DNA of 64,000 nt from positions 5,538-69,537 of the forward strand of contig JAITOF010000045.1 of the NCBI GenBank assembly GCA_031290095.1. The letters run 5' to 3'. Numbering within the stretch: position 1 is the stretch's first letter; every line of letters starts with the position of its first letter. Source of the DNA: Candidatus Methanoplasma porotermitis. Lineage in GTDB: Archaea > Thermoplasmatota > Thermoplasmata > Methanomassiliicoccales > Methanomethylophilaceae. Shown here in pieces: positions 1-64,000 of the stretch. Under the pieces are notes generated by a model, which did not search any database, was not told the origin of the DNA, and worked only from the letters and a program-made list of their open reading frames with translations. The position numbers were made by a program, and so were the translations under genes.

Positions 1-264
1 CGGATATTCGTCGCCGCACTCGTCCATGATTTCACGTGCGTAACGGAAAACATCTCGGGAGACTCCGAGGCCTACGACCTCTATCACACCTCTATTGAGC
101 AAATCTTCCAAAGTCTTGAAGGCATCACGCTTTCTAGCCGCGTTCCTTTTCTCGTTAATCTTATGGAACGCTTCGCCTATGGCGGGCATTGTTATCTTGT
201 ACGCCTCATGTTTATTTTTACTCTCGGTAGCCCTCACAATATCTCTTTTATGACTCCTGTGCAT
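1..264 (-). CDS. hypothetical protein; C-terminal part runs off the window edge
   Basis: Minus-strand frame open from ATG at 264 down to position 1 (MHRSHKRDIVRATESKNKHEAYKITMPAIGEAF...). It is absent from the ORF track because it is edge-truncated. It lies 50 nt downstream of the 315-755 gene on the same strand. No domain recognised. Confidence 0.3.
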   Translation of the reverse strand, partial: MHRSHKRDIVRATESKNKHEAYKITMPAIGEAFHKINEKRNAARKRDAFKTLEDLLNRGVIEVVGLGVSRDVFRYAREIMDECGDEYP

Positions 265-314
265 GTCATCGCTCTTGTCGATGAACGCGATTAGATAGCA
301 TGTGTCCAGATGAG

Positions 315-755
315 TCACCGGAATATCGGAGATGTAGCCGCCTCCTCTACTTCTTTTTTCAGAGCGGGCTTGATCTTGAGCACGAAATCCTTGAGCTCGG
401 ACGCATTCATCTCCGGATTATACCCGCGGGCCAAGATCAGCGTGGAATATGCTTCCAGGTACGGAATGCCTTTAGACATTATGCCTGACAGTTCTTCGAT
501 ATAGCCTGAGCCTACGTCTGTATCGGAAGGTATCATATTGCCCTTTAGCAGCTCGTAATAGTCGTCTGCAAGCTCGCTTGAATACGGCCCTCTGATGTAG
601 AGGCGGAATTTATACCTCGGAAGGACGCCCATGTCGTTCAGAAGGAAACAACCCTTCTGCATGACCAGCCTGTCGTTGAAACTCCTGACCCTTATCTCCT
701 TGCCCCAAGCCTTGGCCACTGCAGATATGAGTTTTTCTGATCCGGGTTTTGACAT
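315..755 (-). CDS. hypothetical protein, possibly SocA/Panacea (DUF4065)-like
   Basis: ORF 315..803. An internal ATG at 755 is preceded by GAGGTG. The segment RLVMQKGCFLLN...YIRGPYSSELADDYYEL resembles the K-L-x-K-L-x-Y...GP-x-x-x-L core of DUF4065 antitoxin-type domains. This is a weak match by eye. Confidence 0.4.
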   Translation of the reverse strand: MSKPGSEKLISAVAKAWGKEIRVRSFNDRLVMQKGCFLLNDMGVLPRYKFRLYIRGPYSSELADDYYELLKGNMIPSDTDVGSGYIEELSGIMSKGIPYLEAYSTLILARGYNPEMNASELKDFVLKIKPALKKEVEEAATSPIFR

Positions 756-1022
756 TGAACACCTCTGATTTAAGATGCACGACAGGCCAGTTCGATGCGT
801 CACAACGCAACAACGGCCTAAATGCGAACGACAACATCGGCAGTTGTTTACACATATATATTACCTGTTTTTGGCTGTGGCCCTGATGAAGGAGAGCGTG
901 TTCAAAGTTATGGAATATCTCTAAACACCCTCAGAATAAACGAGGAAAACACCCCACAATCACTAAATATCTGTCAGATAACGAATCGCCATCTTGATAA
1001 TCGCCGTGTTTCGGTTGCCTGA

Positions 1023-1894
1023 CGGCGACCCATCGTATTCACGGGCGACATCGCGGCCGCAATGCTGTTCCGCGACATGCCGAACAGGGTCTCTGCCGCT
1101 GCACAGATAAGAATCGGGAAGATGAAGGGCGCCGACATAGAGTTCTCCGACGATCTCGACGCCCCGCTGTACTCGCAGATCGACATGGCCGTCGGCCTGC
1201 TGAAGACCAAGTACTCCAAGTCTCCGGTGACGTACGACGGGATGGCACGCATAGACAACCACCCGTATCCTTACGATGCGTTGCGCGAGGCGATATTGAA
1301 CGCGGTGATCAACACCGAGTACGGCAGCCACATCCCTGTGAAGATACTCGTCTTCGAAGACCACTTGGAGGTACTGAACTGCGGAGGGCTCCCGTTCGGC
1401 ATGGAGCTGGAGGACATCATACGCGACCACTGGTCGAGTCCGAGGAACCGCGGTATCGCGACGGTGTTCAAGACTGCGCATTACATCGAGAAGTACGGGC
1501 GCGGGTTCGAGAAGATGAACCGCTCCTACGAGGGGCGGGCGTCGCACCGCCTGCGTACTATCCGTCAAAGGCAGGTTTCTGCGCCAAGTTCACAGACATC
1601 GTCTTCGCCAAAGGCATCGTCCCCAGGGACTTCTACGGGAAGCCGTTGACGAGGGATGCCCCCGCGGAACCAGGTAGCAGTGCATCGAAGTGGGTGTCAG
1701 ATTCGGAGACGGCAATATGCCAGCTTATTGCAGAGCGTCCGAGCATCACAATCCATGGGATGTCAGTTCAGTCCGACATAACCGAACGCCAGGTCAAAAG
1801 AATCATCAAAGAGCTTTCCGAGAGGGGAATCCTGAGGAGAGAGGGGACACACAGGGCAGGTTCTTGGGTGTTGATTGATAAGACGTCACCATAA
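1023..1894 (+). pseudogene. degraded AlbA_2/HATPase_c_4-family putative transcriptional regulator (N-terminal domain missing, one frameshift)
   Basis: ORF 1062..1649 carries the HATPase_c_4-like core (YPYDALREAILNAVINTEYG, LEVLNCGGLPFG, SSPRNRGIATVF, IEKYGRGFEKM). Its tail becomes low-complexity after about 1535. The +1 frame continues sensibly (VAPPAYYPSKAGFCAKFTDIVF...) into ORF 1646..1894, which encodes a winged-helix tail (ICQLIAERPSITIHGMSVQSDITERQVKRIIKELSERGIL). The frame is closed by TGA at 1020-1022, so the Schlafen/AlbA_2 N-domain is absent. Confidence 0.6.
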
Positions 1895-1917
1895 TGTCAC
1901 CATAATGTCACCATAAT
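1885..1917 (+). repeat. perfect 3 x 11-nt tandem repeat (gtcaccataat)
   Basis: Read directly: gtcaccataat at 1885-1895, 1896-1906 and 1907-1917. The repeat overlaps the TAA stop of the pseudogene tail. Confidence 0.9.
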
Positions 1918-2143
1918 TCTGCAACCTGTGCGGGGCGCACGAGACTGGGCCGTGCGTGATCTTCCAGAACACCATTGCAGATAGAACACACACCGTGAAT
2001 GATGATATTACCAGACACGCCTGCCCGAAAAATCCCTGTTTCGGACAATTCTGACATGTGTTTGTCCACTGTGAGATAAGCGGAGGAAACCTTTCAAATA
2101 CTGAAACGATTTAGAAGGAGCAAGGATTACTTGAGGTGACAAG

Positions 2144-2569
2144 ATGTACACTATGAGCCCTTATTCCGGCCAGCCCCTCTCCGACGAGGAAGTGATGAAG
2201 AAATACACCGGCGAGAAGCTGTGGGGCCTCGCCGTGAGCATAGACCTCGGCGGATGCGACCACGACAAGATCGCATCGAAGGATGTCATAACGCAGTTCG
2301 CGATAGACCTGGCCAAATATATCGACATGAAGCGGTACGGCGAGCCTGTCGTCGTGTTCTTCGGAGACGAGCCTAAAGTGCAGGGATACTCCCTCGTGCA
2401 GCTAATAGAGACTTCTCAGATATCTGGGCACTTCGCCGAGGACACCGACAGGGCGTTCATCGACGTGTTCTCCTGCAAGCAGTTCCCTCCTAAGAAGACC
2501 GCCGAGTTCGTACAGAAGTATTTCGGCGCAAAGAAGATGGAATACGCCGTCTGTTTCAGACATGTCTGA
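2144..2569 (+). CDS. S-adenosylmethionine decarboxylase-related (SpeH/SpeD class 1, pyruvoyl enzyme family) protein
   Basis: About 140 aa. LIETSQISGHFAED aligns by eye with the (L/V)SESH(I/L)xIHT(W/Y)PE self-processing region, and AFIDVFSC with the downstream D(V/I)FTCG motif. GAGGTGA sits 5 nt upstream of the ATG. Confidence 0.55.
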   Translation: MYTMSPYSGQPLSDEEVMKKYTGEKLWGLAVSIDLGGCDHDKIASKDVITQFAIDLAKYIDMKRYGEPVVVFFGDEPKVQGYSLVQLIETSQISGHFAEDTDRAFIDVFSCKQFPPKKTAEFVQKYFGAKKMEYAVCFRHV

Positions 2570-2641
2570 CGCAACAGCGGCCCGGCCGCCCGGGCTGCAT
2601 AAACCCTATAACATAATATTCTGAGACGGCAATAAGCCGTC

Positions 2642-3190
2642 ATGGCCCTGGATGCGCTTCTGGAGAAGATAAGGTCTCGGGAATGCGTGACCTATGCGTT
2701 CCTGCTCGAAGGCGACGCGTTGCGCGAGGCGCTCGAGGAAGAGGCGGGCGTAGGAACGCTGTCCGGCATGCCCATGGAGAACCGCGCTCTTGCCGAGTGC
2801 CTCGGGAAGGAGGTTGCTGTCTGCATGTTCTGCAACGGGGTGTTCGAGCAGTCTTCGGCATCCGAACATATAATGGTAATGGAAGACGGTCGCGGCAACG
2901 TCGTGGGGCACGACGTCTCCAAGGAGATGGCCGTCGTGTTCAAAGACGATCCTGAGGTGTTCTGGCTGTGCGACGACTTCGTGATGTATCCCGGCAGAGC
3001 GTCCATCGGCGACATAAAGATGGTCATGCTTCCAAAGAGGATACGCTCGCTCGGAGAGTCGGACGGAGTGAGGAACCCAGTGATCCTGTATCCCGCCACG
3101 ACCACGGACCTCATTCTGAAAAGGCGCTTCGACGTCGCTGCGGACAGCAGGGTATCGTCGGCCATTCTAGCCTTCGACGTAGCTCGCTGA
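2642..3190 (+). CDS. hypothetical protein
   Basis: 182-aa ORF with normal amino-acid composition. The overlapping minus-strand ORF 2692..3198 is S/T/P-rich, typical of antisense. No domain recognised. It lies directly upstream of three pilin-like genes. Confidence 0.5.
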   Translation: MALDALLEKIRSRECVTYAFLLEGDALREALEEEAGVGTLSGMPMENRALAECLGKEVAVCMFCNGVFEQSSASEHIMVMEDGRGNVVGHDVSKEMAVVFKDDPEVFWLCDDFVMYPGRASIGDIKMVMLPKRIRSLGESDGVRNPVILYPATTTDLILKRRFDVAADSRVSSAILAFDVAR

Positions 3191-3259
3191 GGGGACACGT
3201 CGCTAACCGATTACAGTTAGCATCCCTGTTTTATACGCCCATATTGTAAAACATGTCTC

Positions 3260-3724
3260 ATGAGAAGAAAAACATACCTCATGAGAATAAACAGGAACAG
3301 GAAAGGCGGCATAGAAGGGTTGCCGTTGCAACTGATGATCGTCATAATAATCGCCACGATGGGCACTGCGATACTCGTCGGATGGATGGGCAACATCGAC
3401 ACTCCAAAGAGCATCGGCATGGTGGAAGTCGTCTCTGACGACATAGTTCTCGACGGCAACTCGACGGACAGCGCCGTGGTGGACATATTTGTGGCGGACC
3501 AGAACGGGAACCCTCTAAAAGGCGCCACCGTGGTCCTTTCAGGCCTGGGCATAACCGCTTCCGACGGGAAGACGGCGCATACCGTCACAGATCAGCAGGG
3601 GTACGCTCACTTCGACGGCCTCCGCGTGACGCTGAGAGGTTCTGAGATAGGATTCATAACGGTGAACGTCTCGATGTCGGAATACGGAGAGAACAACAAC
3701 ACAAGGGTGGCGGTGATAGCATGA
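3260..3724 (+). CDS. archaeal type IV pilin-like protein (class III signal peptide) with a CarboxypepD_reg/Ig-like domain
   Basis: The N-terminus ...MRINRNRKG-GIEGLPLQLMIVIIIATMGTAILVGW has a charged stretch, KG, then a hydrophobic helix. An alternative start at 3281 gives a short leader. The later segment VADQNGNPLKGATVVLSG...TDQQGYAHFDGL is typical of carboxypeptidase-regulatory-like beta-sandwich domains. Confidence 0.55.
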   Translation: MRRKTYLMRINRNRKGGIEGLPLQLMIVIIIATMGTAILVGWMGNIDTPKSIGMVEVVSDDIVLDGNSTDSAVVDIFVADQNGNPLKGATVVLSGLGITASDGKTAHTVTDQQGYAHFDGLRVTLRGSEIGFITVNVSMSEYGENNNTRVAVIA

Positions 3725-4161
3725 TAATGGACAGGAAGGGGATGGTTGGCTTCCCCGTGAGGCTTGCCGTCACCTTCCTCATCCTAGCCTTGGCGGTCCC
3801 GTCGCTGATGGCGATGATGGGCGGCATGCAAGAGGAAGCGGGAGAATCCGCGGCCGCGTCAGAGGCGGACAAGATCTCCTCTGCTGTTTCCCGAGCATAC
3901 TATTCCGGCGTCGGGGGGACTTGCACTGTGGGCGTGTCGATATCTTCGGGATACAGGCTGGTGATCGGAGGCGACGGCGCCGATGCGTACTGCATCTCCG
4001 TGCTGTGCGGCGACGAGCCCAAAGAGAAGATATACCTTCAGCGCCCGCCGGTGCGCATAATGAACTCCGAACCTCTGGAGATTTCGGGGGAAAGGACGCT
4101 TCTGTGCACGTGTGCCGCCGTCGAAGGAGCTTACGGCGTCGAAGTGAGCGTGATATCATGA
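3721..4161 (+). CDS. archaeal type IV pilin-like protein (class III signal peptide)
   Basis: The N-terminus is MIMDRKG-MVGFPVRLAVTFLILALAVPSLMA. The start overlaps the stop of the previous gene (ATGA). Confidence 0.55.
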   Translation: MIMDRKGMVGFPVRLAVTFLILALAVPSLMAMMGGMQEEAGESAAASEADKISSAVSRAYYSGVGGTCTVGVSISSGYRLVIGGDGADAYCISVLCGDEPKEKIYLQRPPVRIMNSEPLEISGERTLLCTCAAVEGAYGVEVSVIS

Positions 4162-4164
4162 TGT

Positions 4165-4560
4165 ATGCGGCGTCAGGTGGGCGGCATGATTGAGTTCACC
4201 ATGTCGAGAATTGCGGTTTTTGCCTGCGGAGTGATACTGCTTGCGGCAATCGTCGTTCCGATATCCGATGTGTACGATGGGAGGAAAGACGCGGATCTTA
4301 CGGAGGCGGCAGATAAAATAGCGTTCATGATCGACGCCTTTTGGGATTCGGAAGCGGACGTCATGACGCTGAGGGGATGGGATATTTTGCCTTTTTCCGA
4401 CATGTCCGTCGAAATCAGCGGCCATGTGCTGACTGTGAACAAGGGCGGCAAGGAGTATCGTTCGCTGATAGAACATCCGGCAGACAGCATATCGATCTCG
4501 TACAACGACACGATAGGCCTGAAAAGGAGTGACGGGCGCCTTGCGTTGGCGAGTCAGTGA
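4165..4560 (+). CDS. pilin-like small secreted or membrane protein
   Basis: The N-terminus is MRRQVGG-MIEFTMSRIAVFACGVILLAAIVV. It starts 4 nt after the previous stop and is the third gene of the same operon. Confidence 0.45.
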   Translation: MRRQVGGMIEFTMSRIAVFACGVILLAAIVVPISDVYDGRKDADLTEAADKIAFMIDAFWDSEADVMTLRGWDILPFSDMSVEISGHVLTVNKGGKEYRSLIEHPADSISISYNDTIGLKRSDGRLALASQ

Positions 4561-5783
4561 CTCCCGAATGTTCCGGCGACTTTTATGAGGGCCTTTGCGA
4601 ACCGGTCGACGTCTTCGTCGTTGTTGTATAGGTAGACCGACGCCCTGGCGCTTCCGTCGATTCCTCTGGATTCATAGAACGGATGGGCGCAATGCATTCC
4701 CGACCGTATCATTATCCTGTCGATCTTGTCAAGCATCATGGCCACGTCGTGAGAGCCTAGCATGTCGATGTTGAACGAGAACGCCCCGGTCCTCCTGTCA
4801 GGGCGCGACGGTCCGACGATTCTCAACCCCTCTATCCCGGAAACCCCGTCCATAAGCCTGCGCATGAGCCGCCTGTCCTGGGCGGCGACGTTCTCCATTC
4901 CTATGCCGTCCAGATACTCGATGGCGGCTTTGGCGCCCACGATGCCGGAATAATTCTGAAGCCCTGATTCGAACCTCTCCGGGACGGGAGCCATGTTAGC
5001 ATGATCGTATGTGGCGAGGCCTACGGTTCCTCCGCCGTACGTCAGGGGCCTCAGCCCTTCCAAAGCCTCCGAGGTCCCGTACATGACCCCCATGCCGGAG
5101 GGGCCTAGCATCTTGTGCATGGACACGGCATAGAAGTCTGCGCCGATACGGCCAAGGTCTACCTTCATATGGGGGGCCGCCTGCGACCCGTCGATCAGGA
5201 CCTTGGCCCCACGGTCGTGCGCTATCTCGGCGACGTCCTTCACAGGGATGAGGCATCCAGTGACGTTGCTCGCGTGATGGACCGAGACGAGTTTTACGTC
5301 TCCGTTCATGCAACTTTTGAAATTCTCTATGTTGAACTCCCCGTCTGCACCGGATTCAGAGTGCCTTTTTTTGATTCCCACAGCGTCGGCGAGCACCAGC
5401 CAAGGCACGTGGTTGGAATTGTGCTCCGTGTCCGTGGTGACGACCGCGTCGTCTTTCTTCAGACCGAACCCGAATGCGACGGTGTTTATCGACTCTGTCG
5501 TGTTCTTGGTGAATATGTAGCAGTTCGGGTCCTTGGTGCCGAAGAATGATGCCAGCTTCTCGCGGGTCTCGTCGGTCTCAAGGGATATCCTTGCGGACAT
5601 CTCGTGGACGCTACGGCCGCCACAGCCTGGATACTCCTCGTAATACTCGGTCATCGCGCGGATCACGCTGTCAGGACGCAGGGACTGGCATGCGCTGTCC
5701 AAGTAGACGCCTCTGCCCTTCCTCATAGTAGGGAAATCGCCACGAACCTTTGACGTGTCCATCAACCCTCGATAGGCTACCAT
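4554..5783 (-). CDS. sufS: cysteine desulfurase (class V aminotransferase, SufS-like)
   Basis: PLP-lysine motif SMHKMLGPSGMGVMYG and catalytic-Cys loop IRSGMHCAHPF. About 409 aa. Confidence 0.85.
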   Translation of the reverse strand: MVAYRGLMDTSKVRGDFPTMRKGRGVYLDSACQSLRPDSVIRAMTEYYEEYPGCGGRSVHEMSARISLETDETREKLASFFGTKDPNCYIFTKNTTESINTVAFGFGLKKDDAVVTTDTEHNSNHVPWLVLADAVGIKKRHSESGADGEFNIENFKSCMNGDVKLVSVHHASNVTGCLIPVKDVAEIAHDRGAKVLIDGSQAAPHMKVDLGRIGADFYAVSMHKMLGPSGMGVMYGTSEALEGLRPLTYGGGTVGLATYDHANMAPVPERFESGLQNYSGIVGAKAAIEYLDGIGMENVAAQDRRLMRRLMDGVSGIEGLRIVGPSRPDRRTGAFSFNIDMLGSHDVAMMLDKIDRIMIRSGMHCAHPFYESRGIDGSARASVYLYNNDEDVDRFAKALIKVAGTFGSH

Positions 5784-5814
5784 TATTTAATCGGTTGCGC
5801 CTACCCTGTTCGAT

Positions 5815-6717
5815 ATGACCATCGACACCTGCGTAGGGAGTCTGAAGCTCGAACGGCCCGGCATTGTGGCATCGGGAATAATGGACGAAACGGGAGCTTC
5901 GATAGCGCGCATGCTGTCTTCAGGCGCAGGGGCGGCGGTGACTAAGTCGATAGGGCTCCAGCCGAACCCCGGCCATAGGAACCCGACCTTCACAGAGGTC
6001 AAGGGCGGGTTCGTGAACGCCATGGGCCTTCCGAATCCTGGCATAGATCTGTTCAAAGAGGAGATGGGGGCCGCCATAGCGGGGGGGAAGGTAGTCGGCT
6101 CGATATACGGCGCGACAGCGAGCGAGTTCGTCACGCTCGCAGGAAAGATGGAAGAATACGGCGCGACGGCGGTCGAGCTCAACCTGTCATGCCCGCACGC
6201 CAAAGGATACGGGGCGGAGATAGGGGTGGACGCGGCGCTCGTGAAGAAGATCGTGTCTGCCGTCAAATCGTCTGTGAGCATCCCCGTGTGGGCGAAGCTC
6301 ACCCCTAACACGCATATGCTGAAGGAGGTCGCTCTCGCAGTGCAGGACGCAGGAGGGGACGCCATCGTCGCCATAAACACGTTGAAAGCGATGGTGATAT
6401 CGCCTGAATTCGGAAAGCCGTTCCTCAGCAACAAGTTCGGGGGGCTCTCCGGCCCTGCCGTGAGGTCGGTCGGAGTAAGGGCGGTGTACGACATAAGGGC
6501 CGCCGTGGACGTGCCGATAGTCGGCGTCGGCGGGATATCTGACTGGAGGGATGCCGCGCAGTACATAATGGCGGGCGCCAGCGCTTTTCAGATTGGAAGC
6601 GCGATAGCCACTAAAGGCGTCAAAGTGTTCGATTCGATAAACAAGGATCTGGAAGATTTCATGAGGGACTTCGGGTACAGCACGATCAAGGACATGGTGG
6701 GTGTCGCGCATGAGTGA
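5815..6717 (+). CDS. pyrD: dihydroorotate dehydrogenase (class 1B) catalytic subunit
   Basis: Motifs GIVASG, NAMGLPNPGI, LNLSCPHAKG and VGVGGI. It is followed by, and overlaps, pyrK. Confidence 0.9.
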   Translation: MTIDTCVGSLKLERPGIVASGIMDETGASIARMLSSGAGAAVTKSIGLQPNPGHRNPTFTEVKGGFVNAMGLPNPGIDLFKEEMGAAIAGGKVVGSIYGATASEFVTLAGKMEEYGATAVELNLSCPHAKGYGAEIGVDAALVKKIVSAVKSSVSIPVWAKLTPNTHMLKEVALAVQDAGGDAIVAINTLKAMVISPEFGKPFLSNKFGGLSGPAVRSVGVRAVYDIRAAVDVPIVGVGGISDWRDAAQYIMAGASAFQIGSAIATKGVKVFDSINKDLEDFMRDFGYSTIKDMVGVAHE

Positions 6718-7474
6718 CTTCATCAAGATAATAAACGTCTCAGAGGAGTCTTACGATACGAAGTCGTTCGAGTTCAGGTGGGACGAAAAGGCTTCTCCCG
6801 GACAGTTCATAATGGCATGGGTCCCGGGCATGGAGGAGATCCCCATGTCCCTGTCGAGAACCAACAGGATAAAGAGCATCACCGTCAAGGCCATCGGGCC
6901 TGACACAAGACGGCTGCACGAGCTCGGAATAGGCGATTCGATAAGGATTAGAGGGCCGTACGGCAAAGGATTCGACATCAGGAAAGACCGCAAAACGCTG
7001 ATTGTAGGCGGCGGAGTCGGGACGGCGGCAGTCATGCCGGCGATTAAAGAGACTGGAGCGGACACTATAATCGGCGCCCGCGCTTCCAACGACGTGATAA
7101 TGGACGACATCGCCTCGAAATACGTCAAGAACCTATGGATATCCACGGATGACGGTAGCAGGGGCTTCCATGGGAACGCCGTCCAGCTTATGAAGGAGAA
7201 GGCGTCGTCCGGAGAATACGACGTGGTGATGGCCTGCGGCCCGGAGATAATGCTGTACCATCTGCACAGAGCGTGCGTCGATATGGGCCTCGATTGTCAG
7301 CTCTCCCTCGAAAGACACATGAAATGCGGCGCAGGCGTATGCGGGTGTTGCGTGATGGACGACCAGAGGGTGTGCAGGGACGGCCCAGTGTTCACACGCG
7401 ACCAGATATCGGCCATGAAAGACTTCGGAGTCTCGAAAAGAGACGAGTGCGGCCGCATCGTCAGGCTCGGATGA
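6710..7474 (+). CDS. pyrK: dihydroorotate dehydrogenase electron-transfer subunit
   Basis: FAD/NAD-binding fold (LIVGGGVGTAAV) and a C-terminal 2Fe-2S motif MKCGAGVCGCCV...VCRDGPVF. Its ATG lies 8 nt inside the pyrD end. Confidence 0.85.
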   Translation: MSDFIKIINVSEESYDTKSFEFRWDEKASPGQFIMAWVPGMEEIPMSLSRTNRIKSITVKAIGPDTRRLHELGIGDSIRIRGPYGKGFDIRKDRKTLIVGGGVGTAAVMPAIKETGADTIIGARASNDVIMDDIASKYVKNLWISTDDGSRGFHGNAVQLMKEKASSGEYDVVMACGPEIMLYHLHRACVDMGLDCQLSLERHMKCGAGVCGCCVMDDQRVCRDGPVFTRDQISAMKDFGVSKRDECGRIVRLG

Positions 7475-7478
7475 TGCC

Positions 7479-7892
7479 ATGTCCGTCCCAAATGGACATG
7501 TCAGGGTGGTGCACGGAAGCCTTGCGGTGAATGTTCCGTGCTACATCTTCAAAGGCCCCGGCATCGAACCTCACGCCCCCGAATCGACCGTCTTCCGCAC
7601 AATGTTGCAGAAAAGATATCCTTGGCTCACAGAGGACTCCGTCGATGTTCTCATGGAGAAGGCGAGACGTCAAATGGTCGCGGACATGGACGAGAAGACC
7701 CATGGGCGGTCGCTGAGCAAGGTTTTGGAATCCGAAGGCAGGACTGACGAGGCAATATCCCATCTCAAAAGACATTTGGAGCGTGACTCCAACGACGCGG
7801 ATTCGTGGTACGCCCTCGGGGAGCTGTTATTCAAGGCCGGACGTGCCGACGAAGGATACAGGGCGTTCGCCAGAGGCCGGGAGTTATTCTGA
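7479..7892 (+). CDS. small TPR-like protein
   Basis: The C-terminus ADSWYALGELLFKAGRADEGYRAFARG is TPR-like. It starts 4 nt after the pyrK stop. The true start may be the internal MLQKRYPW. Confidence 0.45.
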   Translation: MSVPNGHVRVVHGSLAVNVPCYIFKGPGIEPHAPESTVFRTMLQKRYPWLTEDSVDVLMEKARRQMVADMDEKTHGRSLSKVLESEGRTDEAISHLKRHLERDSNDADSWYALGELLFKAGRADEGYRAFARGRELF

Positions 7893-8711
7893 AAAAAGAG
7901 CTTTCAAGGCATCGACGATCTCCGGAACGGTGACTCCCCATGGGACTTTTGCGATATTGCCGTCGATTTCGAATCCTTCGCGTACCCTGCAACACCTTGC
8001 CAGCGTGCGAACTCCGTCGTCCTTGATTCCATCGACGGGACACATGTTCACGAACGGCGCGTTGCGGCCGTAGAGCGAACAGAATATTCTTTTTGACAGC
8101 ACACAGCCTATGAGTGTGACGTCGCCAGGGTCGCCGGGAGCCTCGTCCAGGAAGTACGTCGGATAAGGGGACGACAGGCCGGACGCCCTGCATGGGAACA
8201 TGACTGGCCCGTTTACCTCGGACGACAGTTCCATAAGGTCTGTTTCTACGGCTTCCGCGACGATCGGGAGGTTGACGAATCCAGATGCCAGAGCGGTTCG
8301 TACGAGGACGCTGAGCTTGGAAGGGTTTGGCGGCGTCACGTCGACCACCCTAAGCCGCAGGGGAGACAGCTCGCTTACGATGCCGATGTGCGAGAACATG
8401 CCCTCTATAACGACAGTCTTCCCCGAATGTTCTGACTGCAGAGCCGCAAGCGCGGGGATGTTCAGAACGTCGATCCTCTCGTCCTTCAGGAACACCGTGT
8501 CGTCCGGCAACGAAACTATGTCGTATCCTTCCACTCTCCTGAACAGGCTGTCGCCCGCCGCCTTCCTGAGCCTCAGGACGGCGTACCCGTCGTTCCTGAG
8601 CACGAGGTACTCCGTCCGGACGTATGCGTCCCAGCTTTCCATGAGGGATGCGATGCCGTCCTCCGTGAGAGGGACGTCCACGCTGCGAACGGAGATGTCC
8701 TTGCAGTGCAT
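7884..8711 (-). CDS. conserved-looking hypothetical protein (Cys-containing C-terminal region)
   Basis: ORF 7884..8729 with the ATG taken at 8711. Composition is normal and no family was recognised. TAA stop. Confidence 0.5.
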   Translation of the reverse strand: MHCKDISVRSVDVPLTEDGIASLMESWDAYVRTEYLVLRNDGYAVLRLRKAAGDSLFRRVEGYDIVSLPDDTVFLKDERIDVLNIPALAALQSEHSGKTVVIEGMFSHIGIVSELSPLRLRVVDVTPPNPSKLSVLVRTALASGFVNLPIVAEAVETDLMELSSEVNGPVMFPCRASGLSSPYPTYFLDEAPGDPGDVTLIGCVLSKRIFCSLYGRNAPFVNMCPVDGIKDDGVRTLARCCRVREGFEIDGNIAKVPWGVTVPEIVDALKALFSE

Positions 8712-9106
8712 GACAGCATGAACGCACACATTCCGTTTAACATTGATGTTTTGAGCGGACGGCTTAAGAACGAAGCATGCCCCCCGTCTTTGGAACTCGT
8801 GGGTTTCGTAAAGGGCGAGACAGGAGCGGAAGAGGGAACGGTACCCCTCTCAGTGGGGGGTGGGGGGCCATTGGCATGTCGCGTCGCTGAAGTTTGAGTC
8901 GTGCTTCGAAAATGCTCGGGAAGATGGTCTGGGCGCGGTTTCGAAGGCGTTAACTGCCTCCGTCAGTCCTTTTTTCGGCACCTGGTCGCGAGCCTCCTGC
9001 GCCGTCGCCCGATCTGTCACGACCGATATCGTGTCTGGCGAATCAAGAAACGCAGTTTCTTACAGGAAAGCATTTAATAATCCGCTCCGCTAATCGACAC
9101 CAGCTC

Positions 9107-10459
9107 ATGAATGTCATCATAGTAGGCGCAGGCAACGTGGGTTCTACGTCCGCAGACGCCCTCTCGAAGGCACACGACGTCCTCATTATCGAGAAGGACC
9201 CTGAGAAGGTCGACAACGCCCGCGCCTCCATCAACGCGTCCGTCCTGCACGACGACGGCAGCAACCCGAAAGTGCTGGAGGCCGCCATAGACCGCGTGGA
9301 CGCCGACGTGATGCTCTCTGCCGTTCCGGACGACAGCCTCAACCTGTTCATCTGCCTCATGGCCAAGCGCATAAAGCCCAGCATCATCACGGTGGCATGC
9401 CTGCGGGACCCGGACTACATCGTGAAGACCGCAGAGGAGGGAGAGGCAGGCATAGACATCCTCGTGTCGCCAGAGTTGATCACCGCCGGAAAGATAGAGA
9501 AGCTCGCGACTTTGGAGAACGCGGTGTCGTACGACGACGTCTCCAACCTGGGAGTGGCGCTTGCCACGTTCCGCATACGTCGCAACCACGGCCCTGTAGG
9601 GAAGGTCGTGATGGACCTTCCCCTTCCGGAAGACTGCGACATAATCGCCATCTACCGCGGCGACAGCGTCATATTGAACTGCGAGACGGCAGAGATACAT
9701 GCCGACGACCGCATATGCGTCCTTGGAAGCCACGCCTCCATCGAGCAGGTGAACAAGATCGTCGGCATCGACAAAGAGGCTAAGGAGTTCGTTATACTAG
9801 GTGCGAGCATCGTCGGGATAGAGGTTGCCAAGTCATTGCTCAAAAGCGGAAAGAAGAGGTTCATAAAAATCATCGAAAAGGACGAAAACCTATGCAGATA
9901 TGCGTCGAGAGAGCTGGACAACGCCATAATCGTCAACGCTGATTTCGTGGATCCTTCCGTCCTGCGCTCCGAGAACGTTCACAGGGCGGACGTCGTCATA
10001 AGCGCGTCTGCGATGGATGAAAGGAACCTCCTCGCATGCATGGCGGCGCTAAGGTTCGGAACGAAGAAGATAATATCCAAGTATTCAAAACGCGAGTACG
10101 AGGGGATTTTCAAATACACCGGCATCGAGTCCATCATCGGATACCACCGCGTGATATCCAACGAGGTCACTAAACATCTGGTCTTCGATGACCGTGCGAT
10201 ACTCAACACGGGCCATGAGGGCGAGTATTTCTTTGCCTCGGTCCTTGACAAGCATTCCATACTTGTCGGCAACCGGCTCGGGGACGTCAACATGCCCGAA
10301 GGCATGAGGATCGCCGCCGTCATGAGGGGAGGCGAGCCGATCTATCCGCACATGGACACCATGTTCATGCCTAACGACAAGGTGCTTGTGTTCACATACA
10401 TGGCCAACCCTGTGGAGATCACCAGGCTCTTGGGACAGAAGACTCCGCTGGGGTTATGA
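9107..10459 (+). CDS. trkA: Trk potassium uptake system NAD-binding subunit
   Basis: Two RCK/TrkA-N Rossmann repeats (IIVGAGNVGS and FVILGASIVGIEVA), each followed by a TrkA-C-like segment. It is adjacent to trkH. Confidence 0.85.
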   Translation: MNVIIVGAGNVGSTSADALSKAHDVLIIEKDPEKVDNARASINASVLHDDGSNPKVLEAAIDRVDADVMLSAVPDDSLNLFICLMAKRIKPSIITVACLRDPDYIVKTAEEGEAGIDILVSPELITAGKIEKLATLENAVSYDDVSNLGVALATFRIRRNHGPVGKVVMDLPLPEDCDIIAIYRGDSVILNCETAEIHADDRICVLGSHASIEQVNKIVGIDKEAKEFVILGASIVGIEVAKSLLKSGKKRFIKIIEKDENLCRYASRELDNAIIVNADFVDPSVLRSENVHRADVVISASAMDERNLLACMAALRFGTKKIISKYSKREYEGIFKYTGIESIIGYHRVISNEVTKHLVFDDRAILNTGHEGEYFFASVLDKHSILVGNRLGDVNMPEGMRIAAVMRGGEPIYPHMDTMFMPNDKVLVFTYMANPVEITRLLGQKTPLGL

Positions 10460-10462
10460 GCT

Positions 10463-11995
10463 ATGTTCGTCATACTGCGCATGCGCATAAAGAGCTTGGA
10501 ACGATGGGACAGCAACCTGCTGAAGATCCTTGGGCTGATCGAGCTCGTCTTTGCCGTGACATTCCTGGTTCCTGCAATCGTGGCGTTGCACTATCACGAG
10601 GATGCTCTGCCGTTCTTCATGCCGGTGCCGGCGTTGTTGGCCTGCGGCGCCTTCCAGTACCTTTTCTTCCGCCGTGTCGAATCGACGGTGCCCGCGACCG
10701 GAGTTATAATGATCATCGTAGGATGGCTCATCGCCTTCATAATCAGCTCTGCGCCGTTCTTCCTCAGCGGTTTTTCACTCGTCGATTCGTTCTTCGAGGG
10801 GGTCAGCTGCTTCACAACGACGGGAGCCTCCGTCGTCACCGACTTCGACACGACTCCTCGCAGCCTGCTCCTTTGGCGCTCTCTCCTCGAATGGGCAGGA
10901 GGCATAACCGTGGTGCTGATGTTCGTGTTCATAATCCCGATGATGGGGCTTGGCGGGCGGGCGTTCCTCAACAACGAGCTCTCCGGGTCGGGGAGCTACA
11001 ACTTTTCGATGCGCATGAAGAACGCCGCCAAGAACTTCATAATGATCTACGTGCTCCTCAGCGCCGTCGAGGCCGTGCTCCTCGTCGTATGCGGCTTGGG
11101 TCCGTTCGATGCCGCGTCCCTGACGTTATCCACAATATCCACCGGCGGCATGAGCGTCGACGGCGGAGGCATCGCGATGATGGCCTTTTCGGTGCAGCTG
11201 GTGGTGCTTGTGTTCATGTTCCTCGGAGGCACGAACTTCTACATCCACTTCCGCGCCCTTTACGGAAGAGACCCTGGCGCATACAAGAAGAACCAAGAGT
11301 TCGTATGGACGATCGTATGGTTCCTTCTGGCCGCCGCAGTGGTGTCTGTGCTGCTTATAAACTCCGTCGGCATCGCAGGGGAGGCGGCAGAGAAGGTCTG
11401 GACGACATTGTTCACGGTGGTGTCTTTGGGCACCACCACCGGTTTCGAGATTTCCGACCTGAGCGTTTGGCCGCCTGCGGCGCTGGTCATAGTCATAGTG
11501 CTGTGCATGGTCGGCTCCATGTCGGGGTCCACGTCCGGCGGCATAAAGGTCTATCGCGTCCTTATCGTGAAATCTTTCGTTACCAACGGCATATACAAGA
11601 TGCTTCACCCATACACGATGAAGGATGTGAAGATTGACGGACACTCCGTCGGAAACGAAGCGGTAACGTCCGCAGTGGTGGTGCTGTTCCTTTTCGTGTT
11701 CACGTGGGTGGCCGCCACGATTCTCATGCTTCTGCTAGAGCCGGGAATGTCGCTTTTTGACGCAGCGTCCTTCGCGTCCTCCGCCCTGAGCACTTCCGGC
11801 ACAGAATTGGCGGACACTCCGTTCAGCAACCTGTCGGACGTCGCCAAGGTCCTGCTGATGTTCGTCATGTGGGTCGGACGCGTCGAGATCGTCATGGCCC
11901 TTTGCCTGTTCACAAGGACGTTCTGGGAGGACGTGTCGTTAGGCCTCAGGAAGAACCCGCGTCACGGGAGCGGCCGCCTGCGCCGACGGAACTGA
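10463..11995 (+). CDS. trkH: Trk/Ktr-type potassium transporter membrane subunit
   Basis: Polytopic membrane protein with four pore-loop glycine motifs (FTTTGAS, STISTGGMS, GTTTGFE, STSGT). Confidence 0.85.
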   Translation: MFVILRMRIKSLERWDSNLLKILGLIELVFAVTFLVPAIVALHYHEDALPFFMPVPALLACGAFQYLFFRRVESTVPATGVIMIIVGWLIAFIISSAPFFLSGFSLVDSFFEGVSCFTTTGASVVTDFDTTPRSLLLWRSLLEWAGGITVVLMFVFIIPMMGLGGRAFLNNELSGSGSYNFSMRMKNAAKNFIMIYVLLSAVEAVLLVVCGLGPFDAASLTLSTISTGGMSVDGGGIAMMAFSVQLVVLVFMFLGGTNFYIHFRALYGRDPGAYKKNQEFVWTIVWFLLAAAVVSVLLINSVGIAGEAAEKVWTTLFTVVSLGTTTGFEISDLSVWPPAALVIVIVLCMVGSMSGSTSGGIKVYRVLIVKSFVTNGIYKMLHPYTMKDVKIDGHSVGNEAVTSAVVVLFLFVFTWVAATILMLLLEPGMSLFDAASFASSALSTSGTELADTPFSNLSDVAKVLLMFVMWVGRVEIVMALCLFTRTFWEDVSLGLRKNPRHGSGRLRRRN

Positions 11996-11997
11996 CG

Positions 11998-12843
11998 TCA
12001 CCGGGACGCCGATTCTCGGGCGATGCATGCCTTTATGATCCTGCATGCCGCCGGGTCTCCGGGGCTCTTCTCGTTTATGGCGCCGGCGACGATTTTGGCG
12101 TCTTTGTATCTTCCTTTCTCGATCATGCAGAATGCCAACGTCTCCATCGCGCCCCTGTGCCCGTTGTCGATCTTGACAGACTTCGCGGCATATGAGGCGG
12201 CCATGGCGGTCTTTCCCTGCACCCAAAGGACATAAGCCGCAAGGGCATTGTGGTCCGCTGACTCTTTGTCGGATTTCAGAAGCGCGTCCACATAGCTCTT
12301 CGCTGCTTTCACGCAATCGGCGGAAAGGAGCGCCGCGCAGTAGCATTTGCAGGCGTCGTATGTCGTCGGCTCGTCAGACAGGAGGCTCTTTGCACATTCT
12401 ACGGCCTCCTCATGCAGGCCCAGCGCAGAAAGGGCCTCTGTCCTTACGACGCGGTCTGACGCAGAAGGATCCGATATGAGGTCCAGAGCGTTCAAGGCCT
12501 CGCCATACCTTCCTGCGGACAGGAGGAGCGAGGCTTCGAGGCCCTTGACGCCCTCGACACCCGACGATCGGATGACGCTCAACGCCTCGGAAACATGACC
12601 CATCCCTCCTAGGCCAGCGGCGATGTCGGCCGCATGTTCGCCGACAGGGGCGCGCGTGATCTTCGAAACGGCGGCCGCTACGCCGACGGCGTACCCCGTC
12701 GTTGCGGACAACGATGCGCACGTAAGAAGGGTGAACGGGTCGTCGGAGCATGATATGAGCTCGGATATCATCGCAAACGCCTCTTCGGTCCTTCCCCCGA
12801 TTATGTTGGCCTTGATTCCTTTGAGGGCGGCGTCGTTTTCCAT
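11998..12843 (-). CDS. TPR/helical-repeat protein
   Basis: 281 aa of Ala/Leu-rich helical repeats (YGEALNALD, HEEAVECAKSLL, YKDAKIVAGAINEKSPGDP). Confidence 0.5.
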   Translation of the reverse strand: MENDAALKGIKANIIGGRTEEAFAMISELISCSDDPFTLLTCASLSATTGYAVGVAAAVSKITRAPVGEHAADIAAGLGGMGHVSEALSVIRSSGVEGVKGLEASLLLSAGRYGEALNALDLISDPSASDRVVRTEALSALGLHEEAVECAKSLLSDEPTTYDACKCYCAALLSADCVKAAKSYVDALLKSDKESADHNALAAYVLWVQGKTAMAASYAAKSVKIDNGHRGAMETLAFCMIEKGRYKDAKIVAGAINEKSPGDPAACRIIKACIARESASR

Positions 12844-12949
12844 CGTCCGCCCCCTATCCGGTCATAAGAAATAAAGATTGAGTGTGCTTAGCAATCTCGA
12901 GGCGAAGGACTCTCGCATGTTATTATACATTCAAAGAGATACGCGGGAC

Positions 12950-13993
12950 ATGAGGCTTGTTGCGTTCTCGGTGTATGGGCTGTTCAACGAATTCGACTAT
13001 GAAATCAACCTCACCGACGGTCCGATGACATTCATCCACTCTCAGAACGGATACGGCAAATCTACAGTCATGAGGCTTATCCACTGGGCGCTGTCCGGCG
13101 ACCGGGAGAAGATAGGAGAGGTGTTGTTCAGCCGCATGGATCTGACGTTCAGCGACGGCAGCTGCATGATTTTGGAGAACAGCAACGGCGAAGTCGTCGT
13201 TCAGATGCAAAAGAACGACCTGGAGGAGCAGGTAACTGACAACGAGATGAAGATCGTGATGCGCTCCATGTACATCTCCCCTGAGAGGTATGTCGTGCCG
13301 TCCGAGTCATGCGGGCACTACGACCCTGCGCTGTACGTGTACCACAAAGAGTTGGCTGAATCGATGAGGGACGCCGTGGAGGACGGCGACTTGCCCGCGG
13401 CAGACGTCAGGTCCGTCTCTTTGTTGTCGGACGAAGAGCTCGAGTTCAGATGCAAGGACCTGAAGGCGAAGCTCGACTTCATGAAGCAGGCAGGCATAGA
13501 GCCTGACATGCCGTCCGGCTACAGGTTTCCCCCCGCGAGGTACGAGATAATGGAATGGCGCAAGGATTACGATAGTCTTGCGGCGTCCGTCGAAAGCTAT
13601 GTCAATAAATATTTCACATTGGCCGAATCGCTCGTGGTGTATCTTGACATAATCAACGGCATGTTCATCAACAAAGAGATATACATCAACGACAAGAACG
13701 GTCTGAACGTCAGGATGACCAATGGCACAGCTTTGCCCATCAACAGGCTGTCTTCGGGAGAGGAGCAGCTGTTGATCATATTCTACCAGATCCTCTTTCA
13801 GACCGCGGCCGGCTCGCTTGTGATAATCGACGAGCCTGAGATCTCCCTTCACGTGTCGTGGCAACAGAGGATAGGCTCCATCCTCGTCGACATCGCCAGG
13901 CTCAGGGACCTTCAGATGCTGGTCGCTACGCACTCTCCCCAAATAATACACGACAGATGGGATGCGGCCGTGGAGCTCAAGGCTGGACAATGA
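12950..13993 (+). CDS. ABC/SMC-like AAA15/21-type ATPase, AriA-like (PARIS-type defence ATPase candidate)
   Basis: The N-terminus MRLVAFSVYGLFNEFDYEINL is followed by Walker A SQNGYGKST. A helical insertion spans roughly residues 100-260. Then come the ABC signature LSSGEEQLL, Walker B LVIIDEPEISLH and H-loop VATHSP. The stop overlaps the ATG of the next gene (ATGA). Confidence 0.7.
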   Translation: MRLVAFSVYGLFNEFDYEINLTDGPMTFIHSQNGYGKSTVMRLIHWALSGDREKIGEVLFSRMDLTFSDGSCMILENSNGEVVVQMQKNDLEEQVTDNEMKIVMRSMYISPERYVVPSESCGHYDPALYVYHKELAESMRDAVEDGDLPAADVRSVSLLSDEELEFRCKDLKAKLDFMKQAGIEPDMPSGYRFPPARYEIMEWRKDYDSLAASVESYVNKYFTLAESLVVYLDIINGMFINKEIYINDKNGLNVRMTNGTALPINRLSSGEEQLLIIFYQILFQTAAGSLVIIDEPEISLHVSWQQRIGSILVDIARLRDLQMLVATHSPQIIHDRWDAAVELKAGQ

Positions 13994-14847
13994 TAGACAA
14001 GCTGACTGCCGAAGACATAGCCAACAGCATATCCATGCTGAGATCGTCGCACAGCGGGCCCGTGATGATCGTGGAAGGCGTCACAGACTGCCGCCTGTAC
14101 GGGAAGTTCATCGACAGGAACGAGGTGGTTATCGTTCCCGCCCACTCCCGCGACAACGTCAGAAAGGCCCTTGCAGAGGCGTGGGGGCATAGGGGGGACC
14201 GCAGGGTCATAGGGATAGTCGATGCCGACCTCGACATCCTTTTCGGAAAGGCCAACCGCCCTCCGCTGTTCTCTACGGACAAACGCGACCTTGAGGCCAT
14301 GATGCTGTCCACGAGGGCGTTCGAGGATGTTCTTTCGGAATACGCCGACGGCGACAGGCTGGCGTCTTTTGAAAAACGGCATGGCGACGTCAGAGACGCG
14401 GTGTCAGGCGCCTGCGTGATGCTGGGCCTGATGATGTTCGTCTCCATCCGAGACAACATGGGACTCAGCTTCAAGGATATCGACCATTCTGCCTTCATAG
14501 ACGAGAGAAGCCTGAGGGCGGACGTCCGCAAGATGACGGACGAAGTCTTCGCCGGGTCGATGAACGCCAACAGAGGGAAGCGGGACGTCATCGACGCCGT
14601 CACGGCGGAAGCCGAGGCCATCGACGACCCTTGGACGGCGGTCCGTGGGCATGATGCGGTAGCGGTGCTTAAGATCGGGCTGCTGTCGGCGTTCGGCGCG
14701 TACAACTCCAAAGGTCTGGAGGAGGGAAGGCTGGCAGGATCGCTCAGGCTCGCGTTCGGCATGGGTTATTTCACTGAGACGCGTCTGTACGCGGACATAT
14801 TGGAATGGGGCAACAAGAACAATATGGTGTTCTGGATTAGTCGATGA
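13990..14847 (+). CDS. DUF4435/Toprim-like protein, AriB-like (PARIS-type effector candidate)
   Basis: Toprim-type acidic motifs VMIVEGVTDCRLYGKF (ExG..D) and VIGIVDADLD (DxD). It is translationally coupled to the upstream ATPase. The first 44 residues of the ORF-track version are an out-of-context extension. Confidence 0.7.
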   Translation: MIDKLTAEDIANSISMLRSSHSGPVMIVEGVTDCRLYGKFIDRNEVVIVPAHSRDNVRKALAEAWGHRGDRRVIGIVDADLDILFGKANRPPLFSTDKRDLEAMMLSTRAFEDVLSEYADGDRLASFEKRHGDVRDAVSGACVMLGLMMFVSIRDNMGLSFKDIDHSAFIDERSLRADVRKMTDEVFAGSMNANRGKRDVIDAVTAEAEAIDDPWTAVRGHDAVAVLKIGLLSAFGAYNSKGLEEGRLAGSLRLAFGMGYFTETRLYADILEWGNKNNMVFWISR

Positions 14848-15073
14848 CCAGATCCTCCTTCTTTGTGCCTTCCGACGTTTCGATGAGCTTCTGCACCCGG
14901 CGGTCCGCCTCGTCCAGTATCTTCTTGCAACGATCCCTCAGCACTGTCGCCCTCTCATAGACCTCAAGTCCTTTGTCAAGGTCCAGATTCCCGCTTTCCA
15001 GCTCCTTCACGAGCTGTTCAAGCGTTTTCAGGCTCTCCTCGAACGTCATGCTCTCCGTGTCTTCATTCGCCAT
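14837..15073 (-). CDS. xseB: exodeoxyribonuclease VII small subunit
   Basis: FEESLKTLEQLVKELESGNLDLDKGLEVYERA is the typical XseB helix-hairpin. It lies directly downstream of xseA and overlaps it. Confidence 0.75.
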   Translation of the reverse strand: MANEDTESMTFEESLKTLEQLVKELESGNLDLDKGLEVYERATVLRDRCKKILDEADRRVQKLIETSEGTKKEDLVID

Positions 15074-16331
15074 GTATCTCAACCTTCTTGATCTCTGCGT
15101 CGGCACGCCCGTCCCTCATCCGTATCGCTATTATCGATCCTGGCCCGAGCGACGCCGCCGAAGTCACCGCCCTTCCCTCGCCGTCCGCGACAAAACAGTA
15201 CCCCCTGTCGAGAACGTTCAACGGGTTCAATGCGTTCAAACGCTCCGAGAATCCTGTTATCGCCCTGTTTCTGTCGCCTATGAGGCGTGCGCCGCCGTGA
15301 TTTATGCCGTACGACGCCCTGATCAGCCTATCCGTCCTGCTCCTGGATATCTCCTTCAATCCGGAATCCATCCTGTTGGATAGGTCGTCGATACGCATGG
15401 AAAGCATGGATACTCTATCCTGGGCCCGCCTGGGGGCGATTTTGGAGTCCACAGAGGCATAGCGGCCCTTCATCCTGTCTACGATAGCCGACAGAGACCT
15501 TCTCATGCGCGCGGCATCGACGTCCAACTGTTTGTTTATCTCCTTTCTGTCGCGGAGCGCCATCTCCGCCGCCGCTGTCGGCGTGGGGGCCCTGGCATCG
15601 GCTACCATGTCCGATATCGTATTGTCGGTCTCATGTCCGACCGCTGATATTATCGGTATCTTGGATGCCGCGATCGCCCTCGCGACTATCTCCTCGTTGA
15701 ACGCCCATAGGTCCTCGATGGAGCCTCCGCCCCTTCCGATGATTATGACGTCCACGCCGTGCCGGTTAAGAGACTCGATGCCTGCTACGATCGACTCTGC
15801 GGCACCGTCCCCCTGCACCTGCGCCGGAACAAGAAGTATGTCCGCTGGAAACCTGCGCCCTGACGTGGTTATTATATCGTGTATCACCGCGCCCGTGGGA
15901 GACGTTACCACCCCTATGACGAGGGGGTATTGCGGAAGCGGCCTCTTGCAGGAGCTTTCGAACAGCCCCTCGGCCTTCAACTTCTTTTTAAGCTCTTCCA
16001 ACGCCAGATAAAGTTCTCCAACCCCCGATTTGCGCATGTTGGCAACGACGAACTGGTATGATCCGCGTTCCACGTACAGGTCGACGTTTCCGAATGCCGC
16101 TACCTTCATGCTGTCCATAGGTTCGAAGTCCATCCTTCCACGGGAATTTTTAAACAGGACGCCTCGAATCTCGCTGCCGTTGTCTTTGAGTGTGAAATAA
16201 TAGTGTCCCGAAGCGTACTTTTTCAGATTCGAGATCTCTCCAGTCACCCATAAGTCGCTGACCGCCGTGTTCCCGTTCAATATCGAGCGTACGCGGGTGT
16301 TCAGCTGTGTGACCGTGATCGTCTCTGCCAT
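15063..16331 (-). CDS. xseA: exodeoxyribonuclease VII large subunit
   Basis: N-terminal OB fold (VTQLNTRVRSIL...VTGEISNLKKYASGHYYFTLKD), catalytic core IIIGRGGGSIEDLWAFNEE...SAVGHETD and a coiled-coil tail. Confidence 0.85.
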   Translation of the reverse strand: MAETITVTQLNTRVRSILNGNTAVSDLWVTGEISNLKKYASGHYYFTLKDNGSEIRGVLFKNSRGRMDFEPMDSMKVAAFGNVDLYVERGSYQFVVANMRKSGVGELYLALEELKKKLKAEGLFESSCKRPLPQYPLVIGVVTSPTGAVIHDIITTSGRRFPADILLVPAQVQGDGAAESIVAGIESLNRHGVDVIIIGRGGGSIEDLWAFNEEIVARAIAASKIPIISAVGHETDNTISDMVADARAPTPTAAAEMALRDRKEINKQLDVDAARMRRSLSAIVDRMKGRYASVDSKIAPRRAQDRVSMLSMRIDDLSNRMDSGLKEISRSRTDRLIRASYGINHGGARLIGDRNRAITGFSERLNALNPLNVLDRGYCFVADGEGRAVTSAASLGPGSIIAIRMRDGRADAEIKKVEIHGE

Positions 16332-16370
16332 CGGAGGATGTATGCGCATGAAGGATTAATCTGTTTGCCG

Positions 16371-18602
16371 TCAGCCCCGAGCCTGTATCGTCACGCGACC
16401 GTCAATCTCTCTTGCGGGGATCTCGTACTTCTCCTTACTGACGATCGGGACCCTCCAGACGCCTCCCCCTATGCGGTACGTCACTGCCACGGACCTCCCT
16501 CCGCTGTCTATGGAGAACACGTACGCCCTGTGTTTATGCGCCTTTTTGGCACCGACTATGATTATCCCCTCGCCAATCGTCGTCTTCACGACGTCCAACG
16601 GCTTCCTTAAAACAAATCTGTATAGCGACGTTATAACTGCGGCCGCCGCCGCGCAAGCGATTGCGACTGCCAGCCAGACAAGACCGGGGCCTGATGCCTT
16701 CACGACGGTCACCGACACGCTGAATATCGTGAAAGCGCCGTCATCGCCCGTGACGGATACCGACGCCGTGTACGTTCCAGGGCTGAGGCCTCTGACAGGT
16801 GTGACAGTGAACGTGCATTCGTCGGCAGAGGAGGGCAAGTTCCTTTCCGACATCGGGCCGATGACGAACATCCCCGCATCGCGTCCGCCTATGGCGGCTC
16901 TGAGCCCATTTACCGCTCTGTCGCCCGCATTGCGTATGGTGACCTCGAGCGAGTCCTTGCTTTCGTAGCCTTCGACGAGGCTGTTGTATCTGTAAAGCTC
17001 CTCCCCGATGCTGTCGTCTATCAGCGCGCTTCTGTACGCGCTTACGAAGAACGAGACCCTGAAGGAGGATTCGGTCCCGTTTGTGCCTGTGACTGTGACG
17101 GTGGACTCGTATGTGCCGGGAGACAGGCCATCGGCCGGCCTTAGCGTGAACGACTGCTTTCCGCCCGGGCCGAACGACTGCCCCGACAGGGCGCCTGCCA
17201 CGAACCACGATGGGCCGTCTCCTGAAATGCTCACTTTGAGATGTGATATGGCATGGTTCCCCACATTGTAGACGACGACGTTCACGGCGGCCTGCTGGCC
17301 GTATTCGGCCATCGCCATAGGGAACACGTATGGGTCGCGCGGAACGTCGGCGATTATCTCGTATCTCTCTTCATAAGACAGCACATATTCGCCGGATGGC
17401 GTTGAGATGACCGCATATTCCAAGTCAGCAGTGTAACGCATGCATTTGGCCGTGTCTTCGTAGGAACTGCCGTCGATGGCCCTTGCGACTACAGCTCCGT
17501 CCAGAATGTCCGAAGTCACTGATGCGATGTTAATCTTCGCACCCGATTCGAGGCCGCCTGCGACGGCAATGACGGCCGACCTTCCAAGAGCAATGCCGTT
17601 GTCTGCGACAGAGATGCCGACCCTAGGGGCCCCGGATGCGTTCAGATATGCTCCCGACTCCACGTATATCCCGTCTCCATCGAAAGCGGAGATGTTGCAA
17701 CTTACGACGCATTCCCCGCTCAGGCTGAGAATGCTTCGGATTCCGACCAGTATTCCGCCCGCGATGCCGCTGGATTCGTTGTTCGAGACTTTGACGTTGC
17801 CGCTCATCCTCAGTTCCGAGGTGCCGTCGCCCGAAGTCAGGCGTATGCCTCCTGCGGTCTCGGCAATATTGTCCGTGACGAAGCTGTCTCCGGACATCTC
17901 GAAAAGAGAGTCTAAAACATAAACTCCTCCCCCCTCCGCCGCGCGGTTGCCGGAGACGCCGGCGCTGCCGCTCATTTGAAGGCTTCCTGACTCAACGTAC
18001 ACGCCGCCTCCGTTCCTGCCTGCTGCGTTGCCGCGTATCGATCCTGAAGTGAAATTTATCGACACGTCGCCTGTTGCGGCGACTGCGCCTCCGTCCAGGC
18101 CGGCCGTGTTGCCTTCGATGGTTCCACCGGTGATGCTCAGCGCAGAACACGCCGTCGAACCGTCCAGAAACACCGCCCCGCCCGAGCCGTCATGTGCGAG
18201 GACGTTGCCTGTAAGGATACTGTGCTCCCCGAGTATCAGCGTCCCTCCAAACACGACTACCATGCTTTGGACCGCTCCGCCCAGGACGGAGCCGTCGATA
18301 GTGACGCCGGCTAAAGACAGAGACGCCCCTTCAGAAACTATGAACATCGGCCCGACCATGCCAGGGCCCCTGACGATACGGTGCCCGTTTCCTTCGACGG
18401 ACGTGTCGGATGTTATATCGACTGTGCCATCAAGCGCCAGATCCTCGGAGAGGGAGACTTCGCCTTCAAAAAGCACAGCGGTCCCGCTGTCCGCCTCTGT
18501 GTTGCAAGACGCGGAGGCGACCAGCGTAACCATGACTGACACAGCCACGGCTGCCACGGTATAAAGCGTTCCGTATCCCTTTTTCAAGGGCATCCCATCC
18601 AT
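16371..18602 (-). CDS. adhesin-like surface protein: signal peptide, PMP-type beta-helix repeats, two Ig-like domains, C-terminal TM anchor plus cytoplasmic tail
   Basis: N-terminal hydrophobic leader. Repeated GGAV/GGGVY...GN motifs (DGGAVAATGDVS, NGGGVYVESGSLQMSG, EGGGVYVLDS) resemble polymorphic-membrane-protein repeats. Two related modules end in GLSPGTYxxxVxVTG. The TM segment LVWLAVAIACAAAAAVITSLY is followed by about 95 further residues. Confidence 0.7.
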   Translation of the reverse strand: MDGMPLKKGYGTLYTVAAVAVSVMVTLVASASCNTEADSGTAVLFEGEVSLSEDLALDGTVDITSDTSVEGNGHRIVRGPGMVGPMFIVSEGASLSLAGVTIDGSVLGGAVQSMVVVFGGTLILGEHSILTGNVLAHDGSGGAVFLDGSTACSALSITGGTIEGNTAGLDGGAVAATGDVSINFTSGSIRGNAAGRNGGGVYVESGSLQMSGSAGVSGNRAAEGGGVYVLDSLFEMSGDSFVTDNIAETAGGIRLTSGDGTSELRMSGNVKVSNNESSGIAGGILVGIRSILSLSGECVVSCNISAFDGDGIYVESGAYLNASGAPRVGISVADNGIALGRSAVIAVAGGLESGAKINIASVTSDILDGAVVARAIDGSSYEDTAKCMRYTADLEYAVISTPSGEYVLSYEERYEIIADVPRDPYVFPMAMAEYGQQAAVNVVVYNVGNHAISHLKVSISGDGPSWFVAGALSGQSFGPGGKQSFTLRPADGLSPGTYESTVTVTGTNGTESSFRVSFFVSAYRSALIDDSIGEELYRYNSLVEGYESKDSLEVTIRNAGDRAVNGLRAAIGGRDAGMFVIGPMSERNLPSSADECTFTVTPVRGLSPGTYTASVSVTGDDGAFTIFSVSVTVVKASGPGLVWLAVAIACAAAAAVITSLYRFVLRKPLDVVKTTIGEGIIIVGAKKAHKHRAYVFSIDSGGRSVAVTYRIGGGVWRVPIVSKEKYEIPAREIDGRVTIQARG

Positions 18603-19206
18603 GTCCTGTATGTCGACACAATCTTAAAAACTATTTGTTCACCTGTTCTGACGGCCCTAGCGCCCCGGTCCAAGAAGACGATGGAGCACGCCGAACTGCT
18701 AGACATGCGCCTCGCGTTCCTGCCGCCGTGCTCCTCTCGCCTGAACCATGGTATGAAGAGGCTCTTGTCCAAAACACGGGCATCGACCGCCATGTACTCC
18801 GTTCGGCGACGGGTTCCTCGCCGAGGCCGCCAAGGGTCCGTACTGCAGATATTGGACATGGATTTTTAATGGATAATTCATCAATTTAGTTAAGTAAATG
18901 ACTATAAAAACCATCTGTCTGTCCTGATCCATACTGTCCGCATGCCCTCGTACCACGCATCCTGCGTCCGTCGGCACCGATGCGCCTCGAGCGACGGCCT
19001 CCGATGGGAGCGGGGGAGGCGTGACGTACCACAGACGACGTTATTTCTACTGAATTTTAGGTAGATAAGCCATCATCAAATAACCTGGCGCGATTCATAA
19101 AATCCAACCGCATGCACAGATAGCGGCAGTGTTGCGCAGGAACGCGACGGCACGGCAAAATGTGCTGCGGGGGGCGACCGATCATGACAGCACATTTGAA
19201 AAAGGA

Positions 19207-19216
19207 GGGGGGGGGG
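19207..19216 (+). repeat. G10 homopolymer tract in the leader of the LRR surface gene
   Basis: Read directly (aaaggaGGGGGGGGGGccag). It lies about 100 nt upstream of the ATG at 19320. Confidence 0.85.
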
Positions 19217-19319
19217 CCAGCCTTCGCCTAGCTCTATGTTCCGTGTTCTCGGTGGACACGGCAGAATCGTTATCCGAAAGCTTAACACGCGCCTTCCACT
19301 CCCATAGGGGCGTGAGTGA

Positions 19320-21730
19320 ATGAAACCGCGTTCTTATGCGGCGATGCTGGCCGTTGTCGCGGTACTCGCAGCGGGCGCGTTCCTCGCCTCCGACCAGGGC
19401 GCGCCTTTGTCGGACGCCGACGCGCCCTACGACAGCGGAAACATCCATTGGAACCTGACGGAAGGAGTGCTCACTCTGACCCTGAACGGCGCCGGAGGCA
19501 CGTACATGGAGGACTATGGGTACGGCGACGCGCCGTGGTACGACTGCCGTCTCTACATCGCGGAGGTCGTCGTCGGCCGCGGGATAACGTCCATAGGCGA
19601 CGGGGCGTTCTACGACTGTCGCGCCCTCTCCTCCGTAGTCGTCCCAGGAAGCGTGGCGTCCATAGGCGACGGGGCGTTCGCCAGCTGCTACAACCTCTCC
19701 TCCGTAGTCATCTCCGACGGCGTGAGAGCCATAGGCGACAGTGCGTTCTTCGACTGTCACGCCCTCTCCTCTGTCGTCATCCCCGGAAGCGTGACCTCCA
19801 TAGGCGACGGGGCGTTCGTCGACTGCAACGCCCTCTCCTCTGTCGTCATCTCCGACGGCGTGGTGTCCATAGGCGGCAGTGCGTTCGCCAGCTGCTACAA
19901 CCTCTCCTCCGTCGTCATCCCCGGAAGCGTGAAGACTATAGGGGACTGTGCGTTCACATCCTGCTATAGCCTATCCTCCGTCGTCATCTCAAAGGGCGTG
20001 ACGTCCATAGGCGACGGGGCGTTCAACTACTGCGAAACGTTGCGCAACATCCTGTTCGAGGGCTCTACGCCTCCGAAGCTCGGATATGGTTCTTTCGACT
20101 TGGCAGGCGAAAGCGGTTTTGCAACGGAGGCATACGTGCGGTCGTCGATATGGACGTCGCAAGAGGTCCTCGAAACCGTCTTCACGCGCGAAGTCATAGG
20201 CGACTCCGTCGTAAAATACGGAGGGGGCGTAGGCGACCCTCCAAACTCGCCTTCAGGTCCCGCAGGCGCGGACTGGAAGTATGAATGGTCCTCGGGAACG
20301 CTGACGTTCTTTGGTACGACCTTTCCCGACCGGGGCGAATGGGCCTCAATCCGGCCATGTGTGCGGCATGTGGTCATAGGAGAAGGCATAGATTCCATAG
20401 GCATCGCGGCGTTCTCCGGTGCTGCGCCCTCTCCTCCGTAGTCATCCCCGGAAGCGTGAAGACCATAGGCGGCGGGGCGTTCTCCATGTGTTACGCCCTC
20501 TCCTCCGTAGTCATCCCCGCCAGCGTGACGTACATAGGCGACAATGCGTTCCTCTTCTGCTACTCCCTGCGCTCGATCGTAATCCCCGCCAGCGTGACGT
20601 ACGTAGGCAACAATGCGTTCTACCGCTACTCCACCCTATCCTCAGTGACCATACTGGCGCCCGGCCTCGCCCTGCCTGCCACCGTGTTCAACGATGATTA
20701 CGCTCTCACAGCCATGTCTATCTACAACCCCGACGCCCCCGAATCAGGCACATTGTACATCGTGGCAGACGCCGCGAACCCCGGCGCGATAGTGGTCTAC
20801 TACGACGATAGCTTGGGCGGCGACGTCTACGCAAAGCAGTCGCCGTCGAAGGGGTCCCTGACCCTCTCAGGGTTCCCTGACATGGGTGCGGCGAGGATAG
20901 GCACGAAGACATGGATCGCTGACGTCTATGACCTAGCGGACCCCGCCGACTACGAGCAGATGGTCCTTGACGGCTACGCCCTGACGGCCCTGGACGGCGT
21001 GCCGTTCCCCACGTCGAAGCTCGGCGGCGCCAGGACCATCTACGCATCCTTTGGCTACTACTACGTCGTGTCCGCGTCGATCGCTAACGGCGAGATCGCG
21101 CCGTCTGGCGACGTCGGCGTGGTGGGCGGCGAGATCCGCGTGGCGGCGCACGGCGACGCGACGTTCGAGTTCGCCGCGAACCCCGGCTACGCCCTGCGGA
21201 GCGTCGAGATAGACGGCGACGGCGGCTCGCCCAAGGCTTTGGCCGCCCTCGCGACGGGTACGCACACGTTCCCCGGCGTGTTGGAAAGCCACACGATATC
21301 GGTGGAGACGGAACGCCTGGAGTTCGTCGTGACGGCATCGGCGGACTCGAACTCTACGATAGCCCCGGCAGGCTCCATGGGCGTCGCTAGAGGGGGGAGC
21401 GCCTCGTTCGCGTTCTCGGCGGGCGCGGGCTACGCCATAGCCGACGTGGTCGTGGACGGGGCGAGCGTCCCGTCCGCCGCCGCGTCCGGGTCGTACACGT
21501 TCGATAACGTGACCTCCAACCACACGATAAGCGTGACGTCCGCGCCGTCCGTCGGCAACCCCGACATTGGAGACGGCTCAGGCGACGGCGAAGGAGGGGC
21601 GGACAGCACCCCTTCTGGTACGACAGACATCCTGGCGATCGTCGTCGCGGCCATATGCATCGTTGCAGCATCGCTGTTGCTTCTGATCGCCCTTGCGCGA
21701 CATCGGTCTAAAGAATCGAAGTCGCCCTGA
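19320..21730 (+). pseudogene. BspA-type leucine-rich-repeat surface protein, interrupted by a single-nucleotide frameshift near 20415-20425
   Basis: Signal peptide MKPRSYAAMLAVVAVLAAGAFLA. There are many 23-aa repeats of the form IGDxAFxxCxxLSSVVIPxSVxS. ORF 19320..20441 ends ...IGIAAFSGAAPSPP*, while ORF 20285..21730 in another frame continues CCALSSVVIPGSVKTIGGGAF. Restoring one base gives AFSGCCALSSVVIPG, which matches the repeat consensus. C-terminal TM anchor ILAIVVAAICIVAASLLLLIAL. Confidence 0.7.
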
Positions 21731-22127
21731 AGCGCCTGTGTCAGACCGCCCCCGTCCCGCGAGGCCGAGCGTCCCAGAAACCTCTTCCCCAAACTGCTTC
21801 TCGACATTTTTGAGTTCTGCCCACGATTCCTCCGACCTTGCCTCCTTATGAGATTGGCACGCAGGCGACACGTTTTGAGGCCCTCGCACGTCCGAGCATG
21901 ACGGACTCCGGCACAGAACAGAGGAACCGCCACATGCTTCACAGGAGCCGTGTTTCTTGGCTCCGACCGCGTTCATGACGCGCTCTACGACGACATGTGC
22001 CGCATGGCACTGGCCCTTTGACAATCGCATATGTACGCTGCCGCGCCGGGCAAATTGAGAAGCATATTTCTTCACAAGGTACTGTTATATATGTCACATC
22101 GGATTATTGTTTGAAACGCAGGGAGGT

Positions 22128-23066
22128 ATGATGAGCCTTGTATCAATAGGTAACCGTGACGGCGTGTCCGCCGTGACGGCGGTTTTGGCAGTCGGGGCCG
22201 CGTTGATAATCGTGGCCACATGCGTCTACTTCGTCTTTGGAGGAGAAGACGAAGAAGAGAGCCCTATGGGCGACAGGCTTGCCGAGGGGTCCCAATGGAT
22301 TTACGGCGCCACAGGAGAATTCTACACAGGCGATGCCATCCTCGATGTTGACGGAACGATAACTTTGGAGGTTGTAGGAAGCAGCGACACGCACTATTTC
22401 CTGAAAATGACCTATGACCTGTCCATGAACGGCAATGCCCGCCCGATGCCTCCTGACTACAGGACTGTCAGCGTTAAAAGCGGCGTGCCCGACGGTGCCG
22501 ACAGCAACGGGGTATCGACAATAGAGACGTTTCAAGGAAAGAAGACAGCATCGGTGTGGAGCCTCAAGGAAGACCCCTCTACAATCAGATATTACGTGGC
22601 TGACAACATGGCATACCGTTTCTTCCTGGACCCTAACAACAGCGACACATACATCAGATGCGACCTCATCCAGCTCAAGCTGATATGGGTCGAGGACGAG
22701 GTTTCAGAACCGGACGTCGCCGAACGCAACTTCAATGCATTCAGCATCGAAGGGGACCTTCTGGGGGTCGCTACGATGAGGGCCGTGACTGCCAATGACG
22801 GAGACATCGGGTACGTTGTGGACGTGTACGCATCAGACAAACATCTGACGGTGAGGTACCTTGGAAACGTTGGGGGGATGCCTGACGACGCCGAACGGTC
22901 CGAGGTCCATGACGCGGCCTCGACCGGCGCGAGCGGAGCATATGCGGCGTCGTTGAAGCAGATCGGGTCTGAATGCGTGTTCTACGAAGAGAACGGCAGC
23001 ATCAGCAGCATCGAGGTGTACTTCGGGTCGCTGTGCGCATGGGTGTTGCTGGTCCCCTCAGACTGA
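22128..23066 (+). CDS. hypothetical membrane-anchored/secreted protein
   Basis: N-terminal TM segment VSAVTAVLAVGAALIIVATCVYFVF, then an acidic linker and a beta-rich domain. GGGAGG sits immediately upstream of the ATGATG. Confidence 0.5.
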   Translation: MMSLVSIGNRDGVSAVTAVLAVGAALIIVATCVYFVFGGEDEEESPMGDRLAEGSQWIYGATGEFYTGDAILDVDGTITLEVVGSSDTHYFLKMTYDLSMNGNARPMPPDYRTVSVKSGVPDGADSNGVSTIETFQGKKTASVWSLKEDPSTIRYYVADNMAYRFFLDPNNSDTYIRCDLIQLKLIWVEDEVSEPDVAERNFNAFSIEGDLLGVATMRAVTANDGDIGYVVDVYASDKHLTVRYLGNVGGMPDDAERSEVHDAASTGASGAYAASLKQIGSECVFYEENGSISSIEVYFGSLCAWVLLVPSD

Positions 23067-23672
23067 GCCGCTGTTCCCGGCATGCCTTCTGTCCAACTCG
23101 TTATGGATGACGACGATGCAGTGGTCGGCATGGAGGCTGTTAGGGCCTATGGACAGCTTTGCCGGCGACTTGGCCAGAATCACGTCCTCCTCCTCTTCGG
23201 TGAGGTCCTTGTTGTCTCCGAGAACGAATATGGGGTTGTCGGGCAGGTCGCACTCCCTGCAGTCGCCGCCGTCCTCTTTGAGATAGACGAGGCTCCCGCG
23301 CTCGGAAAGCTCGGATATGACGTCGGAGAAGGACATCCTCGACACGAACACGCCGGGAGAAGACTTGACCTCCTCTCCGGGAGGGATGGGCTTCATCAAG
23401 GCGTTGCGTATGAGGGAGGAGGTGCTCCTCTCGTCAGGATTCAGATATCTCAGGCTCTCTCCGGAGAACCTCACCGTCTTAGGGGCGTCGTCGCCCCCTT
23501 CCAGAACCAAGAACGCTTCTGCGTCCTTCCTTATGTCGTGGCTGAGGAAGAACACCGAGTTGACGCATCTGACGAGAATGTCCAGCCTCCCCGCGCCGCC
23601 TGCGATGTCGTCGAGTTTGAAGTCTCCTGTGGTGGCCGCCTTGTGGCCCGTGACGACGAAATATCGAGTCAT
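23058..23672 (-). CDS. trmY: tRNA (pseudouridine54-N1)-methyltransferase (SPOUT, DUF358)
   Basis: About 200 aa. MTRYFVVTGHKAATTGDFKLDDIAGGAGRLDILVRCVNSVFFLSHDIR...LNPDERSTSSLIRNAL follows the TrmY pattern as I recall it. The family is archaea-typical. Confidence 0.65.
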   Translation of the reverse strand: MTRYFVVTGHKAATTGDFKLDDIAGGAGRLDILVRCVNSVFFLSHDIRKDAEAFLVLEGGDDAPKTVRFSGESLRYLNPDERSTSSLIRNALMKPIPPGEEVKSSPGVFVSRMSFSDVISELSERGSLVYLKEDGGDCRECDLPDNPIFVLGDNKDLTEEEEDVILAKSPAKLSIGPNSLHADHCIVVIHNELDRRHAGNSGSV

Positions 23673-23673
23673 G

Positions 23674-25026
23674 TCACTGGCTGTCCTGCAGGCTGTCTAG
23701 ATCCATGCCGCCCAGCTGCTTCATCATCTGCTTGCGCATCTTGCGGTCCTTTCCGATGGATCCCATCATCTTCTTGCTCTGATTGTATTGTTTAAGGAGT
23801 TCTTTTACATCATGGGACGACACGCCCGCGCCGCGGGCGATCCTCTCGATCCTCTTTCCTTTGATGATGTTGGGCTCGTCCTTCTCGTTGACGGTCATGG
23901 AGTCCATGATGACCCTGAACTTGGAAAGCTTAGCCTGCGACGCCTCATAGTCGATCTTGTCCTCCATGTTGCTGAATCCCGGAATCATGGACATGACCTT
24001 CTGCAACGGCCCAAGCTTAGTGACGGCGGCCATCTGCTGATACATGTCGCTGAGGGTGAAACGCCCAGACAGCATGCTCCGGGCCAGCTGCTCCATCGCA
24101 TCGTCGTCGCCGATCTCCTCCTTTGCAAGACGCACAAGCGACGCAAGGTCCCCCATTCCGAGAAGACGGGATATGAACCGGTCCGCCTCGAACGGCTCCA
24201 AGTCGCGTATATGCTCCCCCGTGCCGATGAATACTATCCTGGCGTTCGTCTTTGCAACGGCAGACAGCGCTCCGCCTCCTTTAGCGGTTCCGTCCATCTT
24301 TGTGAGTATGACTCCCGTGACGCCGACGGCGTTATGGAACGCTTCCGCCTGAGGCCCCGCCTGCTGCCCGACCTGCGAATCGAGCACAAGCACCCTCTCG
24401 TTCGGTTTTGCCACGGCCGCGATATCCTTGACCTCCTGTATGAGGTCCTCTTCCAGCGCGTGGCGCCCGGATGTGTCGATGATGACTATCTTCTTGTCAG
24501 AGAACTTTTCTAGCCCTCTTTTTACGATTGCCGCGGCGTTCTTCTCGCCGGTCTCGCCATACACTTCTGCATTGACCTTCTCGCCCAGCTGCTTCAGCTG
24601 GTCAAGGGCCGCCGGACGATATATGTCTGCTCCGATCAGTCCGACCGTGAAACCTTTCTTGATGAAATATTGCGCAAGCTTGCCTGTGGTAGTAGTCTTT
24701 CCCTGCCCGTACAGGCCGACCATCATTATGGTTTGCGGCTTCAGCGCAAGACCTTCCCCGTTGTCCAGAAGGCCGACCATCTCCTTGTAGATGATGTTGA
24801 TGACGTGGTCTTTGGAGCTCTTGCCTGCTGGAGGCTTCTCGCTGAGCGCACGTTCCTGTACCCTGTTAGTAAGTTCCAAGACAAGCTGGACGCTGACATC
24901 GGCCTGCAGAAGGGCGCGCTGAAGCTCTTTGGACACTTCTCTGATGAGGCTTTCGTCCACAATAGTCGAACTCCCGACATGTCCGATAACGTCTCTCAGA
25001 GACTTTCCAAGGCCTTCCAACACCAT
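23674..25026 (-). CDS. srp54: signal recognition particle protein SRP54
   Basis: N domain, then the GTPase motifs GLYGQGKTTT, DTSGRH and TKMDGTAKGG. The C-terminal M domain is Met-rich. Confidence 0.9.
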   Translation of the reverse strand: MVLEGLGKSLRDVIGHVGSSTIVDESLIREVSKELQRALLQADVSVQLVLELTNRVQERALSEKPPAGKSSKDHVINIIYKEMVGLLDNGEGLALKPQTIMMVGLYGQGKTTTTGKLAQYFIKKGFTVGLIGADIYRPAALDQLKQLGEKVNAEVYGETGEKNAAAIVKRGLEKFSDKKIVIIDTSGRHALEEDLIQEVKDIAAVAKPNERVLVLDSQVGQQAGPQAEAFHNAVGVTGVILTKMDGTAKGGGALSAVAKTNARIVFIGTGEHIRDLEPFEADRFISRLLGMGDLASLVRLAKEEIGDDDAMEQLARSMLSGRFTLSDMYQQMAAVTKLGPLQKVMSMIPGFSNMEDKIDYEASQAKLSKFRVIMDSMTVNEKDEPNIIKGKRIERIARGAGVSSHDVKELLKQYNQSKKMMGSIGKDRKMRKQMMKQLGGMDLDSLQDSQ

Positions 25027-25087
25027 ACGATCGAGGCCTATAACGGGGCTGTCCTATATGAATATGCACGAAAAGCGATAGGGTGCG

Positions 25088-26380
25088 TCACGGGCCGTAA
25101 GTGCGGAATCTCTTGTTCATGACCGTGGACGCCACCACGCAGCCGACTACGAGGGATATCGCCACCATCGCCGCAGAGACGTTCGCCCCCTCCCTGAGAT
25201 CGATGTCTGTCACCAAAGAAAACAGGCCCGACGACTCGGAGACGAAGGTTATAGATCCCTCGACCATGCCGTATTCTACGTATGATGCGGCATTGTCGAA
25301 CTCTCGAACCACCGAGACGTCTCCGTTGGGAACGGCGATGCCGGTGATCGTCACGGCGACTCCCACATCGGGAACATATTCCTTTCCTGTAACGGTGTCG
25401 ACGAACACCACTTTGTAAAGGACAATTATCCCGTCTCTGGGGAGCTCTGCGACGAACCTCTTGTAATCGTCGCTTGATTTCGATAAACTGTCCACGGTCA
25501 TGCGAACGTTCCAAGGAAGGTCCAGCGCAGACGCGGCGCCGCTTGTATGGTTCACCGTTGCAGATTCGCTCATGCCTTTTTCCATTGCGCTCATGACCGT
25601 CTCGGACACCTGTTTCTTTGCATCGTCTGCGAGGGACATGTACGAACGGTACGCCACAGACACTTTGTCTGCGTCTTCATAAGTGTATACAGAATTGGGT
25701 ATGGACGAGATTTTGGATATTGCATCCCTTATGTCCATCGTAGGAAGTATGCGCATGATGCCTGGAACGAACGTTATCTGGTAGTTGGACGCCGACTGGG
25801 CTGGAATGACTGAGCGGTCCAGATGGATGTTGTACTCGAGGCTCTGCATGATCTGATGCTCGCCAACGTCGTAGCCGTCGTACACTACCATGCCGACGAT
25901 CTTGTCATTCCCTATCGGCGCCTTGGAGTAGGTCACTGTGAGCATGGGGTCGGGGTCGTTGAAGTATTTGGCCTTGTCATCCGCTTTGACGGTAATCTGC
26001 AACTTAGACACCGTGTGACTTAAGGACGACTCGACAGACGTGCCCGCATCCCCGTAAACCGCCTTTACTACATGGCTTCCGGCCTGCAGCCACTGGTATT
26101 CGATAGAGAACGTGGTGCTGGTCCCGCCATTGAAATGGAGGCTCTTGACAGGGGATAGCCCGCCATCGACGTATATCATGATGTCGTCAGACAGCAACTC
26201 TCCGGTCCGATCTAGCGTGAATCCGGCAGGAACCCCGTAATCCGTCACGCCGCTGCCAGATGGAGTCAGGTTGATCACAGCGCTGGTGGGCGAACCGTCG
26301 GTCGATGACACATCTGCCGATAGGACTAATGCAGATGCCGCAACCAGAACAATCGCCGCAACCAACATCAACTTCTTCAT
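25088..26380 (-). CDS. surface protein with signal peptide, MBG-like domain and C-terminal TM anchor
   Basis: MKKLMLVAAIVLVAASALVLSA leader. KLQITVKADDKAKYFNDPDPMLTVTYS...GNDKIVG resembles the MBG (YGX-type) adhesin-associated domain. C-terminal anchor AAMVAISLVVGCVVASTVM followed by basic residues. Confidence 0.55.
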   Translation of the reverse strand: MKKLMLVAAIVLVAASALVLSADVSSTDGSPTSAVINLTPSGSGVTDYGVPAGFTLDRTGELLSDDIMIYVDGGLSPVKSLHFNGGTSTTFSIEYQWLQAGSHVVKAVYGDAGTSVESSLSHTVSKLQITVKADDKAKYFNDPDPMLTVTYSKAPIGNDKIVGMVVYDGYDVGEHQIMQSLEYNIHLDRSVIPAQSASNYQITFVPGIMRILPTMDIRDAISKISSIPNSVYTYEDADKVSVAYRSYMSLADDAKKQVSETVMSAMEKGMSESATVNHTSGAASALDLPWNVRMTVDSLSKSSDDYKRFVAELPRDGIIVLYKVVFVDTVTGKEYVPDVGVAVTITGIAVPNGDVSVVREFDNAASYVEYGMVEGSITFVSESSGLFSLVTDIDLREGANVSAAMVAISLVVGCVVASTVMNKRFRTYGP

Positions 26381-26855
26381 AGCCCCGCCTCCGCCTGATA
26401 TGCTCGCTCATCGCGTCAGGCATATATTTCATTTTACCTTGGCCCGTGTCGGTGCAATCGTCGCTTACAGATCAAGCCGCGGCCCATGACTTGGCATCAC
26501 GGAGCACGCGGGCTGGTCGGAGCAGAGGCGGATGCCAGGCCGGACGATACGTTGATCCGTCCGGGGCGAGGAGGGGCGTGAGCCCTGAGGCCTCAGGCGC
26601 AAGACATCCTCGCACCCGTCAGACGCTGTAGAAAAATCGTGCCTTATGCAAGAAACGTGAGAAAAAGCCGCCGTTCAAGACAGAGCAAAACTGAAGTGCG
26701 GGAATAGGTCAGCCAGTCAGAAGGGATGGGATGCACTCTACGGGACTGACCTTTTTCCCCGGAAGTGATTATCTATTGGGCCGTATTTAATTGTTTCTTA
26801 AAAAAGAAGTAAAATGTTTGAGTAAAAAGAGGTTTTACGGACGGGTCCGGCGTTG

Positions 26856-28016
26856 TCAGAGATATCCTGACTTCTGAAGCGTCATCAGGTTGTCCGTGCT
26901 GAGCTTCTCTCCGGCTTTGAAGCGCTCGAAGATCTCCTTGGCCTCCTTCTTGGTGCCGTCGTCGACCCTCTTCTTCCTTGCCGCGCTCTTCTTGTTCCTT
27001 GAAACCATGACGTCCTTGTCCATCTCGTGGACGGACTTGATCTGCTCTATGTGTTTCCGGTGTTCTTCGTCGGCGGCCTGCTTGCACTCGACAAACTTGG
27101 CTTGTGCGGCATCGGCCTCTTTTCTAAGCCCGTCGGCCTCCTCGTAGAGCTTGAGCATCTTGTCGTGGGCATGTTGCGCCGCCTCGGCGTGCTCGGAGAC
27201 CTGCTTGTGGCAAAGCTCCGCCTCTCTCTTGGCCTCTCTGAGCTGGTCGATGATGTTCTTGATGTCGTCGTTCTGCTCCAGCGACTTCTCGCGCTCCTCG
27301 ATCTGACGCGCTATCTGCGAGATCAGCTTGACGATCTCGTTCTCCTTGTCTTTGCCAAGGGACTGCGTCTGCTGTCTGTGTTCCAGGTCCTGAAGCTGCT
27401 TCCTGAGCTGTTTTACGGACATCTCGCCCTTGTCCTCGGAGGGTTTGTCGGGCCTGAGGACCGCAATCTGGTCTTTGAGGGCGGAGACTTTCTGGTTGTG
27501 CTCGTCTCTGACAACCTTGGTCTCCCTGACCTTCTGGTTGAAGGAGTCGCGCTCCTCTCTGCACTTCCCGGCCTCATCGACAAGTTCGCGGACGCGCCCG
27601 TTGAACGCATCTCTTTTCGCCTTCCACTCTTTTGTTTGACCGTTCAGCTCGTCCCTCATGCGCCTGTGTCTGTCTGCATCGTTGTTCACGATGCTACGCT
27701 TCTGCTCAAGATCCTCCAGATTCTCGGTCGATGCCTGTCCATCGGCCTCTACGGCCTCGGCGGGCTCTTCAGTTGAAACTTCCAGATCTTCGGCAGACAC
27801 CTGCTCCTCAGCCTCTTCAGTTGAAACTTCCAAATCTTCGGCAGATGCCTGCTCCTCAGCCTCTGCAACCTCGGCAGGCTCTTCGGTCGAAACCTCCGAA
27901 TCTGTCGGGACGTCTACAACCTGTGCCTCCTGCTCTGTAGCAACATCGACGGTGTCCGCCGTCTGTTGTTGCTCTTCCTGAGAATCGACCTGCTTTTCCT
28001 CCACAAACTCATCCAT
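26856..28016 (-). CDS. archaeal coiled-coil protein (COG1340-like) with acidic repeat N-terminus
   Basis: Long heptad-rich K/E/R/D region and a C-terminal EIFERFKAGEKLSTDNLMTLQKSG motif typical of COG1340 proteins. The N-terminal 100 aa are acidic and carry repeated AEDLEVSTEE units. Confidence 0.6.
   Translation of the reverse strand: MDEFVEEKQVDSQEEQQQTADTVDVATEQEAQVVDVPTDSEVSTEEPAEVAEAEEQASAEDLEVSTEEAEEQVSAEDLEVSTEEPAEAVEADGQASTENLEDLEQKRSIVNNDADRHRRMRDELNGQTKEWKAKRDAFNGRVRELVDEAGKCREERDSFNQKVRETKVVRDEHNQKVSALKDQIAVLRPDKPSEDKGEMSVKQLRKQLQDLEHRQQTQSLGKDKENEIVKLISQIARQIEEREKSLEQNDDIKNIIDQLREAKREAELCHKQVSEHAEAAQHAHDKMLKLYEEADGLRKEADAAQAKFVECKQAADEEHRKHIEQIKSVHEMDKDVMVSRNKKSAARKKRVDDGTKKEAKEIFERFKAGEKLSTDNLMTLQKSGYL
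27765..27860 (-). repeat. 2 x 48-nt near-perfect in-frame tandem repeat inside the coiled-coil gene
   Basis: Units 27765-27812 and 27813-27860 differ at 3 positions. A diverged third copy follows. The units encode EEQ(A/V)SAEDLEVSTEE. Confidence 0.8.
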
Positions 28017-28159
28017 AAATCATCACTCATTCATTCAACTTGGCCAGTGATAGAAGCACGGCCCACTTCCTAGTTGGGGATAAGCATATGCTTTATAAGT
28101 ATTTCCATGAAAGACTGTGATTTTATCTGCGTGCTGGTTTCACATGCGCCGCACGCGAC

Positions 28160-28175
28160 TATAGAATATAAATAA
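28160..28175 (+). promoter_or_regulatory. TATA-box-like element upstream of purB
   Basis: tatagaatataaataa lies about 30-45 nt upstream of the purB ATG (28204). This is consistent with an archaeal promoter and a very short leader. Sequence pattern only. Confidence 0.3.
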
Positions 28176-28203
28176 CTCAACGCGATGCGACACCTGATGT
28201 GAA

Positions 28204-29571
28204 ATGGAAGACTCCATATGTCCTCTTGACTACCGCTACGGGCGCAGGGAGATGAAAGCAATCTTCTCTGAGAAGGGACGCATCCAGTATCAGATGGATG
28301 TCGAGGCTGCTTTGGCCCGGGCGCATGCATCGCTCGGCACGATACCTGGATCGGACGCCGATGAAATATGCCGCGTGGCATCTCTCGCCGTCGTCAGCGT
28401 CTCTCGCATAAAAGAAATCGAGAAGGACACGAACCACGACCTCATGGCGATGGTGAAGGCGATGACGGAGAAATGCGCTGGAAGCGCAGGAAAATACGTC
28501 CATCTGGGTGCGACTTCCAACGACATCGTGGACACTGCCGCCGCCCTGCAGATCAAAGCCGCATTGGAGATCATCCAGAGCGATATCGATGCGTTGCTCC
28601 TTACGTTCGCCAAGCTTGCGAAGAGGGAGAGGGACACGCTTCAGATGGGCAGGACCCACGCGCAGTTCGCCATACCCATAACGTTCGGTTTCAAAATCGC
28701 AGGATACATCGCCGAACTGTTCAGGCACCGCGAGAGGCTCTTTGAAATGACGCCGCGCATATGCGCGGGAAAGATGGCGGGCGCCGTGGGTACCGGAGCC
28801 GCCCTCGGAAAGAACTTCTTCAGGATACAGATAGACGTCATGATGGATCTTGGCCTCACATATGAGCCGGCCGCGACGCAGGTCGTCGGACGAGACAGGT
28901 ACACCGAGCTCATATGCCTGCTTGCCAACATCGCAACCTCGCTCGAAAGATACGGCACCGAAGTCAGGAACCTTCAGAGGTCGGAGATAGCAGAGGTCTC
29001 GGAACCGTTCGACTCCGCAAAGCAGGTCGGCAGCTCCACCATGGCCCAGAAACGCAACCCCATCAACTCGGAGAACGTCACCGGCTTGGCAAGGGTCCTC
29101 AGGGGATTCGTGATCCCCACGTTCGAGAACCAAGTGCTGTGGCATGAGAGAGACCTCTCAAACTCCTCTGCGGAGCGCTTCACCATACCTCACGTGTTCG
29201 TCATACTTGACGAGATGCTCGTGAAAATGAACAAAGTGTTCGGCGGGCTCGAGGTGCATTCTGAAAAGATGCTCGTCAACATAGAATCCGCAAAAGGCCT
29301 GATAATGGCAGAGCCCGTGATGATGAGGCTCACTGAGAAGGGAGTCGGCCGCCAAGACGCCCATGAGATCGTGAGGGGGGCGTCCATGAGGGCCGTCAAA
29401 GACGGCATCGACCTGATACAGGCACTCCTCGACAGAGACGACGTCATGGCCGTCCTGTCCGAGGAGGAGCTCTCTGCCGTCATGGACCCCGCGAGTTACG
29501 TAGGCGGGGCCCGCGAGATCGTAGACAAGATGGTCGGCAACGTGGAAGAAGCCTTGGGGAAGAAGGTATGA
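28204..29571 (+). CDS. purB: adenylosuccinate lyase
   Basis: Fumarate-lyase signature VGSSTMAQKRNPINSE and N-terminal ICPLDYRYG. About 455 aa. Confidence 0.9.
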   Translation: MEDSICPLDYRYGRREMKAIFSEKGRIQYQMDVEAALARAHASLGTIPGSDADEICRVASLAVVSVSRIKEIEKDTNHDLMAMVKAMTEKCAGSAGKYVHLGATSNDIVDTAAALQIKAALEIIQSDIDALLLTFAKLAKRERDTLQMGRTHAQFAIPITFGFKIAGYIAELFRHRERLFEMTPRICAGKMAGAVGTGAALGKNFFRIQIDVMMDLGLTYEPAATQVVGRDRYTELICLLANIATSLERYGTEVRNLQRSEIAEVSEPFDSAKQVGSSTMAQKRNPINSENVTGLARVLRGFVIPTFENQVLWHERDLSNSSAERFTIPHVFVILDEMLVKMNKVFGGLEVHSEKMLVNIESAKGLIMAEPVMMRLTEKGVGRQDAHEIVRGASMRAVKDGIDLIQALLDRDDVMAVLSEEELSAVMDPASYVGGAREIVDKMVGNVEEALGKKV

Positions 29572-29753
29572 CCCCGACCTCGGAGCGAAAACGAACGAAC
29601 ATGAGGCACGGGGCCATTCTGGGCGCCGTCGTCGGAGTGGCGCTGTTCGCCATGTTCTATTGGATGGGGGGAGGCGTCGGGAGCATGCTGATAATCCCGT
29701 TCGCGGCAGTCATGGGATTTGCCATGCAGTACGTCAAGGTCGAAGAAGAGTGA
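29568..29753 (+). CDS. small two-TM membrane protein
   Basis: 61-aa ORF overlapping the purB stop (ATGA). It has a basic N-terminus followed by two Gly-rich hydrophobic segments. Confidence 0.35.
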   Translation: MTPTSERKRTNMRHGAILGAVVGVALFAMFYWMGGGVGSMLIIPFAAVMGFAMQYVKVEEE

Positions 29754-29901
29754 CCTACCGGAAGGATTTGCACATTAAGGGGCCTCTTTCCCTTGTCCGC
29801 TGATCGCGTCAAACCGCTGTTTGCCTGAGTCTCTGTTCATGTCGCACGGATTATCAACTGTTGACTTTTGAATCCGATACCCGAGACCGAAATCATTATA
29901 T

Positions 29902-29910
29902 CCCCCCCCC
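29902..29910 (+). repeat. C9 homopolymer tract 10 nt upstream of a small zinc-ribbon gene
   Basis: Read directly (tataTCCCCCCCCCatcagaaagtATG). Confidence 0.85.
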
Positions 29911-29920
29911 ATCAGAAAGT

Positions 29921-30130
29921 ATGTCGGAGTTACGTTACTGTCCAAAATGTGGGAAAAACACATATCTCAAGGTCAAAATCAACTGGATAATCTTTATACT
30001 CCTCTTGATTTTCACGATTGTACTTGGCTTAGTATATCTTCTGTACTGCGTGCTTGCCAAGCCCAAGGTCTGCGAGCAATGCAAGACCCGGGCCAATGCG
30101 ATGGAGCCCCCCAGATTCAACGCCCAATGA
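29921..30130 (+). CDS. small zinc-ribbon membrane protein with LITAF-like architecture
   Basis: MSELRYCPKCGKNTYLKVKINWIIFILLLIFTIVLGLVYLLYCVLAKPKVCEQCKTRA has a CxxC knuckle, a hydrophobic helix and then a second CxxC knuckle. Confidence 0.45.
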   Translation: MSELRYCPKCGKNTYLKVKINWIIFILLLIFTIVLGLVYLLYCVLAKPKVCEQCKTRANAMEPPRFNAQ

Positions 30131-30240
30131 TGGGCTTGCTCTGAATTCCTGTGTCGTCCCATAGGGTTGACCCCATGGGAAATTCCGGCGGGTTGCTCTT
30201 GGCGATTCTCCTCCTTCCGTTGGTACGGTGGCACGTGCGT

Positions 30241-30645
30241 TCAGACCTTGTTTCCAGCTTTTGGCCCGGGCGTGGTGTAGAAGACGTCGGCGATCCTCAG
30301 CTTCAGGAGGTTCTTTGCGGGGAGGGTTTCTTTTCGGGAGTGCGCGAATTGCACCGCCTTCTCATAGTCGGCCCCAGAATTCTCTATCGTCACCGTACCT
30401 TTGATCTGGTAGGAGTCGGGGAACTCGGGGTTCCAGACGTAGAACGACGCGTTCGGGTTCTCCTTAAGGTTCGCCAAGGTCTTGTTCATGAAGTTATCGA
30501 CAATCCACACCGTCTCGTCATCCTGCTGAGGGATCAGCATGCCAATTGGAGCCACATTGGGAATCCCCGCCTTTGACGCCGTGGCGAGAGGGAACGTCTT
30601 GACGCTTGCAATCACTTTTTTAACGTCGTCGTTGAGTTTTACCAT
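30241..30645 (-). CDS. pyridoxamine 5'-phosphate oxidase-like FMN-binding split-barrel protein
   Basis: About 134 aa. The pattern FPLATASKAGIPNVAPIG...WIVDNFMNKTLANLKENP...YQIKGTV is typical of this family. Confidence 0.6.
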   Translation of the reverse strand: MVKLNDDVKKVIASVKTFPLATASKAGIPNVAPIGMLIPQQDDETVWIVDNFMNKTLANLKENPNASFYVWNPEFPDSYQIKGTVTIENSGADYEKAVQFAHSRKETLPAKNLLKLRIADVFYTTPGPKAGNKV

Positions 30646-30779
30646 GATGTCGAATGTAGTTTCTACAATAAATCATATCGCTGCACATGGTGGCCGCATC
30701 GCCCTTGATCAACGTTCGAAAGATTTTAAAGCCGAGAATGAAACCATGAATTTATATACGTCCAAAATTTCTTCACTCC

Positions 30780-31166
30780 ATGGCGAAGAATGACGGCGAC
30801 AAGCCCGGTCTAGGGCGCAGCCTGGTAATGGGGATTCTGTTTACTTTGGTATTGCTGATCATCGTCCCAGCGGTTTGCGGACACTTCCTTTCCAAATACG
30901 TCGTCGATATCGTCGGCGACACCGAGCTTTTGAACATGTCCTCGGCCGTGCTCGTGAACCTCGTCATGTGGCTGATAATCATCGGGTTCACCTTCGCCCT
31001 TGGAGGGGGGCGCATACTGAAGAAGTACGGCGTAGTAGGCATCGTGGGCCTGCTTGTCGCATATTACCTCCTTGACGACCTTAAAGGCGGCATATTCGCA
31101 GTAATAACCCTGATTGTAGTCAGCGTCCTCATCTACCTGATTAAAAAGAAGCTTAAGAAGACGTGA
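30780..31166 (+). CDS. hypothetical polytopic membrane protein
   Basis: 128 aa with four hydrophobic segments and a basic C-terminus KKKLKKT. Confidence 0.45.
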   Translation: MAKNDGDKPGLGRSLVMGILFTLVLLIIVPAVCGHFLSKYVVDIVGDTELLNMSSAVLVNLVMWLIIIGFTFALGGGRILKKYGVVGIVGLLVAYYLLDDLKGGIFAVITLIVVSVLIYLIKKKLKKT

Positions 31167-31396
31167 GCAACCGCCGTCATCTATGAGGCTCCGACTGCCT
31201 CGTGGCTCCAGATGCGGCATCCTAACGCCTTTCCATGATGAGCCGGCGTTCTGCGTAATGCGTCGAGGTTCGTTGCGTTCGGTTAAAACGACGGCCATAG
31301 ATCGTTTCGAAGTCGAGAGGTTGCCGCATCGGTTGCGGTCCGGCGCCCGTACAACATGACTGAAACATTTTTCCGTGTCGCCGTCTATGCAGGCGC

Positions 31397-32026
31397 ATGT
31401 TCGAGTTGTATGTTGTCACCGATGCCGTCATGTCTTGCGGCAGGCCCGATCACGAGGTGGCCCGTTTGGCATACGAAGGCGGCGCAGACGTAGTCCAGCT
31501 TCGAATGAAATGCGCTCCGGCGGGAGACATGCTCAGACAGGCGAGAATCATAAAAGAGACGGCCGACGACCTGTCTAAGCTGTTCATCGTGAACGACAGG
31601 GTGGACATCGCCGTCATTTCAGACGCCGACGGAGTGCATCTGGGGATTTCGGACATTCCCGTCGGAGATGCGCGCAAGATGCTTGGCGACGACAAGATAA
31701 TCGGCGCCACCGTCCACAGCCTGCGCGAGGCGGTCATAGCGGCAGAAGCGGGCGCCGACTACCTCAGCGCCGGGTCCGTCTTCACTACCAATACAAAATC
31801 GGATGCCGTGCAGGGTATCGGGCTTGACGTGATATTCGAGATCAAAGAGGCGTTGGACATCCCGTTGATAGCGATCGGAGGCATCGACAAAGGGAACATA
31901 CAGGATGTCATCAGGGCAGGTGCGGACGGCATCGCCGTGGTTTCCGCCGTGGTATCGAAACCTGACATCTCTGCCGCTGTGCACGAACTCAGAGACATGA
32001 TATTGAAAGTAAGACCAAATATCTGA
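31397..32026 (+). CDS. thiE: thiamine-phosphate synthase
   Basis: Motifs [37 protein letters not shown] and IAIGGI. Confidence 0.85.
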
Positions 32027-32049
32027 TATTGCTATGGAGTGATGATACA

Positions 32050-32244
32050 ATGAGAGTCAACGGAGCGGAAGTGAACCTCGATCGGCCCTTCACACTGTCC
32101 GAGTACCTAAAAGCGGCAGGATACGACTGTCTCAGAGTCGCGGCCGAGCTTAACGGCGCGATCGTCCCGCGTGCGAAGTACGATGTCGTCGCCCTTGACG
32201 ACGGAGACAGCCTCGAGATCGTCGGGTTCGTCGGGGGCGGCTGA
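32050..32244 (+). CDS. thiS: sulfur carrier protein ThiS
   Basis: About 64 aa beta-grasp protein beginning MRVNGAEV and ending ...EIVGFVGGG (C-terminal Gly-Gly). Confidence 0.7.
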
Positions 32245-33047
32245 TGAAGGTCACCGTGAACGGGGTCTGGAAGGAGACTTCGGCCGGCACGGCGTTCATG
32301 CTGAGGGCGGAGACGTTCCCGGACAGGGAAGTCCTGGTGCTGAACGGATTCCAGATAAGCGAAGATGCCGTCCTGCACGACGGCGATCATGTCTATATCG
32401 GAAAGAAGGGGGTCTTCCCTGAGAGAGACGAGTTGCACGCTCTGATGTCGGCCAGGCATACTCCCGGGGTGCATGCCCGGGTTAGCGGCGCCACAGTGGG
32501 CGTGGCGGGGCTGGGGGGCCTCGGATCTAATATAGTCGCCATGCTGGCGCGGCTTGGCGTAGGCCGGCTGGTGATTGCAGATTTCGATGTCATAGAGCCC
32601 ACCAACCTCAACCGCCAGAACTACTATGTCGAGCACATAGGCATGAGCAAGGCGAAGGCTACGGCAGACGCTGTCGGAAGAATCAACCCCTTCATCGAGG
32701 TTGTGACGCATGACGTGAGGATAACGCCGGACAACGCCGCCTCCATGTTCGGAGGATGCGACGTCGTCTGCGAAGCGTTCGACTCCCCTACAGAGAAAGC
32801 GATGATCGTCAACACATTGATGGAAAAATGTCCAGGATTGGCGCTGGTATGCGGTTCCGGCCTTGCAGGGTTCGGGGACTCCAACGACATACACACTGTA
32901 AAAAGAATGGGCAACCTGTACGTATGCGGCGACGGGTTCAGCGCCGCCCGGATAGGGACGGGGCTTATGTCCCCAAGGGTCGGCATATGCGCCGGCCACA
33001 TGGCCAACGCCGTGTTGAGACTGCTGATGGGCGAAGAGATACGATAA
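32244..33047 (+). CDS. thiF: ThiS adenylyltransferase ThiF with an N-terminal ThiS-like beta-grasp extension
   Basis: E1-like Rossmann motif [41 protein letters not shown]. The first ~60 aa (KVTVNG...[20 protein letters not shown]) look like a second ThiS fold without a GG end. Confidence 0.8.
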
Positions 33048-33048
33048 C

Positions 33049-33813
33049 ATGGACATGCTGGATCTTGGAGGGAGGAAGTTCAGGTCGAGGTTCATACTCG
33101 GATCTGGAAAATTCTCCCTGGACATGACAAAGAGAGTCATCGAGAGAGGGGGCGTGGAGATAGCCACGCTCGCAGTCAGACGAGCCAACGCCGGGGGAGA
33201 GGAGAACATCCTTGACCACATCCCTGATGGAATAACCCTACTCCCGAACACTTCGGGGGCTAGGAACGCGGAGGAGGCCGTCAGGATAGCTTTGCTTGCG
33301 CGAGAGCTAGGATGCGGGGACATGGTCAAAGTGGAGGTGGTCAGGGATTCGAGATATCTCCTTCCAGACAACCGCGAGACCATAAGGGCGGTAGAGCTTC
33401 TGAGCCGGGAGGGTTTCATCGTGCTCCCGTACATGATGCCCGACCTGTCGGCGGCACGCGACATGGCAACGGCAGGGGCAGCGGCCATAATGCCTCTGGG
33501 GGCGCCCATCGGAAGCAACAAAGGACTTCTCACTAAGGACTTCATCAAGATATTGGTCGATGAGATCGATTTGCCGATAATAGTGGACGCCGGCATCGGC
33601 AGGCCGTCACAGGCATGCGAAGCGATGGAGATCGGATGCGCGGCTGTGATGGCAAACACAGCTATAGCGACCGCAAACGACATACCTCTCATGGCGTCAG
33701 CGTTCAAGACGGCCGTGGAAGCGGGAAGAAAGGCGTATCTCGCCGGTCTGGGAAGGGTCAAGGACCGCGGGGAGGCGTCGAGCCCGCTCACGGGGTTCTT
33801 GGAGGACATATGA
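33049..33813 (+). CDS. thiG: thiazole synthase
   Basis: Motifs LGSGKF, VKVEVV, LPY and [14 protein letters not shown]...VDAGIGRPS. Confidence 0.9.
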
Positions 33814-34955
33814 ACCCGTCTGTCGATCGCTCAGAATACTGCGAAGGCATGGAACGTATTGGTTCAGACATAATGGAAAATGTGCTGAGAGGGGCTTTGG
33901 AGTTCGAGCCGTCGACGTTCACAGAGCATGACGTCCGTGCCGCGCTTTCTGACGATTCAGTCGGCGTCAGGGGCTTCGCGGCCTTGTTGTCCCCCGTTGC
34001 CGACAACATGTTGGAGGAAATCGCAGTCCGCGCGAAGGACGAAACGCACCGTCGCTTCGGGAATGCCGTGGGGCTCTTCACGCCGATATACCTGTCAAAC
34101 CACTGCGACGGTGGATGCGTGTACTGCGGATTCAGCAATCGCAGCAAGATAAATAGGATGGCCTTGTCGCCCGAGGATGCGGAAGAGGAGATGCGGGCCG
34201 TGGCCGCCACGGGACTCACGGATGTCCTCCTTCTTACAGGCGAGTCGAGAAGGGAGTCCGGCGTGGGTTACATCGGAGAATGCGTAAGGTCGGCATCCAG
34301 ATATTTTAGGAGCGTCGGAATCGAAGTGTATCCGATGAACACCTCCGAATACGCCTGTCTAAGGGAGTGCGGAGCCGATAGCGTCACCGTGTTCCAGGAG
34401 ACGTACGATCCTAAGAAGTACGCGGAACTCCACCTCTCGGGACAGAAGAGGGTGTTCTCATACAGGTTCGATGCGCAGGAGAGGGCGTTGCTGGGCGGGA
34501 TGAGAGGCGTGTCGTTCGGCGCGTTGCTGGGCCTCGGGGACGTCAGAAAGGATGCGTTCTCATGCGGCCTTCATGCCCATCTTGTCCAGAGGAGGTATCC
34601 TCACGCAGAGATCTCGTTCTCTGTCCCGAGGCTGAGGCCGTTCGTCAACTCCCCGTCGTACGTGAACCCTGTCAGCGAAAGACAGCTGCTCCAAGTGGCG
34701 ATGGCATACAGGATATTCATGCCGTTCGCAGGCATAACCGTCTCGACGAGGGAGTCCCCCTCCTTTAGAAACAACATAATCGGGTTGTGCGCCACTAGAA
34801 TGTCCGCAGGGGTCTCCGTGGGCGTCGGCAACCGCGTCGGCGAAGAGAGCGAAGGGCAGTTCGAGATATCCGACAGGAGAAGCGTTGCCGAGGTGAGGAG
34901 ATCCCTTGAAGAACGGGGGATGCAACCGATATTCAACGATTACGTGAGAACATGA
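33810..34955 (+). CDS. thiH: 2-iminoacetate synthase (tyrosine lyase), radical SAM
   Basis: CxxxCxxC motif [12 protein letters not shown]. About 381 aa. Its ATG overlaps the thiG stop. The ORF-track 5' extension from 33615 lies inside thiG. Confidence 0.85.
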
Positions 34956-35575
34956 TCACGGCCATAACCAACAGAGGCATAAGCCTTCGACCGTTTTTGG
35001 AGCAGGTCCGCGCGATAGCCGAGGCAGAACCAGACATGGTTGTTCTGAGAGAGAAGGACCTCCCGCGCAACGAATACGCCGAACTGGCACGTCGGTGCCT
35101 TAGGACTTGCGACGACAACGGGGTCAGGCTTTGCGTCAACACCTTCTCGGACGTCGCCAAGGACATAGGCGTCAGAGACGTTCAGCTTCCTATGCCCGTT
35201 TTCCGTGCCGAGGGGGCGAAAGGGTTCGATAACGTCATAGTGTCCGTCCACTCGCTCGACGAGGCGGTCGAAGCATTCGGCTTGGGCGCCGACATGTTGA
35301 TGTTCGGCAACGTTTTTGAAGCAACATGCAAACCCGGCGCCCCTCCCAAAGGGCTTGACGCGCTGAGGGGCATATGCGACGCCGTTGGGGCGCCTGTCCT
35401 CGCCGTCGGCGGCATAGACGTGTCCAACATGCGCTCCGTCCTGTCGCGCGGCGCCGGCGGGCTGTGCATGATGCATGACTTCATGGAGTCGGAACGTCCT
35501 GGCGAGATCGTGCTTGCATACAGAAAAGTTTGGAAAGAGGCCCGCGGCGGTACGCGGCCTCAATCCTTCCTGTGA
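34952..35575 (+). CDS. second ThiE/TenI-family protein (thiamine-phosphate synthase or thiazole tautomerase-like)
   Basis: TIM-barrel pattern MVVLREKDL, CVNTFSDVA, DVQLP, SVHSLDEA, GADMLMFGNVFEATCKPG and LAVGGI. Its start overlaps the thiH stop. Confidence 0.65.
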   Translation: MITAITNRGISLRPFLEQVRAIAEAEPDMVVLREKDLPRNEYAELARRCLRTCDDNGVRLCVNTFSDVAKDIGVRDVQLPMPVFRAEGAKGFDNVIVSVHSLDEAVEAFGLGADMLMFGNVFEATCKPGAPPKGLDALRGICDAVGAPVLAVGGIDVSNMRSVLSRGAGGLCMMHDFMESERPGEIVLAYRKVWKEARGGTRPQSFL

Positions 35576-38079
35576 AGGAACTTCGGCCCTATCCAGTTCC
35601 AGTCTCCGAGCAGGTGCATCGCCGCAGGCACTATGTACGTCCTGACAACCAACGCGTCCACCAGTATGGCGAAGGCCAGCGCGAACCCGAACTCCCTGAA
35701 CATCACCGTGCCGGACAACATTAGCGTACCGAACGCGCCGCCCATGATCAGCCCGCATATCGTTATGACGGACCCTGAGTGAAGCACCGCCGACGTTATC
35801 GCCTCGTCGTTGGTCATACCCTTGTGACGCACGTTCTCCTTGATACGCGTTGTCAGCAGTATGTCATAATCCATGCCCAGGCCGAGACATATCACCAGCA
35901 AGACTATCGGTATGATCCACATCACGCCGTATCCCAGCATGTCGGAGAACAGCAGGTGCGTCATGCCGATCGTCCAGGCGACGCTCATCAGTATCGTCAG
36001 TATGGAACGTAACGGCGTCAGGTACGCCTTCATGACCAGGAACAGCAACACGAATATCAGAGCTATTGCCAGGATCTCGACCTTGCCGAACTCGCTGCTG
36101 ACCTTCTCCGAGATCTCGAACATCACTGCCGGGGATCCGGTTATCCATGTTTTTGTTACGAGGCCTCCGCTGGAGTCTATGAAGCTGTCCATCTGCCCCT
36201 GCACATGCCTTATCGTTTCCATGGACCGGTCGGACATCGGCTCGCCCTTGGTTATGAGGGTGAAGTTCACATATGTCACTGCAACGCTCCCGTCGTCTCC
36301 TTTGAGCCCGCCGATGGACCTCACGCCGTCATAGTTGACGATGCCGTCCATGACTCCGCCCACGAGCGCGTCGTCGTATTTGACCGGATGCCCCTCTATT
36401 GCCTCGACCTGCGCGACCACGGCGCCTATGACGTCGTCTTTCAGCATTGCCGCCCTGACGGGGGCAGGCAGGCCGTCCAAAGCCTTGCCGTAGACATAGA
36501 TGGCATAATCATGGTCGCTCTTGCCGTCCGTGTTCGGATTCTTCGCCGCCGCGTTCTCCGCAAGCGCCAGCCAGACGTATATCCCCCATACTTCTCCGAT
36601 GTTGTCGTCCGTGAGGGCCTCCGGGAACTTGAGGAGGGTTTGCAGTTTTGCTTCTTCCGTCCAAGCGACCACGGGTATGACCTGGCCCGCCGACGGCATG
36701 AAAGTGACGGTGGCTATCGGGCTGCTGAGCTCCATCAGGAGGTAGTCGGGCATCATCATGCCGCCGTTGCCATATTCCTCGATCTTCTGCATTCCATGGG
36801 CGGCGTCGCCGGTCGAGGTCGTGCTCACCATGTCGTATGACGAGGGGGCGGTGAACGTGATGTACGCCATCGGTATCGTGAAAAGCACCGCCGCGACTAT
36901 GATTACCTTGGCATGCTTGATCGATGTGCGGACCGACCTCTTGAAGTATCTTTCCGACAGCGCGGACATCCTTCCATAGAACCCTTTGTGCGGGTTGTCC
37001 GCCCTTTCGATCTTCGAAGGCCAGAACAGCCGGTCCCCGAACAGAGCGAGGATGGACGTTATGAGCGTGAGGGCCGCTACAAGGGCGAACACGATCCCCA
37101 TTGCAAGCACGATGCCCATCGTGCTTATCATCGAGAACGAGCAGATGGACATGGCTCCGAAGCCTATCATGACCGAGAGCCCCGACGTGGCGATAGACTC
37201 CCCTCCCCAGACGATGGACCTCTTGAGGGCCTCGTCGTGGCCGGCGCCGGCCTTGCGCTCTTCTTTGTATCTCGCCAGTATGAATATGCAGTAGTCGCAC
37301 CCGGCGCCCATCATAGACACCAGCAGGAACATCTCGGCGATATACGACACGCTCATCACGGAGCCTATGAAGTAGAGCCCCATCATCGCCACGCCGAACG
37401 CCACGCCAATCGTTATCGGGGGCATCGCAGAGGTTATGAACGATCTGAAGAACAGGCCAACGAGTATCAGTATGAGGAGGACCGTGAAGGGGTCGATCCT
37501 CGAAAGGTCCTTGGAAGACTCTTTCTGCGTGTCGTAGTTTATCGCAGGCGACCCTGTCACATATGTGACGATTCCTGCGAGCCCGCTGTCGGATGCCGTG
37601 TCGGATATGAAGCCCCGCAGGTTGTCCGTGTCGTCTCTGACGAAGTCGCCGCCGTACGACTGGACGTACTCCACGGCATACAGGACGACGCCCGACCCTC
37701 CGCCGTCTTTGGTGAATACGCCTTCCTCCGCTATGACATCGATCTTCTTGTTCCCGTTCCCGTCCACGAAGCCGTCCTTTCTTTCATTAATCTTCTCGTA
37801 TAGCGTCAATGCGCTCTGATAGCCCTGGGGGGACCGGAATTCGACCGCGATTATGAACCTGTCGTCGCCGTCCGCGCCGGAACTTCCGAAGAACTCCTCC
37901 ATTATCTTCATTCCCTCCACGGATTCGGAGTCCGGGCTGGACATGGAATCCGTTCCATACTCCAAAGACTCGGACACTTTAGAGACGAACGGGAACGCGC
38001 ATATCAGAACCAAGATCCACGCGACTATCACCATCTTGGCATGTTTACGGATAAACTCTGCCAATCCCTCCAATATCAT
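35560..38079 (-). CDS. MMPL/RND-superfamily membrane transporter
   Basis: Two repeated halves, each a large extracytoplasmic loop followed by a 5-TM bundle carrying GAGCDYCIFIL or GLGMDYDILL motifs. The start is taken at MILEGLAEFIRKHAKMVIVAW (38079). The remaining 468 N-terminal codons of the ORF-track entry are antisense to the IDH-family gene. Confidence 0.8.
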   Translation of the reverse strand: MILEGLAEFIRKHAKMVIVAWILVLICAFPFVSKVSESLEYGTDSMSSPDSESVEGMKIMEEFFGSSGADGDDRFIIAVEFRSPQGYQSALTLYEKINERKDGFVDGNGNKKIDVIAEEGVFTKDGGGSGVVLYAVEYVQSYGGDFVRDDTDNLRGFISDTASDSGLAGIVTYVTGSPAINYDTQKESSKDLSRIDPFTVLLILILVGLFFRSFITSAMPPITIGVAFGVAMMGLYFIGSVMSVSYIAEMFLLVSMMGAGCDYCIFILARYKEERKAGAGHDEALKRSIVWGGESIATSGLSVMIGFGAMSICSFSMISTMGIVLAMGIVFALVAALTLITSILALFGDRLFWPSKIERADNPHKGFYGRMSALSERYFKRSVRTSIKHAKVIIVAAVLFTIPMAYITFTAPSSYDMVSTTSTGDAAHGMQKIEEYGNGGMMMPDYLLMELSSPIATVTFMPSAGQVIPVVAWTEEAKLQTLLKFPEALTDDNIGEVWGIYVWLALAENAAAKNPNTDGKSDHDYAIYVYGKALDGLPAPVRAAMLKDDVIGAVVAQVEAIEGHPVKYDDALVGGVMDGIVNYDGVRSIGGLKGDDGSVAVTYVNFTLITKGEPMSDRSMETIRHVQGQMDSFIDSSGGLVTKTWITGSPAVMFEISEKVSSEFGKVEILAIALIFVLLFLVMKAYLTPLRSILTILMSVAWTIGMTHLLFSDMLGYGVMWIIPIVLLVICLGLGMDYDILLTTRIKENVRHKGMTNDEAITSAVLHSGSVITICGLIMGGAFGTLMLSGTVMFREFGFALAFAILVDALVVRTYIVPAAMHLLGDWNWIGPKFLHRKD

Positions 38080-38205
38080 GAGTCGGAAATGGCTTGCCAC
38101 GTAGATTAACCCTTTGTTCAGACAGATTCGCCGAAACCGCGACAGCTTCCGCAAGCCGTCATGAGGCGCAATTAGGTTTATTATCGGCACCGAGATTAGG
38201 AGGTG

Positions 38206-39438
38206 ATGAAGATAGCAGACGAACAAGCCGTGAAAGCGGCTCAGGAAAGATACGGAGAGCTCGTCAGGCAACAGCTGAAGAGGGTGGAGGACCTCAAAAA
38301 CGAGGGAGATTGGGTCGACTACTCTCGATTGGACAGGCTCGTGATCGGCGTATGCGGAGGAGACGGCATAGGTCCTTACATCTGCGCCTCGGCGCAGAAG
38401 GTCCTGGAGTTCCTGCTGGCAGACAAGATCGAATCGGGAAAGGCGGAGATAAGGGCAATTGACGGCCTGACCATCGAAAGGCGCGCCGAGGTCTTGAAGG
38501 CGATACCCGACGACACGCTCGCCGAGCTGAAGAAGTGCCATGTGATACTCAAAGGACCTACCACCACGCCCAAGAAAGGGGACAAATGGCCCAACATAGA
38601 GAGCGCCAACGTGGCCATGAGGAAGCAACTTGACCTTTTTGCGAACGTCAGGCCGGTCTCGGTCCCTGAGCTTGGGATCGACTGGACCTTCTTCAGGGAG
38701 AACACAGAAGGGAGCTACGCCATGGGAAGCGACGGCATCGACGTGACCGCAGACCTGGCTATGGACTTCTGCGTCGCCACCGCCCAAGGGACCGAGAGGA
38801 TAGTCAGGGCAGGGTTCGACTTCGCGAAGAAAAGCGGACGGAACTACGTGTCCCTCGTGACGAAAGCGAACATAATCAAAACAACCGACGGAAAATTCTT
38901 GACCGTAGCGGAGAAGGTGGCGAAGGAGTATCCCGAGGTCAAATGGGACGATTGGTTCATCGATATAATGACCGCGAAGCTCATCGACCCTGCCAGGAGG
39001 AGCGATTTTCGCGTGTTCGTCCTTCCGAACCTTTACGGGGACATCATAACCGACGAGGCCGCCCAGATACAGGGGGGCGTGGGGACCGCCGGCAGCGCCA
39101 ACATCGGAAAGAAGTATGCGATGTTCGAAGCGATCCACGGCTCGGCGCCGAGGATGGTGGACGAGGGCAGGGCGCAGCACGCCGACCCTTGCAGCATGAT
39201 CAAGGCGGTCGCGCTCATGCTCAGCCATATCGGCGAGCCCGAGAAGGCGAGGAGGCTGGACATGGCGCTGGACGTCTGCGTCCAGTTCGAAAGGAAGCTG
39301 GTTATGACCGGAAGAGACACAGGCTCCACAGGAGACGAGTTCGCCCAGTACGTCATGGACACCGTCAAGAGGGACGACCTGGAGAAAGTTTGGCAGGAGC
39401 ACGTAGACAGAGCGAAGGCCGCCGTAGCAGGACGATGA
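38206..39438 (+). CDS. isocitrate/isopropylmalate dehydrogenase-family protein
   Basis: Motifs GDGIGPY, LKGPTTTP, NVRP, FRENTEGSY and NLYGDIITDEAAQIQGGVGTAGSAN. AGGAGG lies upstream of the start. Confidence 0.8.
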   Translation: MKIADEQAVKAAQERYGELVRQQLKRVEDLKNEGDWVDYSRLDRLVIGVCGGDGIGPYICASAQKVLEFLLADKIESGKAEIRAIDGLTIERRAEVLKAIPDDTLAELKKCHVILKGPTTTPKKGDKWPNIESANVAMRKQLDLFANVRPVSVPELGIDWTFFRENTEGSYAMGSDGIDVTADLAMDFCVATAQGTERIVRAGFDFAKKSGRNYVSLVTKANIIKTTDGKFLTVAEKVAKEYPEVKWDDWFIDIMTAKLIDPARRSDFRVFVLPNLYGDIITDEAAQIQGGVGTAGSANIGKKYAMFEAIHGSAPRMVDEGRAQHADPCSMIKAVALMLSHIGEPEKARRLDMALDVCVQFERKLVMTGRDTGSTGDEFAQYVMDTVKRDDLEKVWQEHVDRAKAAVAGR

Positions 39439-39528
39439 CCGCCGCGGCGAGACGGTTAGAACGCAAGATGCCCGCGAATTCAATTTATCTATGTGTACGT
39501 AATCTCCCTGCTATAACTAGGTGATTTG

Positions 39529-40110
39529 ATGAAGGTCGTCGCTTTCAACTGCAGCCCAAGGGAGAATGGGAACACCAGCCATATGATCGGAGGCGTCCTG
39601 AAGGCGCTGGAGTCTCACGACGTGGAAACAGAGCTTGTACAAGTGGGCGGCAGGGACGTACACGGATGCAGAGCCTGTGGCGCATGCTTCAAGAACAGAA
39701 ACATGAAATGCATCCAAGGCGACGACATTGTCAACCTTTGCGTGGAGAAGATGGTCTCTGCAGACGGCATCGTCATCGGGTCTCCGACATACTTCTCGGA
39801 TGTCACGTCCGAAGCCAAAGCGCTCATCGACAGGTGCGGATATGTCACAAGAGCAAACGGCATGGCCCTCAGAAGAAAAGCTGGAGCCGCCGTGTCGGCG
39901 GCGAGGCGTGCAGGTTCAATACACTCGATGGATTCGATTAACCATTTTTTCACAATAAACGAGATGTTCGTCGTCGGTTCGACCTATTGGAACATCAGCC
40001 TCTCTCGTGCGGAAGGGGACTACGAGAAAGACGATGAGGGCGTGAAGACGATGAAAGACCTCGGCGAGAACATGGCGTGGCTCCTCTCACGGATAGGTGG
40101 CGCCCAATGA
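39529..40110 (+). CDS. NADPH-dependent FMN reductase / iron-sulfur flavoprotein-like
   Basis: Flavodoxin-like [16 protein letters not shown]...[14 protein letters not shown] with a Cys cluster [15 protein letters not shown] lies 5 nt upstream of the ATG. Confidence 0.7.
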
Positions 40111-41339
40111 AGAAAAAGAAGATCCTCATCGTAGTGATGGACGGACTGGGCGACAGAGGGTGCAAGGAGCTCGGTGGACTCACCCCCTTGCAGGCGACGC
40201 CGACGCCCAACTTCGATTGGTTCACCAAGAACGGCATCGCCGGGACGTGCGACACCGTCGCGCCGGGCGTCAGGCCGGGGAGCGACACCTCGCACCTTTC
40301 CATACTGGGGTACGACCCGCTGAAAGTGTATACCGGCCGCGGCCCGTTCGAGGCCGCCGGAATCGGGCTCGTCGGCAAGCCGGGGGACGTGGCGTTCAGA
40401 TGTAACTTCTCCACTTGCGACAGCAATCTGGTTATAACTGACCGTCGCGCAGGAAGGATAGACAAACCCGACACGGCCAACCTGGTGGAATCGCTCAAAG
40501 GCATGACCATCGACGGCGTGGACGTGCTCGTCAAAGAGGGGACGGAGCACCGTGCCGCGCTCATCCTGAGCGGAAACGGGCTGGACCCCCGGGTCACAGA
40601 CGTGGACGCCCACGAAGAAGGGCCGATACACACCTCTATTGGAAAGGTTCCCGAAGCTGAGTTTACCGCGAAAGTCCTTAACAAATTCGTCAGGGAGTCG
40701 TATGAACGGTTGAAGGACCATCCCGTCAACAAGAAAAGAGTCGCTGAAGGCAGGCCTCCCGCCAACATCCTCGTACCCAGAGGCGCAGGGGACTTTCCCC
40801 ACATATCCCGATTCCCCGAGCTGCACGGCATGTCTGCCGCGTGCGTCGCCGGCGTCGGGATGATAAAAGGCATATGCGGCGTCTGCGGGCTGGACGTCGT
40901 GGACCTTCCGGCAGAATGCACCGGAGGTGCCGGGTCAGACTTCGTTCTGAAGGCCGAGGCCGCGCTGGACGCCCTTAAGAGCTACGATTTCGTGCTGATG
41001 AACTGCAAAGCCCCCGACGTCGCAGGGCACGACCGCGACCCGCGCCTCAAATGCAAGGTCATAGAGAGGCTTGACAAAATGGCCGGGCGCCTCAGAGAGG
41101 ACTTCCCAGAGGACCTCGTCATCGTGTTCACGGCAGACCACAGCACCCCGTGCTCGCTCGGCGACCACAGCGGAGACCCCGTCCCAATAACGATCTACAC
41201 CCCCGGCAACGTCATGGACGACGCAGACACGTTCAGCGAGTCTGGTTGCGCCCACGGGCGCATAGGGCGCATAAGAGGGCATGAGATAGTACCCATATGC
41301 TTGGACTTGGCGGATCGCGCCGAGAAGTTCGGCGCCTGA
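40107..41339 (+). CDS. apgM: 2,3-bisphosphoglycerate-independent phosphoglycerate mutase, archaeal type
   Basis: Motifs [37 protein letters not shown] and TADHSTP. Its ATG overlaps the previous stop. Confidence 0.85.
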
Positions 41340-41777
41340 TCAGTACAGGCGCAAGGATATATGCAGCTCGCCTCCATAGGCGACGTCCACGTCCTTTTCG
41401 CACCCGGACATGCATTCGCCTGCGCCTGTCCCGAGGATCGCCGCATATTCTTTGTACTTCATTTCGAGAAGGTACGCGCCCGGTCGCGCGGTGACGCCGT
41501 CCAATATCTCTCTGAGGTAGTCGAGGACGTTGTCGTCGCCAAGGACCAGCGATGCGGCGATGACGTCAGTCAGAGGCAGGATGAGCTCGTCTTCCTTGTC
41601 CGTGACGTCGGATATGCGCACCTTGGCGGAGAACACCGCGTTAGTCACGTCGGAGGCCTCGTTCATCACATAATCGTCTCTCGATTGGTGCACTACGGCC
41701 ACTAGCAGGCCGATTATCAGTATGAATATCATCGCATCGACCATCGCGGTCAGCCCCCGACGGTCCCTCAAATGCAT
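41340..41777 (-). CDS. archaeal type IV pilin-like protein (class III signal peptide)
   Basis: Start taken at MHLRDRRG-LTAMVDAMIFILIIGLLVAVV (41777). It overlaps the end of the upstream pilin-like gene by 10 nt. The longer ORF-track N-terminus is Arg-rich and implausible. Confidence 0.5.
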   Translation of the reverse strand: MHLRDRRGLTAMVDAMIFILIIGLLVAVVHQSRDDYVMNEASDVTNAVFSAKVRISDVTDKEDELILPLTDVIAASLVLGDDNVLDYLREILDGVTARPGAYLLEMKYKEYAAILGTGAGECMSGCEKDVDVAYGGELHISLRLY

Positions 41778-42166
41778 ATTGCCGCCTCGAACAACACTGT
41801 GATAATACGCCCGTCGTCCGCTTCCACCGCCTTCAGGAACCTCTCGCCAAAGACGCTGCCGTCCATCTTCCCGACGCTGAACTCCAGGGTGCCTGATGCT
41901 ATGCCTCCGGGTACGCGACATGCTATCATCGCCCCCCTGTAGCCATGCCTTTCCATGAATTTTGCAAGCTCTTGACCCATGTCTCCGGAGAGCTCGCCGC
42001 CTTTCACGGTTACTACGTTTGCCAAGCTGCGGTCGAATGCGGGTTCAGTCTCGGTGCCACGGTCGGCGGCAAAGAACCCCACGTATGCTGTGAGGACGAG
42101 TATTACGACCATTGCGGCCATCATCGCCTCTGGGAACCCTAGGCCCCCTTTCCTGTCGAATGTCAT
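41768..42166 (-). CDS. archaeal type IV pilin-like protein (class III signal peptide)
   Basis: The N-terminus is MTFDRKG-GLGFPEAMMAAMVVILVLTAYVGFF. This is the same DRKG-x-x-GFP motif as the gene at 3721. Confidence 0.55.
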   Translation of the reverse strand: MTFDRKGGLGFPEAMMAAMVVILVLTAYVGFFAADRGTETEPAFDRSLANVVTVKGGELSGDMGQELAKFMERHGYRGAMIACRVPGGIASGTLEFSVGKMDGSVFGERFLKAVEADDGRIITVLFEAAICI

Positions 42167-42218
42167 GAGACAGGCTCGACATTGCAGATATTATAACGGA
42201 AGTCTTACGGTTATATGG

Positions 42219-44123
42219 TTAGCTGATTCCTTTGAGGTATGCGCCATAGTTTATGCTTCCGCACATCTCGGTTATCTTGCCCTTCATTGCAATGTCATTC
42301 TCCGCGAATGCCTTTGAGACAGTGCGTGCAAGCTGAACGGGGCGTTTCCGCAAATCGATGCCTATGGAGTCCACGCCCATCCTCCTCAGCTCGCCCACAT
42401 ATGGGAGGAGGAGCAGGTCCGAAGAGTTTAGAAAATGCGACAGGCCGAAATGGTCCTTGTACACTGGGAACTGGTAGCCTTTCTCGTCTGTCATGGTGCC
42501 GCCTGTCATTTCCGGGTCCCGTGTGCACATTATTTCTGTCCGTCCGAACACCATCACCTCCATCCGGCCGCTGTAGTGCGTCGCTATGAGCTCCGTCTCT
42601 GTTTTAGAGAGCTCGGTGGATATCGTCGTCTGATACATGGAGGCGGGAAAATCGGAGTTGAACATGTTCATGTTGTTGCTCCCATATACGCGACCGTCAT
42701 GCCCATGTGCGATCTGCCCGACCGTGTTGACCATTATCGGCCCCGACAACGTCGGTACCATGGGAGCAAACCTCGGCAGATGGGCGACGCACTCCACCTT
42801 GGCGTCTTCGCAAAGGGACCTGGCCTTTTCCAAGTTGTTGTCCGCGTCATAGTATATGCGGTCGGCATATTCCAAGACGGACTCCAACACCTTAAGGGTG
42901 TTGACATAGAAGGACAGGTCGGGATTCTTGTTAGTCAAACGAGCGAAATCCATAAGAGGGTGCTTCACGACAGGCCGGTGCTTGACGCCGTTGAATTTCG
43001 GAGCAGGGCCGACGAGGTTCTTGACCTCGTCTATCCTGGGATCGTATGTGCGGTATATCTCGTATCTGCCGTCCGAAATCGCGAAGGGGACCACGATCTT
43101 ATGAAGGTCGCTGACCTTGAACCCTCCGACCTTGACGTCTCCCTTGAAGATGGAGAGCCCATCCTTCAGACTGAACGTCTCTTCGAGTTCCGAGACGTCT
43201 ACCCTTCTCCCCCTGACATCTGCTTCTCCAAGAAGGAACCCGCGGTTGTCTGCATACTTATGTTGCACAGGGGATGCCACGCCTGGAAGGTAGCCGTCGC
43301 AGAATCCGCGGTTGAACACCGTCTGGAGGAGGTTAGCCTCTTTAGAATATTCCTCGAATGGAAGCCCTTTATTGGCGTCGGAGTAGATTTTCGACGACAG
43401 GTAGGCATAGGCGGTGCTCCTCATCCTTCCTTCGATCTTGGCGGCGGCGACCCCTATCTCGTCAAGGCGTGCCAGCCAGTCTATGCCGTAGATGTCGGCG
43501 GAGCTGAGGATGAAACCCCCCTTGCCGTCTTTCGAATATCTCTTTCTGCATGGTTGGGCGCATTGGCCGCGATTTCCGCTTCTGCCGCCGATCACGCTGG
43601 AGAAGAGGCATCCCCCGGATATGCAGTAGCACAGGGCGCCTTGGACGAACACTTCGGTCTCGACGGGCGAGCCGCCGCTCACCATGGACTTGATCTCCTC
43701 GAACGTGAGCTCTCTGGCAAGGATCGCCCTGTCGATGCCGTTGTCCGCGCACCATTCGAGACCCTCGCGGGTGTGAATGCCCATCTGAGTGGACGCGTGC
43801 TTCTTTATGTCGAGCCTTCGTATCGTCTTTAAAAGTCCGAGGTCTTGGACGATGACGGCATCGACGCCGACATCCTGCAGGAACCTCACATAGGACAGGG
43901 CGTCGCTCATCTCGGCGTCCTTGATCAGCGTATTGACCGCAACATACGCCTTCACGCCGTTGTCGTGCGCGTATCCTATAGCTCCCTCTAACTCTTTGTC
44001 TGTGAAATTATCAGAGAATGCTCTGGCGCTGAATGCTTTGCCCCCCATGTAGACTGCGTCGCATCCGCCTTTTACGGAAGCCACCAGCCCTTCCGGGGAC
44101 CCGGCCGGCGAGAGTATCTCCAT
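42219..44123 (-). CDS. peptidase U32-family protein (two-domain, collagenase-like/RlhA-TrhP-type)
   Basis: The N-terminus MEILSPAGSPEGLVASVKGGCDAVYMGG, then VNTL and a Cys-rich segment GNRGQCAQPCR, are typical of U32. About 634 aa. Confidence 0.8.
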   Translation of the reverse strand: MEILSPAGSPEGLVASVKGGCDAVYMGGKAFSARAFSDNFTDKELEGAIGYAHDNGVKAYVAVNTLIKDAEMSDALSYVRFLQDVGVDAVIVQDLGLLKTIRRLDIKKHASTQMGIHTREGLEWCADNGIDRAILARELTFEEIKSMVSGGSPVETEVFVQGALCYCISGGCLFSSVIGGRSGNRGQCAQPCRKRYSKDGKGGFILSSADIYGIDWLARLDEIGVAAAKIEGRMRSTAYAYLSSKIYSDANKGLPFEEYSKEANLLQTVFNRGFCDGYLPGVASPVQHKYADNRGFLLGEADVRGRRVDVSELEETFSLKDGLSIFKGDVKVGGFKVSDLHKIVVPFAISDGRYEIYRTYDPRIDEVKNLVGPAPKFNGVKHRPVVKHPLMDFARLTNKNPDLSFYVNTLKVLESVLEYADRIYYDADNNLEKARSLCEDAKVECVAHLPRFAPMVPTLSGPIMVNTVGQIAHGHDGRVYGSNNMNMFNSDFPASMYQTTISTELSKTETELIATHYSGRMEVMVFGRTEIMCTRDPEMTGGTMTDEKGYQFPVYKDHFGLSHFLNSSDLLLLPYVGELRRMGVDSIGIDLRKRPVQLARTVSKAFAENDIAMKGKITEMCGSINYGAYLKGIS

Positions 44124-44377
44124 AATGAACAGCATATCTGATAGTTAACATCTATATCCAAGTTACGATGCCGCAGGGCCTGCAACACAACACGACGGCC
44201 CAGTCATATGTGCAAAAACAATCAGAGAACGAGGCTTGCGACTATATCCTCGCAGACTTGCCAGCACCGTTCTGGCAAACTCGCAAAACCTGTCATGCGT
44301 GCATGCATGGAGTTAACCTTTCTTCGGCTAATTGTAACCCTTTGACTTAATACTCCCTGTTCGCGGATGCATTGATC

Positions 44378-44899
44378 ATGAACATAGATTCGTTGCTTTC
44401 GGTGATTATAAAGAAGGCAGAGGCCCAGGGAAAGTCTGAACTGATCGATGATGCGCTCTGCATCGACTGCAGGGGGTGCGTGCGTGCTCCGGAGATAAGG
44501 TCGAACGAGTGCGTAAGGTGCATCGTCCGCCACATGGCGGACAACGGGTCCGCAAGCAAGGTGAGGATGAGGACTGCGCTTGACACAGAGCTTTCAGGCC
44601 CCGCTGTGGACATATTGGGCGAGCTTGCGTCGATATACAGGTCTGCCTCTTCCATGAAGAGGTCAGAGGATTCCCGCTCGTGCAGAACGTGCGACCACTC
44701 CTGCAAAATGGTGTTCAGCGCGGCATGGGCAGGCTTCCCCGACCCGTACTTCGACGCCGCAAGGAGCAGCCTCGCAAGAATCAAGACGACTTCCAGCGAG
44801 TGCACGGTGTGCGTCAAAAAGACGCTCAGGGCGATCGACCAGGCAGAGCTGTGCCTCGGCAAGGTCAAGGATGCCGCTTCCTGCGCGGGGGGCGACTGA
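44378..44899 (+). CDS. Cys-rich hypothetical protein, first gene of the pilus ATPase operon
   Basis: Carries CIDCRGC...ECVRC...CRTCDHSC...ECTVC motifs. Its stop TGA abuts the ATG of the ATPase (TGAATG). The overlapping minus-strand ORF 44347..44958 looks like antisense. Confidence 0.45.
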   Translation: MNIDSLLSVIIKKAEAQGKSELIDDALCIDCRGCVRAPEIRSNECVRCIVRHMADNGSASKVRMRTALDTELSGPAVDILGELASIYRSASSMKRSEDSRSCRTCDHSCKMVFSAAWAGFPDPYFDAARSSLARIKTTSSECTVCVKKTLRAIDQAELCLGKVKDAASCAGGD

Positions 44900-46792
44900 A
44901 TGGCACGCATACTCGCGGCGATATCTGACATGCTGTCGAAGAGGCAGGTCACGCCCATAAGCTACAACGACCGTCTGATAGTGAGCGACTACAGCGACGC
45001 GGACGCAAGCCCGTCTTCACGCACATGCTCCACTGATACGTTTTTCTCGCAACCGTCGGAGTTTCGCGAGTTCGACGCGCCGATCTCCATCCCGTCGAGC
45101 GTCTCTCCGCTAAGCATGCCTACGACGACCTCGGATCGCGTCCCTGTCCCGCGCGGCTCCTTCATGGACGACCTTTCGAAGATGGCGTTCGGACACCTGC
45201 GCAGCAAGCCCGTATATGCCGACTGTTGGCTCGTCGGGAACAGGGACGACCTGGAAAAGATCGAAGAGTACAGGACGCCAAGCGGGGGCGTGATGATAGG
45301 CCTTTCCACGGACGGGGAGACGGAGTACAACCTCGTTCCCAACGAATACTCCTACCCGGACGAGGTGAACCGGGTCGTCGAGACTACGATCAACGGCATC
45401 CGCGAGAAATACAGGAACGAAGGAGGGCGCCTAGACAGAGGTGGCGTGCTCAGCGCCGCGAGAGGCATTCTCATGGACTCCTCCGACACCTTGGAGAGAG
45501 CGTACGGGAACGACGGCGACCTCTTCGAGTCGATGGCAGAAGAAATCTGCGACACAGTATACAGGTACACCATGGGCCTAGGAGTGTTCGACATCCTATT
45601 GGCCGATCCTAAGCTTGAGGACATCTACATAGACGCGCCGTGCGAGAAGAACCGCATACACGTGACGATGGGCGGCATAACAGGGGTCAACTCTCATATC
45701 AGATGCCGTACGAACCTTACAGTCGACAAGAAGGAGGTCATGAACCTCATAAACGTCCTCAAAAGGGAAAGCGGCCTGCAGTTCTGCGAGTCGAACCCTG
45801 TTCTCGAAACGGACATGAGCACTCATGACGCAAGGGCCACCGTGGTCGGGTATCCTATGAGCCCGAACGGAGACGCCGTCGCCATAAGGAAGCATTCTGT
45901 CCGCCCTTGGACGCTGTCGCGCCTCATCGCCAACGGCACTGTGGACCCGAAGATCGCAGGACTGCTCTCATTCCTGGTGGACAACCGCGCCACGTTCCTG
46001 ATCTGCGGCCCGCGCGGGGCCGGAAAGAGCTCCCTCCTCTCGGCGATGATGTTCGAGTTCCCTGTATCGCAGAGGATACTGACCATCGAGGACACGATAG
46101 AGCTTCCGGGGTCGAAGATGAGGAGGATGGGGTACAAGGTGCAGTCGATGCTCATAGACGACAGGATGACGGGCGACAGCCTGTCCCGCGCTGACGAGGC
46201 GCTGAGGGTGTCTCTGAGAATGGGCGAGTCGGCGATCGTCCTCGGGGAAGTCAGGGGCGAGGAGGCGAGAACGCTGTATCAAAGCATGAGGACGGGGCGT
46301 GCTGGAAGCTCGATCCTCGGCACGATACACGGGGATTCTGCCCGGTCTGTGTTTGAAAGAGTGGTCCATGACATGAACATAGCGCCAGAGGCGTTCATGG
46401 CGACCGACGTCCTCATGACGCTCGGGACCGTTCGCGACAGACGGTCGGGGAACCAGATAAGGAGGATGAACGAGATCGTCTCCACAGGCGACAATCCAGG
46501 GGAGTTCCTGAACCTGACCGACAGCGGCACTCTGTTCTCTTCGCCTGTGATGCGCAGGATAATGTCCACTTCTCAGATGACGAAGCCGGAGATAATGAAG
46601 GAGATACGCGCAAGGGCGCTGATAAGGGCGTATCTGGCGGATGCAGGTAAAAAGTGCGGGGAGAAGTATCACGGCCCGGAATGGATAATGTCCGCTAACG
46701 AGCATGTGTCGAAACAACACGGGGGAACGGCCGAAGACGTCCTCCAGTCGTTCAGGGACAAGTTCAGAAAATCCACGGGGGCGGACCTGTGA
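44900..46792 (+). CDS. archaeal type II/IV secretion-family ATPase (FlaI/PilB-like)
   Basis: Walker A ICGPRGAGKSSLL, Asp box/Walker B region RILTIEDTIEL and IVLGEVRGEEA, and His box GTIHG. A long, poorly conserved N-terminal extension precedes the core. Confidence 0.85.
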   Translation: MARILAAISDMLSKRQVTPISYNDRLIVSDYSDADASPSSRTCSTDTFFSQPSEFREFDAPISIPSSVSPLSMPTTTSDRVPVPRGSFMDDLSKMAFGHLRSKPVYADCWLVGNRDDLEKIEEYRTPSGGVMIGLSTDGETEYNLVPNEYSYPDEVNRVVETTINGIREKYRNEGGRLDRGGVLSAARGILMDSSDTLERAYGNDGDLFESMAEEICDTVYRYTMGLGVFDILLADPKLEDIYIDAPCEKNRIHVTMGGITGVNSHIRCRTNLTVDKKEVMNLINVLKRESGLQFCESNPVLETDMSTHDARATVVGYPMSPNGDAVAIRKHSVRPWTLSRLIANGTVDPKIAGLLSFLVDNRATFLICGPRGAGKSSLLSAMMFEFPVSQRILTIEDTIELPGSKMRRMGYKVQSMLIDDRMTGDSLSRADEALRVSLRMGESAIVLGEVRGEEARTLYQSMRTGRAGSSILGTIHGDSARSVFERVVHDMNIAPEAFMATDVLMTLGTVRDRRSGNQIRRMNEIVSTGDNPGEFLNLTDSGTLFSSPVMRRIMSTSQMTKPEIMKEIRARALIRAYLADAGKKCGEKYHGPEWIMSANEHVSKQHGGTAEDVLQSFRDKFRKSTGADL

Positions 46793-48183
46793 AGACGCAT
46801 AAGATCAACCGGACGGCCTTCATGAACGAGGCCCCGACCGTGGTCGGCATGATGTCGGTCGTGATCGAAGGAGGAGGCTCCCTGGACACGGCTGTCAGAG
46901 ACGTGGCGCTGAACGGGCCAGCACAGTCTTCGGCGATCTTCAGGGAGATGGTGTCTAAAGTGGACACGAGGGCGGCCCTCGACATAAAGACGGAGCTTAC
47001 CGACCGCTTGTCTGCGCTGCCCTCGGGGCTGGCGCCGTTCCGCAGGTCGATGCATATGATCGCGGCCGCGTCTGAATCCGTTGACTGCGCTGAGAAGAAG
47101 AGGATGCTCGGGGACGCGTCCGACATGTCCGTCAACGGCCTGAAAGAGGCGGGAGAGGCGTACAGCTCGTCCCTCAATACCCCGTGCATGGTGATATTCG
47201 GCCTTGGAATAATGATACCGATGGTTATGATGTCTATACTCCCGATGATGAACATCGGAGGGATGTTCGGATCGTCGGCCATCGGCGCAGGCCCCATCAC
47301 CCTGATCACCCTCGTCGTCGTTCCGTGCGTCATGTTGGGTGTGATACTCTCGATACGTAACAGAAATCCGTTCTCCTATCCCTCCGACATACAAGGACGC
47401 GGATACCTGGTCATGATCGCGGCAGCCCCCGTAGCGGCAGCCATATGGTGTTTTACCGGTGACGCCCCCCTTTCCGTCTCGGCATCCGCAGGCGTGGCTG
47501 GCCTGGCCGCGTTCGTAGCGATGTTTCCAAGCGCCAACGCAGAGAGAAGGAGGAGGATGCAGGAACACCTTTTGAACGATGCGGTCTTCGAGACGGGGAA
47601 CAGGCTTGTGGCGGGAGAAAGCTTCGAGGCCGCTGTGACGGCGGCCGTCGGCATGAGGAAAGAGTGCTTAAGCCTGGCCGACTCCGTCACGAGGGAGATG
47701 TCTCTTTGCAGGGGGGACGTCTGTTCCGCTCTCGCGGCATCCATAGGGAAAGCATCGCCGCGCGTCGCGGAGGTGTTCTGTGACATCTACCGCAGCTCAT
47801 TGAGGAACGTGAGGGACGCAGGTCGCTTGGCCATCTCCGTGGGAAGACAGCTCCAAGATCAGGAGTCGGCAAGGAAAGGGATACAGAACAAGCTGAAAAG
47901 CATGACAGACATGATGACAGGGACGTCGGCCGTCTTTGCTCCCCTGGTGCTTGGCATGAGCGTCTCCATGCTCGCTCCAATCTCCAAGATAATGGAAGGG
48001 GCGGACGCAGTGGGGACCTCGTCCATACTCGCAGCATATCTTGTAGAGCTGTGCGTTCTGATGGCTGTTCTGACATCGAGCCTGGGAGGATGCCCGGGGA
48101 TAAGAGAGACAGCGTACAGGGCGTCCATGATGCTCCCGGCATCGTCTGTCGTGTTCTTCCTATGCTCGAACATCAGCCTTTGA
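46789..48183 (+). CDS. FlaJ/TadC-like polytopic platform protein (two T2SSF-like halves)
   Basis: Its GTG start overlaps the ATPase stop (GTGA). It has two cytoplasmic helical domains, each followed by TM clusters, the usual FlaJ/PilC architecture. Confidence 0.7.
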   Translation: MKTHKINRTAFMNEAPTVVGMMSVVIEGGGSLDTAVRDVALNGPAQSSAIFREMVSKVDTRAALDIKTELTDRLSALPSGLAPFRRSMHMIAAASESVDCAEKKRMLGDASDMSVNGLKEAGEAYSSSLNTPCMVIFGLGIMIPMVMMSILPMMNIGGMFGSSAIGAGPITLITLVVVPCVMLGVILSIRNRNPFSYPSDIQGRGYLVMIAAAPVAAAIWCFTGDAPLSVSASAGVAGLAAFVAMFPSANAERRRRMQEHLLNDAVFETGNRLVAGESFEAAVTAAVGMRKECLSLADSVTREMSLCRGDVCSALAASIGKASPRVAEVFCDIYRSSLRNVRDAGRLAISVGRQLQDQESARKGIQNKLKSMTDMMTGTSAVFAPLVLGMSVSMLAPISKIMEGADAVGTSSILAAYLVELCVLMAVLTSSLGGCPGIRETAYRASMMLPASSVVFFLCSNISL

Positions 48184-48197
48184 GGGGGGGGGGGGGG
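48184..48197 (+). repeat. G14 homopolymer tract between the platform gene stop and the nrdJ leader
   Basis: Read directly: TGA followed by 14 consecutive G. Confidence 0.9.
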
Positions 48198-48239
48198 ACA
48201 ACGTCGCATGAAGGGGATTGCGGCCGAAAACACCTTAGA

Positions 48240-48247
48240 TTTTTAAA
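48240..48247 (+). promoter_or_regulatory. TATA-box-like element upstream of nrdJ
   Basis: TTTTTAAA lies about 100 nt upstream of the ATG at 48348, or about 60 nt upstream of the alternative ATG at 48309. Sequence pattern only. Confidence 0.25.
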
Positions 48248-48347
48248 CTTGGTTCTGTTTCCGGCGAGGTTGTCTGGACAGCCTGCATCCAACTCTCGTG
48301 AGCTTAATATGCTATCAGGCAATGCGTCTAACCGAAGGGACGAACAC

Positions 48348-50615
48348 ATGGAAATTGAGGATTGGCTAGGGGCGGACAACCAGATAGGGATTGACATATG
48401 GCAGAAGAAGTACTGTTACAACGGCGAGACTTTCGACCATTGGCTGGATCGCGTCAGCAATGACGACCCTGCCCTCAGGGAGATGATCGCACAGAAGAAA
48501 TTCCTCTTCGGCGGAAGGATACTGGCCAATCGCGGTCTTCATAAGACGGGACTCAAAGTCACGCTTTCCAACTGTTATGTGGTGACCCCCCCCGAAGACT
48601 CAATCGAGTCCATATTCGAATGTGCCGGGAAGCTTGCGAGGACGTTCAGCTACGGCGGCGGCGTCGGAATAGACCTTTCGAATCTTGCCCCGAGAGGCGC
48701 CAAGATAAACAACACTGCATCGGAAACCTCCGGGGCCGTGTCCTTCACAGACCTCTACTCCATGGTCACCGGCCTCATCGGACAGCACGGAAGGAGAGGC
48801 GCCCTCATGCTCACGCTCTCCTGCGAGCATCCCGATCTGGAAGAGTTCATGAGCGTCAAGACGGACGTCAACCGTGTCACAAAGGCCAACATGTCCATAA
48901 GGATGAGCGACGAGTTTATGGAGTGCGTCGTAGGCAAACGCACGTACAGGCAGAAGTTCGAGCGTCCTGAGACTGGAGATGCCGTCGTCAAGGACCTGAA
49001 CGCGTACGAGTTCTTCAAAAAGCTATGTTACGCAAATTGGGATTACGGCGAGCCCGGATGCCTTTATTGGGACCGCATAAGCAATTGGAACCTGCTCAGC
49101 GAGGTCCCCGAGTACTCTTATGCGGGAACGAACCCTTGTGCCGAAGAGCCCCTTCCGGCGGGAGGGAGCTGCCTCCTTGGAAGCATAAACCTGTCCGTGT
49201 TCGTAAAAGACGGCAAGTTCGACGAGGAAGACTTCAGAAAGACTGTCTCGATATGCGTCAGGGGTTTGAACGACGTCCTTGACGAAGGGTTGCCGCTTCA
49301 CCCGCTTCAGGAGCAGAAAGACTCCGTGAGGGACTGGAGGCAGATCGGCTTGGGCATAATGGGCCTTGCCGACATGCTGATCAAGCTGGGCATAAGGTAC
49401 GGGTCCAAAGAGTCCATGGACTTCTGCCACAAGCTTGGATTCGTCATGGCCGACGCGGCGATACGCGAGTCGGCCGTCATGGCGAAGGAAGTGGGCAAAT
49501 TCCCCAAGTGCAACGCAGAGCTGATAATGGCCTCTCCCTTCTTCGCAGAGAACACGTCTCCCGAGACGAGGGACCTGGTGGCAAAGCACGGCCTGCGCAA
49601 CTCCCAGCTTCTTACGATAGCCCCTACGGGGACGCTGTCGACCATGATCGGCGTGTCTGGAGGCATAGAGCCCATATACGCCGTCCATTACGAGAGGAGG
49701 ACCGTGTCCCTCTCCGACAAGGATGATTTCTACAAAGTGTACACGCCCGTGGTGAAGGAGTACATGGACGCGAACGGCGTCACGGACGACTCCAAGCTCC
49801 CTCCGTTCGTGGTCACCGCCCAGAACCTTGACTACAAGGAGAGGCTGAACCTCCAAGGCGCATGGCAGATGCACATCGATGCGTCGATAAGCTCCACCGT
49901 GAACCTCCCCAACGAGATTCCCGAGAGCGAGGTGTACGACCTGTACATATATGCATGGCAGATGGGATGTAAAGGCGTAACCGTCTTCAGAGACGGTTGC
50001 AAGCGCCTCGGCATCCTGACTCCGAAAGAGAAGGAGGAGAAGGCCAAGAAGGAGAAGGAAGGCGCCGTCCCGGATTCCAACGTCAACGGCAGGCGCAAGA
50101 GGGGCTTCGTGGACAACGTCGCTGACGATGTCGTCGGAAAGAAGAGGAAGCTCGTCACCGGCTGCGGCAGCCTCCACTGCACCGCGTTCTTCGACCCCCA
50201 GAGCGGGGAGCTGTTAGAAGCATACCTCAACAAGGGGTCGACTGGCGGGTGCAACAACTTCATGATCGGCCTGTCCAGGATGATCTCTCTTGCCGCAAGG
50301 AGCGGGTGCGAGGTCAACTCCATCGTCGATCAGCTCAAGAGCTGCGGGTCATGCCCGTCATATGCAGTGAGGAACTACACCCGGCACGACACCAGCAAGG
50401 GCGCGTGCTGCCCTACTGCCGTGGGGTGGGCGCTCATAGACATGCACCAGGAGATGCAAAGGGAGATCAGAGGGATAAGCGTCGAGACCGAGAGGTCGGA
50501 GAAGGCCAAGAGCGGGAACCCTCCGGTCAACCCTTGCCCGAAGTGCGGCGAAGAGCTGCAGTTCCAAGGCGGATGCAACATCTGCAAGTCCTGCGGATGG
50601 ACCAAGTGCGACTAA
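48348..50615 (+). CDS. nrdJ: adenosylcobalamin-dependent (class II) ribonucleotide reductase with C-terminal zinc ribbon
   Basis: Motifs LSNCYV, SYGGGVGIDLSNLAPRGA, RRGALMLTL, active-site GTNPCAEEPLPAGGSCLLGSINL, TIAPTGT and KGVTVFRDG. The C-terminus is CPKCGEELQFQGGCNICKSCGW. The ORF-track 5' extension from 48051 overlaps the platform gene. Confidence 0.85.
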   Translation: MEIEDWLGADNQIGIDIWQKKYCYNGETFDHWLDRVSNDDPALREMIAQKKFLFGGRILANRGLHKTGLKVTLSNCYVVTPPEDSIESIFECAGKLARTFSYGGGVGIDLSNLAPRGAKINNTASETSGAVSFTDLYSMVTGLIGQHGRRGALMLTLSCEHPDLEEFMSVKTDVNRVTKANMSIRMSDEFMECVVGKRTYRQKFERPETGDAVVKDLNAYEFFKKLCYANWDYGEPGCLYWDRISNWNLLSEVPEYSYAGTNPCAEEPLPAGGSCLLGSINLSVFVKDGKFDEEDFRKTVSICVRGLNDVLDEGLPLHPLQEQKDSVRDWRQIGLGIMGLADMLIKLGIRYGSKESMDFCHKLGFVMADAAIRESAVMAKEVGKFPKCNAELIMASPFFAENTSPETRDLVAKHGLRNSQLLTIAPTGTLSTMIGVSGGIEPIYAVHYERRTVSLSDKDDFYKVYTPVVKEYMDANGVTDDSKLPPFVVTAQNLDYKERLNLQGAWQMHIDASISSTVNLPNEIPESEVYDLYIYAWQMGCKGVTVFRDGCKRLGILTPKEKEEKAKKEKEGAVPDSNVNGRRKRGFVDNVADDVVGKKRKLVTGCGSLHCTAFFDPQSGELLEAYLNKGSTGGCNNFMIGLSRMISLAARSGCEVNSIVDQLKSCGSCPSYAVRNYTRHDTSKGACCPTAVGWALIDMHQEMQREIRGISVETERSEKAKSGNPPVNPCPKCGEELQFQGGCNICKSCGWTKCD

Positions 50616-51128
50616 TCAGGCCGTCGGGAACAGCATCGGCTCCACTTTGTGCCTGAACAGGAAAGCGGCGCCGATGCCTGAGACGACGCCGGTGGCGATC
50701 CTCGCCTCAGGGACGTCAATACCGAGCGCGGCCTCCAGAGTCCATTCCGCGAACGTCGTCGCGAACAGAACTGCGCCGACGAGCGTGGGACGGGACTTTC
50801 CGATATACGACGACGCCTTGTCGAACGCCAGGATTAACAGCCCTGCCGCTACTCCCGCCATGAACGACGTGTCCCTCATGCAGAACGCGACCTCTGACCC
50901 GTTGATTATGAACGATCTGTCCTGTTGCTGATGGCATAGCAGGTCCCCGAGAAGGTATATCGCCTTCGATAGCGGGTCGGCGTCCGGAATCCTGCCGTCG
51001 ATGACCCCCGGAGACCCGTCTAGGTGCAGGAAGTGCCCGTAAGGGTATGCCATAGGTATGACGGCCATCAGAATCAACAAGGTTGCAACGAACGCCAACA
51101 TTGATTTTTCCGGCATCGTCAGGCCCAT
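50616..51128 (-). CDS. DUF2085-like membrane protein
   Basis: LLCHQQQDRSFIINGSEVAFCMRDTSFMAG matches the CHQxxxRSF...C.R(C/D)xG pattern of DUF2085. Four TM segments. Confidence 0.55.
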   Translation of the reverse strand: MGLTMPEKSMLAFVATLLILMAVIPMAYPYGHFLHLDGSPGVIDGRIPDADPLSKAIYLLGDLLCHQQQDRSFIINGSEVAFCMRDTSFMAGVAAGLLILAFDKASSYIGKSRPTLVGAVLFATTFAEWTLEAALGIDVPEARIATGVVSGIGAAFLFRHKVEPMLFPTA

Positions 51129-51385
51129 GCGGTTTCATCTCCGACCGCCTATAAAAACAGGCCTGCGACGGCCGGGACCTTGACTATCGGCGACAGCCGT
51201 CGGGTGGGGAGTCGGTAGAGAGCCTTCATCATACGCGATTTTGCGGCTGCCCGACAAGCTCTGAGCCACCGGTTCCTTCGACGTTGATTCACAACGAAGT
51301 CTGTAGTTACGCTTAACCTCGTTGCGGAGCAAGAACCATATCCAAGTTGCAACACTCTTGTGCGAATGGAGATGTTGACGATAGC

Positions 51386-51610
51386 ATGTCAGTAATTAGG
51401 AAGGTTGCAACAGCCCTTACGTTATCGATCATAATGTCCTTGTGCATGGCGTTTTTCATGACCGCCAAGAACATGGGGTTCAACGATCAATTCGTACGAG
51501 TATGGTTGACAGACAGCTGCGTGGGAGTGCTGGTGTCGCTTCCGTTGGCATATTACGTTCCCGAGCGCGTGCAGAAGCTCATCGGGTCTGTCCAGGATCC
51601 ACGCGCTTGA
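51386..51610 (+). CDS. small DUF2798-like membrane protein
   Basis: Two TM segments with LSIIMSLCMAFFMT...GFNDQFVRVWL, resembling DUF2798. Confidence 0.45.
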   Translation: MSVIRKVATALTLSIIMSLCMAFFMTAKNMGFNDQFVRVWLTDSCVGVLVSLPLAYYVPERVQKLIGSVQDPRA

Positions 51611-51762
51611 CAGCGGGCAGGGACCTATTGACGTGAAGAGGGAATTCGTGCAAAGACGCGAGGTGGCGAGAGGCTGAAGGCCTGCTCTCACAGATGGCCC
51701 GGCCACGGCTTGACCTGTACTCCATTTATCGGGGACGTTTGGTGACGTTATCGGGGACGTTT

Positions 51763-53470
51763 TCAAACAGCTTTTCGTCCCACGTTTGCATCAGTCTGCC
51801 CCTGCTGCGTGTCTGTGGCTATAGTCCAATGTCCTTTTCGTGACGAGCCTTCCCGCTTAACTGCCCCGGAGTCTTTCAATAGCTTCATGTTCCTTTTGAT
51901 ATTTCGTTCGTCGATCCCAACGTAACTTGCAAGGTTCGCCATCGTAATGGTTGGATTTGCTCTAATTGCTTCAATTATTTTTCTTTGGGTATCATTTACT
52001 TCAACGACGTTGTTAGTGACTGTGCGAACGTCACTGATGGGGCCATTTCTTGCATCGTTATATTTAGACGAGACGAAAAAGTTTGGCTTTACGCCGTCAA
52101 TCAGGTTGAGCGAGCGCAGGTGTTCGGCATCGGCATCGCCTATCTCCTTATGTTTCTGAACCATGTCAAGCAAAAATATCGTGTCCAAGTTTAATTCGGG
52201 GTGGTCGAACAGGATGTGTGTAGTTCGTGTCAAGCGTCTTCCCATACACGCGAGCGACGACCTTGCGGCTGTCGCCGTACTCGTAGTCAGGCAATGGGAA
52301 GAAACGGTCTTTCTGGACGCGGTACACCTTGCGTATTCCCATTGCCGCCGAATCTATCATGTTGAACAGCACCATCGTATCCGCGAGAAGCTGGTTCCTG
52401 TAATATGGCGAAGTGTATTCTGGCTTCAGCACTTTGGCGATGTTGCCAGGCAGGAAGTCGCCTGGGTTGGATATGGCGAGCCTGTCCTCGAACTCGTCGA
52501 GATATATGCGCCCGCCAATGGAATAGTCCATGTGGGCGATGGCGTTGTTCAAAAGCTCGCGACAAAGGCTCTCGTCGTATTGATCAGTCTCGAAGGTGGA
52601 CAGGGACTTCTTGTTTGGTATGTACCTATATGTGAGCTTGCGAACCATCCCGAACAGGCGGTCGACGACAGTGATGAACGGTATACGGAACTCGCGGTAG
52701 TCCAAGTCGACGTCGTTGCTCCCGTGCAGCCTCCACATCGCACGGGCCGGGGGTGACATCAGGTCGTCATGGTCGGGGTTGCCCAAGAGGACAAGGGCGG
52801 CGTTCGTGATCCTTCCACCCTCCATCAGCCGTATCTTCGTCAGGAACTCCTCGTCAGTCATGGCATCAACCTCTTTGCCGACGTGCGTCTTGTTAAGCTT
52901 GGCTTTGTAGCTGTTGCAGGCGATTGTCAGGGCCTCTGCGTCCAAGTGCTTAACGGACGAGCCGTCGATGAGCTGCTTCGACCAGTCGCGGCGCACCTGG
53001 CTGCGGATGCGGTCAAGTTCTTCGAGGGAGAGCTTGCCTATTGATTCGCCGTCGCGCCCATACCAGACACCTTTCCATGCAGTAGGTATGGCAACTACAG
53101 CGGCAGGGATTTTGAACATGACTACACGGTCGTCGCCGTCGTATACCTCAAAGACATCGATGAACGATATGCCCCCGGTAGTGTCTTGGGCAATTTCATG
53201 TTTAAGCGTTTCCAAGCCGCGTGCGTCTCTGTAATCCGAGCCGACGACCGCTTTGGCCTTGTTGCTCACGCCAAAGACGAGCCAGCCATACTGCAAGCCT
53301 TTCAGGTTCGCCTCGTTGCTGATCGCAGAGAAGTACTCTCCAATCTCATCGCGCTTGAAACTGTTGCTAGCCTCCTTGAACTCGACTACTTCGTTCTCCT
53401 AGTTCTCTATCAGCCCCCGCAGGATTCCGAGTAATTCCGAGTCTATGCCTATCATTGCAACTACATGCAT
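51763..53470 (-). pseudogene. AlbA_2 (Schlafen-type) + HATPase_c_4 + wHTH putative regulator, carrying one in-frame TAG and one frameshift
   Basis: From ATG 53470 the frame reads MHVVAMIGIDSELLGILRGLIEN-TAG(53399-53401)-ENEVVEFKEASNSF...GWLVFGV, the AlbA_2 N-terminus. The core is NNAIAHMDYS...ISNPGDF...RNQLLADTM. The frame is lost at a (TG)3 tract around 52215-52221, where ...YGKTLDTNYT switches frame into HILFDHPELNLDTIFLLDMVQK... A wHTH tail follows (RKIIEAIRANPTITMANLASYVGIDERNIKRNMKLLKDSGAV). Confidence 0.65.
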
Positions 53471-53651
53471 GCGGCCTTACCGTATATTTTCTCCTTCGCG
53501 CCAATGACGGTCCGAGGGAGGTTCTGTCGTACCTTGCATGGGTTTGTGAGGAAGCGTCGGCAAAAGCCGAGCTTGGCATGTCCGCCTAGAAACCCTGCGG
53601 GGACGGCCTGACAAAGCTAGTATTTTATCCGTTCAAGCGATGCACATCATC

Positions 53652-54173
53652 ATGCGGCACGCCCTTGTGGTGATCGACTACCAGAACGACTTCGTATCCG
53701 GCAGCCTCGGCTCGGTCGCGGCCGCCCTCATCGAAGAGAGCATAGTTGAAAGGATAGATTGTTGCCTGGCCTCGGGGGGAAGGCTGTTCTTCACCATGGA
53801 CGCCCACGGAGAAGAATATCCCGACACAGAGGAGGGGCGTCTGATCCCTGTCGCTCATTGCGTCCGCGGGAGTCCTGGCTGGGAGCTGTACGGCAGAGTC
53901 TCAGGATATTCAGACAAGGGGACGGTCGTTGAAAAGGAGACGTTCGGATATGCGTCGCTACCCGTTTTGCTGAGAGGATTCGAGGAGATCGAACTGTGCG
54001 GCGTGGCGACGAACATATGCGTTCTAGCCAATGCCGTGCTAATAAAGGCCGCCTTGCCCGAATCCAGGGTGACTGTCAGGGAATGGTGCGTGGCAATCTA
54101 TGATCAAGACCTTCACGCCAAGGCGCTAGACATAATGGCCGCGCTGGGGATACGGATTGTGAAGAGGGGCTGA
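53652..54173 (+). CDS. isochorismatase-family cysteine hydrolase (nicotinamidase-like)
   Basis: Motifs ALVVIDYQNDF, MDAH and catalytic-Cys GVATNICV. Confidence 0.75.
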   Translation: MRHALVVIDYQNDFVSGSLGSVAAALIEESIVERIDCCLASGGRLFFTMDAHGEEYPDTEEGRLIPVAHCVRGSPGWELYGRVSGYSDKGTVVEKETFGYASLPVLLRGFEEIELCGVATNICVLANAVLIKAALPESRVTVREWCVAIYDQDLHAKALDIMAALGIRIVKRG

Positions 54174-54174
54174 G

Positions 54175-54726
54175 ATGCCTGTCAGAACCCGCACTATACG
54201 CACCGAGCGGCTCGTGCTGAGGCAGTTCTCAGAAGAGGACGCGCCTGTCGCATACGACAACTGGATGTCCGATCCGGACGTGACGGAGTTCCTCACATGG
54301 AGCCCACACCGCAGCAGTTACGAATCATGCAGGATCGTCCGCAGCTGGATTCGCTCGTACCCCCAAGGCTCCATGGACTGGTGCATCACCGTGCTGCCGG
54401 GCCCAGAGCCCGTAGGGAGCATCACGGCGGTGCAGGACCACCCTGACGAAGGATATTGCGAGCTGGGGTTCTGCATTGCAAAAAAGCATTGGAACAAAGG
54501 ACTGATGACCGAAGCCTTGAGGGCCGTTGCGGAGTACATATTCGTCAATACCGACTACATGTGGATCCAGACTCGTTATGACAAAGAGAACGAGGCATCC
54601 GGAAGGTGCCAGGAGAAGGCAGGATTCAAGAGCGTGGGGGAAGTCCTGCTTCCAAACCCGAAGGACGCGGATGCCATGCGCACATACGTGATGATGCGCG
54701 TAGACCGCCCCAAGACGCTAAGATGA
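54175..54726 (+). CDS. GNAT-family N-acetyltransferase (RimJ/RimL-like)
   Basis: TERLVLRQFSEEDAP... then CELGFCIAKKHWNKGLMTEALRAV, the acetyl-CoA-binding motif A region. Confidence 0.75.
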   Translation: MPVRTRTIRTERLVLRQFSEEDAPVAYDNWMSDPDVTEFLTWSPHRSSYESCRIVRSWIRSYPQGSMDWCITVLPGPEPVGSITAVQDHPDEGYCELGFCIAKKHWNKGLMTEALRAVAEYIFVNTDYMWIQTRYDKENEASGRCQEKAGFKSVGEVLLPNPKDADAMRTYVMMRVDRPKTLR

Positions 54727-54778
54727 CGACTTTTTGTCGATGCCATAGATCGACAGGCCATGAAAACGGCCGTGTGCG

Positions 54779-55339
54779 TCACACCGATTCAAGCAACGCG
54801 AAGGATGTCATGTTGTCCTTGTTGTCCTCGATGTCCTCGTGCAGGAGCACGAGGCCGTAATGCTCCCCGGCGTTCCTGCGGCAGACCACCGCCACGGTCT
54901 CTGGAAGCTTTTCCTGCGCCAAGAGCTCAGCGGCGTACGCAGTGTCCTCCACTTCGGTCTTCGAGGCGCTCGGATACAGGCGGTCAAGGTTGTCCCGCGT
55001 CTGGAGCAGGGCCTGCACATGAGACGCCAAAACTGTTATCCTGGCATCCTTCCTTTTAACGAACAGGCAGTGGTGGATCGGCAGGTCTATGGCATCTATC
55101 GAGACGACCGAATCCTTGCCTTTCAGCGCGTCGCGCGTCTCGACGACTTCGCCGGCGTTGATATTGCGGGTGGCTACCACTCCGTAATCTATGCGCCTCT
55201 TAAGAAGAGAATCGACGACACCGGCCGCGCTCATCAGCGCGACCATCTCGAAACTGCTCCATCCCTGCCTGAGCGCGAACATCTCGGCGGCCTCCTCCGA
55301 GTTGGAGAATGGAATGCCCATGTAGCCGATGCGGATCAT
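54779..55339 (-). CDS. prephenate dehydratase catalytic (PDT) domain protein, no ACT domain
   Basis: MIRIGYMGIPFSNSEEAA..., IDYGVVATRN, and the C-terminus NMTSFALL. GGAGG lies 4 nt upstream of the ATG at 55339. Confidence 0.65.
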   Translation of the reverse strand: MIRIGYMGIPFSNSEEAAEMFALRQGWSSFEMVALMSAAGVVDSLLKRRIDYGVVATRNINAGEVVETRDALKGKDSVVSIDAIDLPIHHCLFVKRKDARITVLASHVQALLQTRDNLDRLYPSASKTEVEDTAYAAELLAQEKLPETVAVVCRRNAGEHYGLVLLHEDIEDNKDNMTSFALLESV

Positions 55340-55382
55340 CGTGCCTCCGTATGATTCTGACATTAAATGTCTTTTTGCGACG

Positions 55383-56306
55383 TCAGGCGTCCTGCGTCGC
55401 TCCGTTGCGGCCCTTATGGTTGAACAATGCGTTCTTTAGGCTGGCTTTAGCCGCGCTGTTGCCCGAAAGCACTCTTTTTGCGGAATCGGGAATGCCGTAA
55501 CGTATTATGTTGTCCGTCACCCCCACCTCGGCGCCCATCTCCTCTCTGACATGCTCATAATGGCGTACCGCCTCACCCATCACATCCCTCATTGACGACG
55601 TGATGCTGTAGATGTTGTGCGAAATGTATTCTGCCTTGTTTTGAAAGTCCGTGCAGTTCTGAAGGTACGGGTTGAACGTGCCGTTCATGTAGTCCTCGTC
55701 GAGATCGTCCACAGCGTCCATCACGTACACCATGGCGGCGAGCTCCCTCAGCAGGCCCGAGAGATGTTCTGAGCAACGGCCTCCTGCCAAAGACGCCAGT
55801 GGCCCGGCGACGGCTTCACCGAACGTCCTTCCCATCCGCACCGGGTCGGAGCATCCTTCCTCTTCCATCAAGCGCAAGGCCGTGAATCCGTCGCCGACGG
55901 CTCTGTCATACTCGGGATGTGTTTTTTCTGCCTTCGTTATCGCACGGTTGAGAGCCATGGATGCAAGATTGCTTTTCATAGTGCGATGATCGGTGCGATC
56001 GTCCATGAGCTCCCATTTCGTCAGTATCACCGTGTACGCGGCCATGCGCCTCATGATGTTGGAACTGCTGCTCGGCCTTCTCATAACGCACAGCGGAGAA
56101 CTCCGCGTTGTTCGGATGTCCGATCCCGCGCCAGACACCGAGTTCAGCATGATGGCGTTGAACGTCATGTCGTAATTGACCGTCGCGGCGGAAAGGAGGC
56201 CGAACCCTGACTTGAGCTGGTGGCACCCTTCACAGTAATATCTACGGTAAATCGAAAGGTTCGAGGCCGACAGCCGACTGTACAAGGGCACCACATAACC
56301 GAACAT
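55383..56306 (-). CDS. DUF5685-like protein (N-terminal Cys motif plus helical domain with Asp-rich motif)
   Basis: Start taken at MFGYVVPLYSRLSASNLSIYRRYYCEGCHQL, which matches my recollection of the MFGY...YC.xC N-terminus of DUF5685. The Asp-rich motif is MDAVDDLDEDYMNGTFNPY. It is divergent from the Cys-rich ORF and radical SAM pair. The family assignment is from memory, not a search. Confidence 0.5.
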   Translation of the reverse strand: MFGYVVPLYSRLSASNLSIYRRYYCEGCHQLKSGFGLLSAATVNYDMTFNAIMLNSVSGAGSDIRTTRSSPLCVMRRPSSSSNIMRRMAAYTVILTKWELMDDRTDHRTMKSNLASMALNRAITKAEKTHPEYDRAVGDGFTALRLMEEEGCSDPVRMGRTFGEAVAGPLASLAGGRCSEHLSGLLRELAAMVYVMDAVDDLDEDYMNGTFNPYLQNCTDFQNKAEYISHNIYSITSSMRDVMGEAVRHYEHVREEMGAEVGVTDNIIRYGIPDSAKRVLSGNSAAKASLKNALFNHKGRNGATQDA

Positions 56307-56333
56307 GTCGTCGCCGTATTGACTATCAGAATC

Positions 56334-56342
56334 TTTAATATA
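56334..56342. promoter_or_regulatory. TATA-like element in the divergent intergenic region
   Basis: tttaatata lies about 55 nt upstream of the ATG at 56396 and about 30 nt upstream of the minus-strand ATG at 56306. It could serve either or both divergent units. Pattern only. Confidence 0.3.
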
Positions 56343-56395
56343 TCCGTAGGGTTTACTCGGAAACGTACCCGCTGGCATGGCGGACAGGTGAATTG

Positions 56396-56698
56396 ATGAC
56401 GCAGGATGCAGTTACCGTTGAACATTTGACCGCGCTCTATATGAATCAGTCTCCAGCGGCCTTCGTGTCTGTTGCAATGTCTGCGCACTCGGACGGGCCG
56501 CAGGACCACTCCAAACGCCGGGACGAAGAAACTCACGGCGGCGACTCTGGATGCGACTACCCCTGTTGTAACGAGAAGGGGTGCTGTTCCTCCGGAGGAT
56601 GGTATCTGTGCCTATGCGGATGCATCGTGGTGCTTGTGGCGTTCTGTTGCTACATCACCAACGGCTTCAACGGCGTCTGGACATATTGGCCGTTCTGA
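56396..56698 (+). CDS. 100-aa Cys-rich small protein / candidate RiPP precursor
   Basis: AGGTGA lies 4 nt upstream of the ATG, and the stop is 1 nt before the radical SAM ATG. The C-terminal 48 aa are CDYPCCNEKGCCSSGGWYLCLCGCIVVLVAFCCYITNGFNGVWTYWPF (10 Cys, verified codon by codon). Confidence 0.5.
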   Translation: MTQDAVTVEHLTALYMNQSPAAFVSVAMSAHSDGPQDHSKRRDEETHGGDSGCDYPCCNEKGCCSSGGWYLCLCGCIVVLVAFCCYITNGFNGVWTYWPF

Positions 56699-56699
56699 G

Positions 56700-57839
56700 A
56701 TGAAACCGTTCATCTCGGTCATTATCAAACCAACTCTGGCCTGCAACATAGGCTGCAGGCATTGTTACCACCCTCCCGAGGAAAGGACGGGCGGGTCTAT
56801 AAGCCTCGAGACCCTGGACAGGTTGTTCCGCCTTCTTTCTGAGGAATACGAGTCTACATGGTTCATATGGCACGGGGGAGAGCCGCTGATGCTCTCTCCG
56901 CAGTTCTACCGCGATGCCATCGCCATGCAGGAGAGGTATTTTGGCAAGGGGTCTCACCGCGTAGGCAATACGATACAGACCAACGGCATACGCCTGAACA
57001 AGAGATTCATGGACTTGTGCCGTGAGAAGAAGATCAACGTGGGCGTCTCCTATGAAGGCCCTCGAAACGACGTCCTGAGGGAGCGGACGTCTGAAGTAGA
57101 AAATAATCTGGACATGCTGATAAAAAGGGAGCATGTGTTCTCAGTGGGCCTGACAGTGTCGTCGGACACGGCATCGGAGCAGGCCTCGCTCTACGAGCAC
57201 TTCCGAGACCGCCACATAGCCGTCTCGTTCTCTCCCGTGATTCCCGCAGGGTGCGCCGCGTCATGTCCCGGGCTCGTTCCGGACGTAGACGAATATGTCA
57301 GAGGGAGCATTGACGCCTTCGACCTATGGCTCACGGACACGGACACGGAAATACCGTTGATGCCTCACTACCTGTATCTTTTGAACGCTCTGGGCGAGCC
57401 TTCCGAGTCTGACTGCGCCCACAGCTCGTGTCTCACCAAATGGCTGTGCGTCTATCCTGACGGGAGCCTGTACCCCTGTGCAAAAGGCTGTATTCCCGAA
57501 TTCAGGATGTGCGGCCTGGAAGATGTAGAACACATATCGGACACGTTCCTCACCGACGGCTTCAGGAGGATGCTCGCAGGCACGATAGCAAGGAGGGAGA
57601 AATGCAGGTCGTGCGACATATTCGACCACTGCGGCGGAGGATGCAGCATGGACGCATGTTATGAGGAAGGGCTGGAGAACAACGGCAACCCTTCATGCAG
57701 AATCTACAAAGAGCTGTTCACTCAAATAAAAGACAGGGCAGACCGCATCGTCAGCGAGAAAAGGAACCTTTCCGAGTACAACAAATTCGTCCGGGACGCC
57801 GTGACCGGAAGGCTCATAGACCCGACGATGCCGCTGTGA
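56700..57839 (+). CDS. radical SAM enzyme with C-terminal SPASM domain (anSME/peptide-maturase-like)
   Basis: The N-terminus MKPFISVIIKPTLACNIGCRHCY carries the CxxxCxxC motif. GGEPLM is present. The SPASM motifs are CVYPDGSLYPC and CRSCDIFDHCGGGC (Cx2Cx5Cx3C), with a further Cys (PSCRIY). Confidence 0.85.
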   Translation: MKPFISVIIKPTLACNIGCRHCYHPPEERTGGSISLETLDRLFRLLSEEYESTWFIWHGGEPLMLSPQFYRDAIAMQERYFGKGSHRVGNTIQTNGIRLNKRFMDLCREKKINVGVSYEGPRNDVLRERTSEVENNLDMLIKREHVFSVGLTVSSDTASEQASLYEHFRDRHIAVSFSPVIPAGCAASCPGLVPDVDEYVRGSIDAFDLWLTDTDTEIPLMPHYLYLLNALGEPSESDCAHSSCLTKWLCVYPDGSLYPCAKGCIPEFRMCGLEDVEHISDTFLTDGFRRMLAGTIARREKCRSCDIFDHCGGGCSMDACYEEGLENNGNPSCRIYKELFTQIKDRADRIVSEKRNLSEYNKFVRDAVTGRLIDPTMPL

Positions 57840-58220
57840 TCATCCTTTGTACGCCAAGGCCTCGACCTCTATCTTCGCCCCTTTGGGGATTGCGCCCACC
57901 TGAAAGCACGACCTTGCCGGGTACGGCTCTTTGAAGAACTCCCCGTAGACCTTGTTGACGACGGCAAAGTCGTTTATGTCCGTCAGGAACACTTTGACGG
58001 ATACGACATCGCCGTGGCTCACGCCAGCCGCAGAGAGGACCGCGAGCACGTTTGAGAGGGACTGCCTAGCCTGAGCCTCTATCCCTTCGGGAATCAGGCC
58101 CGTCTCTGGGTTTACCGGTATCTGCCCCGACGTCGCCACGAGGCCGCCCGCCCTCGCTCCCTGAGAATACGGGCCGATCGCTTTGGGCGCCCTATCGGTG
58201 CTTATAGGCGCTATCGCCAT
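57840..58220 (-). CDS. ridA: RidA/YjgF-family reactive-intermediate deaminase
   Basis: APKAIGPYSQG...SGQIPVNPETG...VKVFLTD...R(S)CFQV...IEVEALA. About 126 aa. Confidence 0.85.
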   Translation of the reverse strand: MAIAPISTDRAPKAIGPYSQGARAGGLVATSGQIPVNPETGLIPEGIEAQARQSLSNVLAVLSAAGVSHGDVVSVKVFLTDINDFAVVNKVYGEFFKEPYPARSCFQVGAIPKGAKIEVEALAYKG

Positions 58221-58221
58221 C

Positions 58222-59157
58222 TTACCTGCTCCTGTCGATATAGCGGTTGATCTCGTCCAAGTCGTAAGGGGTGCGCTGGTACACGTAGTAGTTGAGCCAG
58301 TTGATGAACAGGAGGGTGGCATGCGCCCTCCACTTCACCACAGGGTCGCGATGAGGGTCGTCTTCGACGAAGTAGTTCCGGGGAACCTCCGGGTTCATGC
58401 CGCGCTTAGTGTCCCTCTCGTACTCGTAGGCGAGCGTGCATGCGTCGTACTCGAAATGGCCTGTGACGAACACCTGCGACTTCTCCGACACGACGGCGCC
58501 GACCCCGGATACGTCGGACACGGCCACGATGTGAAGATGCGGGTTGTGATAGATGTCGGATGCACGTATCTCCGTGTGTCTTGAGTGCGGCATGTTGAAC
58601 GCGTCGTCGAACCCTCTCAGGAGGGGCTCGTCCTTTACCAACGCGTGATGCTCGAATATGCCGGACATCTTTTTTGGCAGGGGGTACTTCGGTATCCCGT
58701 AGTGATAGTACAGGCCTGCCTGGGCGCCCCAGCATATGTGCAGCGTCGAATACACGTTTGTGAGGGACCAGTCCATTATCGTGCATAGCTCGCCCCAATA
58801 ATCGACCTTCTCGAACTCGATGTTCTCCACGGGGGCGCCGGTGATTATCAGCCCGTCGAACTTCTGGCCTTTGATGTCCTCGAACCGCCGATAGAAGCGG
58901 TCCAGATATTCCTGCGAGATGTTCTTGGATTCATGCGACTCCATCTGCAGGAACGTTATATCGGTCTGCAACGGGCTGTTGCTGAGGAGCCTCAGTATCT
59001 GTATCTCTGTCTCGATCTTCGTCGGCATGAGGTTGAGTATCGCAATCTTCAACGGGCGGATGTCCTGGTGGGAAGCACGGTCCTCGTTCATGACGAAAAT
59101 ATTCTCTGATTCCAGAGCGGACACTGCCGGAAGATTGTCAGGTACTTTTATCGGCAT
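58222..59157 (-). CDS. metA: homoserine O-acyltransferase (MetA family)
   Basis: [27 protein letters not shown], catalytic [11 protein letters not shown] and HSRH. Confidence 0.9.
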
Positions 59158-59277
59158 CGGGGTTTCTCCTGTTCAGAGTCTCTTGTATCAAGTTCATATT
59201 AATGTACTTATCGAATATTATTCAAAATAAATATTCATATAATAATTATTATTTCCCGTTTGTACCGCTAACGGCCA

Positions 59278-59823
59278 TCAGAACTCTATGCCTTTTCTTG
59301 CATGCACGCCTTTGTTGAAAGGATGCTTCACGGGCCGCATCTCCGTGACCAGGTCCGCATATTCTATTATCGGCGGCGGCGCGCCCCTTCCTGTGAGCAC
59401 CACCTCTATGTTCGCCGGCCTTTTTTTGAGCATGTCCAGCACTTTGTCGGCATCGACAAGCCCCCATGACATGGCCACGTTGATCTCGTCGAGTATCACG
59501 AGGTCGTATTTGCCGGAATAGATCAGCTCTTCCGCCTTCGCGAGGGCGGCCTCCGAGACTTCCATGTCCTCTTTTCTTGGGACCTTCGATGCCATGTGGT
59601 CTAGCCCCAGCGGCAGGATGGTGAAATTATCGATGCGAGACGCGGAGATGTGCTCCCCGTAATCCTCCGGAGGCTTGAGGAATTGGACCATAACTACCTC
59701 CAGCCCTCTGCCTACGGCTCTGAACGCGAGGCCGAGCGCGGCCGTGGTCTTGCCCTTTCCTTCTCCAGTGTAGACTTGGACGAGGCCGAGCTTGTTCTTG
59801 ACGTCCGGCGGCAGGTTCGACAT
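59278..59823 (-). CDS. cobO: cob(I)yrinic acid a,c-diamide adenosyltransferase
   Basis: GLVQVYTGEGKGKTTAALGLAFRAVG and VMVQFLK, plus the DLVILDE Walker B-like motif. Confidence 0.85.
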   Translation of the reverse strand: MSNLPPDVKNKLGLVQVYTGEGKGKTTAALGLAFRAVGRGLEVVMVQFLKPPEDYGEHISASRIDNFTILPLGLDHMASKVPRKEDMEVSEAALAKAEELIYSGKYDLVILDEINVAMSWGLVDADKVLDMLKKRPANIEVVLTGRGAPPPIIEYADLVTEMRPVKHPFNKGVHARKGIEF

Positions 59824-59950
59824 GGGTTTGAATCACGTCTTGAGGATAAAACACAATCGGACGCCCGCACACCCCGTTCAGAGTGTTCAAAAACATCTTG
59901 ACCTCGACAGTTGAGCCGGCGCTTTTAGCATTTGCCTGACGGCCCTGCCA

Positions 59951-61171
59951 TCATTGGCCCTCCAGCAGCCATTTGATCACGTTCTTGTGTTTTATTCCCC
60001 CGGGGACGTTGTAGACGAAGCTGTCCATGGACAGCACCGTCTTCGAATAGCTGTCACGTATTTCGGACAGGGAAGAAACCTCGCGGTCATACGTACACTC
60101 GTCGATCATCGTCTTTGTGACCTGATAATACTCCGTCTCCGCGCCTTTCCTTGCGGTGAAGTCGACCTCCCTGTCTCCGTATTTTCCAACGGCGACCTCG
60201 TATCCTCTTCTTATGAGCTCCAGATAGACGATGTTCTCTATCTGCCTGCTGTCGTCCTCTTTGGACGATATCCCCACGACGGCGTTGCGCATCCCGGTGT
60301 CCGCCACGTAGTATTTCTCCAAGGTTTGAAGCAGCTTTTTCCCGCGAATGTCATAGCGCTCCGCCTTGTATATGACATACGCCTCCTCCAATGCTTGGAG
60401 GTATCTCCCGACGGTCTTGTTGTTGACCTCGCCGTGCTCGTCGGCGAGGTACGTCTTGGCGATGTTGTTGGAGCTGGTGACGCAACCGATGTTGGACATG
60501 ACGAACCGGGCTACGTTTATCAGCGTGCGGGAGTCTTTGGCGTCCGTGTGAGTAAGCACGTCGCGTACCAGGACGGTGTCGAAGACGCCTTTCAGCTGGT
60601 CATGGACGAACGTCTCGTCGGCGGAAGGGTCCACCATCGGCAGGGACCCCTTCCAAACATAATCGTGAAACCTGGATTCGACGTTGTTCTCGGCGTCGGC
60701 CGGGTGCATGTCCAAATATTCCCTAAAAGACAGCGGGAGCATCCTGATTTGAACGTATCTCCCTGACATGTATGTCGCAAGCTCGGACGAAAGGAGATGC
60801 GCATTGGACCCTGTTATGTATATGTCCACATCGAAATCGACCATGAGCGCATTGACTGCCCTTTCCCACTCGGGTATCCTCTGCAGCTCGTCCAGCAGGA
60901 TGTACGACCTTTCGTTGCGCGGGACCATCCCGTCTATCTGGTTCACAAGGTCCCCGTATGTTCTAATATGGCCATATTCCATCGATTCGAAGTTAATCAG
61001 GATCACGCGGCCCTCATCCACTCCCGAATCCACGAGTGCGCGTGCATACTGCTTCATCAACGTGGACTTCCCGCACCTTCTGACCCCCGTGATTATCTTC
61101 ACCGTGTGCGTGCGGTCCCTTCCCACCGAAAGGCACGAGATATACGTGTGCCTGACGACTTCCTTCTCCAT
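59951..61171 (-). CDS. AAA+ ATPase with C-terminal DUF4143-like domain
   Basis: Walker A GVRRCGKSTL and Walker B YILLDELQ. The C-terminal EVDFTA...YYQV segment is typical of the restriction-endonuclease-like DUF4143 module. Confidence 0.7.
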   Translation of the reverse strand: MEKEVVRHTYISCLSVGRDRTHTVKIITGVRRCGKSTLMKQYARALVDSGVDEGRVILINFESMEYGHIRTYGDLVNQIDGMVPRNERSYILLDELQRIPEWERAVNALMVDFDVDIYITGSNAHLLSSELATYMSGRYVQIRMLPLSFREYLDMHPADAENNVESRFHDYVWKGSLPMVDPSADETFVHDQLKGVFDTVLVRDVLTHTDAKDSRTLINVARFVMSNIGCVTSSNNIAKTYLADEHGEVNNKTVGRYLQALEEAYVIYKAERYDIRGKKLLQTLEKYYVADTGMRNAVVGISSKEDDSRQIENIVYLELIRRGYEVAVGKYGDREVDFTARKGAETEYYQVTKTMIDECTYDREVSSLSEIRDSYSKTVLSMDSFVYNVPGGIKHKNVIKWLLEGQ

Positions 61172-61459
61172 GAACGACAATGCTGCATTGTTAAAAAGTT
61201 TTGGTATTACAATCCCTAAACTCATAAAAATCATATACTTTCGGTATTAAAATACCTAAACTTTTGAACAAAAACGAAACACGGCGCAGATTGAAGCCGC
61301 ATTGGATCTGGCAGGCCGTCTGGTGCGAGGCTTTGGGAAGCCATGTGAGGACGTTCTTGTACAATAACCGCCGGCGTCGTTCTACGTGCGGAAAGCGGTC
61401 GTGGCTTCCCTAAGCCATCATTCAGTCAGTCTTTAATACGAACGTCATATAGAGGTGGC

Positions 61460-62863
61460 ATGGACGAGCTCAGGTCCTACTCTCCAAAGGATATGCGCCT
61501 AGTGTTGATAGCCTGCTGTGCGGGCATATTCCTCACGCCTTTGATGAGCACGATGATGAATCTTGCGCTCGTGCATATCGGCGCGGACTTTGACGTGGGC
61601 TCGCATTCTCTCGCGCTCGTCAACACGGTGTTCCTTCTGTCGTCGGTCGTGGCCATGGTCCCTGCGGCAAGGCTTTCCGACATACACGGGCGCAAAAAAA
61701 CGATGGTCGCCGGACTCCTGGTGACGACGGCTGGAGCGGTCGTCGCTGTGTTCAGCCCCACGTTCGAAGTCTTTTTGTCGATGAGGCTTGTGATGGGGGT
61801 CGGAGCCGCCGCCATATCCGTTTCCAGCATGGCCCTGCTGACCGAGGTGTTCCCCTTCGAGAGGCGCGGGTGGGCGATAGGCGTGCAGACCACGTTCGTC
61901 TATCTCGGGATGGCCTTGGGGCCTACCCTGGGAGGGTTCATCTCCGACGGCGTGGGATGGAGGGGGCTTTTCTTCTTCATATTGCCGTTCTCCGCCGTAT
62001 CCATGACCCTGTTGTCGAAATTCAAATATGACGTCGTGGCCGACAGAGGGGGGCGCATGGACAGCACGGGCTCCGCGGTGTATGCGGCTACCGTAGTTCT
62101 GACCATAATCGGCGCCGTGAACCTCCCTGCATGGTGGGCCTTCGCCCTGCTATTCGCAGGATTGGCGCTTCTCGCGGCGTTCGTCTCGATGATGAGGTCA
62201 AGGGAATCGCCTGTTCTCGACCTCTCGGTGTTCAAGCACAAGGTTTTTTCGCGGTCGTGCCTGGCGGCGTTCATGAACTACGCCTCCTCGTACTCCGTGT
62301 CGTTCTTCTTGGCCCTGTACCTTCAGCACATAGGGGCGCTTACGGCGTCGCAGGCGGGGCTGATCATGCTGACGCAGGCCGCGTTCCAGATCGTTCTGAC
62401 CTCATGGTCGGGAGGGCGCTCGGACCGGATGCGGGACAAACGCATACTTCCAACCACGGGCATGGCGCTCACCTGCATAGCTATCGTGATGATACTCTTC
62501 CTGGGCACGGAGGTCAATTACGCCTATATAGCCGTCATACTGGCGCTTTTGGGGATCGGATACGGCATGTTCTCGGCCCCGAACAGCAATGCTGTGATGT
62601 CTTCCGTCCCTCCCAGGAACAGGGGCGAGGCGGCAGGCATGCTGTCGGTCGTCCGCCAGGTCGGCATGCTTACGAGCATGAGCATCGCAATGCTCTCGAT
62701 ATCCGTCATAATGGGGTCGGCAGACAATCTGAACCCGTCGACGTTCGGCGATTTTATCAACGTCATACGGGCCGCGTTCGTGGTCTGCCTCGTAATGTGC
62801 GTAATAGGCACAGCGGTCTCTTGGCTTCGCGGGCCAGACATTCTCGCAGACGTCCGCACATGA
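61460..62863 (+). CDS. MFS transporter (14-TM DHA2/EmrB-like)
   Basis: About 14 hydrophobic segments. Motif A-like LSDIHGRKK is present. Confidence 0.8.
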   Translation: MDELRSYSPKDMRLVLIACCAGIFLTPLMSTMMNLALVHIGADFDVGSHSLALVNTVFLLSSVVAMVPAARLSDIHGRKKTMVAGLLVTTAGAVVAVFSPTFEVFLSMRLVMGVGAAAISVSSMALLTEVFPFERRGWAIGVQTTFVYLGMALGPTLGGFISDGVGWRGLFFFILPFSAVSMTLLSKFKYDVVADRGGRMDSTGSAVYAATVVLTIIGAVNLPAWWAFALLFAGLALLAAFVSMMRSRESPVLDLSVFKHKVFSRSCLAAFMNYASSYSVSFFLALYLQHIGALTASQAGLIMLTQAAFQIVLTSWSGGRSDRMRDKRILPTTGMALTCIAIVMILFLGTEVNYAYIAVILALLGIGYGMFSAPNSNAVMSSVPPRNRGEAAGMLSVVRQVGMLTSMSIAMLSISVIMGSADNLNPSTFGDFINVIRAAFVVCLVMCVIGTAVSWLRGPDILADVRT

Positions 62864-62917
62864 GCCAGATGTTTAGATATTCCTAAATATCGTGTTCAGG
62901 ACATGTGTTAAATAGCA

Positions 62918-63973
62918 ATGAACGTCATGCAACGGCAGATGGCAGAGGCGTCGAATCCGAACTACGAGTTCCAGCGAGTCATAGTCGCAGTCGGAGCCTC
63001 CCTGATGGTCATGAAGTTCATAGCGTACTTCGTGACGCATTCCATGGCGATACTGACTGACGCCCTCGAGAGCATCGTGAACGTGGTCGCCGGGGGGATC
63101 GGCCTTTATGCGCTCTATCTTTCAGCGAGGCCTGCCGACAGGTCCCACCCGTTCGGCCACGGAAAGGTGGAGGTTATCTCGGCATCGATCGAAGGGTCCA
63201 TGATCGCCGTTGCAGGGTTCATCATCCTGTTCGAGTCGTTCATGAGGATGCTCTCTCCCGAAGAGGTCCGGAACGTAGACATAGGGCTGTTGTTCGTGCT
63301 GTTCGCCGCCGTTGTGAACTACGTCTTGGGACGCGGCGCCATAGCGAGAGGACGAAAGACCCGTTCCATAGCCTTGGAATCCAGCGGGAAGCATCTGTGC
63401 GCCGACACATACTCCTCCGTCGGGATATCTATCGGGCTTCTTGCAGTCCTTGCAACCCAGAAGATGGGGTACGACTATCTGTGGCTGGACCCGCTCGTCG
63501 CCATGTTGTTCGGCACCGTGATAGTGATCACGGGGGGCAGGGTCATAAAGAAAGCCATGGACGACATCATGGACAGGGCGGACCGCGACGTTCTGGACCA
63601 GGTTGTGAGGTGCCTTAACGAACACCGCTCCCAGGATTGGATAGACATCCACAGCCTGCGCGTCATGAAGTTCGGCAGCAGGATGCATGTCGAGATGCAT
63701 ACCACTCTCCCGTTCGACATGACCGTGGAGCAGGAGGAGGCCCAGAAGAGCAAGCTGCACGAGGCGGTGGCGTCGCTGTATGGAGACAGCGTGGAACTGA
63801 TGATCATGCCGGAGCCGTGCAGGGAGTTCTCCTGCACGCACTGTTCTCGCGAATGCGTCAGCAGGCGCGCCAAGTTCGTCGGTCGCATGAACTGGACCAT
63901 CGACAGCCTCGCTCAGGACCACCAGCACGCCTTTAGGAACAGGGTCATAATCGACGTTGACAGCGATAAATGA
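62918..63973 (+). CDS. cation diffusion facilitator (CDF) metal efflux transporter with Cys/His-rich C-terminal tail
   Basis: HSMAILTDALESIVN, DRSHPFGHGKVE, six TM segments and a cytoplasmic domain. An extra tail reads EPCREFSCTHCSRECVS...DHQHAF. Confidence 0.85.
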   Translation: MNVMQRQMAEASNPNYEFQRVIVAVGASLMVMKFIAYFVTHSMAILTDALESIVNVVAGGIGLYALYLSARPADRSHPFGHGKVEVISASIEGSMIAVAGFIILFESFMRMLSPEEVRNVDIGLLFVLFAAVVNYVLGRGAIARGRKTRSIALESSGKHLCADTYSSVGISIGLLAVLATQKMGYDYLWLDPLVAMLFGTVIVITGGRVIKKAMDDIMDRADRDVLDQVVRCLNEHRSQDWIDIHSLRVMKFGSRMHVEMHTTLPFDMTVEQEEAQKSKLHEAVASLYGDSVELMIMPEPCREFSCTHCSRECVSRRAKFVGRMNWTIDSLAQDHQHAFRNRVIIDVDSDK

Positions 63974-64000
63974 TATACCCCTCCCACAGATACCCTGATA

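Follow-up and report, generated by a model that had tools for sequence, protein, structure and literature searches.

A compact PARIS-like ATPase and Toprim gene pair beside the exonuclease VII genes of Methanomassiliicoccales

We analysed a stretch of archaeal DNA of 64,000 nucleotides (the window), which carries two adjacent genes whose products are homologous to AriA and AriB of the PARIS system and lie in the same order. Gene 1 (12950..13993, + strand) encodes a compact AriA-like ABC ATPase of 347 amino acids. Gene 2 (13990..14847, + strand) encodes an AriB-like DUF4435/Toprim putative nuclease of 285 amino acids. We favor, with some reserve, the reading that the pair is a compact-subtype PARIS-family ('class 4 OLD-like') ATP-gated nuclease, anciently fixed and vertically inherited in Methanomassiliicoccales, and placed tail-to-tail with xseBA. 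By analogy with the characterized system, a retained immune (abortive-infection) role appears, by a narrow margin, to be the likeliest single function. The archaeal context given in a first, sequence-only reading of this DNA is borne out by identical proteins on record from a Candidatus Methanoplasma sp. MAG. Literature searches on this clade or on archaeal PARIS found nothing specific.

The gene pair and its family

The junction of the two genes reads caATGAtag, in which the ATG of gene 2 and the TGA of gene 1 overlap. Gene 2 is thus predicted to be translationally coupled to gene 1 through this ATGA overlap. Overlaps of 4, 8, or 11 nt between the two genes were found in 59 of 69 loci. The ATG of gene 1 is codon 25 of a TTG open reading frame that starts at 12878. 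We rejected this TTG as the start, since every orthologue (all are 343–349 amino acids long) begins at the Met of 12950. The start at 12950 is further indicated by a TATA-like sequence, TTATTATA (12920..12927, + strand), approximately 23 nt 5′ of the ATG, which we read as a putative archaeal promoter yielding a leaderless mRNA.

Upstream and divergent from gene 1 is a gene for a TPR-repeat protein (11998..12843, − strand; Pfam TPR_19, 6.5e-12). It is a conserved neighbor, and we found no evidence to support a role for it as a component of the system. Downstream, gene 2 converges on xseB, encoding the exonuclease VII small subunit (14837..15106, − strand; Pfam Exonuc_VII_S, 4.5e-16), which is followed by xseA for the large subunit (15063..16349, − strand; Pfam Exonuc_VII_L, 5.9e-92). 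The stop codons of gene 2 (14845–14847) and xseB (14837–14839, minus strand) give a 3′ overlap of 11 nt, as first described for this locus. An overlap of exactly 11 nt occurs in only 12 of 73 loci, and we therefore rejected the exact length as a conserved feature. The tight convergence is general; its length is variable. The neighbors identified by Pfam (TrkA, TrkH, the TPR protein, XseB, and XseA) make the flanks of the pair housekeeping genes. No defence island was seen in the flanking genes, and no integrase, repeat, or tRNA features were found beside the pair. Scans of the 64-kb window for tRNAs and Rfam families gave no match.

Gene 1 matches the Pfam families AAA_15 (58.6 bits, cut-off 32.1) and AAA_21 (58.8 bits, cut-off 27), both at 1e-15, and the PADLOC model for AriA at 1e-26. 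Its best sequence match in the PDB is AriA (8ux9/8v45, 2.7e-17). The AF2 model (pLDDT 90) retrieved AriA chains as its top 16 Foldseek matches in the PDB (E values from 4e-21 to 7e-15), and the fold also resembles Rad50 (E about 1e-13). All the ATPase motifs named in the sequence-only reading are present in the translation. The Walker A motif NGYGKST (13046..13066, + strand; residues 33–39) has N33, G36, K37, and S38 conserved in at least 96% of 51 orthologues, and N33, G34, G36, and K37 are invariant in the gene 1 alignment including the long relatives. S268, G270, and E271 of the ABC signature LSSGEEQ (13748..13768, + strand; residues 267–273) are invariant among gene 1 homologues. The same holds for D294, E295, P296, E297, S299, and H301 in the Walker B and D-loop segment LVIIDEPEISLH (13817..13852, + strand; residues 290–301). 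In the alignment to 8ux9, E295 is the counterpart of the catalytic E393 of AriA. The H-loop ATHSP (13925..13939, + strand; residues 326–330) has A326, T327, H328, and P330 conserved at 96% or more among the 51 orthologues.

A further motif, KDLKAKLDFxKxAGxEPxMPxGYRFPPxR (13454..13546, + strand; residues 169–199), is specific to the clade. In the AF2 model, it forms the end of the helix 161–179 and the apex loop of the coiled coil. Residues L171, A173, G182, P188, F193, P194, and P195 are conserved in at least 96% of the 51 orthologues, and the motif is not kept in the long relatives. Such strong conservation of an apical surface motif that is confined to the clade suggests an unchanging partner, not an arms race.

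Gene 2 scores 34.6 bits for DUF4435 in Pfam (cut-off 27) and 7e-13 for AriB in PADLOC (residues 24–233). It also matches PHROG 20954 over its full length (5e-18). The AF2 model has a pLDDT of 95, and its only significant Foldseek matches in the PDB are AriB (8v46_D and 8ux9_A; E 3e-5, TM about 0.5), with 14–15% identity in the structural match. Sequence searches of the PDB with gene 2 alone or with a 44-sequence profile did not reach AriB, nor did a search with the Methanococcoides homologue. As regards the PDB, the link between gene 2 and AriB is made by fold comparison only. The motifs IVEGVTDCRLY (residues 27–37) and GIVDADLD (residues 75–82) and the start in the ATGA overlap are as the earlier reading had them. 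The Toprim catalytic glutamate motif E29-G30-x-x-D33 (14074..14088, + strand) is invariant in 44 family members, distant ones included. E29 and D33 are spaced like E26 and D30 of AriB (PMC11464382), a correspondence inferred from spacing. In the DxD motif D78-A-D80-L-D82 (14221..14235, + strand), D78 and D80 are invariant in the 44-sequence alignment and D82 within the clade. A third acidic cluster (D97, D100, and E102; 14278..14295, + strand) is invariant in 44 of 44 aligned sequences.

The published detection rule for PARIS calls adjacent genes with AAA_15 at ≥32 or AAA_21 at ≥27 bits plus DUF4435 at ≥27 bits (PMC9122126), and the Pfam scores and adjacency of the pair fall within this rule. 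On the AriA side, the protein is an AAA_15/AAA_21 ABC ATPase with Walker A, Walker B, signature, and H-loop intact; on the AriB side, it is a DUF4435 protein with a conserved Toprim acidic site. The proposed likeness to AriA and AriB, in the same order, is thus upheld by Pfam, PADLOC, Foldseek, and, for gene 1, the PDB sequence search.

Assignment to another ABC-ATPase/Toprim or SMC-type family (AbiL/RloAB, Old/Gabija, or RecF/RecN/SMC with RecR) is very improbable. Weak Pfam matches of gene 1 to SMC_N and AAA_23 point in that direction, and PtuA, GajA, and Rad50 appear further down its match lists. However, the SMC_N score of 27.9 bits is short of the cut-off (40), and no NCBIfam model exceeds its cut-off. 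We therefore rejected a RecF/RecN/SMC housekeeping ATPase. AriA is ahead of all other ATPases for gene 1 by at least eight orders of magnitude in sequence and fold; GajA, for instance, scores 4.5e-11 in PADLOC. For gene 2, Pfam and PADLOC return DUF4435/AriB only, and the only structural match over the full length is AriB. AbiL/RloAB and the OLD-family nucleases, P2 Old (class 1) and Gabija GajA (class 2), share the combination of an ABC ATPase with a Toprim nuclease and are grouped together in the literature as a single defence superfamily. In Old and GajA, one chain carries both the ATPase and a Toprim_Old domain, whereas the pair consists of two polypeptides and has no Toprim_Old match. AbiL/Rlo systems have RloB-type partners. 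Their models do not match gene 2 in Pfam or PADLOC (RloB/AbiLii type, PF13707 or DUF4276) and lie far below AriA for gene 1, so AbiL/RloAB, first put forward as the close differential, falls away. The Rad50-like fold of gene 1, the pairing of an ATPase with a Toprim protein, and the exonuclease VII neighborhood recall the repair systems Rad50–Mre11 and RecF–RecR. Gene 2 has no similarity to RecR or Mre11, and with SMC_N below its cut-off we regard this resemblance as one of functional analogy only.

Comparison with E. coli PARIS

PARIS of E. coli B185 (8UX9, 8V45–8V49) is the best sequence or structure match for both proteins. It likewise consists of two adjacent, coupled genes, the ATPase preceding the nuclease. 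Its ATPase is an AAA_15/21 ABC protein with a Rad50-like fold and a coiled coil, and its DUF4435 protein has the Toprim acids (E-x3-D, DxD, and further acids) and a helical C-terminal domain. The two components form an AriA6:AriB3 propeller complex with AriB sequestered above the ATP sites. Gene 1 is shorter, at 347 residues compared to 464 for E. coli AriA; the compact size noted at the outset holds across its orthologues.

IS1 of AriA (residues 122–180) comprises three helices, and its pore loops are proposed to recognize triggers (PMC11464382). This insert of approximately 60 residues is missing from gene 1 between residues 104 and 105 (13259..13264, + strand). The position was mapped through a 451-residue relative that is collinear with E. 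coli AriA, and it rests on a MAFFT alignment with flanking anchors rather than on residue-level structural superposition. Residues 124–183 of this relative are unmatched in gene 1, and alignments of long homologues to gene 1 are split into two stretches. The AF2 model of gene 1 has no three-helix insert ahead of the Q-loop region. The radial-pore loop of E. coli AriA, which lies in IS1, is accordingly absent. The central-pore loop is basic in E. coli AriA, whereas the equivalent segment of gene 1 is acidic. A search of phage records with an AriA fragment returned only distant ATPases.

IS2 of AriA (residues 242–289) enables the trimer-of-dimers hexamer. In the alignment, 35 of its 48 positions have a counterpart in gene 1, and 12 residues are missing at the start of IS2. 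The salt bridges between AriA and AriB are not conserved: D401 and E404 of AriA correspond to S303 and Q306, and R28 and R31 of AriB to V31 and C34. Judged from these aligned residues, the exact E. coli AriA–AriB interface is not conserved in the archaeal pair. The absence of IS1, the non-conserved salt bridges, and the conserved apex motif set the pair apart from E. coli PARIS, and we count them against our preferred reading, together with the low identity (14–15%) of gene 2 to AriB.

The nearest relatives outside the archaeal clade are PARIS-type pairs with long ATPases from Methanococcoides (L085), from cyanobacterial-type loci (L086 and L089), and from two further loci (L170 and L171). They share the gene order, the overlap, and the catalytic residues, and their DUF4435 partners are 274–295 residues long with 31–37% identity. 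Their ATPases differ in having 443–452 residues and in being collinear with E. coli AriA. These pairs are in unrelated loci and never adjoin xseAB. A bacterial-looking contig (L174, JADZEA010000147.1) encodes a 341-residue ATPase that is collinear with gene 1 and a 283-residue DUF4435 protein (30–31% identity). This pair is not beside xseAB, does not have the GYRFPP apex motif, and does not group with the archaeal clade in the tree. The compact form without IS1 thus exists beyond the archaeal clade. Phage-borne relatives are also known (PHROG 7507 and 20954).

Distribution and conservation of the locus

We examined 80 related metagenome loci and took counts only over loci with enough flanking sequence. 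The ATPase is upstream of the DUF4435 gene in 65 of 65 loci. xseBA lies downstream, with xseB adjacent and convergent, in 62 of 63. In the sole locus without xseB (L138), a 432-residue ATPase gene is inserted, followed by the end of the contig. The TPR gene is upstream in 43 of 47 metagenome loci, and also in L002, L088, L172, and L173. Among the matches listed, all 12 informative Methanomassiliicoccales loci reached through XseA have the pair, and the fixed locus extends to eight XseA-anchored species genomes. In the same listed matches, the pair is found in none of approximately 68 bacterial XseA loci and is absent from the Methanolobus XseA locus.

The order TPR/ATPase/DUF4435/xseB/xseA is kept in relatives whose orthologues are only 40–55% identical. 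These include Ca. Methanoplasma termitum, Methanomethylophilaceae MAGs, and the loci L087, L088, and L172. The isolate ISO4-H5 is in a cluster at ≥90% identity with such orthologues, a membership taken from the protein cluster. The adjacency to xseBA is kept at one locus (L003) despite different upstream neighbors. Across these small genomes, the gene order is collinear from TrkA through to XseA. AddAB-like genes occur a few kb from the pair in several relatives.

The pair co-diverges with XseA. Mantel correlations against XseA are 0.80 for gene 1 and 0.83 for gene 2 (overall range 0.80–0.88, p ≤0.001), and the mean identity is 0.50–0.51 for the pair and 0.56 for XseA. The GC3 of the pair (0.76–0.77) is like that of its neighbors; the GC of gene 1 is 0.537 compared to 0.567 for the window. 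The archaeal clade is monophyletic in a neighbor-joining tree. A scan of viral contigs found no relative of the pair, and no viral structure in BFVD matched the gene 2 model significantly by Foldseek.

PARIS is present in 5.2% of genomes and is often on phages and satellites (PMC9122126; PMC11464382). This patchy ecology, taken as an informal criterion, is unlike that of the archaeal pair, which is chromosomally fixed and vertical in the order and is found at its locus in every informative relative. The sequence-only reading had named two results that would tell against it, namely profile searches that place the proteins elsewhere and universal conservation of the pair as core genes of the order. 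The profile searches placed both proteins as that reading expected; conservation at this locus in every informative relative is largely what we found.

Function and origin of the pair

The antiphage activity of PARIS uses viral anti-restriction proteins as the trigger, and the released AriB cleaves tRNA. If the pair acts like E. coli PARIS, a dimer of the ABC ATPase, arranged head to tail, would bind the Toprim protein and hold it inactive. Recognition of a signal would, in an ATP-dependent step, free the Toprim protein. The freed nuclease would dimerize and cut nucleic acid (tRNA in the model system), leading to growth arrest. Since the ATPase has neither IS1 nor the basic pore loops, and is acidic in the equivalent segment, the signal is probably something other than an Ocr-like DNA mimic bound as in E. 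coli. Fixation at one locus on the scale of an order is atypical for defence systems and counts against our preferred reading.

A possible but doubtful alternative is domestication, in which a module derived from PARIS would have taken on a housekeeping task in maintaining nucleic acids, perhaps together with exonuclease VII. The ATPase might sense a DNA structure or lesion, the Toprim nuclease nick or cut, and exonuclease VII resect the single-stranded end; alternatively, the pair might take part in the stress response or in processing RNA, as an RNase under ATP control. The nearly invariant adjacency to xseBA (in the metagenome loci and in the 12 informative XseA-anchored loci among the matches listed), its survival of the upstream change at L003, and divergence at a rate similar to that of XseA speak for it. 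So do the loss of the trigger-recognition insert, the invariant motif at the coiled-coil apex, the Rad50-like fold, the AddAB-like genes in several relatives, and the lack of a surrounding defence island. However, the pair and xseBA are convergent and hence not co-transcribed. The collinearity of the TrkA-to-XseA block means that the adjacency may just reflect low rearrangement, and the TPR gene is linked almost as well. The bacterial and Methanolobus XseA loci among the matches listed do without the pair, its outside relatives never adjoin xseAB, and all characterized members of the family are immune systems. A more specific history, in which a PARIS-type module was captured once by an ancestor of Methanomassiliicoccales, lost IS1, and was domesticated as a permanent nuclease that acts together with exonuclease VII, either in DNA repair or in the quality control of nucleic acids, seems to us slightly less probable again.

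Two further explanations concern mobility and selfishness. A recent insertion of a mobile PARIS cassette between the TPR gene and xseAB, with a patchy presence among close relatives, is hardly credible, even with the family-level homology to PARIS, the phage-borne relatives, and the slightly lower GC of gene 1. The same arrangement in relatives with distant orthologues, the co-divergence with XseA, a GC3 equal to that of the neighbors, the lack of flanking integrase, repeat, or tRNA features, and the absence of a copy in the viral contigs scanned all argue against it. Recent horizontal acquisition was rejected on GC3 and synteny, and the earlier description of a defence pair inserted at this site does not survive these observations. 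We also consider it unlikely that the pair is a selfish, toxin–antitoxin-like addiction module in which the ATPase neutralizes a toxic nuclease, so that loss of the ATPase is lethal and the host gains no benefit. AriA has been deposited as 'AriA antitoxin', released AriB is toxic (PMC11464382), and the tight translational coupling is conserved. However, deletion of either gene was non-toxic in E. coli, which excluded toxin–antitoxin logic there (PMC9122126), and addiction would be no bar to losing both genes together during the time it takes to diverge to about 40% identity. The nuclease site would be expected to have decayed in one lineage or another, but all catalytic residues are conserved, and the pair remains at a single locus.

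Defence systems are usually gained and lost fast, in variable islands. Here, a PARIS-type pair is held at one position beside xseBA down to about 40% protein identity, and it keeps all catalytic residues without the presumed trigger-sensing insert. It is thus a test case for whether abortive-infection systems can become stable, lineage-wide "core" immunity or can be co-opted for cellular functions. Automated tools, DefenseFinder and PADLOC among them, would probably call PARIS in these genomes, since the pair falls within the published rule, and this label may mislead surveys of archaeal immunity. The hosts are methanogens of human, ruminant, and termite guts, whose virus–host biology is of applied interest. 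If domestication were true, a former defence system would have become a housekeeping gene, conserved within the genomic backbone.

The gene pair and its family

Gene 1 (12950-13993, plus strand, 347 aa) and gene 2 (13990-14847, plus strand, 285 aa) are joined by an ATGA overlap, as read directly in the sequence. The gene for the small subunit of exonuclease VII, xseB (14837-15106, minus strand), converges on gene 2, and the 3' ends overlap by 11 nt. The ORF table and the junction reads match the description in the sequence-only reading, and the motifs it quoted were all found in place. We place the start of gene 1 at ATG 12950 on sequence grounds, because the orthologues, of 343-349 aa, every one start at this Met and a TATA-like element, TTATTATA, lies ~23 nt 5' of it; the upstream TTG 12878 was dropped. 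An overlap of 4-11 nt between the two genes is kept in related loci. The neighbours of the pair are TrkA, TrkH, a TPR protein, XseB, and XseA. The database source of proteins identical to both is a Candidatus Methanoplasma sp. MAG.

The PARIS-like (AriA/AriB) homology first proposed from sequence is borne out by Pfam, PADLOC, PDB sequence (for gene 1), and Foldseek searches, which all agree. Gene 1 matches AAA_15 (58.6 bits) and AAA_21 (58.8 bits), scores under the cut-off for SMC_N, and has AriA as its top-ranked PADLOC match (1e-26) and as its best match in the PDB by sequence (8ux9/8v45, 2.7e-17). The AlphaFold model of gene 1 (pLDDT 90) retrieves AriA chains from the PDB as its top 16 Foldseek matches (E 4e-21 to 7e-15), followed by Rad50 and PtuA at ~1e-13 and below. 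Gene 2 matches DUF4435 (34.6 bits), and AriB is its sole PADLOC match (7e-13). A sequence search of the PDB with gene 2 did not reach AriB. The sole significant Foldseek match of its model (pLDDT 95) is nevertheless AriB, over the full length (8v46_D, 8ux9_A; E 3e-5, TM ~0.5, 14-15% identity). No model scored at or above cut-off in the NCBIfam scan. Both proteins are matched by PHROGs phage families (7507 for gene 1, 20954 for gene 2), and the pair falls under the published PARIS detection rule (PMC9122126). AbiL/Rlo, Old/Gabija, and RecF/RecN membership were each rejected on the Pfam, PADLOC, and NCBIfam profiles and the gene 2 fold search. We consider it very improbable that the pair belongs to another family.

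Comparison with E. coli AriA and AriB

The nearest relatives outside the archaeal clade combine a DUF4435 protein with an ATPase of 443-452 aa and lie at unrelated loci (Methanococcoides, cyanobacteria-like contigs, and others). E. coli AriA and the 451-aa ATPase of Methanococcoides are collinear. In an alignment with the latter, gene 1 is missing a 60-aa block (residues 124-183 of the Methanococcoides protein) and smaller pieces. In E. coli AriA, IS1 (residues 122-180) is a three-helix insert close to the ATP sites that includes the radial-pore loop and has been proposed as the trigger recogniser, while IS2 (residues 242-289) makes hexamer formation possible (PMC11464382). Since the absent block coincides with IS1 of the collinear AriA, gene 1 is, as judged by alignment, an AriA shortened by IS1; IS2 appears to be mostly kept. 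The central-pore loop is basic in AriA, whereas the aligned segment of gene 1 is acidic, and the residues forming the E. coli AriA-AriB salt bridges are not conserved in the pair. The catalytic residues of the ATPase and the Toprim protein are all invariant in the alignments. At the coiled-coil apex (gene 1 residues 169-199), the motif …AGxEPxMPxGYRFPPxR… is kept throughout the archaeal clade and is not present in the outside relatives compared.

In an exhaustive search, only ~11 representatives were compact and collinear with gene 1; ~290 others at E ≤1e-30, mostly of 400-490 aa, matched in two stretches. A bacterial-looking contig (JADZEA010000147.1, 1-6892) carries a compact pair, a 341-aa ATPase and a 283-aa DUF4435 protein, at 30-31% identity to the pair of the window. 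It lies directly after a gene for a 1737-aa kinase/TPR/GAF/sigma-54-activator protein and away from xseAB. The compact IS1-less form is thus not unique to the archaeal clade.

Distribution and inheritance of the locus

Homologues of gene 2 form two groups, with ~75 clusters at 39-100% identity and ~17 distant ones at 29-37%. The near clusters are all of ~285 aa, and the named ones are Methanoplasma, Methanomethylophilaceae, or Methanomassiliicoccaceae. Isolate ISO4-H5 and Methanomethylophilus MAGs are members of sequence clusters at least 90% identical to orthologues of the pair, a statement about clusters and not loci. Every near-group locus read has the same arrangement; in Ca. M. termitum it reads TrkA-TrkH-TPR / ATPase (347)-DUF4435 (285) / xseB-xseA. 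One Methanomethylophilaceae genome keeps the four-gene core with different upstream genes, and the same core is found in L087, L088, L172, and L173, homologous loci of which the last two were picked via XseA, since their contigs appeared in the match list of neither gene. Among the matches listed in an XseA-anchored scan of species genomes, the pair was present at 8 of 8 informative Methanomassiliicoccales loci and at none of ~68 bacterial loci, nor in Methanolobus. Across 80 metagenome loci, the ATPase was adjacent in 65/65, xseB/xseA convergent in 62/63, and the TPR gene present in 43/47; at the sole locus without convergent xseB/xseA another gene is inserted and the contig then ends. That the pair is core in the order is supported across all loci seen, none of them labelled Methanomassiliicoccus sensu stricto.

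When 51 distinct loci were compared pairwise, the identity matrices showed strong correlation between gene 1 and gene 2 (r=0.88), gene 1 and XseA (0.80), and gene 2 and XseA (0.83), all with Mantel p ≤0.001, and the mean identities are alike (0.51 and 0.50 for the pair, 0.56 for XseA). The GC3 of the pair (0.76-0.77) is the same as that of its neighbours, the flanking genes are housekeeping, the scanned viral contigs encode no relative of the pair, and the xseAB-linked clade is monophyletic in an NJ tree. Together with the fixed locus, these observations support an old, vertically inherited pair. The sequence-only reading had the pair inserted between the TPR gene and xseAB; the same arrangement in diverged relatives, the co-divergence with XseA, and the neighbour-like GC3 contradict a recent mobile insertion, to which we attach hardly any probability.

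Several features of the surroundings vary. Of 47 related loci, 43 have the TPR gene (11998-12843, transcribed divergently) beside the ATPase gene, and its protein evolves faster than the ATPase (~40% vs ~55% identity); it may be a third partner or simply a syntenic neighbour. In L087 (3220-4871), the two genes are separated by an inserted HEPN and nucleotidyltransferase pair plus an SBF transporter, so this junction tolerates insertions. In L003 (12633-13409), a SocA_Panacea-domain gene lies ~4 kb downstream; small defence or toxin-antitoxin-type genes thus occur near the pair in some relatives. An archaeal xseA-xseB / DUF4435-ATPase cluster, 47-54% identical to the window, sits on a contig labelled 'Lachnospiraceae bacterium' (CAVHQB010000005.1, 5001-8479), probably a mis-binned Methanomassiliicoccales contig within a bacterial MAG. 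Downstream of xseA, the region 16371-21730 looks like a variable surface-protein insertion. It encodes a surface-type protein of 743 aa, with a weak match to the Rib domain, and two BspA-type LRR_5 ORFs that overlap (19320-20441 and 20285-21730) and may be a single gene split by a frameshift. GC peaks at 0.652 in 21001-22000. Relatives have 4HBT, small ORFs, and AddAB-like genes at the equivalent position. The last comprise a ~890-aa PDDEXK_1 protein and a helicase-nuclease of the UvrD type and, in several relatives, are found 3-5 kb away from xseA (L001/L002, 14400-16858; L088, 13609-17044; L173, 1-3370), where xseAB, the pair, and these genes make up a loose cluster of bacterial-type genes for DNA-end processing. 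They are absent from this position in the window. The rest of the window is housekeeping (SRP54, adenylosuccinate lyase, ribonucleotide reductase, an MMPL transporter, a U32 peptidase, and DUF7714 and DUF7121 proteins). The 64-kb window holds no tRNA genes and no Rfam families at the gathering threshold.

Function and significance

By homology, the ATPase dimer would keep the Toprim nuclease inactive, a signal would lead to its ATP-dependent release, and the freed nuclease would cut nucleic acid; the target in E. coli PARIS is tRNA-Lys. The nature of the signal is uncertain because of the distribution of the pair and the absent sensor insert. On balance, we lean towards a lineage-fixed PARIS-type module that is most probably still immune. 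Less likely, the pair has been domesticated for housekeeping or repair, perhaps alongside ExoVII. The linkage to xseBA is striking, but these genes are convergent with the pair and these small genomes share the gene order of the entire block, so that the linkage is only suggestive of a functional link. A selfish addiction module is improbable, as deletion of either gene is non-toxic in E. coli (PMC9122126).

The family of this module, which we favour as still immune, is already known, and automated tools would call the pair PARIS. In the searchable literature we found no account of order-scale vertical fixation at one locus, of the IS1 loss, or of the clade-specific apex motif. The finding would be of greater interest if domestication were demonstrated.

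Follow-up and report, generated by a model that had tools for sequence, protein, structure and literature searches.

The locus considered here raises the question of what a short, cysteine-rich open reading frame (ORF) does when it stands one base ahead of a gene for a radical SAM (rSAM)/SPASM enzyme and back to back with a DUF5685 gene. An earlier note on this DNA, a 64,000-nucleotide stretch from Candidatus Methanoplasma porotermitis (the window), had read the arrangement as a candidate cassette for a RiPP, a thioether- or Cys-modified peptide. What that note observed is confirmed: the small ORF has 100 codons, with 10 Cys in its last 48 residues, and a single base separates its TGA stop (56696 to 56698) from the rSAM ATG at 56700. 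What it made of these observations is partly supported; the coupling of the genes suggests an uncharacterized, vertically inherited protein-modification system and not an imported antibiotic cluster. The locus is made up as follows.

55383 to 56306, minus strand: DUF5685 gene (Pfam PF18937), 307 aa from a conserved MFGY start
56307 to 56395, no strand: divergent intergenic region of 89 nt with a TATA-like box, a hairpin, and a Shine-Dalgarno (SD)-like motif
56396 to 56698, plus strand: small Cys-rich protein gene, 100 aa, a candidate substrate, recognized by conservation across loci
56700 to 57839, plus strand: rSAM/SPASM enzyme gene, 379 aa, anSME-like by profile and structure-database matches

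Layout and inheritance of the three genes

The precursor-then-maturase layout holds well beyond this genome. Among the related loci that include the region upstream of the rSAM gene (85 loci, with 81 distinct small-protein sequences), the small ORF lies directly upstream of the orthologous rSAM gene and on the same strand in all 85, with 1 to 53 nt between its stop and the rSAM start, and conservation extends to a motif near its N terminus and to residues at its C terminus. The earlier note had named the lack of a conserved Cys-rich ORF beside orthologous rSAM genes as grounds for dropping its proposal, and such an ORF was found at every one of these loci. The DUF5685 gene is on the strand opposite to the small ORF in 77/77 loci where it was found. 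A few archaeal loci have 1.6 to 2.3 kb inserted between it and the small-protein gene, and one (L067) has no DUF5685 gene within 4 kb.

Profile searches identified the flanking genes as PDT, RidA, and HTS/metA, just as the note had read them, but its suggestion that the three genes are an inserted cassette does not hold. The order isochorismatase-GNAT-PDT-DUF5685-peptide-rSAM-RidA-HTS-CobA-MFS-CDF recurs in distant relatives, with PDT, RidA, HTS, and CobA as conserved neighbors, and the GC content of the three module genes is the same as that of the window (57%). Both the synteny of the flanks and the GC content are kept throughout the Methanomassiliicoccales, and the module is not an insertion. 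The rSAM enzyme is carried by at least 111 GTDB species genomes, with only Methanomassiliicoccales among the matches listed, and no member of the small-protein family turned up outside this lineage when 1.84 billion representatives were searched exhaustively. With moderate confidence, a judgment that covers our preferred explanation as a whole, we regard the three genes as one module, inherited vertically and specific to Methanomethylophilaceae-type Methanomassiliicoccales, a group of gut methanogens. No paper mentioning such a module was found in the literature searched, in keeping with the note's statement that it knew of no characterized archaeal equivalent with this type of precursor.

All DUF5685 orthologues start at MFGY (alignment A2, 29 orthologues), so the real start of the DUF5685 gene is at 56306 and not at the ATG at 56378, and the spacer therefore has the length that the note had given it, at 89 nt. 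Its reported AT-richness is only mild (48% GC versus 57% for the window). The spacer holds a TATA-like box (about 56334 to 56343), a short hairpin (56369 to 56383), and an SD-like AGGTGA (56386 to 56391). Of 69 distinct upstream regions, 62 have the TATA-like box at 7 or more of 8 matches, as a rule 57 to 66 nt before the small-ORF ATG, and 66 have the SD-like motif. The stem sequences of the hairpin are lineage specific (median z of -1.3), and an Rfam search of the divergent region gave no match. The small-protein gene is thus predicted to have its own conserved promoter and SD sequence.

The small cysteine-rich protein

Cysteine density by itself is not beyond chance for the small ORF: among the 537 ORFs in the window, one other, clearly out of frame, also reaches 10 Cys in 48 residues. 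The case that the small ORF is a real gene rests on its conservation instead. The synonymous-versus-nonsynonymous pattern, which the note had held to be decisive for coding status, is that of a protein under selection (pS of 0.64 versus pN of 0.27, with synonymous sites saturated). The pN/pS ratio is ~0.4 overall and falls to its lowest value in the C-terminal tail (0.23), and purifying selection spans the full protein, the "leader" included. Conservation of this kind shows that the 100-residue ORF encodes a real, strongly constrained protein, in which four segments stand out.

56396 to 56485, plus strand: residues 1 to 30, conserved leader-like N-terminal region with near-invariant alignment columns
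56552 to 56587, plus strand: residues 53 to 64, juxtamembrane Cys knot C53-x3-C57-C58-x3-G62-x-C64, from the per-column residue spectrum
56591 to 56653, plus strand: residues 66 to 86, Cys-rich hydrophobic helix, predicted to be transmembrane and ending in an invariant C84-C85-Y86
56654 to 56695, plus strand: residues 87 to 100, near-invariant aromatic tail x-T-x-G-F-x-G-x-W-(T/P)-Y-W-P-F

The N-terminal region carries the motif L11-x3-Y15-x2-Q18-S19-P20-x2-F23, and helices are predicted at residues 4 to 16 and 20 to 31 (AF2, low confidence). In the per-column residue spectrum, for which all 67 locus-derived sequences were used, C53, C57, C58, and C64 are each present in 67/67 sequences. The tail is also well kept: G90, W98, and P99 are invariant in 67/67, F91, G93, W95, Y97, and F100 are found in 60 to 66 of the 67, and all eight are invariant in a 36-sequence alignment. 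The Cys pattern is largely conserved across relatives, a point that the note had proposed to check, yet the Cys residues inside the helix exchange with L, V, A, F, or I among homologues. Since aliphatic residues can take their place, most of the cysteines that first drew attention are unlikely to be cross-link sites.

The hydrophobic helix is a feature of the whole family, the best 19-residue Kyte-Doolittle mean being 1.60 to 2.74 in 81/81 sequences. The helix is preceded by a median of 5 K/R residues and followed by none in all 81, and it leaves 9 to 15, mostly 12 to 15, residues after it. The AF2 model is of low confidence overall (pLDDT of 57), and its helix at residues 67 to 90 has the highest pLDDT within it. 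The absence of a signal sequence, the one C-terminal helix, and the positive charges on its N side fit the criteria for tail anchoring, as judged by prediction alone, and the small protein, for which no known precursor model gives a match, is probably tail anchored in the membrane.

The radical SAM/SPASM enzyme and the DUF5685 protein

The motifs that the note had picked out in the enzyme are genuine: CNIGCRHC at residues 15 to 22, CVYPDGSLYPC at 250 to 260, and CRSCDIFDHCGGGC at 302 to 315. Both the Pfam Radical_SAM model (PF04055, 52.2 bits against a cut-off of 29.5) and the NCBIfam SPASM model (TIGR04085, 33.6 bits against a cut-off of 27) matched. The two regions concerned are these.

56742 to 56765, plus strand: CxxxCxxC radical SAM cluster motif (C15, C19, C22), from the sequence and alignment A4
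57414 to 57698, plus strand: SPASM region, residues 239 to 333, with the TIGR04085 match at residues 247 to 333

SPASM membership was judged by the TIGR04085 match together with a seven-Cys motif (Cx9-15Gx4C ... Cx2Cx5Cx3C ... C), which appears here as C250-x4-G-x4-C260, C302-x2-C305-x5-C311-x3-C315, and C333, all invariant. In alignment A4, C15, C19, and C22 are invariant, as are C239, C244, C250, C260, C302, C305, C311, C315, and C333 of the SPASM region, a number of cysteines that would suffice for two fully ligated auxiliary [4Fe-4S] clusters. All four anSME Aux I ligand positions are apparently Cys in the alignment, an arrangement that, by analogy, gives no hint of an open iron site such as has been proposed for sactisynthases.

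The enzyme has 294 homologues at an E value of 1e-10 or below; the 120 listed are all from Methanomassiliicoccales, at 55 to 80% identity. It matches no named maturase family in NCBIfam above the cut-off. Its best matches, anSME (TIGR03942, 137.2 bits against a cut-off of 349) and DynA (133 bits), are both far under theirs, and the other anSME model, PRK13758, gave 97.9 bits against 441. The 25 NCBIfam families among the matches listed are all peptide- or protein-modifying SPASM enzymes. The part of the earlier proposal that concerned the sactipeptide, ranthipeptide, and SCIFF maturase models fared less well than the SPASM assignment: PapB, ScfB, CcpM, TIGR04463, and CefB gave 71, 47, 28, 37, and 31 bits, against cut-offs of 340 to 600, and every sacti-/ranthipeptide maturase model lay at 27 to 71 bits against cut-offs of 340 to 855. 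None of these membership tests favors thioether chemistry.

The divergent gene is a genuine DUF5685 member, matching PF18937 at 157 bits (gathering cut-off, 26.7) over profile positions 1 to 270 of 272, and it shares invariant residues with bacterial members. The invariant residues of the protein are C25-x2-C28-H29, C73, D102-D103-x2-D106, and D197-x2-D200-D201-x3-D205; archaeal and bacterial members alike keep the acidic motifs D102-(D)-x2-D106 and D197-x3-D201-x3-D205 without variation, and besides these two acidic helix-face motifs, the protein has a conserved Cys3(His) site. The AF2 model is all-alpha (pLDDT of 84.6), and about 48 of its best 50 Foldseek matches in the PDB belong to the isoprenoid synthase superfamily (trans-isoprenyl diphosphate, terpene, or squalene synthases), weak as these matches are (E values of 0.01 to 0.4, the best 0.011; TM of 0.51 or less). 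Searches at an E value of up to 10, of Pfam with 29 members and of the PDB with the DUF5685 profile, gave no polyprenyl, terpene, or squalene synthase match. The modeled fold resembles that of isoprenoid synthases, and the two acidic motifs of the protein would correspond to the two Asp-rich metal-binding motifs that those enzymes carry on separate helices.

One of the Foldseek matches was Ord1 (9v4h). Ord1, ComQ, PalQ, and the P domain of ChrPC are trans-IDS-like prenyltransferases with an isoprenoid-synthase fold and two Asp-rich motifs that act on ribosomal peptides, and a Gln immediately upstream of the second motif is said to define Trp recognition (PMC13290415). The small protein has two invariant Trp residues, but in DUF5685 the position of that Gln is V, A, or I (DAVDDL, DAADDL, DAIEDY; alignments A2 and A5), Pfam and PDB profile searches found no sequence-level relationship, and the partner feature of DUF5685 across the family is a Cys-rich tail and not Trp.

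That partner feature recurs in all bacterial lineages sampled, where DUF5685 is fused to, or adjoins, a Cys-rich tail. In Oscillospiraceae, it adjoins a J-domain protein with 7 to 9 Cys in its last 35 residues; Cys-rich tails or inserts are fused to it in four Actinomycetota and one Bacteroidota. In the archaeal subclade whose small protein has a short N terminus, DUF5685 itself carries a Cys-containing insert. None of the bacterial loci sampled has an rSAM neighbor, so DUF5685 may be independent of the rSAM step. The fused tails, rich in Cys, Asp, and Gly, resemble metallothioneins, and by that analogy, metal binding would fit at least as well as a substrate role. Eukaryotes have a Cys-rich C-terminal membrane-associated segment in the CYSTM module, and the bacterial J-domain partner with its C-terminal Cys string is similar in form to the cysteine-string protein DNAJC5. 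Pfam detected no CYSTM or DnaJ-Cys-string homology for the archaeal small protein; we hypothesize, by analogy, that these prokaryotic tails may be lipidated.

Candidate function and competing explanations

The reading that we favor, with the moderate confidence already given, is a housekeeping role for the module, namely the maturation of a membrane peptide. The small protein would have an acidic cytoplasmic N-terminal part bearing the LxxxYxxQSPxxF motif, the four-Cys knot would sit just before the single Cys-rich transmembrane helix, and the invariant aromatic tail of 14 residues would emerge on the opposite side. Since tail-anchored proteins are inserted after translation, the whole chain would first be available to cytoplasmic enzymes. 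Gene order and precedent point to it as the substrate of the rSAM enzyme, which, like anSME, would bind it directly and need no RRE; the 5'-deoxyadenosyl radical would abstract a hydrogen atom from it, and the enzyme would then install an intramolecular cross-link or oxidation, with C53, C57, C58, C64, C84, C85, or the W95/Y97/W98 tail as likely sites. DUF5685 would be a second partner acting on or with the Cys-rich segment, which it might alkylate or lipidate with a prenyl diphosphate or together with which it might handle metal. The mature product would stay in the cell membrane in a housekeeping role and would not be a secreted antimicrobial.

Known systems resemble this one in part. In quinohemoprotein amine dehydrogenase, the small Cys- and Trp-containing subunit QhpC is cross-linked by the SPASM rSAM enzyme QhpD and kept as a cellular protein, as we propose here for the small protein. 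However, the enzyme scores 45 bits against the QhpD cut-off of 453, neither dehydrogenase subunits nor the QhpE protease or QhpG flavoprotein is encoded nearby, and the peptide, unlike QhpC, is predicted to be membrane anchored. The rSAM/SPASM maturases DarE, DynA, XyeB, GrrM, FxsB, and YhhB cross-link aromatic residues near the precursor C terminus, and the W-T-Y-W-P-F tail offers aromatic-x-x motifs as candidate sites. DynA is the second-best model for the enzyme, yet all scores are far under cut-offs, the precursor is much larger than in the darobactin/dynobactin and cyclophane systems and Cys-rich, and there is no transporter.

The earlier note's own explanation was a RiPP. As a classical natural product of this kind, the N-terminal ~50 residues would be a leader, several sactionine- or ranthionine-type thioether cross-links would be made at the cysteines by the rSAM enzyme, leader removal would release a hydrophobic bacteriocin-like or signaling peptide, and DUF5685 would be a tailoring enzyme. 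The layout, the leader-like N-terminal motif, and the relatedness of the enzyme to SPASM maturases, including PapB, SCIFF, CcpM, and TIGR04463, all agree with it. There is also a precedent in the SCIFF peptide and its rSAM/SPASM maturase (ScfA/ScfB; CteB) of Clostridia, which is clade-wide and vertically inherited, and in which a short Cys-rich peptide likewise adjoins a SPASM rSAM gene with no obvious exporter. The enzyme nevertheless scores 46.9 bits against the SCIFF maturase cut-off of 425 and lacks an N-terminal, PqqD-like RRE domain: its radical SAM motif begins at residue 15, and its matches to sacti-, ranthi-, and SCIFF maturase models start at profile positions 83 to 93. Moreover, a DUF5685 partner is present here, and the peptide is twice as long, is predicted to cross the membrane as a helix, and ends in an invariant aromatic tail. 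In the window and the relatives' neighborhoods, the conserved module has no protease or dedicated exporter gene; the nearby MatE, MFS, and CDF transporter genes are part of the long-range synteny, MFS and CDF lying several kilobases off. Vertical inheritance of a gene that is single copy in the window, selection on the "leader" as on the rest, maturase scores far under cut-offs, the apparently complete Aux I ligation, and a "core" whose cysteines are not positionally conserved and which scores as a transmembrane helix all speak against a secreted RiPP. The layout on which that explanation was built stands; the explanation itself now appears unlikely.

We regard as rather more doubtful the idea that the small protein, instead of being a substrate, serves as an anchor in the membrane or as a partner that binds Fe-S or metal, and that it tethers the soluble rSAM enzyme (and DUF5685) there for the modification of an isoprenoid lipid or some other small hydrophobic compound. 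Its transmembrane helix and invariant four-Cys knot, which has a metal-binding appearance, would suit such a role, as would the isoprenoid-synthase-like fold modeled for DUF5685, and a SPASM rSAM enzyme that acts on archaeal lipids does exist in Gms (PMC11186832). The N-terminal helical domain with which Gms has been described is missing from the enzyme, though, and the 25 NCBIfam families listed among its matches all have peptide or protein substrates. In bacteria, DUF5685 is partnered by soluble J-domain proteins or carries fused tails, with no lipid enzyme as partner, and the invariant aromatic tail of an anchor would face away from the enzyme across the membrane.

An ordinary anSME, with its substrate encoded elsewhere and its place beside the small ORF due to inherited synteny alone, is very improbable. 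anSME is closest by sequence, being the top match in NCBIfam and, aligned full-length at 93 bits, in the PDB (4K36), and the strain BRNA1 orthologue is annotated "Arylsulfatase regulator." The two enzymes share an architecture in which the radical SAM motif is at the extreme N terminus, an RRE is missing, and a complete SPASM domain has cysteines enough to ligate two auxiliary clusters fully, and anSME, too, acts on a protein and not on a leader-guided peptide. Against this, the score is far under the equivalog cut-offs of both anSME models and DynA scores nearly as high, no sulfatase gene lies in the conserved block of ~10 kb in the window and the relatives' neighborhoods (as the note had said of the vicinity), and the C/S-x-P/A-x-R sulfatase motif is absent from the small protein in the alignment and residue spectrum. 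The enzyme is, besides, strictly coupled to the small ORF, with a gap of 53 nt or less in 85/85 loci, among lineages that have diverged to saturation at synonymous sites.

The idea that GC-rich DNA has produced the Cys-rich small ORF by accident, for which the one out-of-frame ORF of equal Cys density might speak, has a negligible probability and is rejected on the conservation data, namely 81 distinct orthologous sequences with invariant motifs, a pN/pS of ~0.4 with saturated pS, and a conserved SD sequence and TATA box ahead of the gene.

A small protein gene coupled to a radical SAM/SPASM gene

The window holds one copy each of the genes for a Cys-rich small protein, a radical SAM (rSAM)/SPASM enzyme and a DUF5685 protein.

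Genes of the module in the window
55383-56306, - strand: DUF5685 gene, divergent
56396-56698, + strand: small ORF, 100 residues, 10 Cys among the final 48
56700-57839, + strand: rSAM gene, 379 aa; its start ATG (56700) follows the small-ORF TGA stop by 1 base

An earlier note, made from the sequence alone, had proposed that these genes form an inserted archaeal RiPP cassette, and its coordinates and sequence features for the ORF, the spacing and the rSAM motifs all proved correct when the sequence was reread. Cys density alone is not decisive, since it is equaled by an ORF at 3345-3584 (- strand), which alone among the other ORFs of the window packs 10 Cys into 48 residues and is clearly out of frame. 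Rich in Arg, Pro, and Cys, that ORF was rejected as a gene because it resembles an out-of-frame translation of GC-rich coding DNA.

The proposal hinged on a small ORF that is kept close to orthologous rSAM genes and evolves as a coding sequence, and both points hold. When one genome per GTDB species was scanned, at least 111 genomes encoded a relative of the rSAM enzyme; the best 80 of these 111 were retrieved and, together with four context loci and the window, were searched with profiles of all three proteins. A small ORF lies on the same strand as the rSAM gene in 85 of the 85 loci having DNA upstream of that gene (81 distinct peptide sequences), with 1 to 53 nt between its stop and the rSAM start. 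In the only locus without one, L040, the DNA begins inside the rSAM gene, at its codon 4. For 67 distinct long-form peptide sequences, codon analysis gave a pS of 0.64 (saturated) against a pN of 0.27, and the lowest pN/pS (0.23) was found in the C-terminal tail, the most constrained region. The alternative that the small ORF is spurious is refuted.

When 1.84 billion representative proteins were searched exhaustively with a profile, only five real clusters of the peptide family came up, so the family is confined to the Methanomassiliicoccales lineage. No NCBIfam precursor model matches the small ORF, and a Pfam DUF6458 match was rejected as sub-threshold (19.8 bits against a cut-off of 27).

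Regions of the small protein
Residues 1-30: near-invariant motif L11-x3-Y15-x2-Q18-S19-P20-x2-F23; two AF2 helices of low confidence
Residues 31-52: acidic linker, variable
Residues 53-64: knot, with invariant C53, C57, C58, G62 and C64
Residues 66-86: hydrophobic stretch
Residues 87-100: tail x-T-x-G-F-x-G-x-W-T/P-Y-W-P-F, invariant or nearly so

Hydropathy, charge, and the AF2 model together predict that this is probably a tail-anchored membrane protein of N-in/C-out orientation. The best 19-residue Kyte-Doolittle mean is 1.60 to 2.74 in all 81 sequences, and AF2 places residues 67-90 in a single helix with the highest confidence of the chain. Lys and Arg are absent beyond the helix in every sequence and number a median of five ahead of it. 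Cys at positions 72, 80, 81, and 83 swaps with L, V, A, F, or I, and at the end of the hydrophobic stretch only C84, C85, and Y86 are invariant or nearly so. By alignment, the truly constrained positions are six Cys and the aromatic tail. About half of the eye-catching Cys, being exchangeable with aliphatic residues, behave as hydrophobic filler. The swaps at positions 72-83 speak against cross-links at every Cys, and that idea was dropped.

The rSAM enzyme and the DUF5685 protein

The enzyme carries the radical SAM motif CNIGCRHC at residues 15-22 and a full SPASM Cys pattern (C250-x4-G-x4-C260, C302-x2-C305-x5-C311-x3-C315, C333). Its matches to Pfam Radical_SAM (52 bits) and NCBIfam SPASM TIGR04085 (33.6 against a cut-off of 27) both pass, in agreement with the domain assignment made earlier. 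It has 294 homologues at E <= 1e-10, and every one of the 120 matches listed comes from Methanomassiliicoccales (Ca. Methanoplasma, Methanomethylophilaceae, and strain BRNA1), at 55-80% identity. The best NCBIfam scores are to the anaerobic sulfatase-maturating enzymes (anSME; 137 bits), DynA (133), and TIGR04083 (119), with weaker matches to DarW, GrrM, CbpB, YhhB, FxsB, DarE, and PapB; these family scores fall two- to thirty-fold under the curated cut-offs. By sequence the protein belongs with the anSME-like SPASM enzymes and to none of the named families. Because no curated maturase family includes it, the enzyme could carry out new chemistry.

The divergent gene, called DUF5685-like in the earlier note, encodes a true full-length DUF5685 member (157 bits). 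All orthologues begin with MFGY, so the real start is at 56306 and not at ATG 56378, which leaves a spacer of 89 nt to the small ORF. Automated annotation places the start of this gene inconsistently: the longest ORF (55383-56378, - strand) begins 24 codons upstream of the MFGY start, and one public gene call for the identical protein (P0154) is cut to 220 aa.

The AF2 model of DUF5685 is all-alpha (pLDDT 84.6, pTM 0.84). Of the 50 PDB structures that Foldseek ranks closest to it, about 48 are trans-isoprenyl diphosphate, terpene, or squalene synthases, at a weak level of similarity (E 0.011-0.4, TM <=0.51), and the Trp farnesyltransferase Ord1 is included. A DUF5685 profile found only noise among PDB sequences (E >= 0.24), and a Pfam scan of 29 members at E <= 10 returned no isoprenoid-synthase family. 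Residues C25, C28, C73, D102, D106, D197, D201, D205, N212, and P213 are invariant in the aligned archaeal and bacterial members; the Cys possibly form a Cys3 metal site, and there are two acidic motifs with i/i+4(/i+8) spacing. Trp-specific trans-IDS-like prenyltransferases are marked by a Gln (PMC13290415), whereas the aligned DUF5685 members lack it. In the literature searched, a single paper touches on DUF5685, in passing.

Bacterial members were sampled as all tblastn finds in a plasmid/chromid collection plus related gut-metagenome loci; a two-sequence DUF5685 query recovered only close Pusillibacter-like relatives.

Bacterial DUF5685 loci
L086 6001-7508; L089 6001-7570; L090-L169 (e.g., L098 3001-4517): Oscillospiraceae DUF5685 and J-domain gene
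L170 2501-3679; L171 2501-3577; L172 2501-3502; L087 6001-7008; L088 6001-7257: Actinomycetota and Chondrinema DUF5685

Directly after DUF5685 in Oscillospiraceae (Pusillibacter, Subdoligranulum, and four or more other lineages), and often overlapping it, comes a J-domain protein of ~205 aa with 7-9 Cys in its final 35 residues (e.g., ...FGTDLCGSNLCLPMCCLWSLCSGSVPICCYC), an arrangement kept across lineages whose DUF5685 is 39-100% identical to the Pusillibacter protein. The C-terminus of the J-domain protein is a hydrophobic "cysteine string." The Actinomycetota proteins (Nonomuraea, two Nocardia strains, and Tsukamurella) have a fused C-terminal tail rich in Cys, Asp, and Gly; their final 60 residues contain as many as 18 Cys, and a single Trp precedes each tail. 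The Chondrinema (Bacteroidota) protein has an internal insert with ~25 Cys. A fused or adjacent Cys-rich tail occurs in 8 of 8 sampled bacterial lineages, a small sample drawn mainly from plasmid/chromid records, and no rSAM gene neighbors any of these bacterial DUF5685 genes.

In one archaeal subclade (L023, L024, L026, L031, L034, L066, L077, and L081; also L063 and L064), the peptide starts differently or is shorter at the N-terminus (…YTRQLPDVLPENYNEA…) and its tail finishes with WTYWPN; DUF5685 there has an additional insert of ~25 residues, Cys among them, just after the second acidic motif. The two proteins appear to have changed together, probably in a single evolutionary event.

DUF5685 is recurrently partnered or fused with Cys-rich segments in bacteria and archaea, a recurrence that speaks for a functional link between DUF5685 and the Cys knot of the small archaeal protein. 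The pattern fits either a Cys-rich segment that is a substrate of DUF5685 (lipidation) or a metal-binding accessory.

Readings of the module

With moderate confidence, we regard the module as a housekeeping maturation system. The anSME-like rSAM enzyme would work in the cytoplasm on the small tail-anchored protein, cross-linking or oxidizing it at Cys or aromatic positions that are invariant; DUF5685 would act on the small protein or together with it, and the product would afterwards reside in the membrane.

A classical secreted RiPP of the sacti- or ranthipeptide type is unlikely. The N-terminal RRE domain of sacti- and ranthipeptide maturases is absent from the enzyme. In the alignment, invariant Cys occupy all of the anSME auxiliary-cluster ligand positions; by analogy, nothing here indicates an open Aux I site of the kind suggested for sactisynthases, a consideration to which we attach low weight. 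We think it rather improbable that the small protein is a membrane or metal partner of enzymes acting on isoprenoid lipids; SPASM lipid enzymes such as Gms do exist, but those of the Gms type differ in architecture.

A broader account, equally improbable, would make DUF5685 an unrecognised bacterial and archaeal enzyme family of isoprenoid-synthase fold that makes lipid anchors through covalent modification, S-prenylation for instance, of protein tails at Cys-rich stretches (or an adjacent Trp). It would act on J-domain "cysteine-string" proteins in Clostridia, on the tails fused to itself in Actinomycetota and Bacteroidota, and on a dedicated small protein in the archaeal Methanomethylophilaceae. 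In these archaea the anSME-like enzyme would additionally cross-link the small protein, giving a lipidated, cross-linked membrane peptide, housekeeping and possibly redox- or metal-related, that is specific to these gut methanogens. That the rSAM enzyme is an ordinary anSME is very doubtful indeed: it is alike to anSME 4K36 over its full length (93 bits), but its score is far under the family cut-off, and the small protein is without the sulfatase motif C/S-x-P/A-x-R.

An rSAM/SPASM enzyme with a small ORF upstream is an already known type of system. The literature searched describes no module like this one, whose chemistry and function we infer; undescribed in the sources searched are the peptide family, its membrane-anchor architecture, an rSAM enzyme outside curated families, clade-wide vertical inheritance in gut methanogens, and the DUF5685 partnership. 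The hosts are methylotrophic methanogens of human, ruminant, and termite guts. If the maturation reading is true, gut-methanogen cell biology would gain a new element in this clade-wide, lineage-specific, posttranslationally modified membrane peptide, which could double as a specific marker or target. DUF5685, a widespread family of unknown function, gains a first functional lead from its predicted isoprenoid-synthase-like fold and its recurrent Cys-rich-tail partnership in bacteria and archaea. Should that partnership reflect protein lipidation, it would be a prokaryotic counterpart of eukaryotic Cys-string or prenyl anchoring.

Synteny, insertions, and the upstream region

The inserted cassette of the earlier note was rejected on synteny and GC content. 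The order isochorismatase, GNAT acetyltransferase, prephenate dehydratase, DUF5685, peptide, rSAM, RidA, HTS, CobA, MFS, CDF is the same in the window, in BRNA1, and in two other distant relatives, and the three module genes have a GC content of 0.55-0.56, the same as that of the window. The three-gene module is ancestral and vertically inherited. Wherever DUF5685 was detected (77 of 77 loci), it is on the strand opposite the peptide gene, as a rule 89-350 nt away from the start of the peptide; a few loci have 0.6-2.3 kb in between. A DUF1016/YhcG-type nuclease gene pair occupies this position in L003/L004 (3039-4442), and comparable inserts, 1.6-2.3 kb long, are found in L029, L033, and L038, so the DUF5685-peptide junction is a recurrent insertion site. 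The peptide-rSAM junction is uninterrupted in every locus. In a single locus, L067, no DUF5685 gene lies within 4 kb of the module.

Other features of the window
51763-53296, - strand: HTH and HATPase_c_4 gene pair
59951-61234, - strand: AAA_14/DUF4143 ATPase gene
56334-56395: conserved 5' region of the small ORF (TATA-like box, hairpin, AGGTGA), with equivalents in the archaeal loci L001-L085

The first two blocks break a synteny kept in L001, L003, and L005 and are likely local insertions of accessory genes. The 89-nt spacer between DUF5685 and the peptide gene has 48% GC, against 57% for the window. A TATA-like box is present in 62 of 69 distinct upstream regions, mostly 57-66 nt ahead of the ATG, and a Shine-Dalgarno motif of the AGGTGA type is present in 66 of 69. 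Between them lies a short hairpin, in the window with the stem CCGCT/GGCGG (56369-56383); stems vary by lineage (CCTATCC/GGATAGG, ACCGA/TCGGT, ATCAG/CTGAT, GCCA/TGGC), and the loop is frequently GCCAGC. This stem-loop may be regulatory or stabilising. RNAalifold gave no consensus structure for the 5'-UTR alignment because loop lengths differ, and the 5' region has no Rfam match. A scan for sigma-70 promoters and intrinsic terminators was set aside as uninformative for an archaeon.

Seven contigs that carry this archaeal locus with archaeal synteny (L029, L033, L036, L037, L079, L080, and L082) sit in bins titled Lachnospiraceae, Bifidobacteriaceae, Bacteroides ovatus, Ruminococcus, Bacteroidaceae, or Firmicutes; they are probably mis-binned or mislabelled in the public assemblies.

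Follow-up and report, generated by a model that had tools for sequence, protein, structure and literature searches.

A conserved cysteine-string microprotein encoded between radical SAM/SPASM and DUF5685 genes in Methanomassiliicoccales, a candidate substrate of both flanking enzymes

Organization of the locus

The window, that is, the whole stretch of 64,000 nt of Candidatus Methanoplasma porotermitis DNA that was analysed, contains a small open reading frame (ORF) located between a DUF5685 gene and a radical SAM (rSAM)/SPASM gene, with the following features:

55383..56306, minus strand: DUF5685 protein (PF18937, 157.2 bits compared with a gathering score of 26.7)
56334..56343, plus strand: element resembling an archaeal TATA box, TTTAATATAT, 62 nt before the ATG
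56369..56383, plus strand: 5'UTR hairpin (CCGC / TGGCATG loop / GCGG), immediately before the Shine-Dalgarno motif
56386..56391, plus strand: Shine-Dalgarno motif AGGTGA, 4 nt before the ATG
56396..56698, plus strand: small ORF (100 aa and a stop codon) for a cysteine-string microprotein that both flanking enzymes may modify
56700..57839, plus strand: rSAM/SPASM enzyme, 379 aa, beginning 1 nt after the stop codon of the small ORF

The sequence and translation of the small ORF given in the original prediction were reproduced exactly: the frame runs from the ATG at 56396 to the TGA at 56696-56698, and its product contains 11 cysteines in 100 residues, none of which, as had been pointed out, lies in residues 1-52. 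The AGGTGA described 4 nt before the start codon is present as well, and its GGTG is invariant in an alignment of 46 loci. In 54 of 78 loci, the region before the assumed ATG contains a TATA-like element, mostly at -58 to -64; several of the misses are due to start codons that were set wrongly. For the hairpin, covariation supports a 5-bp helix in 46 loci, with 80% of the cells paired (68.5% in shuffles and 15-42% in slid controls) and 32 double-change cells (11.5 in shuffles); an Rfam search of the 5'UTR gave no match. Downstream, the distance between the small ORF and the rSAM gene is 1-32 nt in the window and in three loci with called genes. The frame that is open from 56472 was correctly dismissed as an extension of the rSAM gene: it is a non-coding 5' extension, because all homologues start at MKP (56700).

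Conservation of the small ORF

The lack of a homologous ORF in relatives carrying the same rSAM gene had been named as a refutation of the prediction; it was looked for and did not apply, since the small ORF is located directly upstream of the orthologous rSAM gene in 79 of 80 species-representative Methanomassiliicoccales loci; at the single remaining locus there is no upstream DNA. The protein database contains 32 homologues, dN/dS is about 0.1, and 80 distinct sequences all share the Cys motif and the C-terminal motif. Thus, the small ORF is far more than a chance reading frame: it is a genuine gene under purifying selection that is co-inherited with the rSAM and DUF5685 genes.

Comparison with NCBIfam at E-values up to 1 returned no family, neither SCIFF (TIGR03973) nor another peptide model, and in Pfam, again at E-values up to 1, CYSTM (PF12734) was absent and only a sub-threshold match to DUF6458 was obtained (19.8 compared with 27 bits). 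A profile search of 1.84 billion representatives recovered about six true clusters of the family, and the other matches were long Cys-rich repeat proteins. The family is restricted to a single archaeal clade, the Methanomassiliicoccales.

Segments of the small protein

The alignments divide the small protein into five segments:

56396..56488, plus strand: N-terminal region, residues 1-31; conserved, hydrophilic, motif LTALYxxQSPxAF
56489..56551, plus strand: linker, residues 32-52; variable, acidic/Gly-rich, with indels between species and a pLDDT below 50
56552..56587, plus strand: soluble Cys motif C53-x-Y-x-C57-C58-x-x-x-G62-x-C64
56600..56656, plus strand: hydrophobic Cys-rich segment, residues 69-87; predicted transmembrane (TM) helix or lipidated Cys string
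56657..56695, plus strand: C-terminal tail T88-x-G90-F91-x-G93-x-W95-x-(Y/F/W)97-W98-P99-(F/N)100, from column counts in 80 species

In the acidic, hydrophilic N-terminal region, Y15, Q18 and P20 are near-invariant, no hydrophobic signal is visible in the sequence, and the AlphaFold2 (AF2) model places helices at residues 4-16 and 20-31 with low confidence. This region could be a leader-like recognition element. The model as a whole, which was used for secondary structure only because of its low pLDDT of 58.6, has a further helix at residues 67-90.

The cysteines that had been listed in pairs were all seen, namely CC (57-58), CC (63-64), CLCGC (72-76) and CC (84-85), in a family in which each member has 8-14 cysteines and a conserved His precedes the first one. 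Conservation extends to only part of that list: C53, C57, C58, G62 and C64 are invariant or near-invariant and C84 and C85 are conserved as well, whereas C63 is often replaced by Tyr, and the cysteines within the hydrophobic segment vary in position. The hydrophobic segment of about 20 residues is real, with the best Kyte-Doolittle 19-mer of the protein (mean 2.4) starting at residue 69-70 and covering residues up to about 88; over 80 members, the corresponding values range from 1.6 to 2.7, with a median of 2.05. The segment comprises 19-20 residues, ends in an invariant C-C-Y (C-17, C-16, Y-15), and is followed by 12-15 further residues in 78 of the 80 members (9 and 11 residues in the other two). 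The protein therefore shows the pattern of a tail-anchored one, with a single hydrophobic segment close to the C-terminus (at most about 30 residues away) and no signal sequence at the N-terminus.

In the tail, the column counts over 80 species are T 80, G 80, F 79, G 79, W 76 (Y 4), W 80 and P 80. The aromatic tail rather than the Cys pairs is the best-conserved part of the small protein, a point that had been overlooked in the original prediction.

The radical SAM/SPASM enzyme

The downstream gene encodes a radical SAM protein according to PF04055 (52.2 bits, cut-off 29.5) with a SPASM domain (TIGR04085, 33.6 bits, cut-off 27). The CX3CX2C cysteines C15, C19 and C22 are invariant, as are C239, C244, C250, C260, C302, C305, C311, C315 and C333. 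Orthologues are present in at least 116 species, and identity in the 80 listed loci is 52-80%.

The best sub-threshold matches of the enzyme are anSME, DynA and TIGR04083, and its closest PDB entry is anSMEcpe (4k36). Assignment to anSME (TIGR03942) was rejected, because the score is below the cut-off (137.2 compared with 349.45 bits) and the catalytic Asp277 is replaced by Ala: YPC276-D277 of 4k36 aligns with YPC260-A261 of the enzyme, and A261 is near-invariant in the family. The anSME substrate motif C/S-x-P/A-x-R is, by inspection, absent from the 100-aa small protein. Ser19 of the QSP motif was likewise rejected as an anSME-like target, since Leu replaces Ser in a divergent clade. The enzyme also scores below the cut-offs for the SCIFF maturase TIGR03974 (46.9 bits, cut-off 425), DynA (NF041298; 133 compared with 450 bits) and DarE (NF038005; 74 compared with 650 bits).

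Among peptide maturases, the dynobactin, TIGR04083 and cyclophane-type families give the best scores. Enzymes that cross-link aromatic residues (DynA 133 bits, DarW 90, GrrM 84, YhhB 78, FxsB 76, DarE 74) rank above those that form thioethers (PapB 71, SCIFF maturase 47, QhpD 45), a ranking that may reflect a shared short architecture with no RRE domain rather than chemistry. The best match overall, anSME, acts on Cys/Ser.

The DUF5685 protein and its partners in bacteria

The gene on the other side of the small ORF had been overlooked. The DUF5685 protein probably starts with MFGYV at 56306 and not at the upstream ATG at 56378, since its orthologues start at MFGY. It is located divergently beside the small ORF in 70 of the 80 loci; for nine of the ten loci without it, the upstream DNA is shorter than 1.5 kb, and the tenth (L065) has 3.6 kb, yet no DUF5685 gene. 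The protein is all-alpha, with the motifs YYCEGCH, DDxxD and DAVDDLDxD. WELxDDxxD (98-106) and DAVDDLDxD (197-205) are invariant in archaea, whereas bacterial and archaeal proteins share CxxC, DxxxD and DAxxDxxxD..N without exception, so that of the first acidic motif just D(i) and D(i+4) are common to both domains.

In a Foldseek search of the AF2 model (pLDDT 85) against the PDB, 46 of the top 50 matches had the class I isoprenoid/terpene synthase fold, and two further matches were UbiA prenyltransferases; the scores are weak, with a best E-value of 0.014 and TM-scores of 0.4-0.5. At the sequence level, DUF5685 had no isoprenoid/terpene synthase match in Pfam, two of its profiles (A3 and A5) found no polyprenyl or terpene synthase among PDB sequences, hhalign against a presumed E. 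coli IspA sequence gave a probability of 0.1%, and a phmmer search of the window for a polyprenyl synthase as comparator provided no sequence link to DUF5685. The model thus hints weakly at a relationship with isoprenoid synthases. No functional study of DUF5685 was found in the searched literature.

Members of DUF5685 occur in archaea as well as in Clostridia, Actinomycetota and Bacteroidota. Among 32 distinct bacterial loci, about 28 have as the following, often overlapping, gene one for a J-domain/TPR protein with 7-11 cysteines in its last 40 residues; in Clostridia, the DUF5685 gene is followed by one for a J-domain protein that ends in a cysteine string. In Chondrinema and Nocardia, Cys-rich segments are fused to the DUF5685 protein itself. 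Hence, DUF5685 repeatedly partners with Cys strings, and its role seems tied to cysteine, because the bacterial partners are Cys strings on J-domain proteins. A J-domain combined with a Cys string is also the domain logic of the cysteine-string protein DnaJC5. The searched literature contained nothing relevant on the bacterial J-domain Cys-string proteins. RseC was rejected as a general partner, being encoded upstream in just 17 of 76 bacterial loci, all of one lineage.

The bacterial systems have no rSAM gene, and their Cys-string proteins have neither the N-terminal LTALY..QSP region nor the aromatic tail, an absence that links the rSAM enzyme to these archaeal parts. The analogy with the archaeal protein is imperfect, because the bacterial strings carry charged residues and are not TM-like; no sequence homology between these strings and the archaeal hydrophobic segment was shown.

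Gene neighborhood and distribution

The trio of small ORF, rSAM and DUF5685 genes occurs in at least 116 species-level genomes of a lineage of human- and animal-gut methanogens (Methanomethylophilaceae/Methanoplasma). Besides the trio, the genes that recur across loci are syntenic housekeeping genes (metA-like, MFS, GNAT). An ORF clustering census of the 80 loci, which is noisy because of spurious GC-rich ORFs, revealed no fourth conserved gene of the archaeal module, and neither the census nor the Pfam-annotated neighborhoods contained a conserved protease, ABC exporter or immunity gene near the trio. The metA-like gene (63 loci) and genes for MFS, GNAT, cation-efflux (CDF) and Zn-ribbon proteins are merely syntenic; a CDF gene is found near the trio in 16 of the 80 loci, in one of them (L006) directly after the rSAM gene. 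[quoted passage not shown] Because the module is conserved family-wide and the rSAM enzymes share 52-80% identity, a housekeeping function fits better than that of a bacteriocin.

A proposed role as a membrane-tethered substrate

Two readings of the small ORF had been offered, a precursor with leader and core resembling SCIFF or sactipeptides, and a tail-anchored, Cys-rich, possibly lipidated micro-membrane protein; the evidence speaks weakly for the former and better for the latter. The hydrophobic segment is present in all members, and the third partner, DUF5685, is tied to cysteine strings in bacteria too. Most likely, the small protein is a membrane-tethered Cys-rich microprotein rather than a secreted antibiotic-type peptide. 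That it is a cell-retained, tail-anchored cysteine-string microprotein serving as shared substrate of both flanking enzymes is a more specific proposal, for which we see about as much reason for belief as for doubt. Its role as a substrate of either enzyme, the modified sites, the chemistry and the membrane location are all what we infer from the sequences.

According to this proposal, the full chain would be released to the cytoplasm before membrane insertion, because the hydrophobic segment is just 12-13 residues from the C-terminus. There, the rSAM enzyme would recognise the conserved N-terminal helices and install at least one intramolecular cross-link, most probably in the invariant aromatic tail (G-F-x-G-x-W-x-Y-W-P-F) or, alternatively, in the C-x-Y-x-CC-x3-G-x-C motif. 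DUF5685, with its two invariant acidic motifs of metal-binding type and its isoprenoid-synthase-like model, would act on the Cys string, and transfer of a lipid (prenyl) group onto cysteine thiols would be its most likely chemistry. The modified protein would then be retained permanently by the cell, either within the membrane or on it.

A bolder version, which we consider rather doubtful, would make this a prokaryotic form of cysteine-string lipidation. DUF5685 would be a protein S-prenyl or other lipid transferase on a terpenoid-synthase fold that anchors both a J-domain co-chaperone in Clostridia, the bacterial counterpart of the cysteine-string protein, and the microprotein of the Methanomethylophilaceae type; the latter, cross-linked in its aromatic tail by the rSAM enzyme, would be a clade-universal and possibly redox-active membrane component.

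The foremost alternative is a classical RiPP, in which residues 1-52 would be cleaved off as a leader, the Cys-rich hydrophobic core would be cross-linked by the rSAM enzyme, either via thioethers as in SCIFF/ranthipeptides and sactipeptides or via aromatic cyclophanes as in darobactin and dynobactin, and a bioactive peptide would be released. The clustering expected of precursor and enzyme is found, with the small ORF next to the SPASM rSAM gene in 79 of 80 loci. DynA, TIGR04083 and other peptide maturases are relatives of the enzyme, the small protein family is clade-restricted, and the conserved N-terminal motif followed by a variable linker also matches the look of a cleavable leader, in which the motif could serve as enzyme-recognition sequence. 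Nevertheless, we regard a RiPP as unlikely: no SCIFF or other precursor model matches, the enzyme is far below every maturase family cut-off (47 compared with 425 bits for the SCIFF maturase), and a conserved protease, exporter or immunity gene is missing from the neighborhood. In addition, whereas bacteriocin clusters are patchy, this single-copy module is found almost universally and with high conservation in 116 species, the 20-residue hydrophobic segment would make the product poorly soluble, and the core is more conserved than the leader.

Distinctly unlikely, in our view, is a Cys-rich membrane microprotein, unmodified or loaded only with metal or Fe-S, that has a role in metal buffering or thiol redox; the rSAM and DUF5685 enzymes would then have other substrates, and their genes would be merely syntenic. 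The 8-14 cysteines with the His before the first of them would suit such a role, some loci, L006 among them, have a CDF gene no more than a few kb away, and chelation or redox was the function originally proposed for eukaryotic CYSTM (PMC2804304). Yet it is hard to see, if there is no functional link, why the gene would be coupled so tightly to the rSAM gene in 79 of 80 species, apparently as an operon; no other substrate is obvious here for this anSME-like enzyme with its Ala in place of Asp277, the CDF neighbor is limited to 16 of 80 loci, and the invariant aromatic tail is left unexplained.

Finally, a peptide-derived cofactor following the logic of PQQ and mycofactocin, in which the rSAM enzyme would cross-link the C-terminal W-x-Y-W-P-F (perhaps CCY) before its excision, possibly with prenylation by DUF5685, to give a membrane-soluble redox molecule for these cytochrome-free methanogens, would agree with the invariant, PqqA/MftA-like C-terminus, the adjoining SPASM rSAM gene, the family-wide, housekeeping-like distribution and a partner of isoprenoid-synthase-like fold that could provide a lipid tail, but is very improbable, given that the neighborhood has no conserved peptidase or additional tailoring genes, that the bacterial DUF5685 partners are Cys strings rather than aromatic tails, that a small excised molecule needs no conserved N-terminal region, Cys motif or hydrophobic segment, and that no biochemical observation points to one.

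If the proposal of a shared membrane-tethered substrate is correct, it would provide the first functional context for DUF5685, and a radical SAM enzyme of RiPP type would mature a housekeeping membrane microprotein instead of a secreted natural product. Prokaryotes would then have analogues of the eukaryotic cysteine-string/CYSTM proteins, and the candidate for the enzyme that modifies them would be unrelated to DHHC acyltransferases, which prokaryotes are not known to have. The membrane energy metabolism of Methanomethylophilaceae/Methanoplasma is incompletely understood, and the trio could be a lineage marker or a target in gut methanogens.

Comparison with known systems

The arrangement most closely resembles that of dynobactin (DynA) and the TIGR04083 maturases of methanogens, in which a small ORF immediately precedes the gene of a short SPASM rSAM enzyme with no RRE domain; darobactin (DarE) and the triceptide/3-residue cyclophane systems (XyeB, GrrM, FxsB, YhhB) are more distantly similar. 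As in cyclophane-type peptides, the C-terminus of the small protein is rich in aromatic residues with Omega-x-x spacing (W-T-Y, W-P-F). In contrast to dynobactin-type systems, the rSAM enzyme scores far below the family cut-offs, the presumptive substrate has 100 aa and a hydrophobic Cys-rich segment, and the trio is archaeal and family-wide, with DUF5685 as an extra partner and no protease or exporter.

With anSME (TIGR03942; 4k36), the enzyme shares its length, the missing RRE domain, the CX3CX2C motif and a two-cluster SPASM domain, but a sulfatase is missing here, as is the C/S-x-P/A-x-R motif in the neighboring ORF. A Cys-rich small peptide beside a SPASM rSAM enzyme is also known from SCIFF (TIGR03973)/ScfB (TIGR03974), ranthipeptides and sactipeptides; compared with SCIFF, the small protein is archaeal and twice as long, and it has both a hydrophobic segment and an aromatic tail that is invariant.

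ComQ, an enzyme with the class I isoprenoid-synthase fold, prenylates the ribosomal peptide ComX on Trp and is thus a precedent for a peptide as prenyl acceptor. The product of the small ORF has invariant Trp residues near its C-terminus; unlike ComQ, DUF5685 has no sequence similarity to polyprenyl synthases, and the partner feature that is common to both domains is the Cys string and not Trp.

The small protein further resembles the eukaryotic CYSTM/CYSPD tail modules (PF12734) in having a C-terminal Cys-rich hydrophobic segment that is a predicted tail anchor. These 'TM' modules proved to be S-palmitoylated Cys domains (PMC10840359); in yeast, the CYSTM segment is S-acylated and the acylation mediates membrane binding (PMC2804304, PMC10840359), so that a Cys-rich segment of this kind need not span the membrane but can instead carry a lipid (PMC10840359). 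The archaeal system differs from CYSTM/CYSPD, with which no sequence homology was detected, by its dedicated rSAM and DUF5685 proteins and by the additional invariant aromatic tail.

A conserved small gene precedes the rSAM gene

The locus comprises the following features:

55383..56306, minus strand: DUF5685 gene (PF18937, 157 bits), divergent from the small ORF
56334-56343, plus strand: archaeal-type TATA box, TTTAATATAT, about 58-64 nt 5' of the ATG in most loci
56369-56383, plus strand: 5'UTR hairpin with a 4-5 bp helix, the 3' arm of which abuts the GGTGA Shine-Dalgarno site
56386-56391, plus strand: Shine-Dalgarno motif AGGTGA; the GGTGA site is kept across loci, 3' of the hairpin
56396..56698, plus strand: small ORF
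56700..57839, plus strand: rSAM gene (379-aa product)

Translation of the small ORF yields 100 residues, exactly as given in the original prediction, lacking Cys up to residue 52, with 11 Cys between residues 53 and 85 and a hydrophobic and aromatic C-terminus; the AGGTGA motif indeed lies 4 nt upstream of the ATG. A single base separates the stop codon (56696-98) from the rSAM ATG at 56700. The rSAM reading frame is open upstream to 56472, and this extension was rightly regarded as non-coding, given that all homologues begin at MKP, that is, at 56700.

A search of 5.8 billion proteins retrieved 32 homologues of the small protein of 77-107 aa and one 55-aa fragment, and all named homologues belong to Methanomassiliicoccales (Methanoplasma, Methanomethylophilaceae, and Methanoprimaticola). 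Likewise, when 1.84 billion representative proteins were searched with a profile, the family proved confined to one archaeal clade, with only about six true clusters. The window rSAM is 100% identical to a protein from a Candidatus Methanoplasma MAG. Scanning species-representative genomes with an rSAM alignment gave 116 matches, from which 80 loci, all of the Methanomassiliicoccales type, were kept; both counts refer to genomes or loci chosen by rSAM match. An HMM of the small protein placed the ORF directly 5' of the rSAM gene in 79 of the 80 loci, and in the sole exception (L038) the sequence starts at the rSAM gene, with no upstream DNA. Thus, the claim that was open to challenge from rSAM-bearing relatives lacking the ORF stands. 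The ORF is present in one copy in the window, and its dN/dS is about 0.1 against three relatives (Nei-Gojobori). We are highly confident that it is a real gene, functionally coupled to both neighbours. Seven contigs with the trio of genes carry bacterial names (L029, L031, L034, L035, L078, L079, and L081; Lachnospiraceae, Bifidobacteriaceae, Bacteroides ovatus, Ruminococcus, and Firmicutes CAG:194), which probably reflects contaminated bins or wrong labels in a gut MAG set.

The order of TATA box (at about −60), hairpin, and GGTGA also occurs upstream of the small ORF in most of the archaeal loci (L007-L086), the hairpin loop frequently being GCCAG. Covariation among 46 loci supports the 5-bp helix, which was paired in 80% of cells compared to 68.5% in shuffles; double-change cells numbered 32 compared to 11.5, and slid controls gave 15-42%. 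An Rfam search with the 5'UTR element returned no matching family. The hairpin may be a translational control element. The conserved TATA box, hairpin, and Shine-Dalgarno motif argue for a transcription start upstream of 56396, and not downstream of it, a case in which the original prediction was to be abandoned.

Anatomy of the small protein

Regions of the small protein
Residues 1-31: hydrophilic N-terminal region with two predicted helices and near-invariant Y15, Q18, and P20 (LTALYxxQSPxAF)
Residues 32-52: acidic linker of variable sequence and length, with a fairly conserved H-G at its end
Cys motif: C53-x-Y-x-C57-C58-x3-G62-x-C64
Residues 69-87: strongly hydrophobic segment with a high Cys content, KD 19-mer mean 2.4 (at least 1.6 in all 80 members)
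Last 13 residues: C-terminal tail, T-x-G-F-x-G-x-W-x-(Y/F/W)-W-P-(F/N)

The predicted hydrophobic segment of about 20 residues is thus retained throughout the family. Members contain 8-14 Cys in total, the positions of which shift within the hydrophobic segment, while a terminal C-C-Y is invariant. In the tail, T, G, F, G, W, and P show little or no variation across 80 species; judged by the aligned sequences, the protein is best conserved in its aromatic tail rather than in the Cys pairs. The hydrophobic segment is followed by 12-15 residues in 78 of the 80 members, and by 9 and 11 in the remaining two. Such a short stretch points to a tail-anchor topology, in which the chain must leave the ribosome entirely before engaging the membrane, so that every part would be reachable by cytoplasmic enzymes.

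A divergent sub-clade (L023, L024, L026, L032, L061, L062, L064, L076, L080, and L085) has the N-terminal motif MANKLYxRQLPDVL, without Ser, and ends in Asn instead of Phe (...WTYWPN); some of its members have an apparent N-terminal extension of about 35 residues rich in Lys, Ala, and Glu. A sub-threshold Pfam match of residues 5-44 (56408-56527) to DUF6458 (E 0.00098, 19.8 bits versus a cut-off of 27) is probably due to chance.

The rSAM enzyme

The rSAM carries a CX3CX2C motif and a SPASM domain scoring above the cut-off, and its family is very constrained (mean column identity 71% among 13 diverse members). The top family scores, all sub-threshold, were those of anSME (137 bits), DynA (133 bits), and TIGR04083 (119 bits), followed by several aromatic cross-linkers (DarW, GrrM, YhhB, FxsB, and DarE). 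The thioether formers PapB (71 bits), SCIFF maturase (47 bits), and QhpD (45 bits) scored below these. The system as a whole belongs to none of the specific families SCIFF (the comparison originally suggested), anSME, DynA/DarE, and CYSTM. The nearest solved structure is anSMEcpe; however, its catalytic Asp277 aligns with Ala261, and a sulfatase motif is missing from the small protein, so that the rSAM is not an anSME.

The DUF5685 neighbour

The DUF5685 gene, which was overlooked in the original prediction, adjoins the small ORF in 70 of the 80 loci. In nine of the other ten, the upstream sequence is shorter than 1.5 kb; L065 has no DUF5685 within 3.6 kb. The longest ORF opens at an ATG at 56378 (331 aa); since orthologues begin at MFGY(V), corresponding to 56306 (307 aa), the latter is probably the true start. 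The extra 24 codons (56306-56378, minus strand) would run into the small ORF's promoter and 5'UTR, and thus probably represent a start-codon over-extension.

The searched literature holds one passing mention of DUF5685 and no functional study. The AlphaFold model is all-alpha and of good confidence (pLDDT 85; 29 orthologues). In a Foldseek comparison with the PDB, 46 of the best 50 matches were class I isoprenoid/terpene synthases (MoeN5, polyprenyl diphosphate synthases, terpene cyclases, and squalene synthase) and two more were UbiA prenyltransferases, all with weak scores (best E 0.014, TM-score 0.4-0.5). Archaeal DUF5685 proteins share the invariant motifs WELxDDxxD (98-106), DAVDDLDxD (197-205), and YYCEGCH; CxxC, DxxxD, and DAxxDxxxD..N are invariant across bacteria and archaea. 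Both acidic motifs sit at the ends of long helices, and we take their order and spacing of about 100 residues to be reminiscent of the metal-binding motif pair in class I terpenoid synthases. At the sequence level, profile comparisons against solved structures and IspA gave no match. The modelled similarity to a class I isoprenoid/terpenoid synthase fold is suggestive, but not established.

No protease or ABC exporter was present in the neighbourhoods for which genes had been called and Pfam domains marked, and a cruder ORF census of the 80 loci revealed, beyond the trio, only syntenic housekeeping genes as recurring. A secreted, leader-cleaved RiPP is therefore unlikely: protease, exporter, and immunity genes are absent from these neighbourhoods, the ORF is single-copy and conserved family-wide, and the core is hydrophobic. 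It is quite improbable that the product is an unmodified metal or redox microprotein with merely syntenic neighbours, a reading hard to square with operonic coupling in 79 of 80 species.

A gene for a cation-diffusion facilitator recurs close to the module in 16 of the 80 loci; in the window it is found 5 kb downstream (62918-63973, plus strand) and encodes a Cys/His-rich C-terminus, CREFSCTHCSRECVSRR, and in locus L006 it lies at 1922-2956, directly after the rSAM gene. This may reflect either synteny or a metal link.

DUF5685 and cysteine strings in bacteria

Neither an rSAM nor a small-ORF homologue was found beside bacterial DUF5685 genes. Instead, in two replicons of Oscillospiraceae, DUF5685 is followed by a gene for a J-domain/TPR protein of about 205 aa with a terminal cysteine string (e.g., ...CSCCDMCTAMMCMDMCCGCGRGGC and ...LCLPLCCLYSLCPGGYCFFC). 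The same arrangement, with a J-domain and TPR-like protein of about 200 aa (e.g., ending in CNCCSNLICADCCCECMGGDLISCC), recurs in Clostridia, including Oscillospiraceae (replicons L087, 5001-6508, and L090, 2465-4070; metagenome loci L091-L170). The metagenome scan, with bacterial DUF5685 as query, yielded 80 loci, with DUF5685 identities down to 31%. Of the 32 distinct cases in which the downstream ORF was complete, about 28 had the J-domain protein next, with 7-11 Cys within the last 40 residues, and its gene frequently overlaps DUF5685 by a few bases (stop/start overlap). In addition, a Chondrinema plasmid DUF5685 (L089, 5001-6257) has an internal Cys-rich insert of about 50 residues, QCCCHQCCNNCKCPCEDCHC..., and a Nocardia plasmid DUF5685 (L088, 5001-6008) a Cys-rich C-terminal tail, ...CDGGCDPVPDDCCDGSECCD.

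Thus, four independent arrangements link DUF5685 to a Cys string: as a neighbour in archaea, as a neighbour in Clostridia, and in two fusions. What the archaeal microprotein has in common with the bacterial partners is the Cys string; its N-terminal motif and aromatic tail are restricted to systems with the rSAM. This association with Cys, not aromatics, across domains, together with the lack of visible excision machinery, makes a cofactor precursor in the manner of PQQ or mycofactocin very unlikely, despite the invariant C-terminus and housekeeping-like distribution, which speak for such a precursor.

The J-domain and Cys-string layout mirrors that of the eukaryotic cysteine-string protein, of which the clostridial protein looks like a bacterial counterpart; it appears to be new to the literature, and no description of the DUF5685-cysteine-string association was found in the literature searched. 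RseC-family genes, which encode an N-terminal Cys motif and two TM helices, immediately precede DUF5685 in L087 (4586-4996) and in 17 of 76 bacterial loci, only in a Pusillibacter-like lineage, and were rejected as a general partner.

Proposed function and comparison with known systems

The trio works like an rSAM/SPASM peptide-maturation system. The small ORF has, in our estimate, about an even chance of encoding a cell-retained, tail-anchored cysteine-string microprotein modified by both enzymes, with the following inferred chemistry. DUF5685 would act on the Cys string, most likely by transferring prenyl (or other lipid) groups to the thiols, as suggested by the acidic motifs and the possible fold. 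The rSAM would recognise the N-terminal helices and install cross-links, preferably in the aromatic tail, because this is invariant, is found only with the rSAM and not in the bacterial partners, and the rSAM scores nearer to aromatic cross-linkers; alternatively, the C-x-Y-x-CC-x3-G-x-C motif could be the site. Lipid transfer to the Cys string would fit a eukaryotic precedent: the CYSTM 'transmembrane' modules, small tail proteins in which 5-6 Cys are conserved (PMC2804304), are S-palmitoylated membrane anchors in yeast, not membrane spans (PMC10840359).

Compared with ordinary RiPP clusters, the substrate has a tail-anchor-type hydrophobic Cys string and an invariant aromatic tail, the trio includes no processing or export genes, the system occurs in 116 species-level genomes from a single clade of methanogens, and it has an obligatory DUF5685 partner. 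Taken together, these features indicate more than another RiPP cluster.
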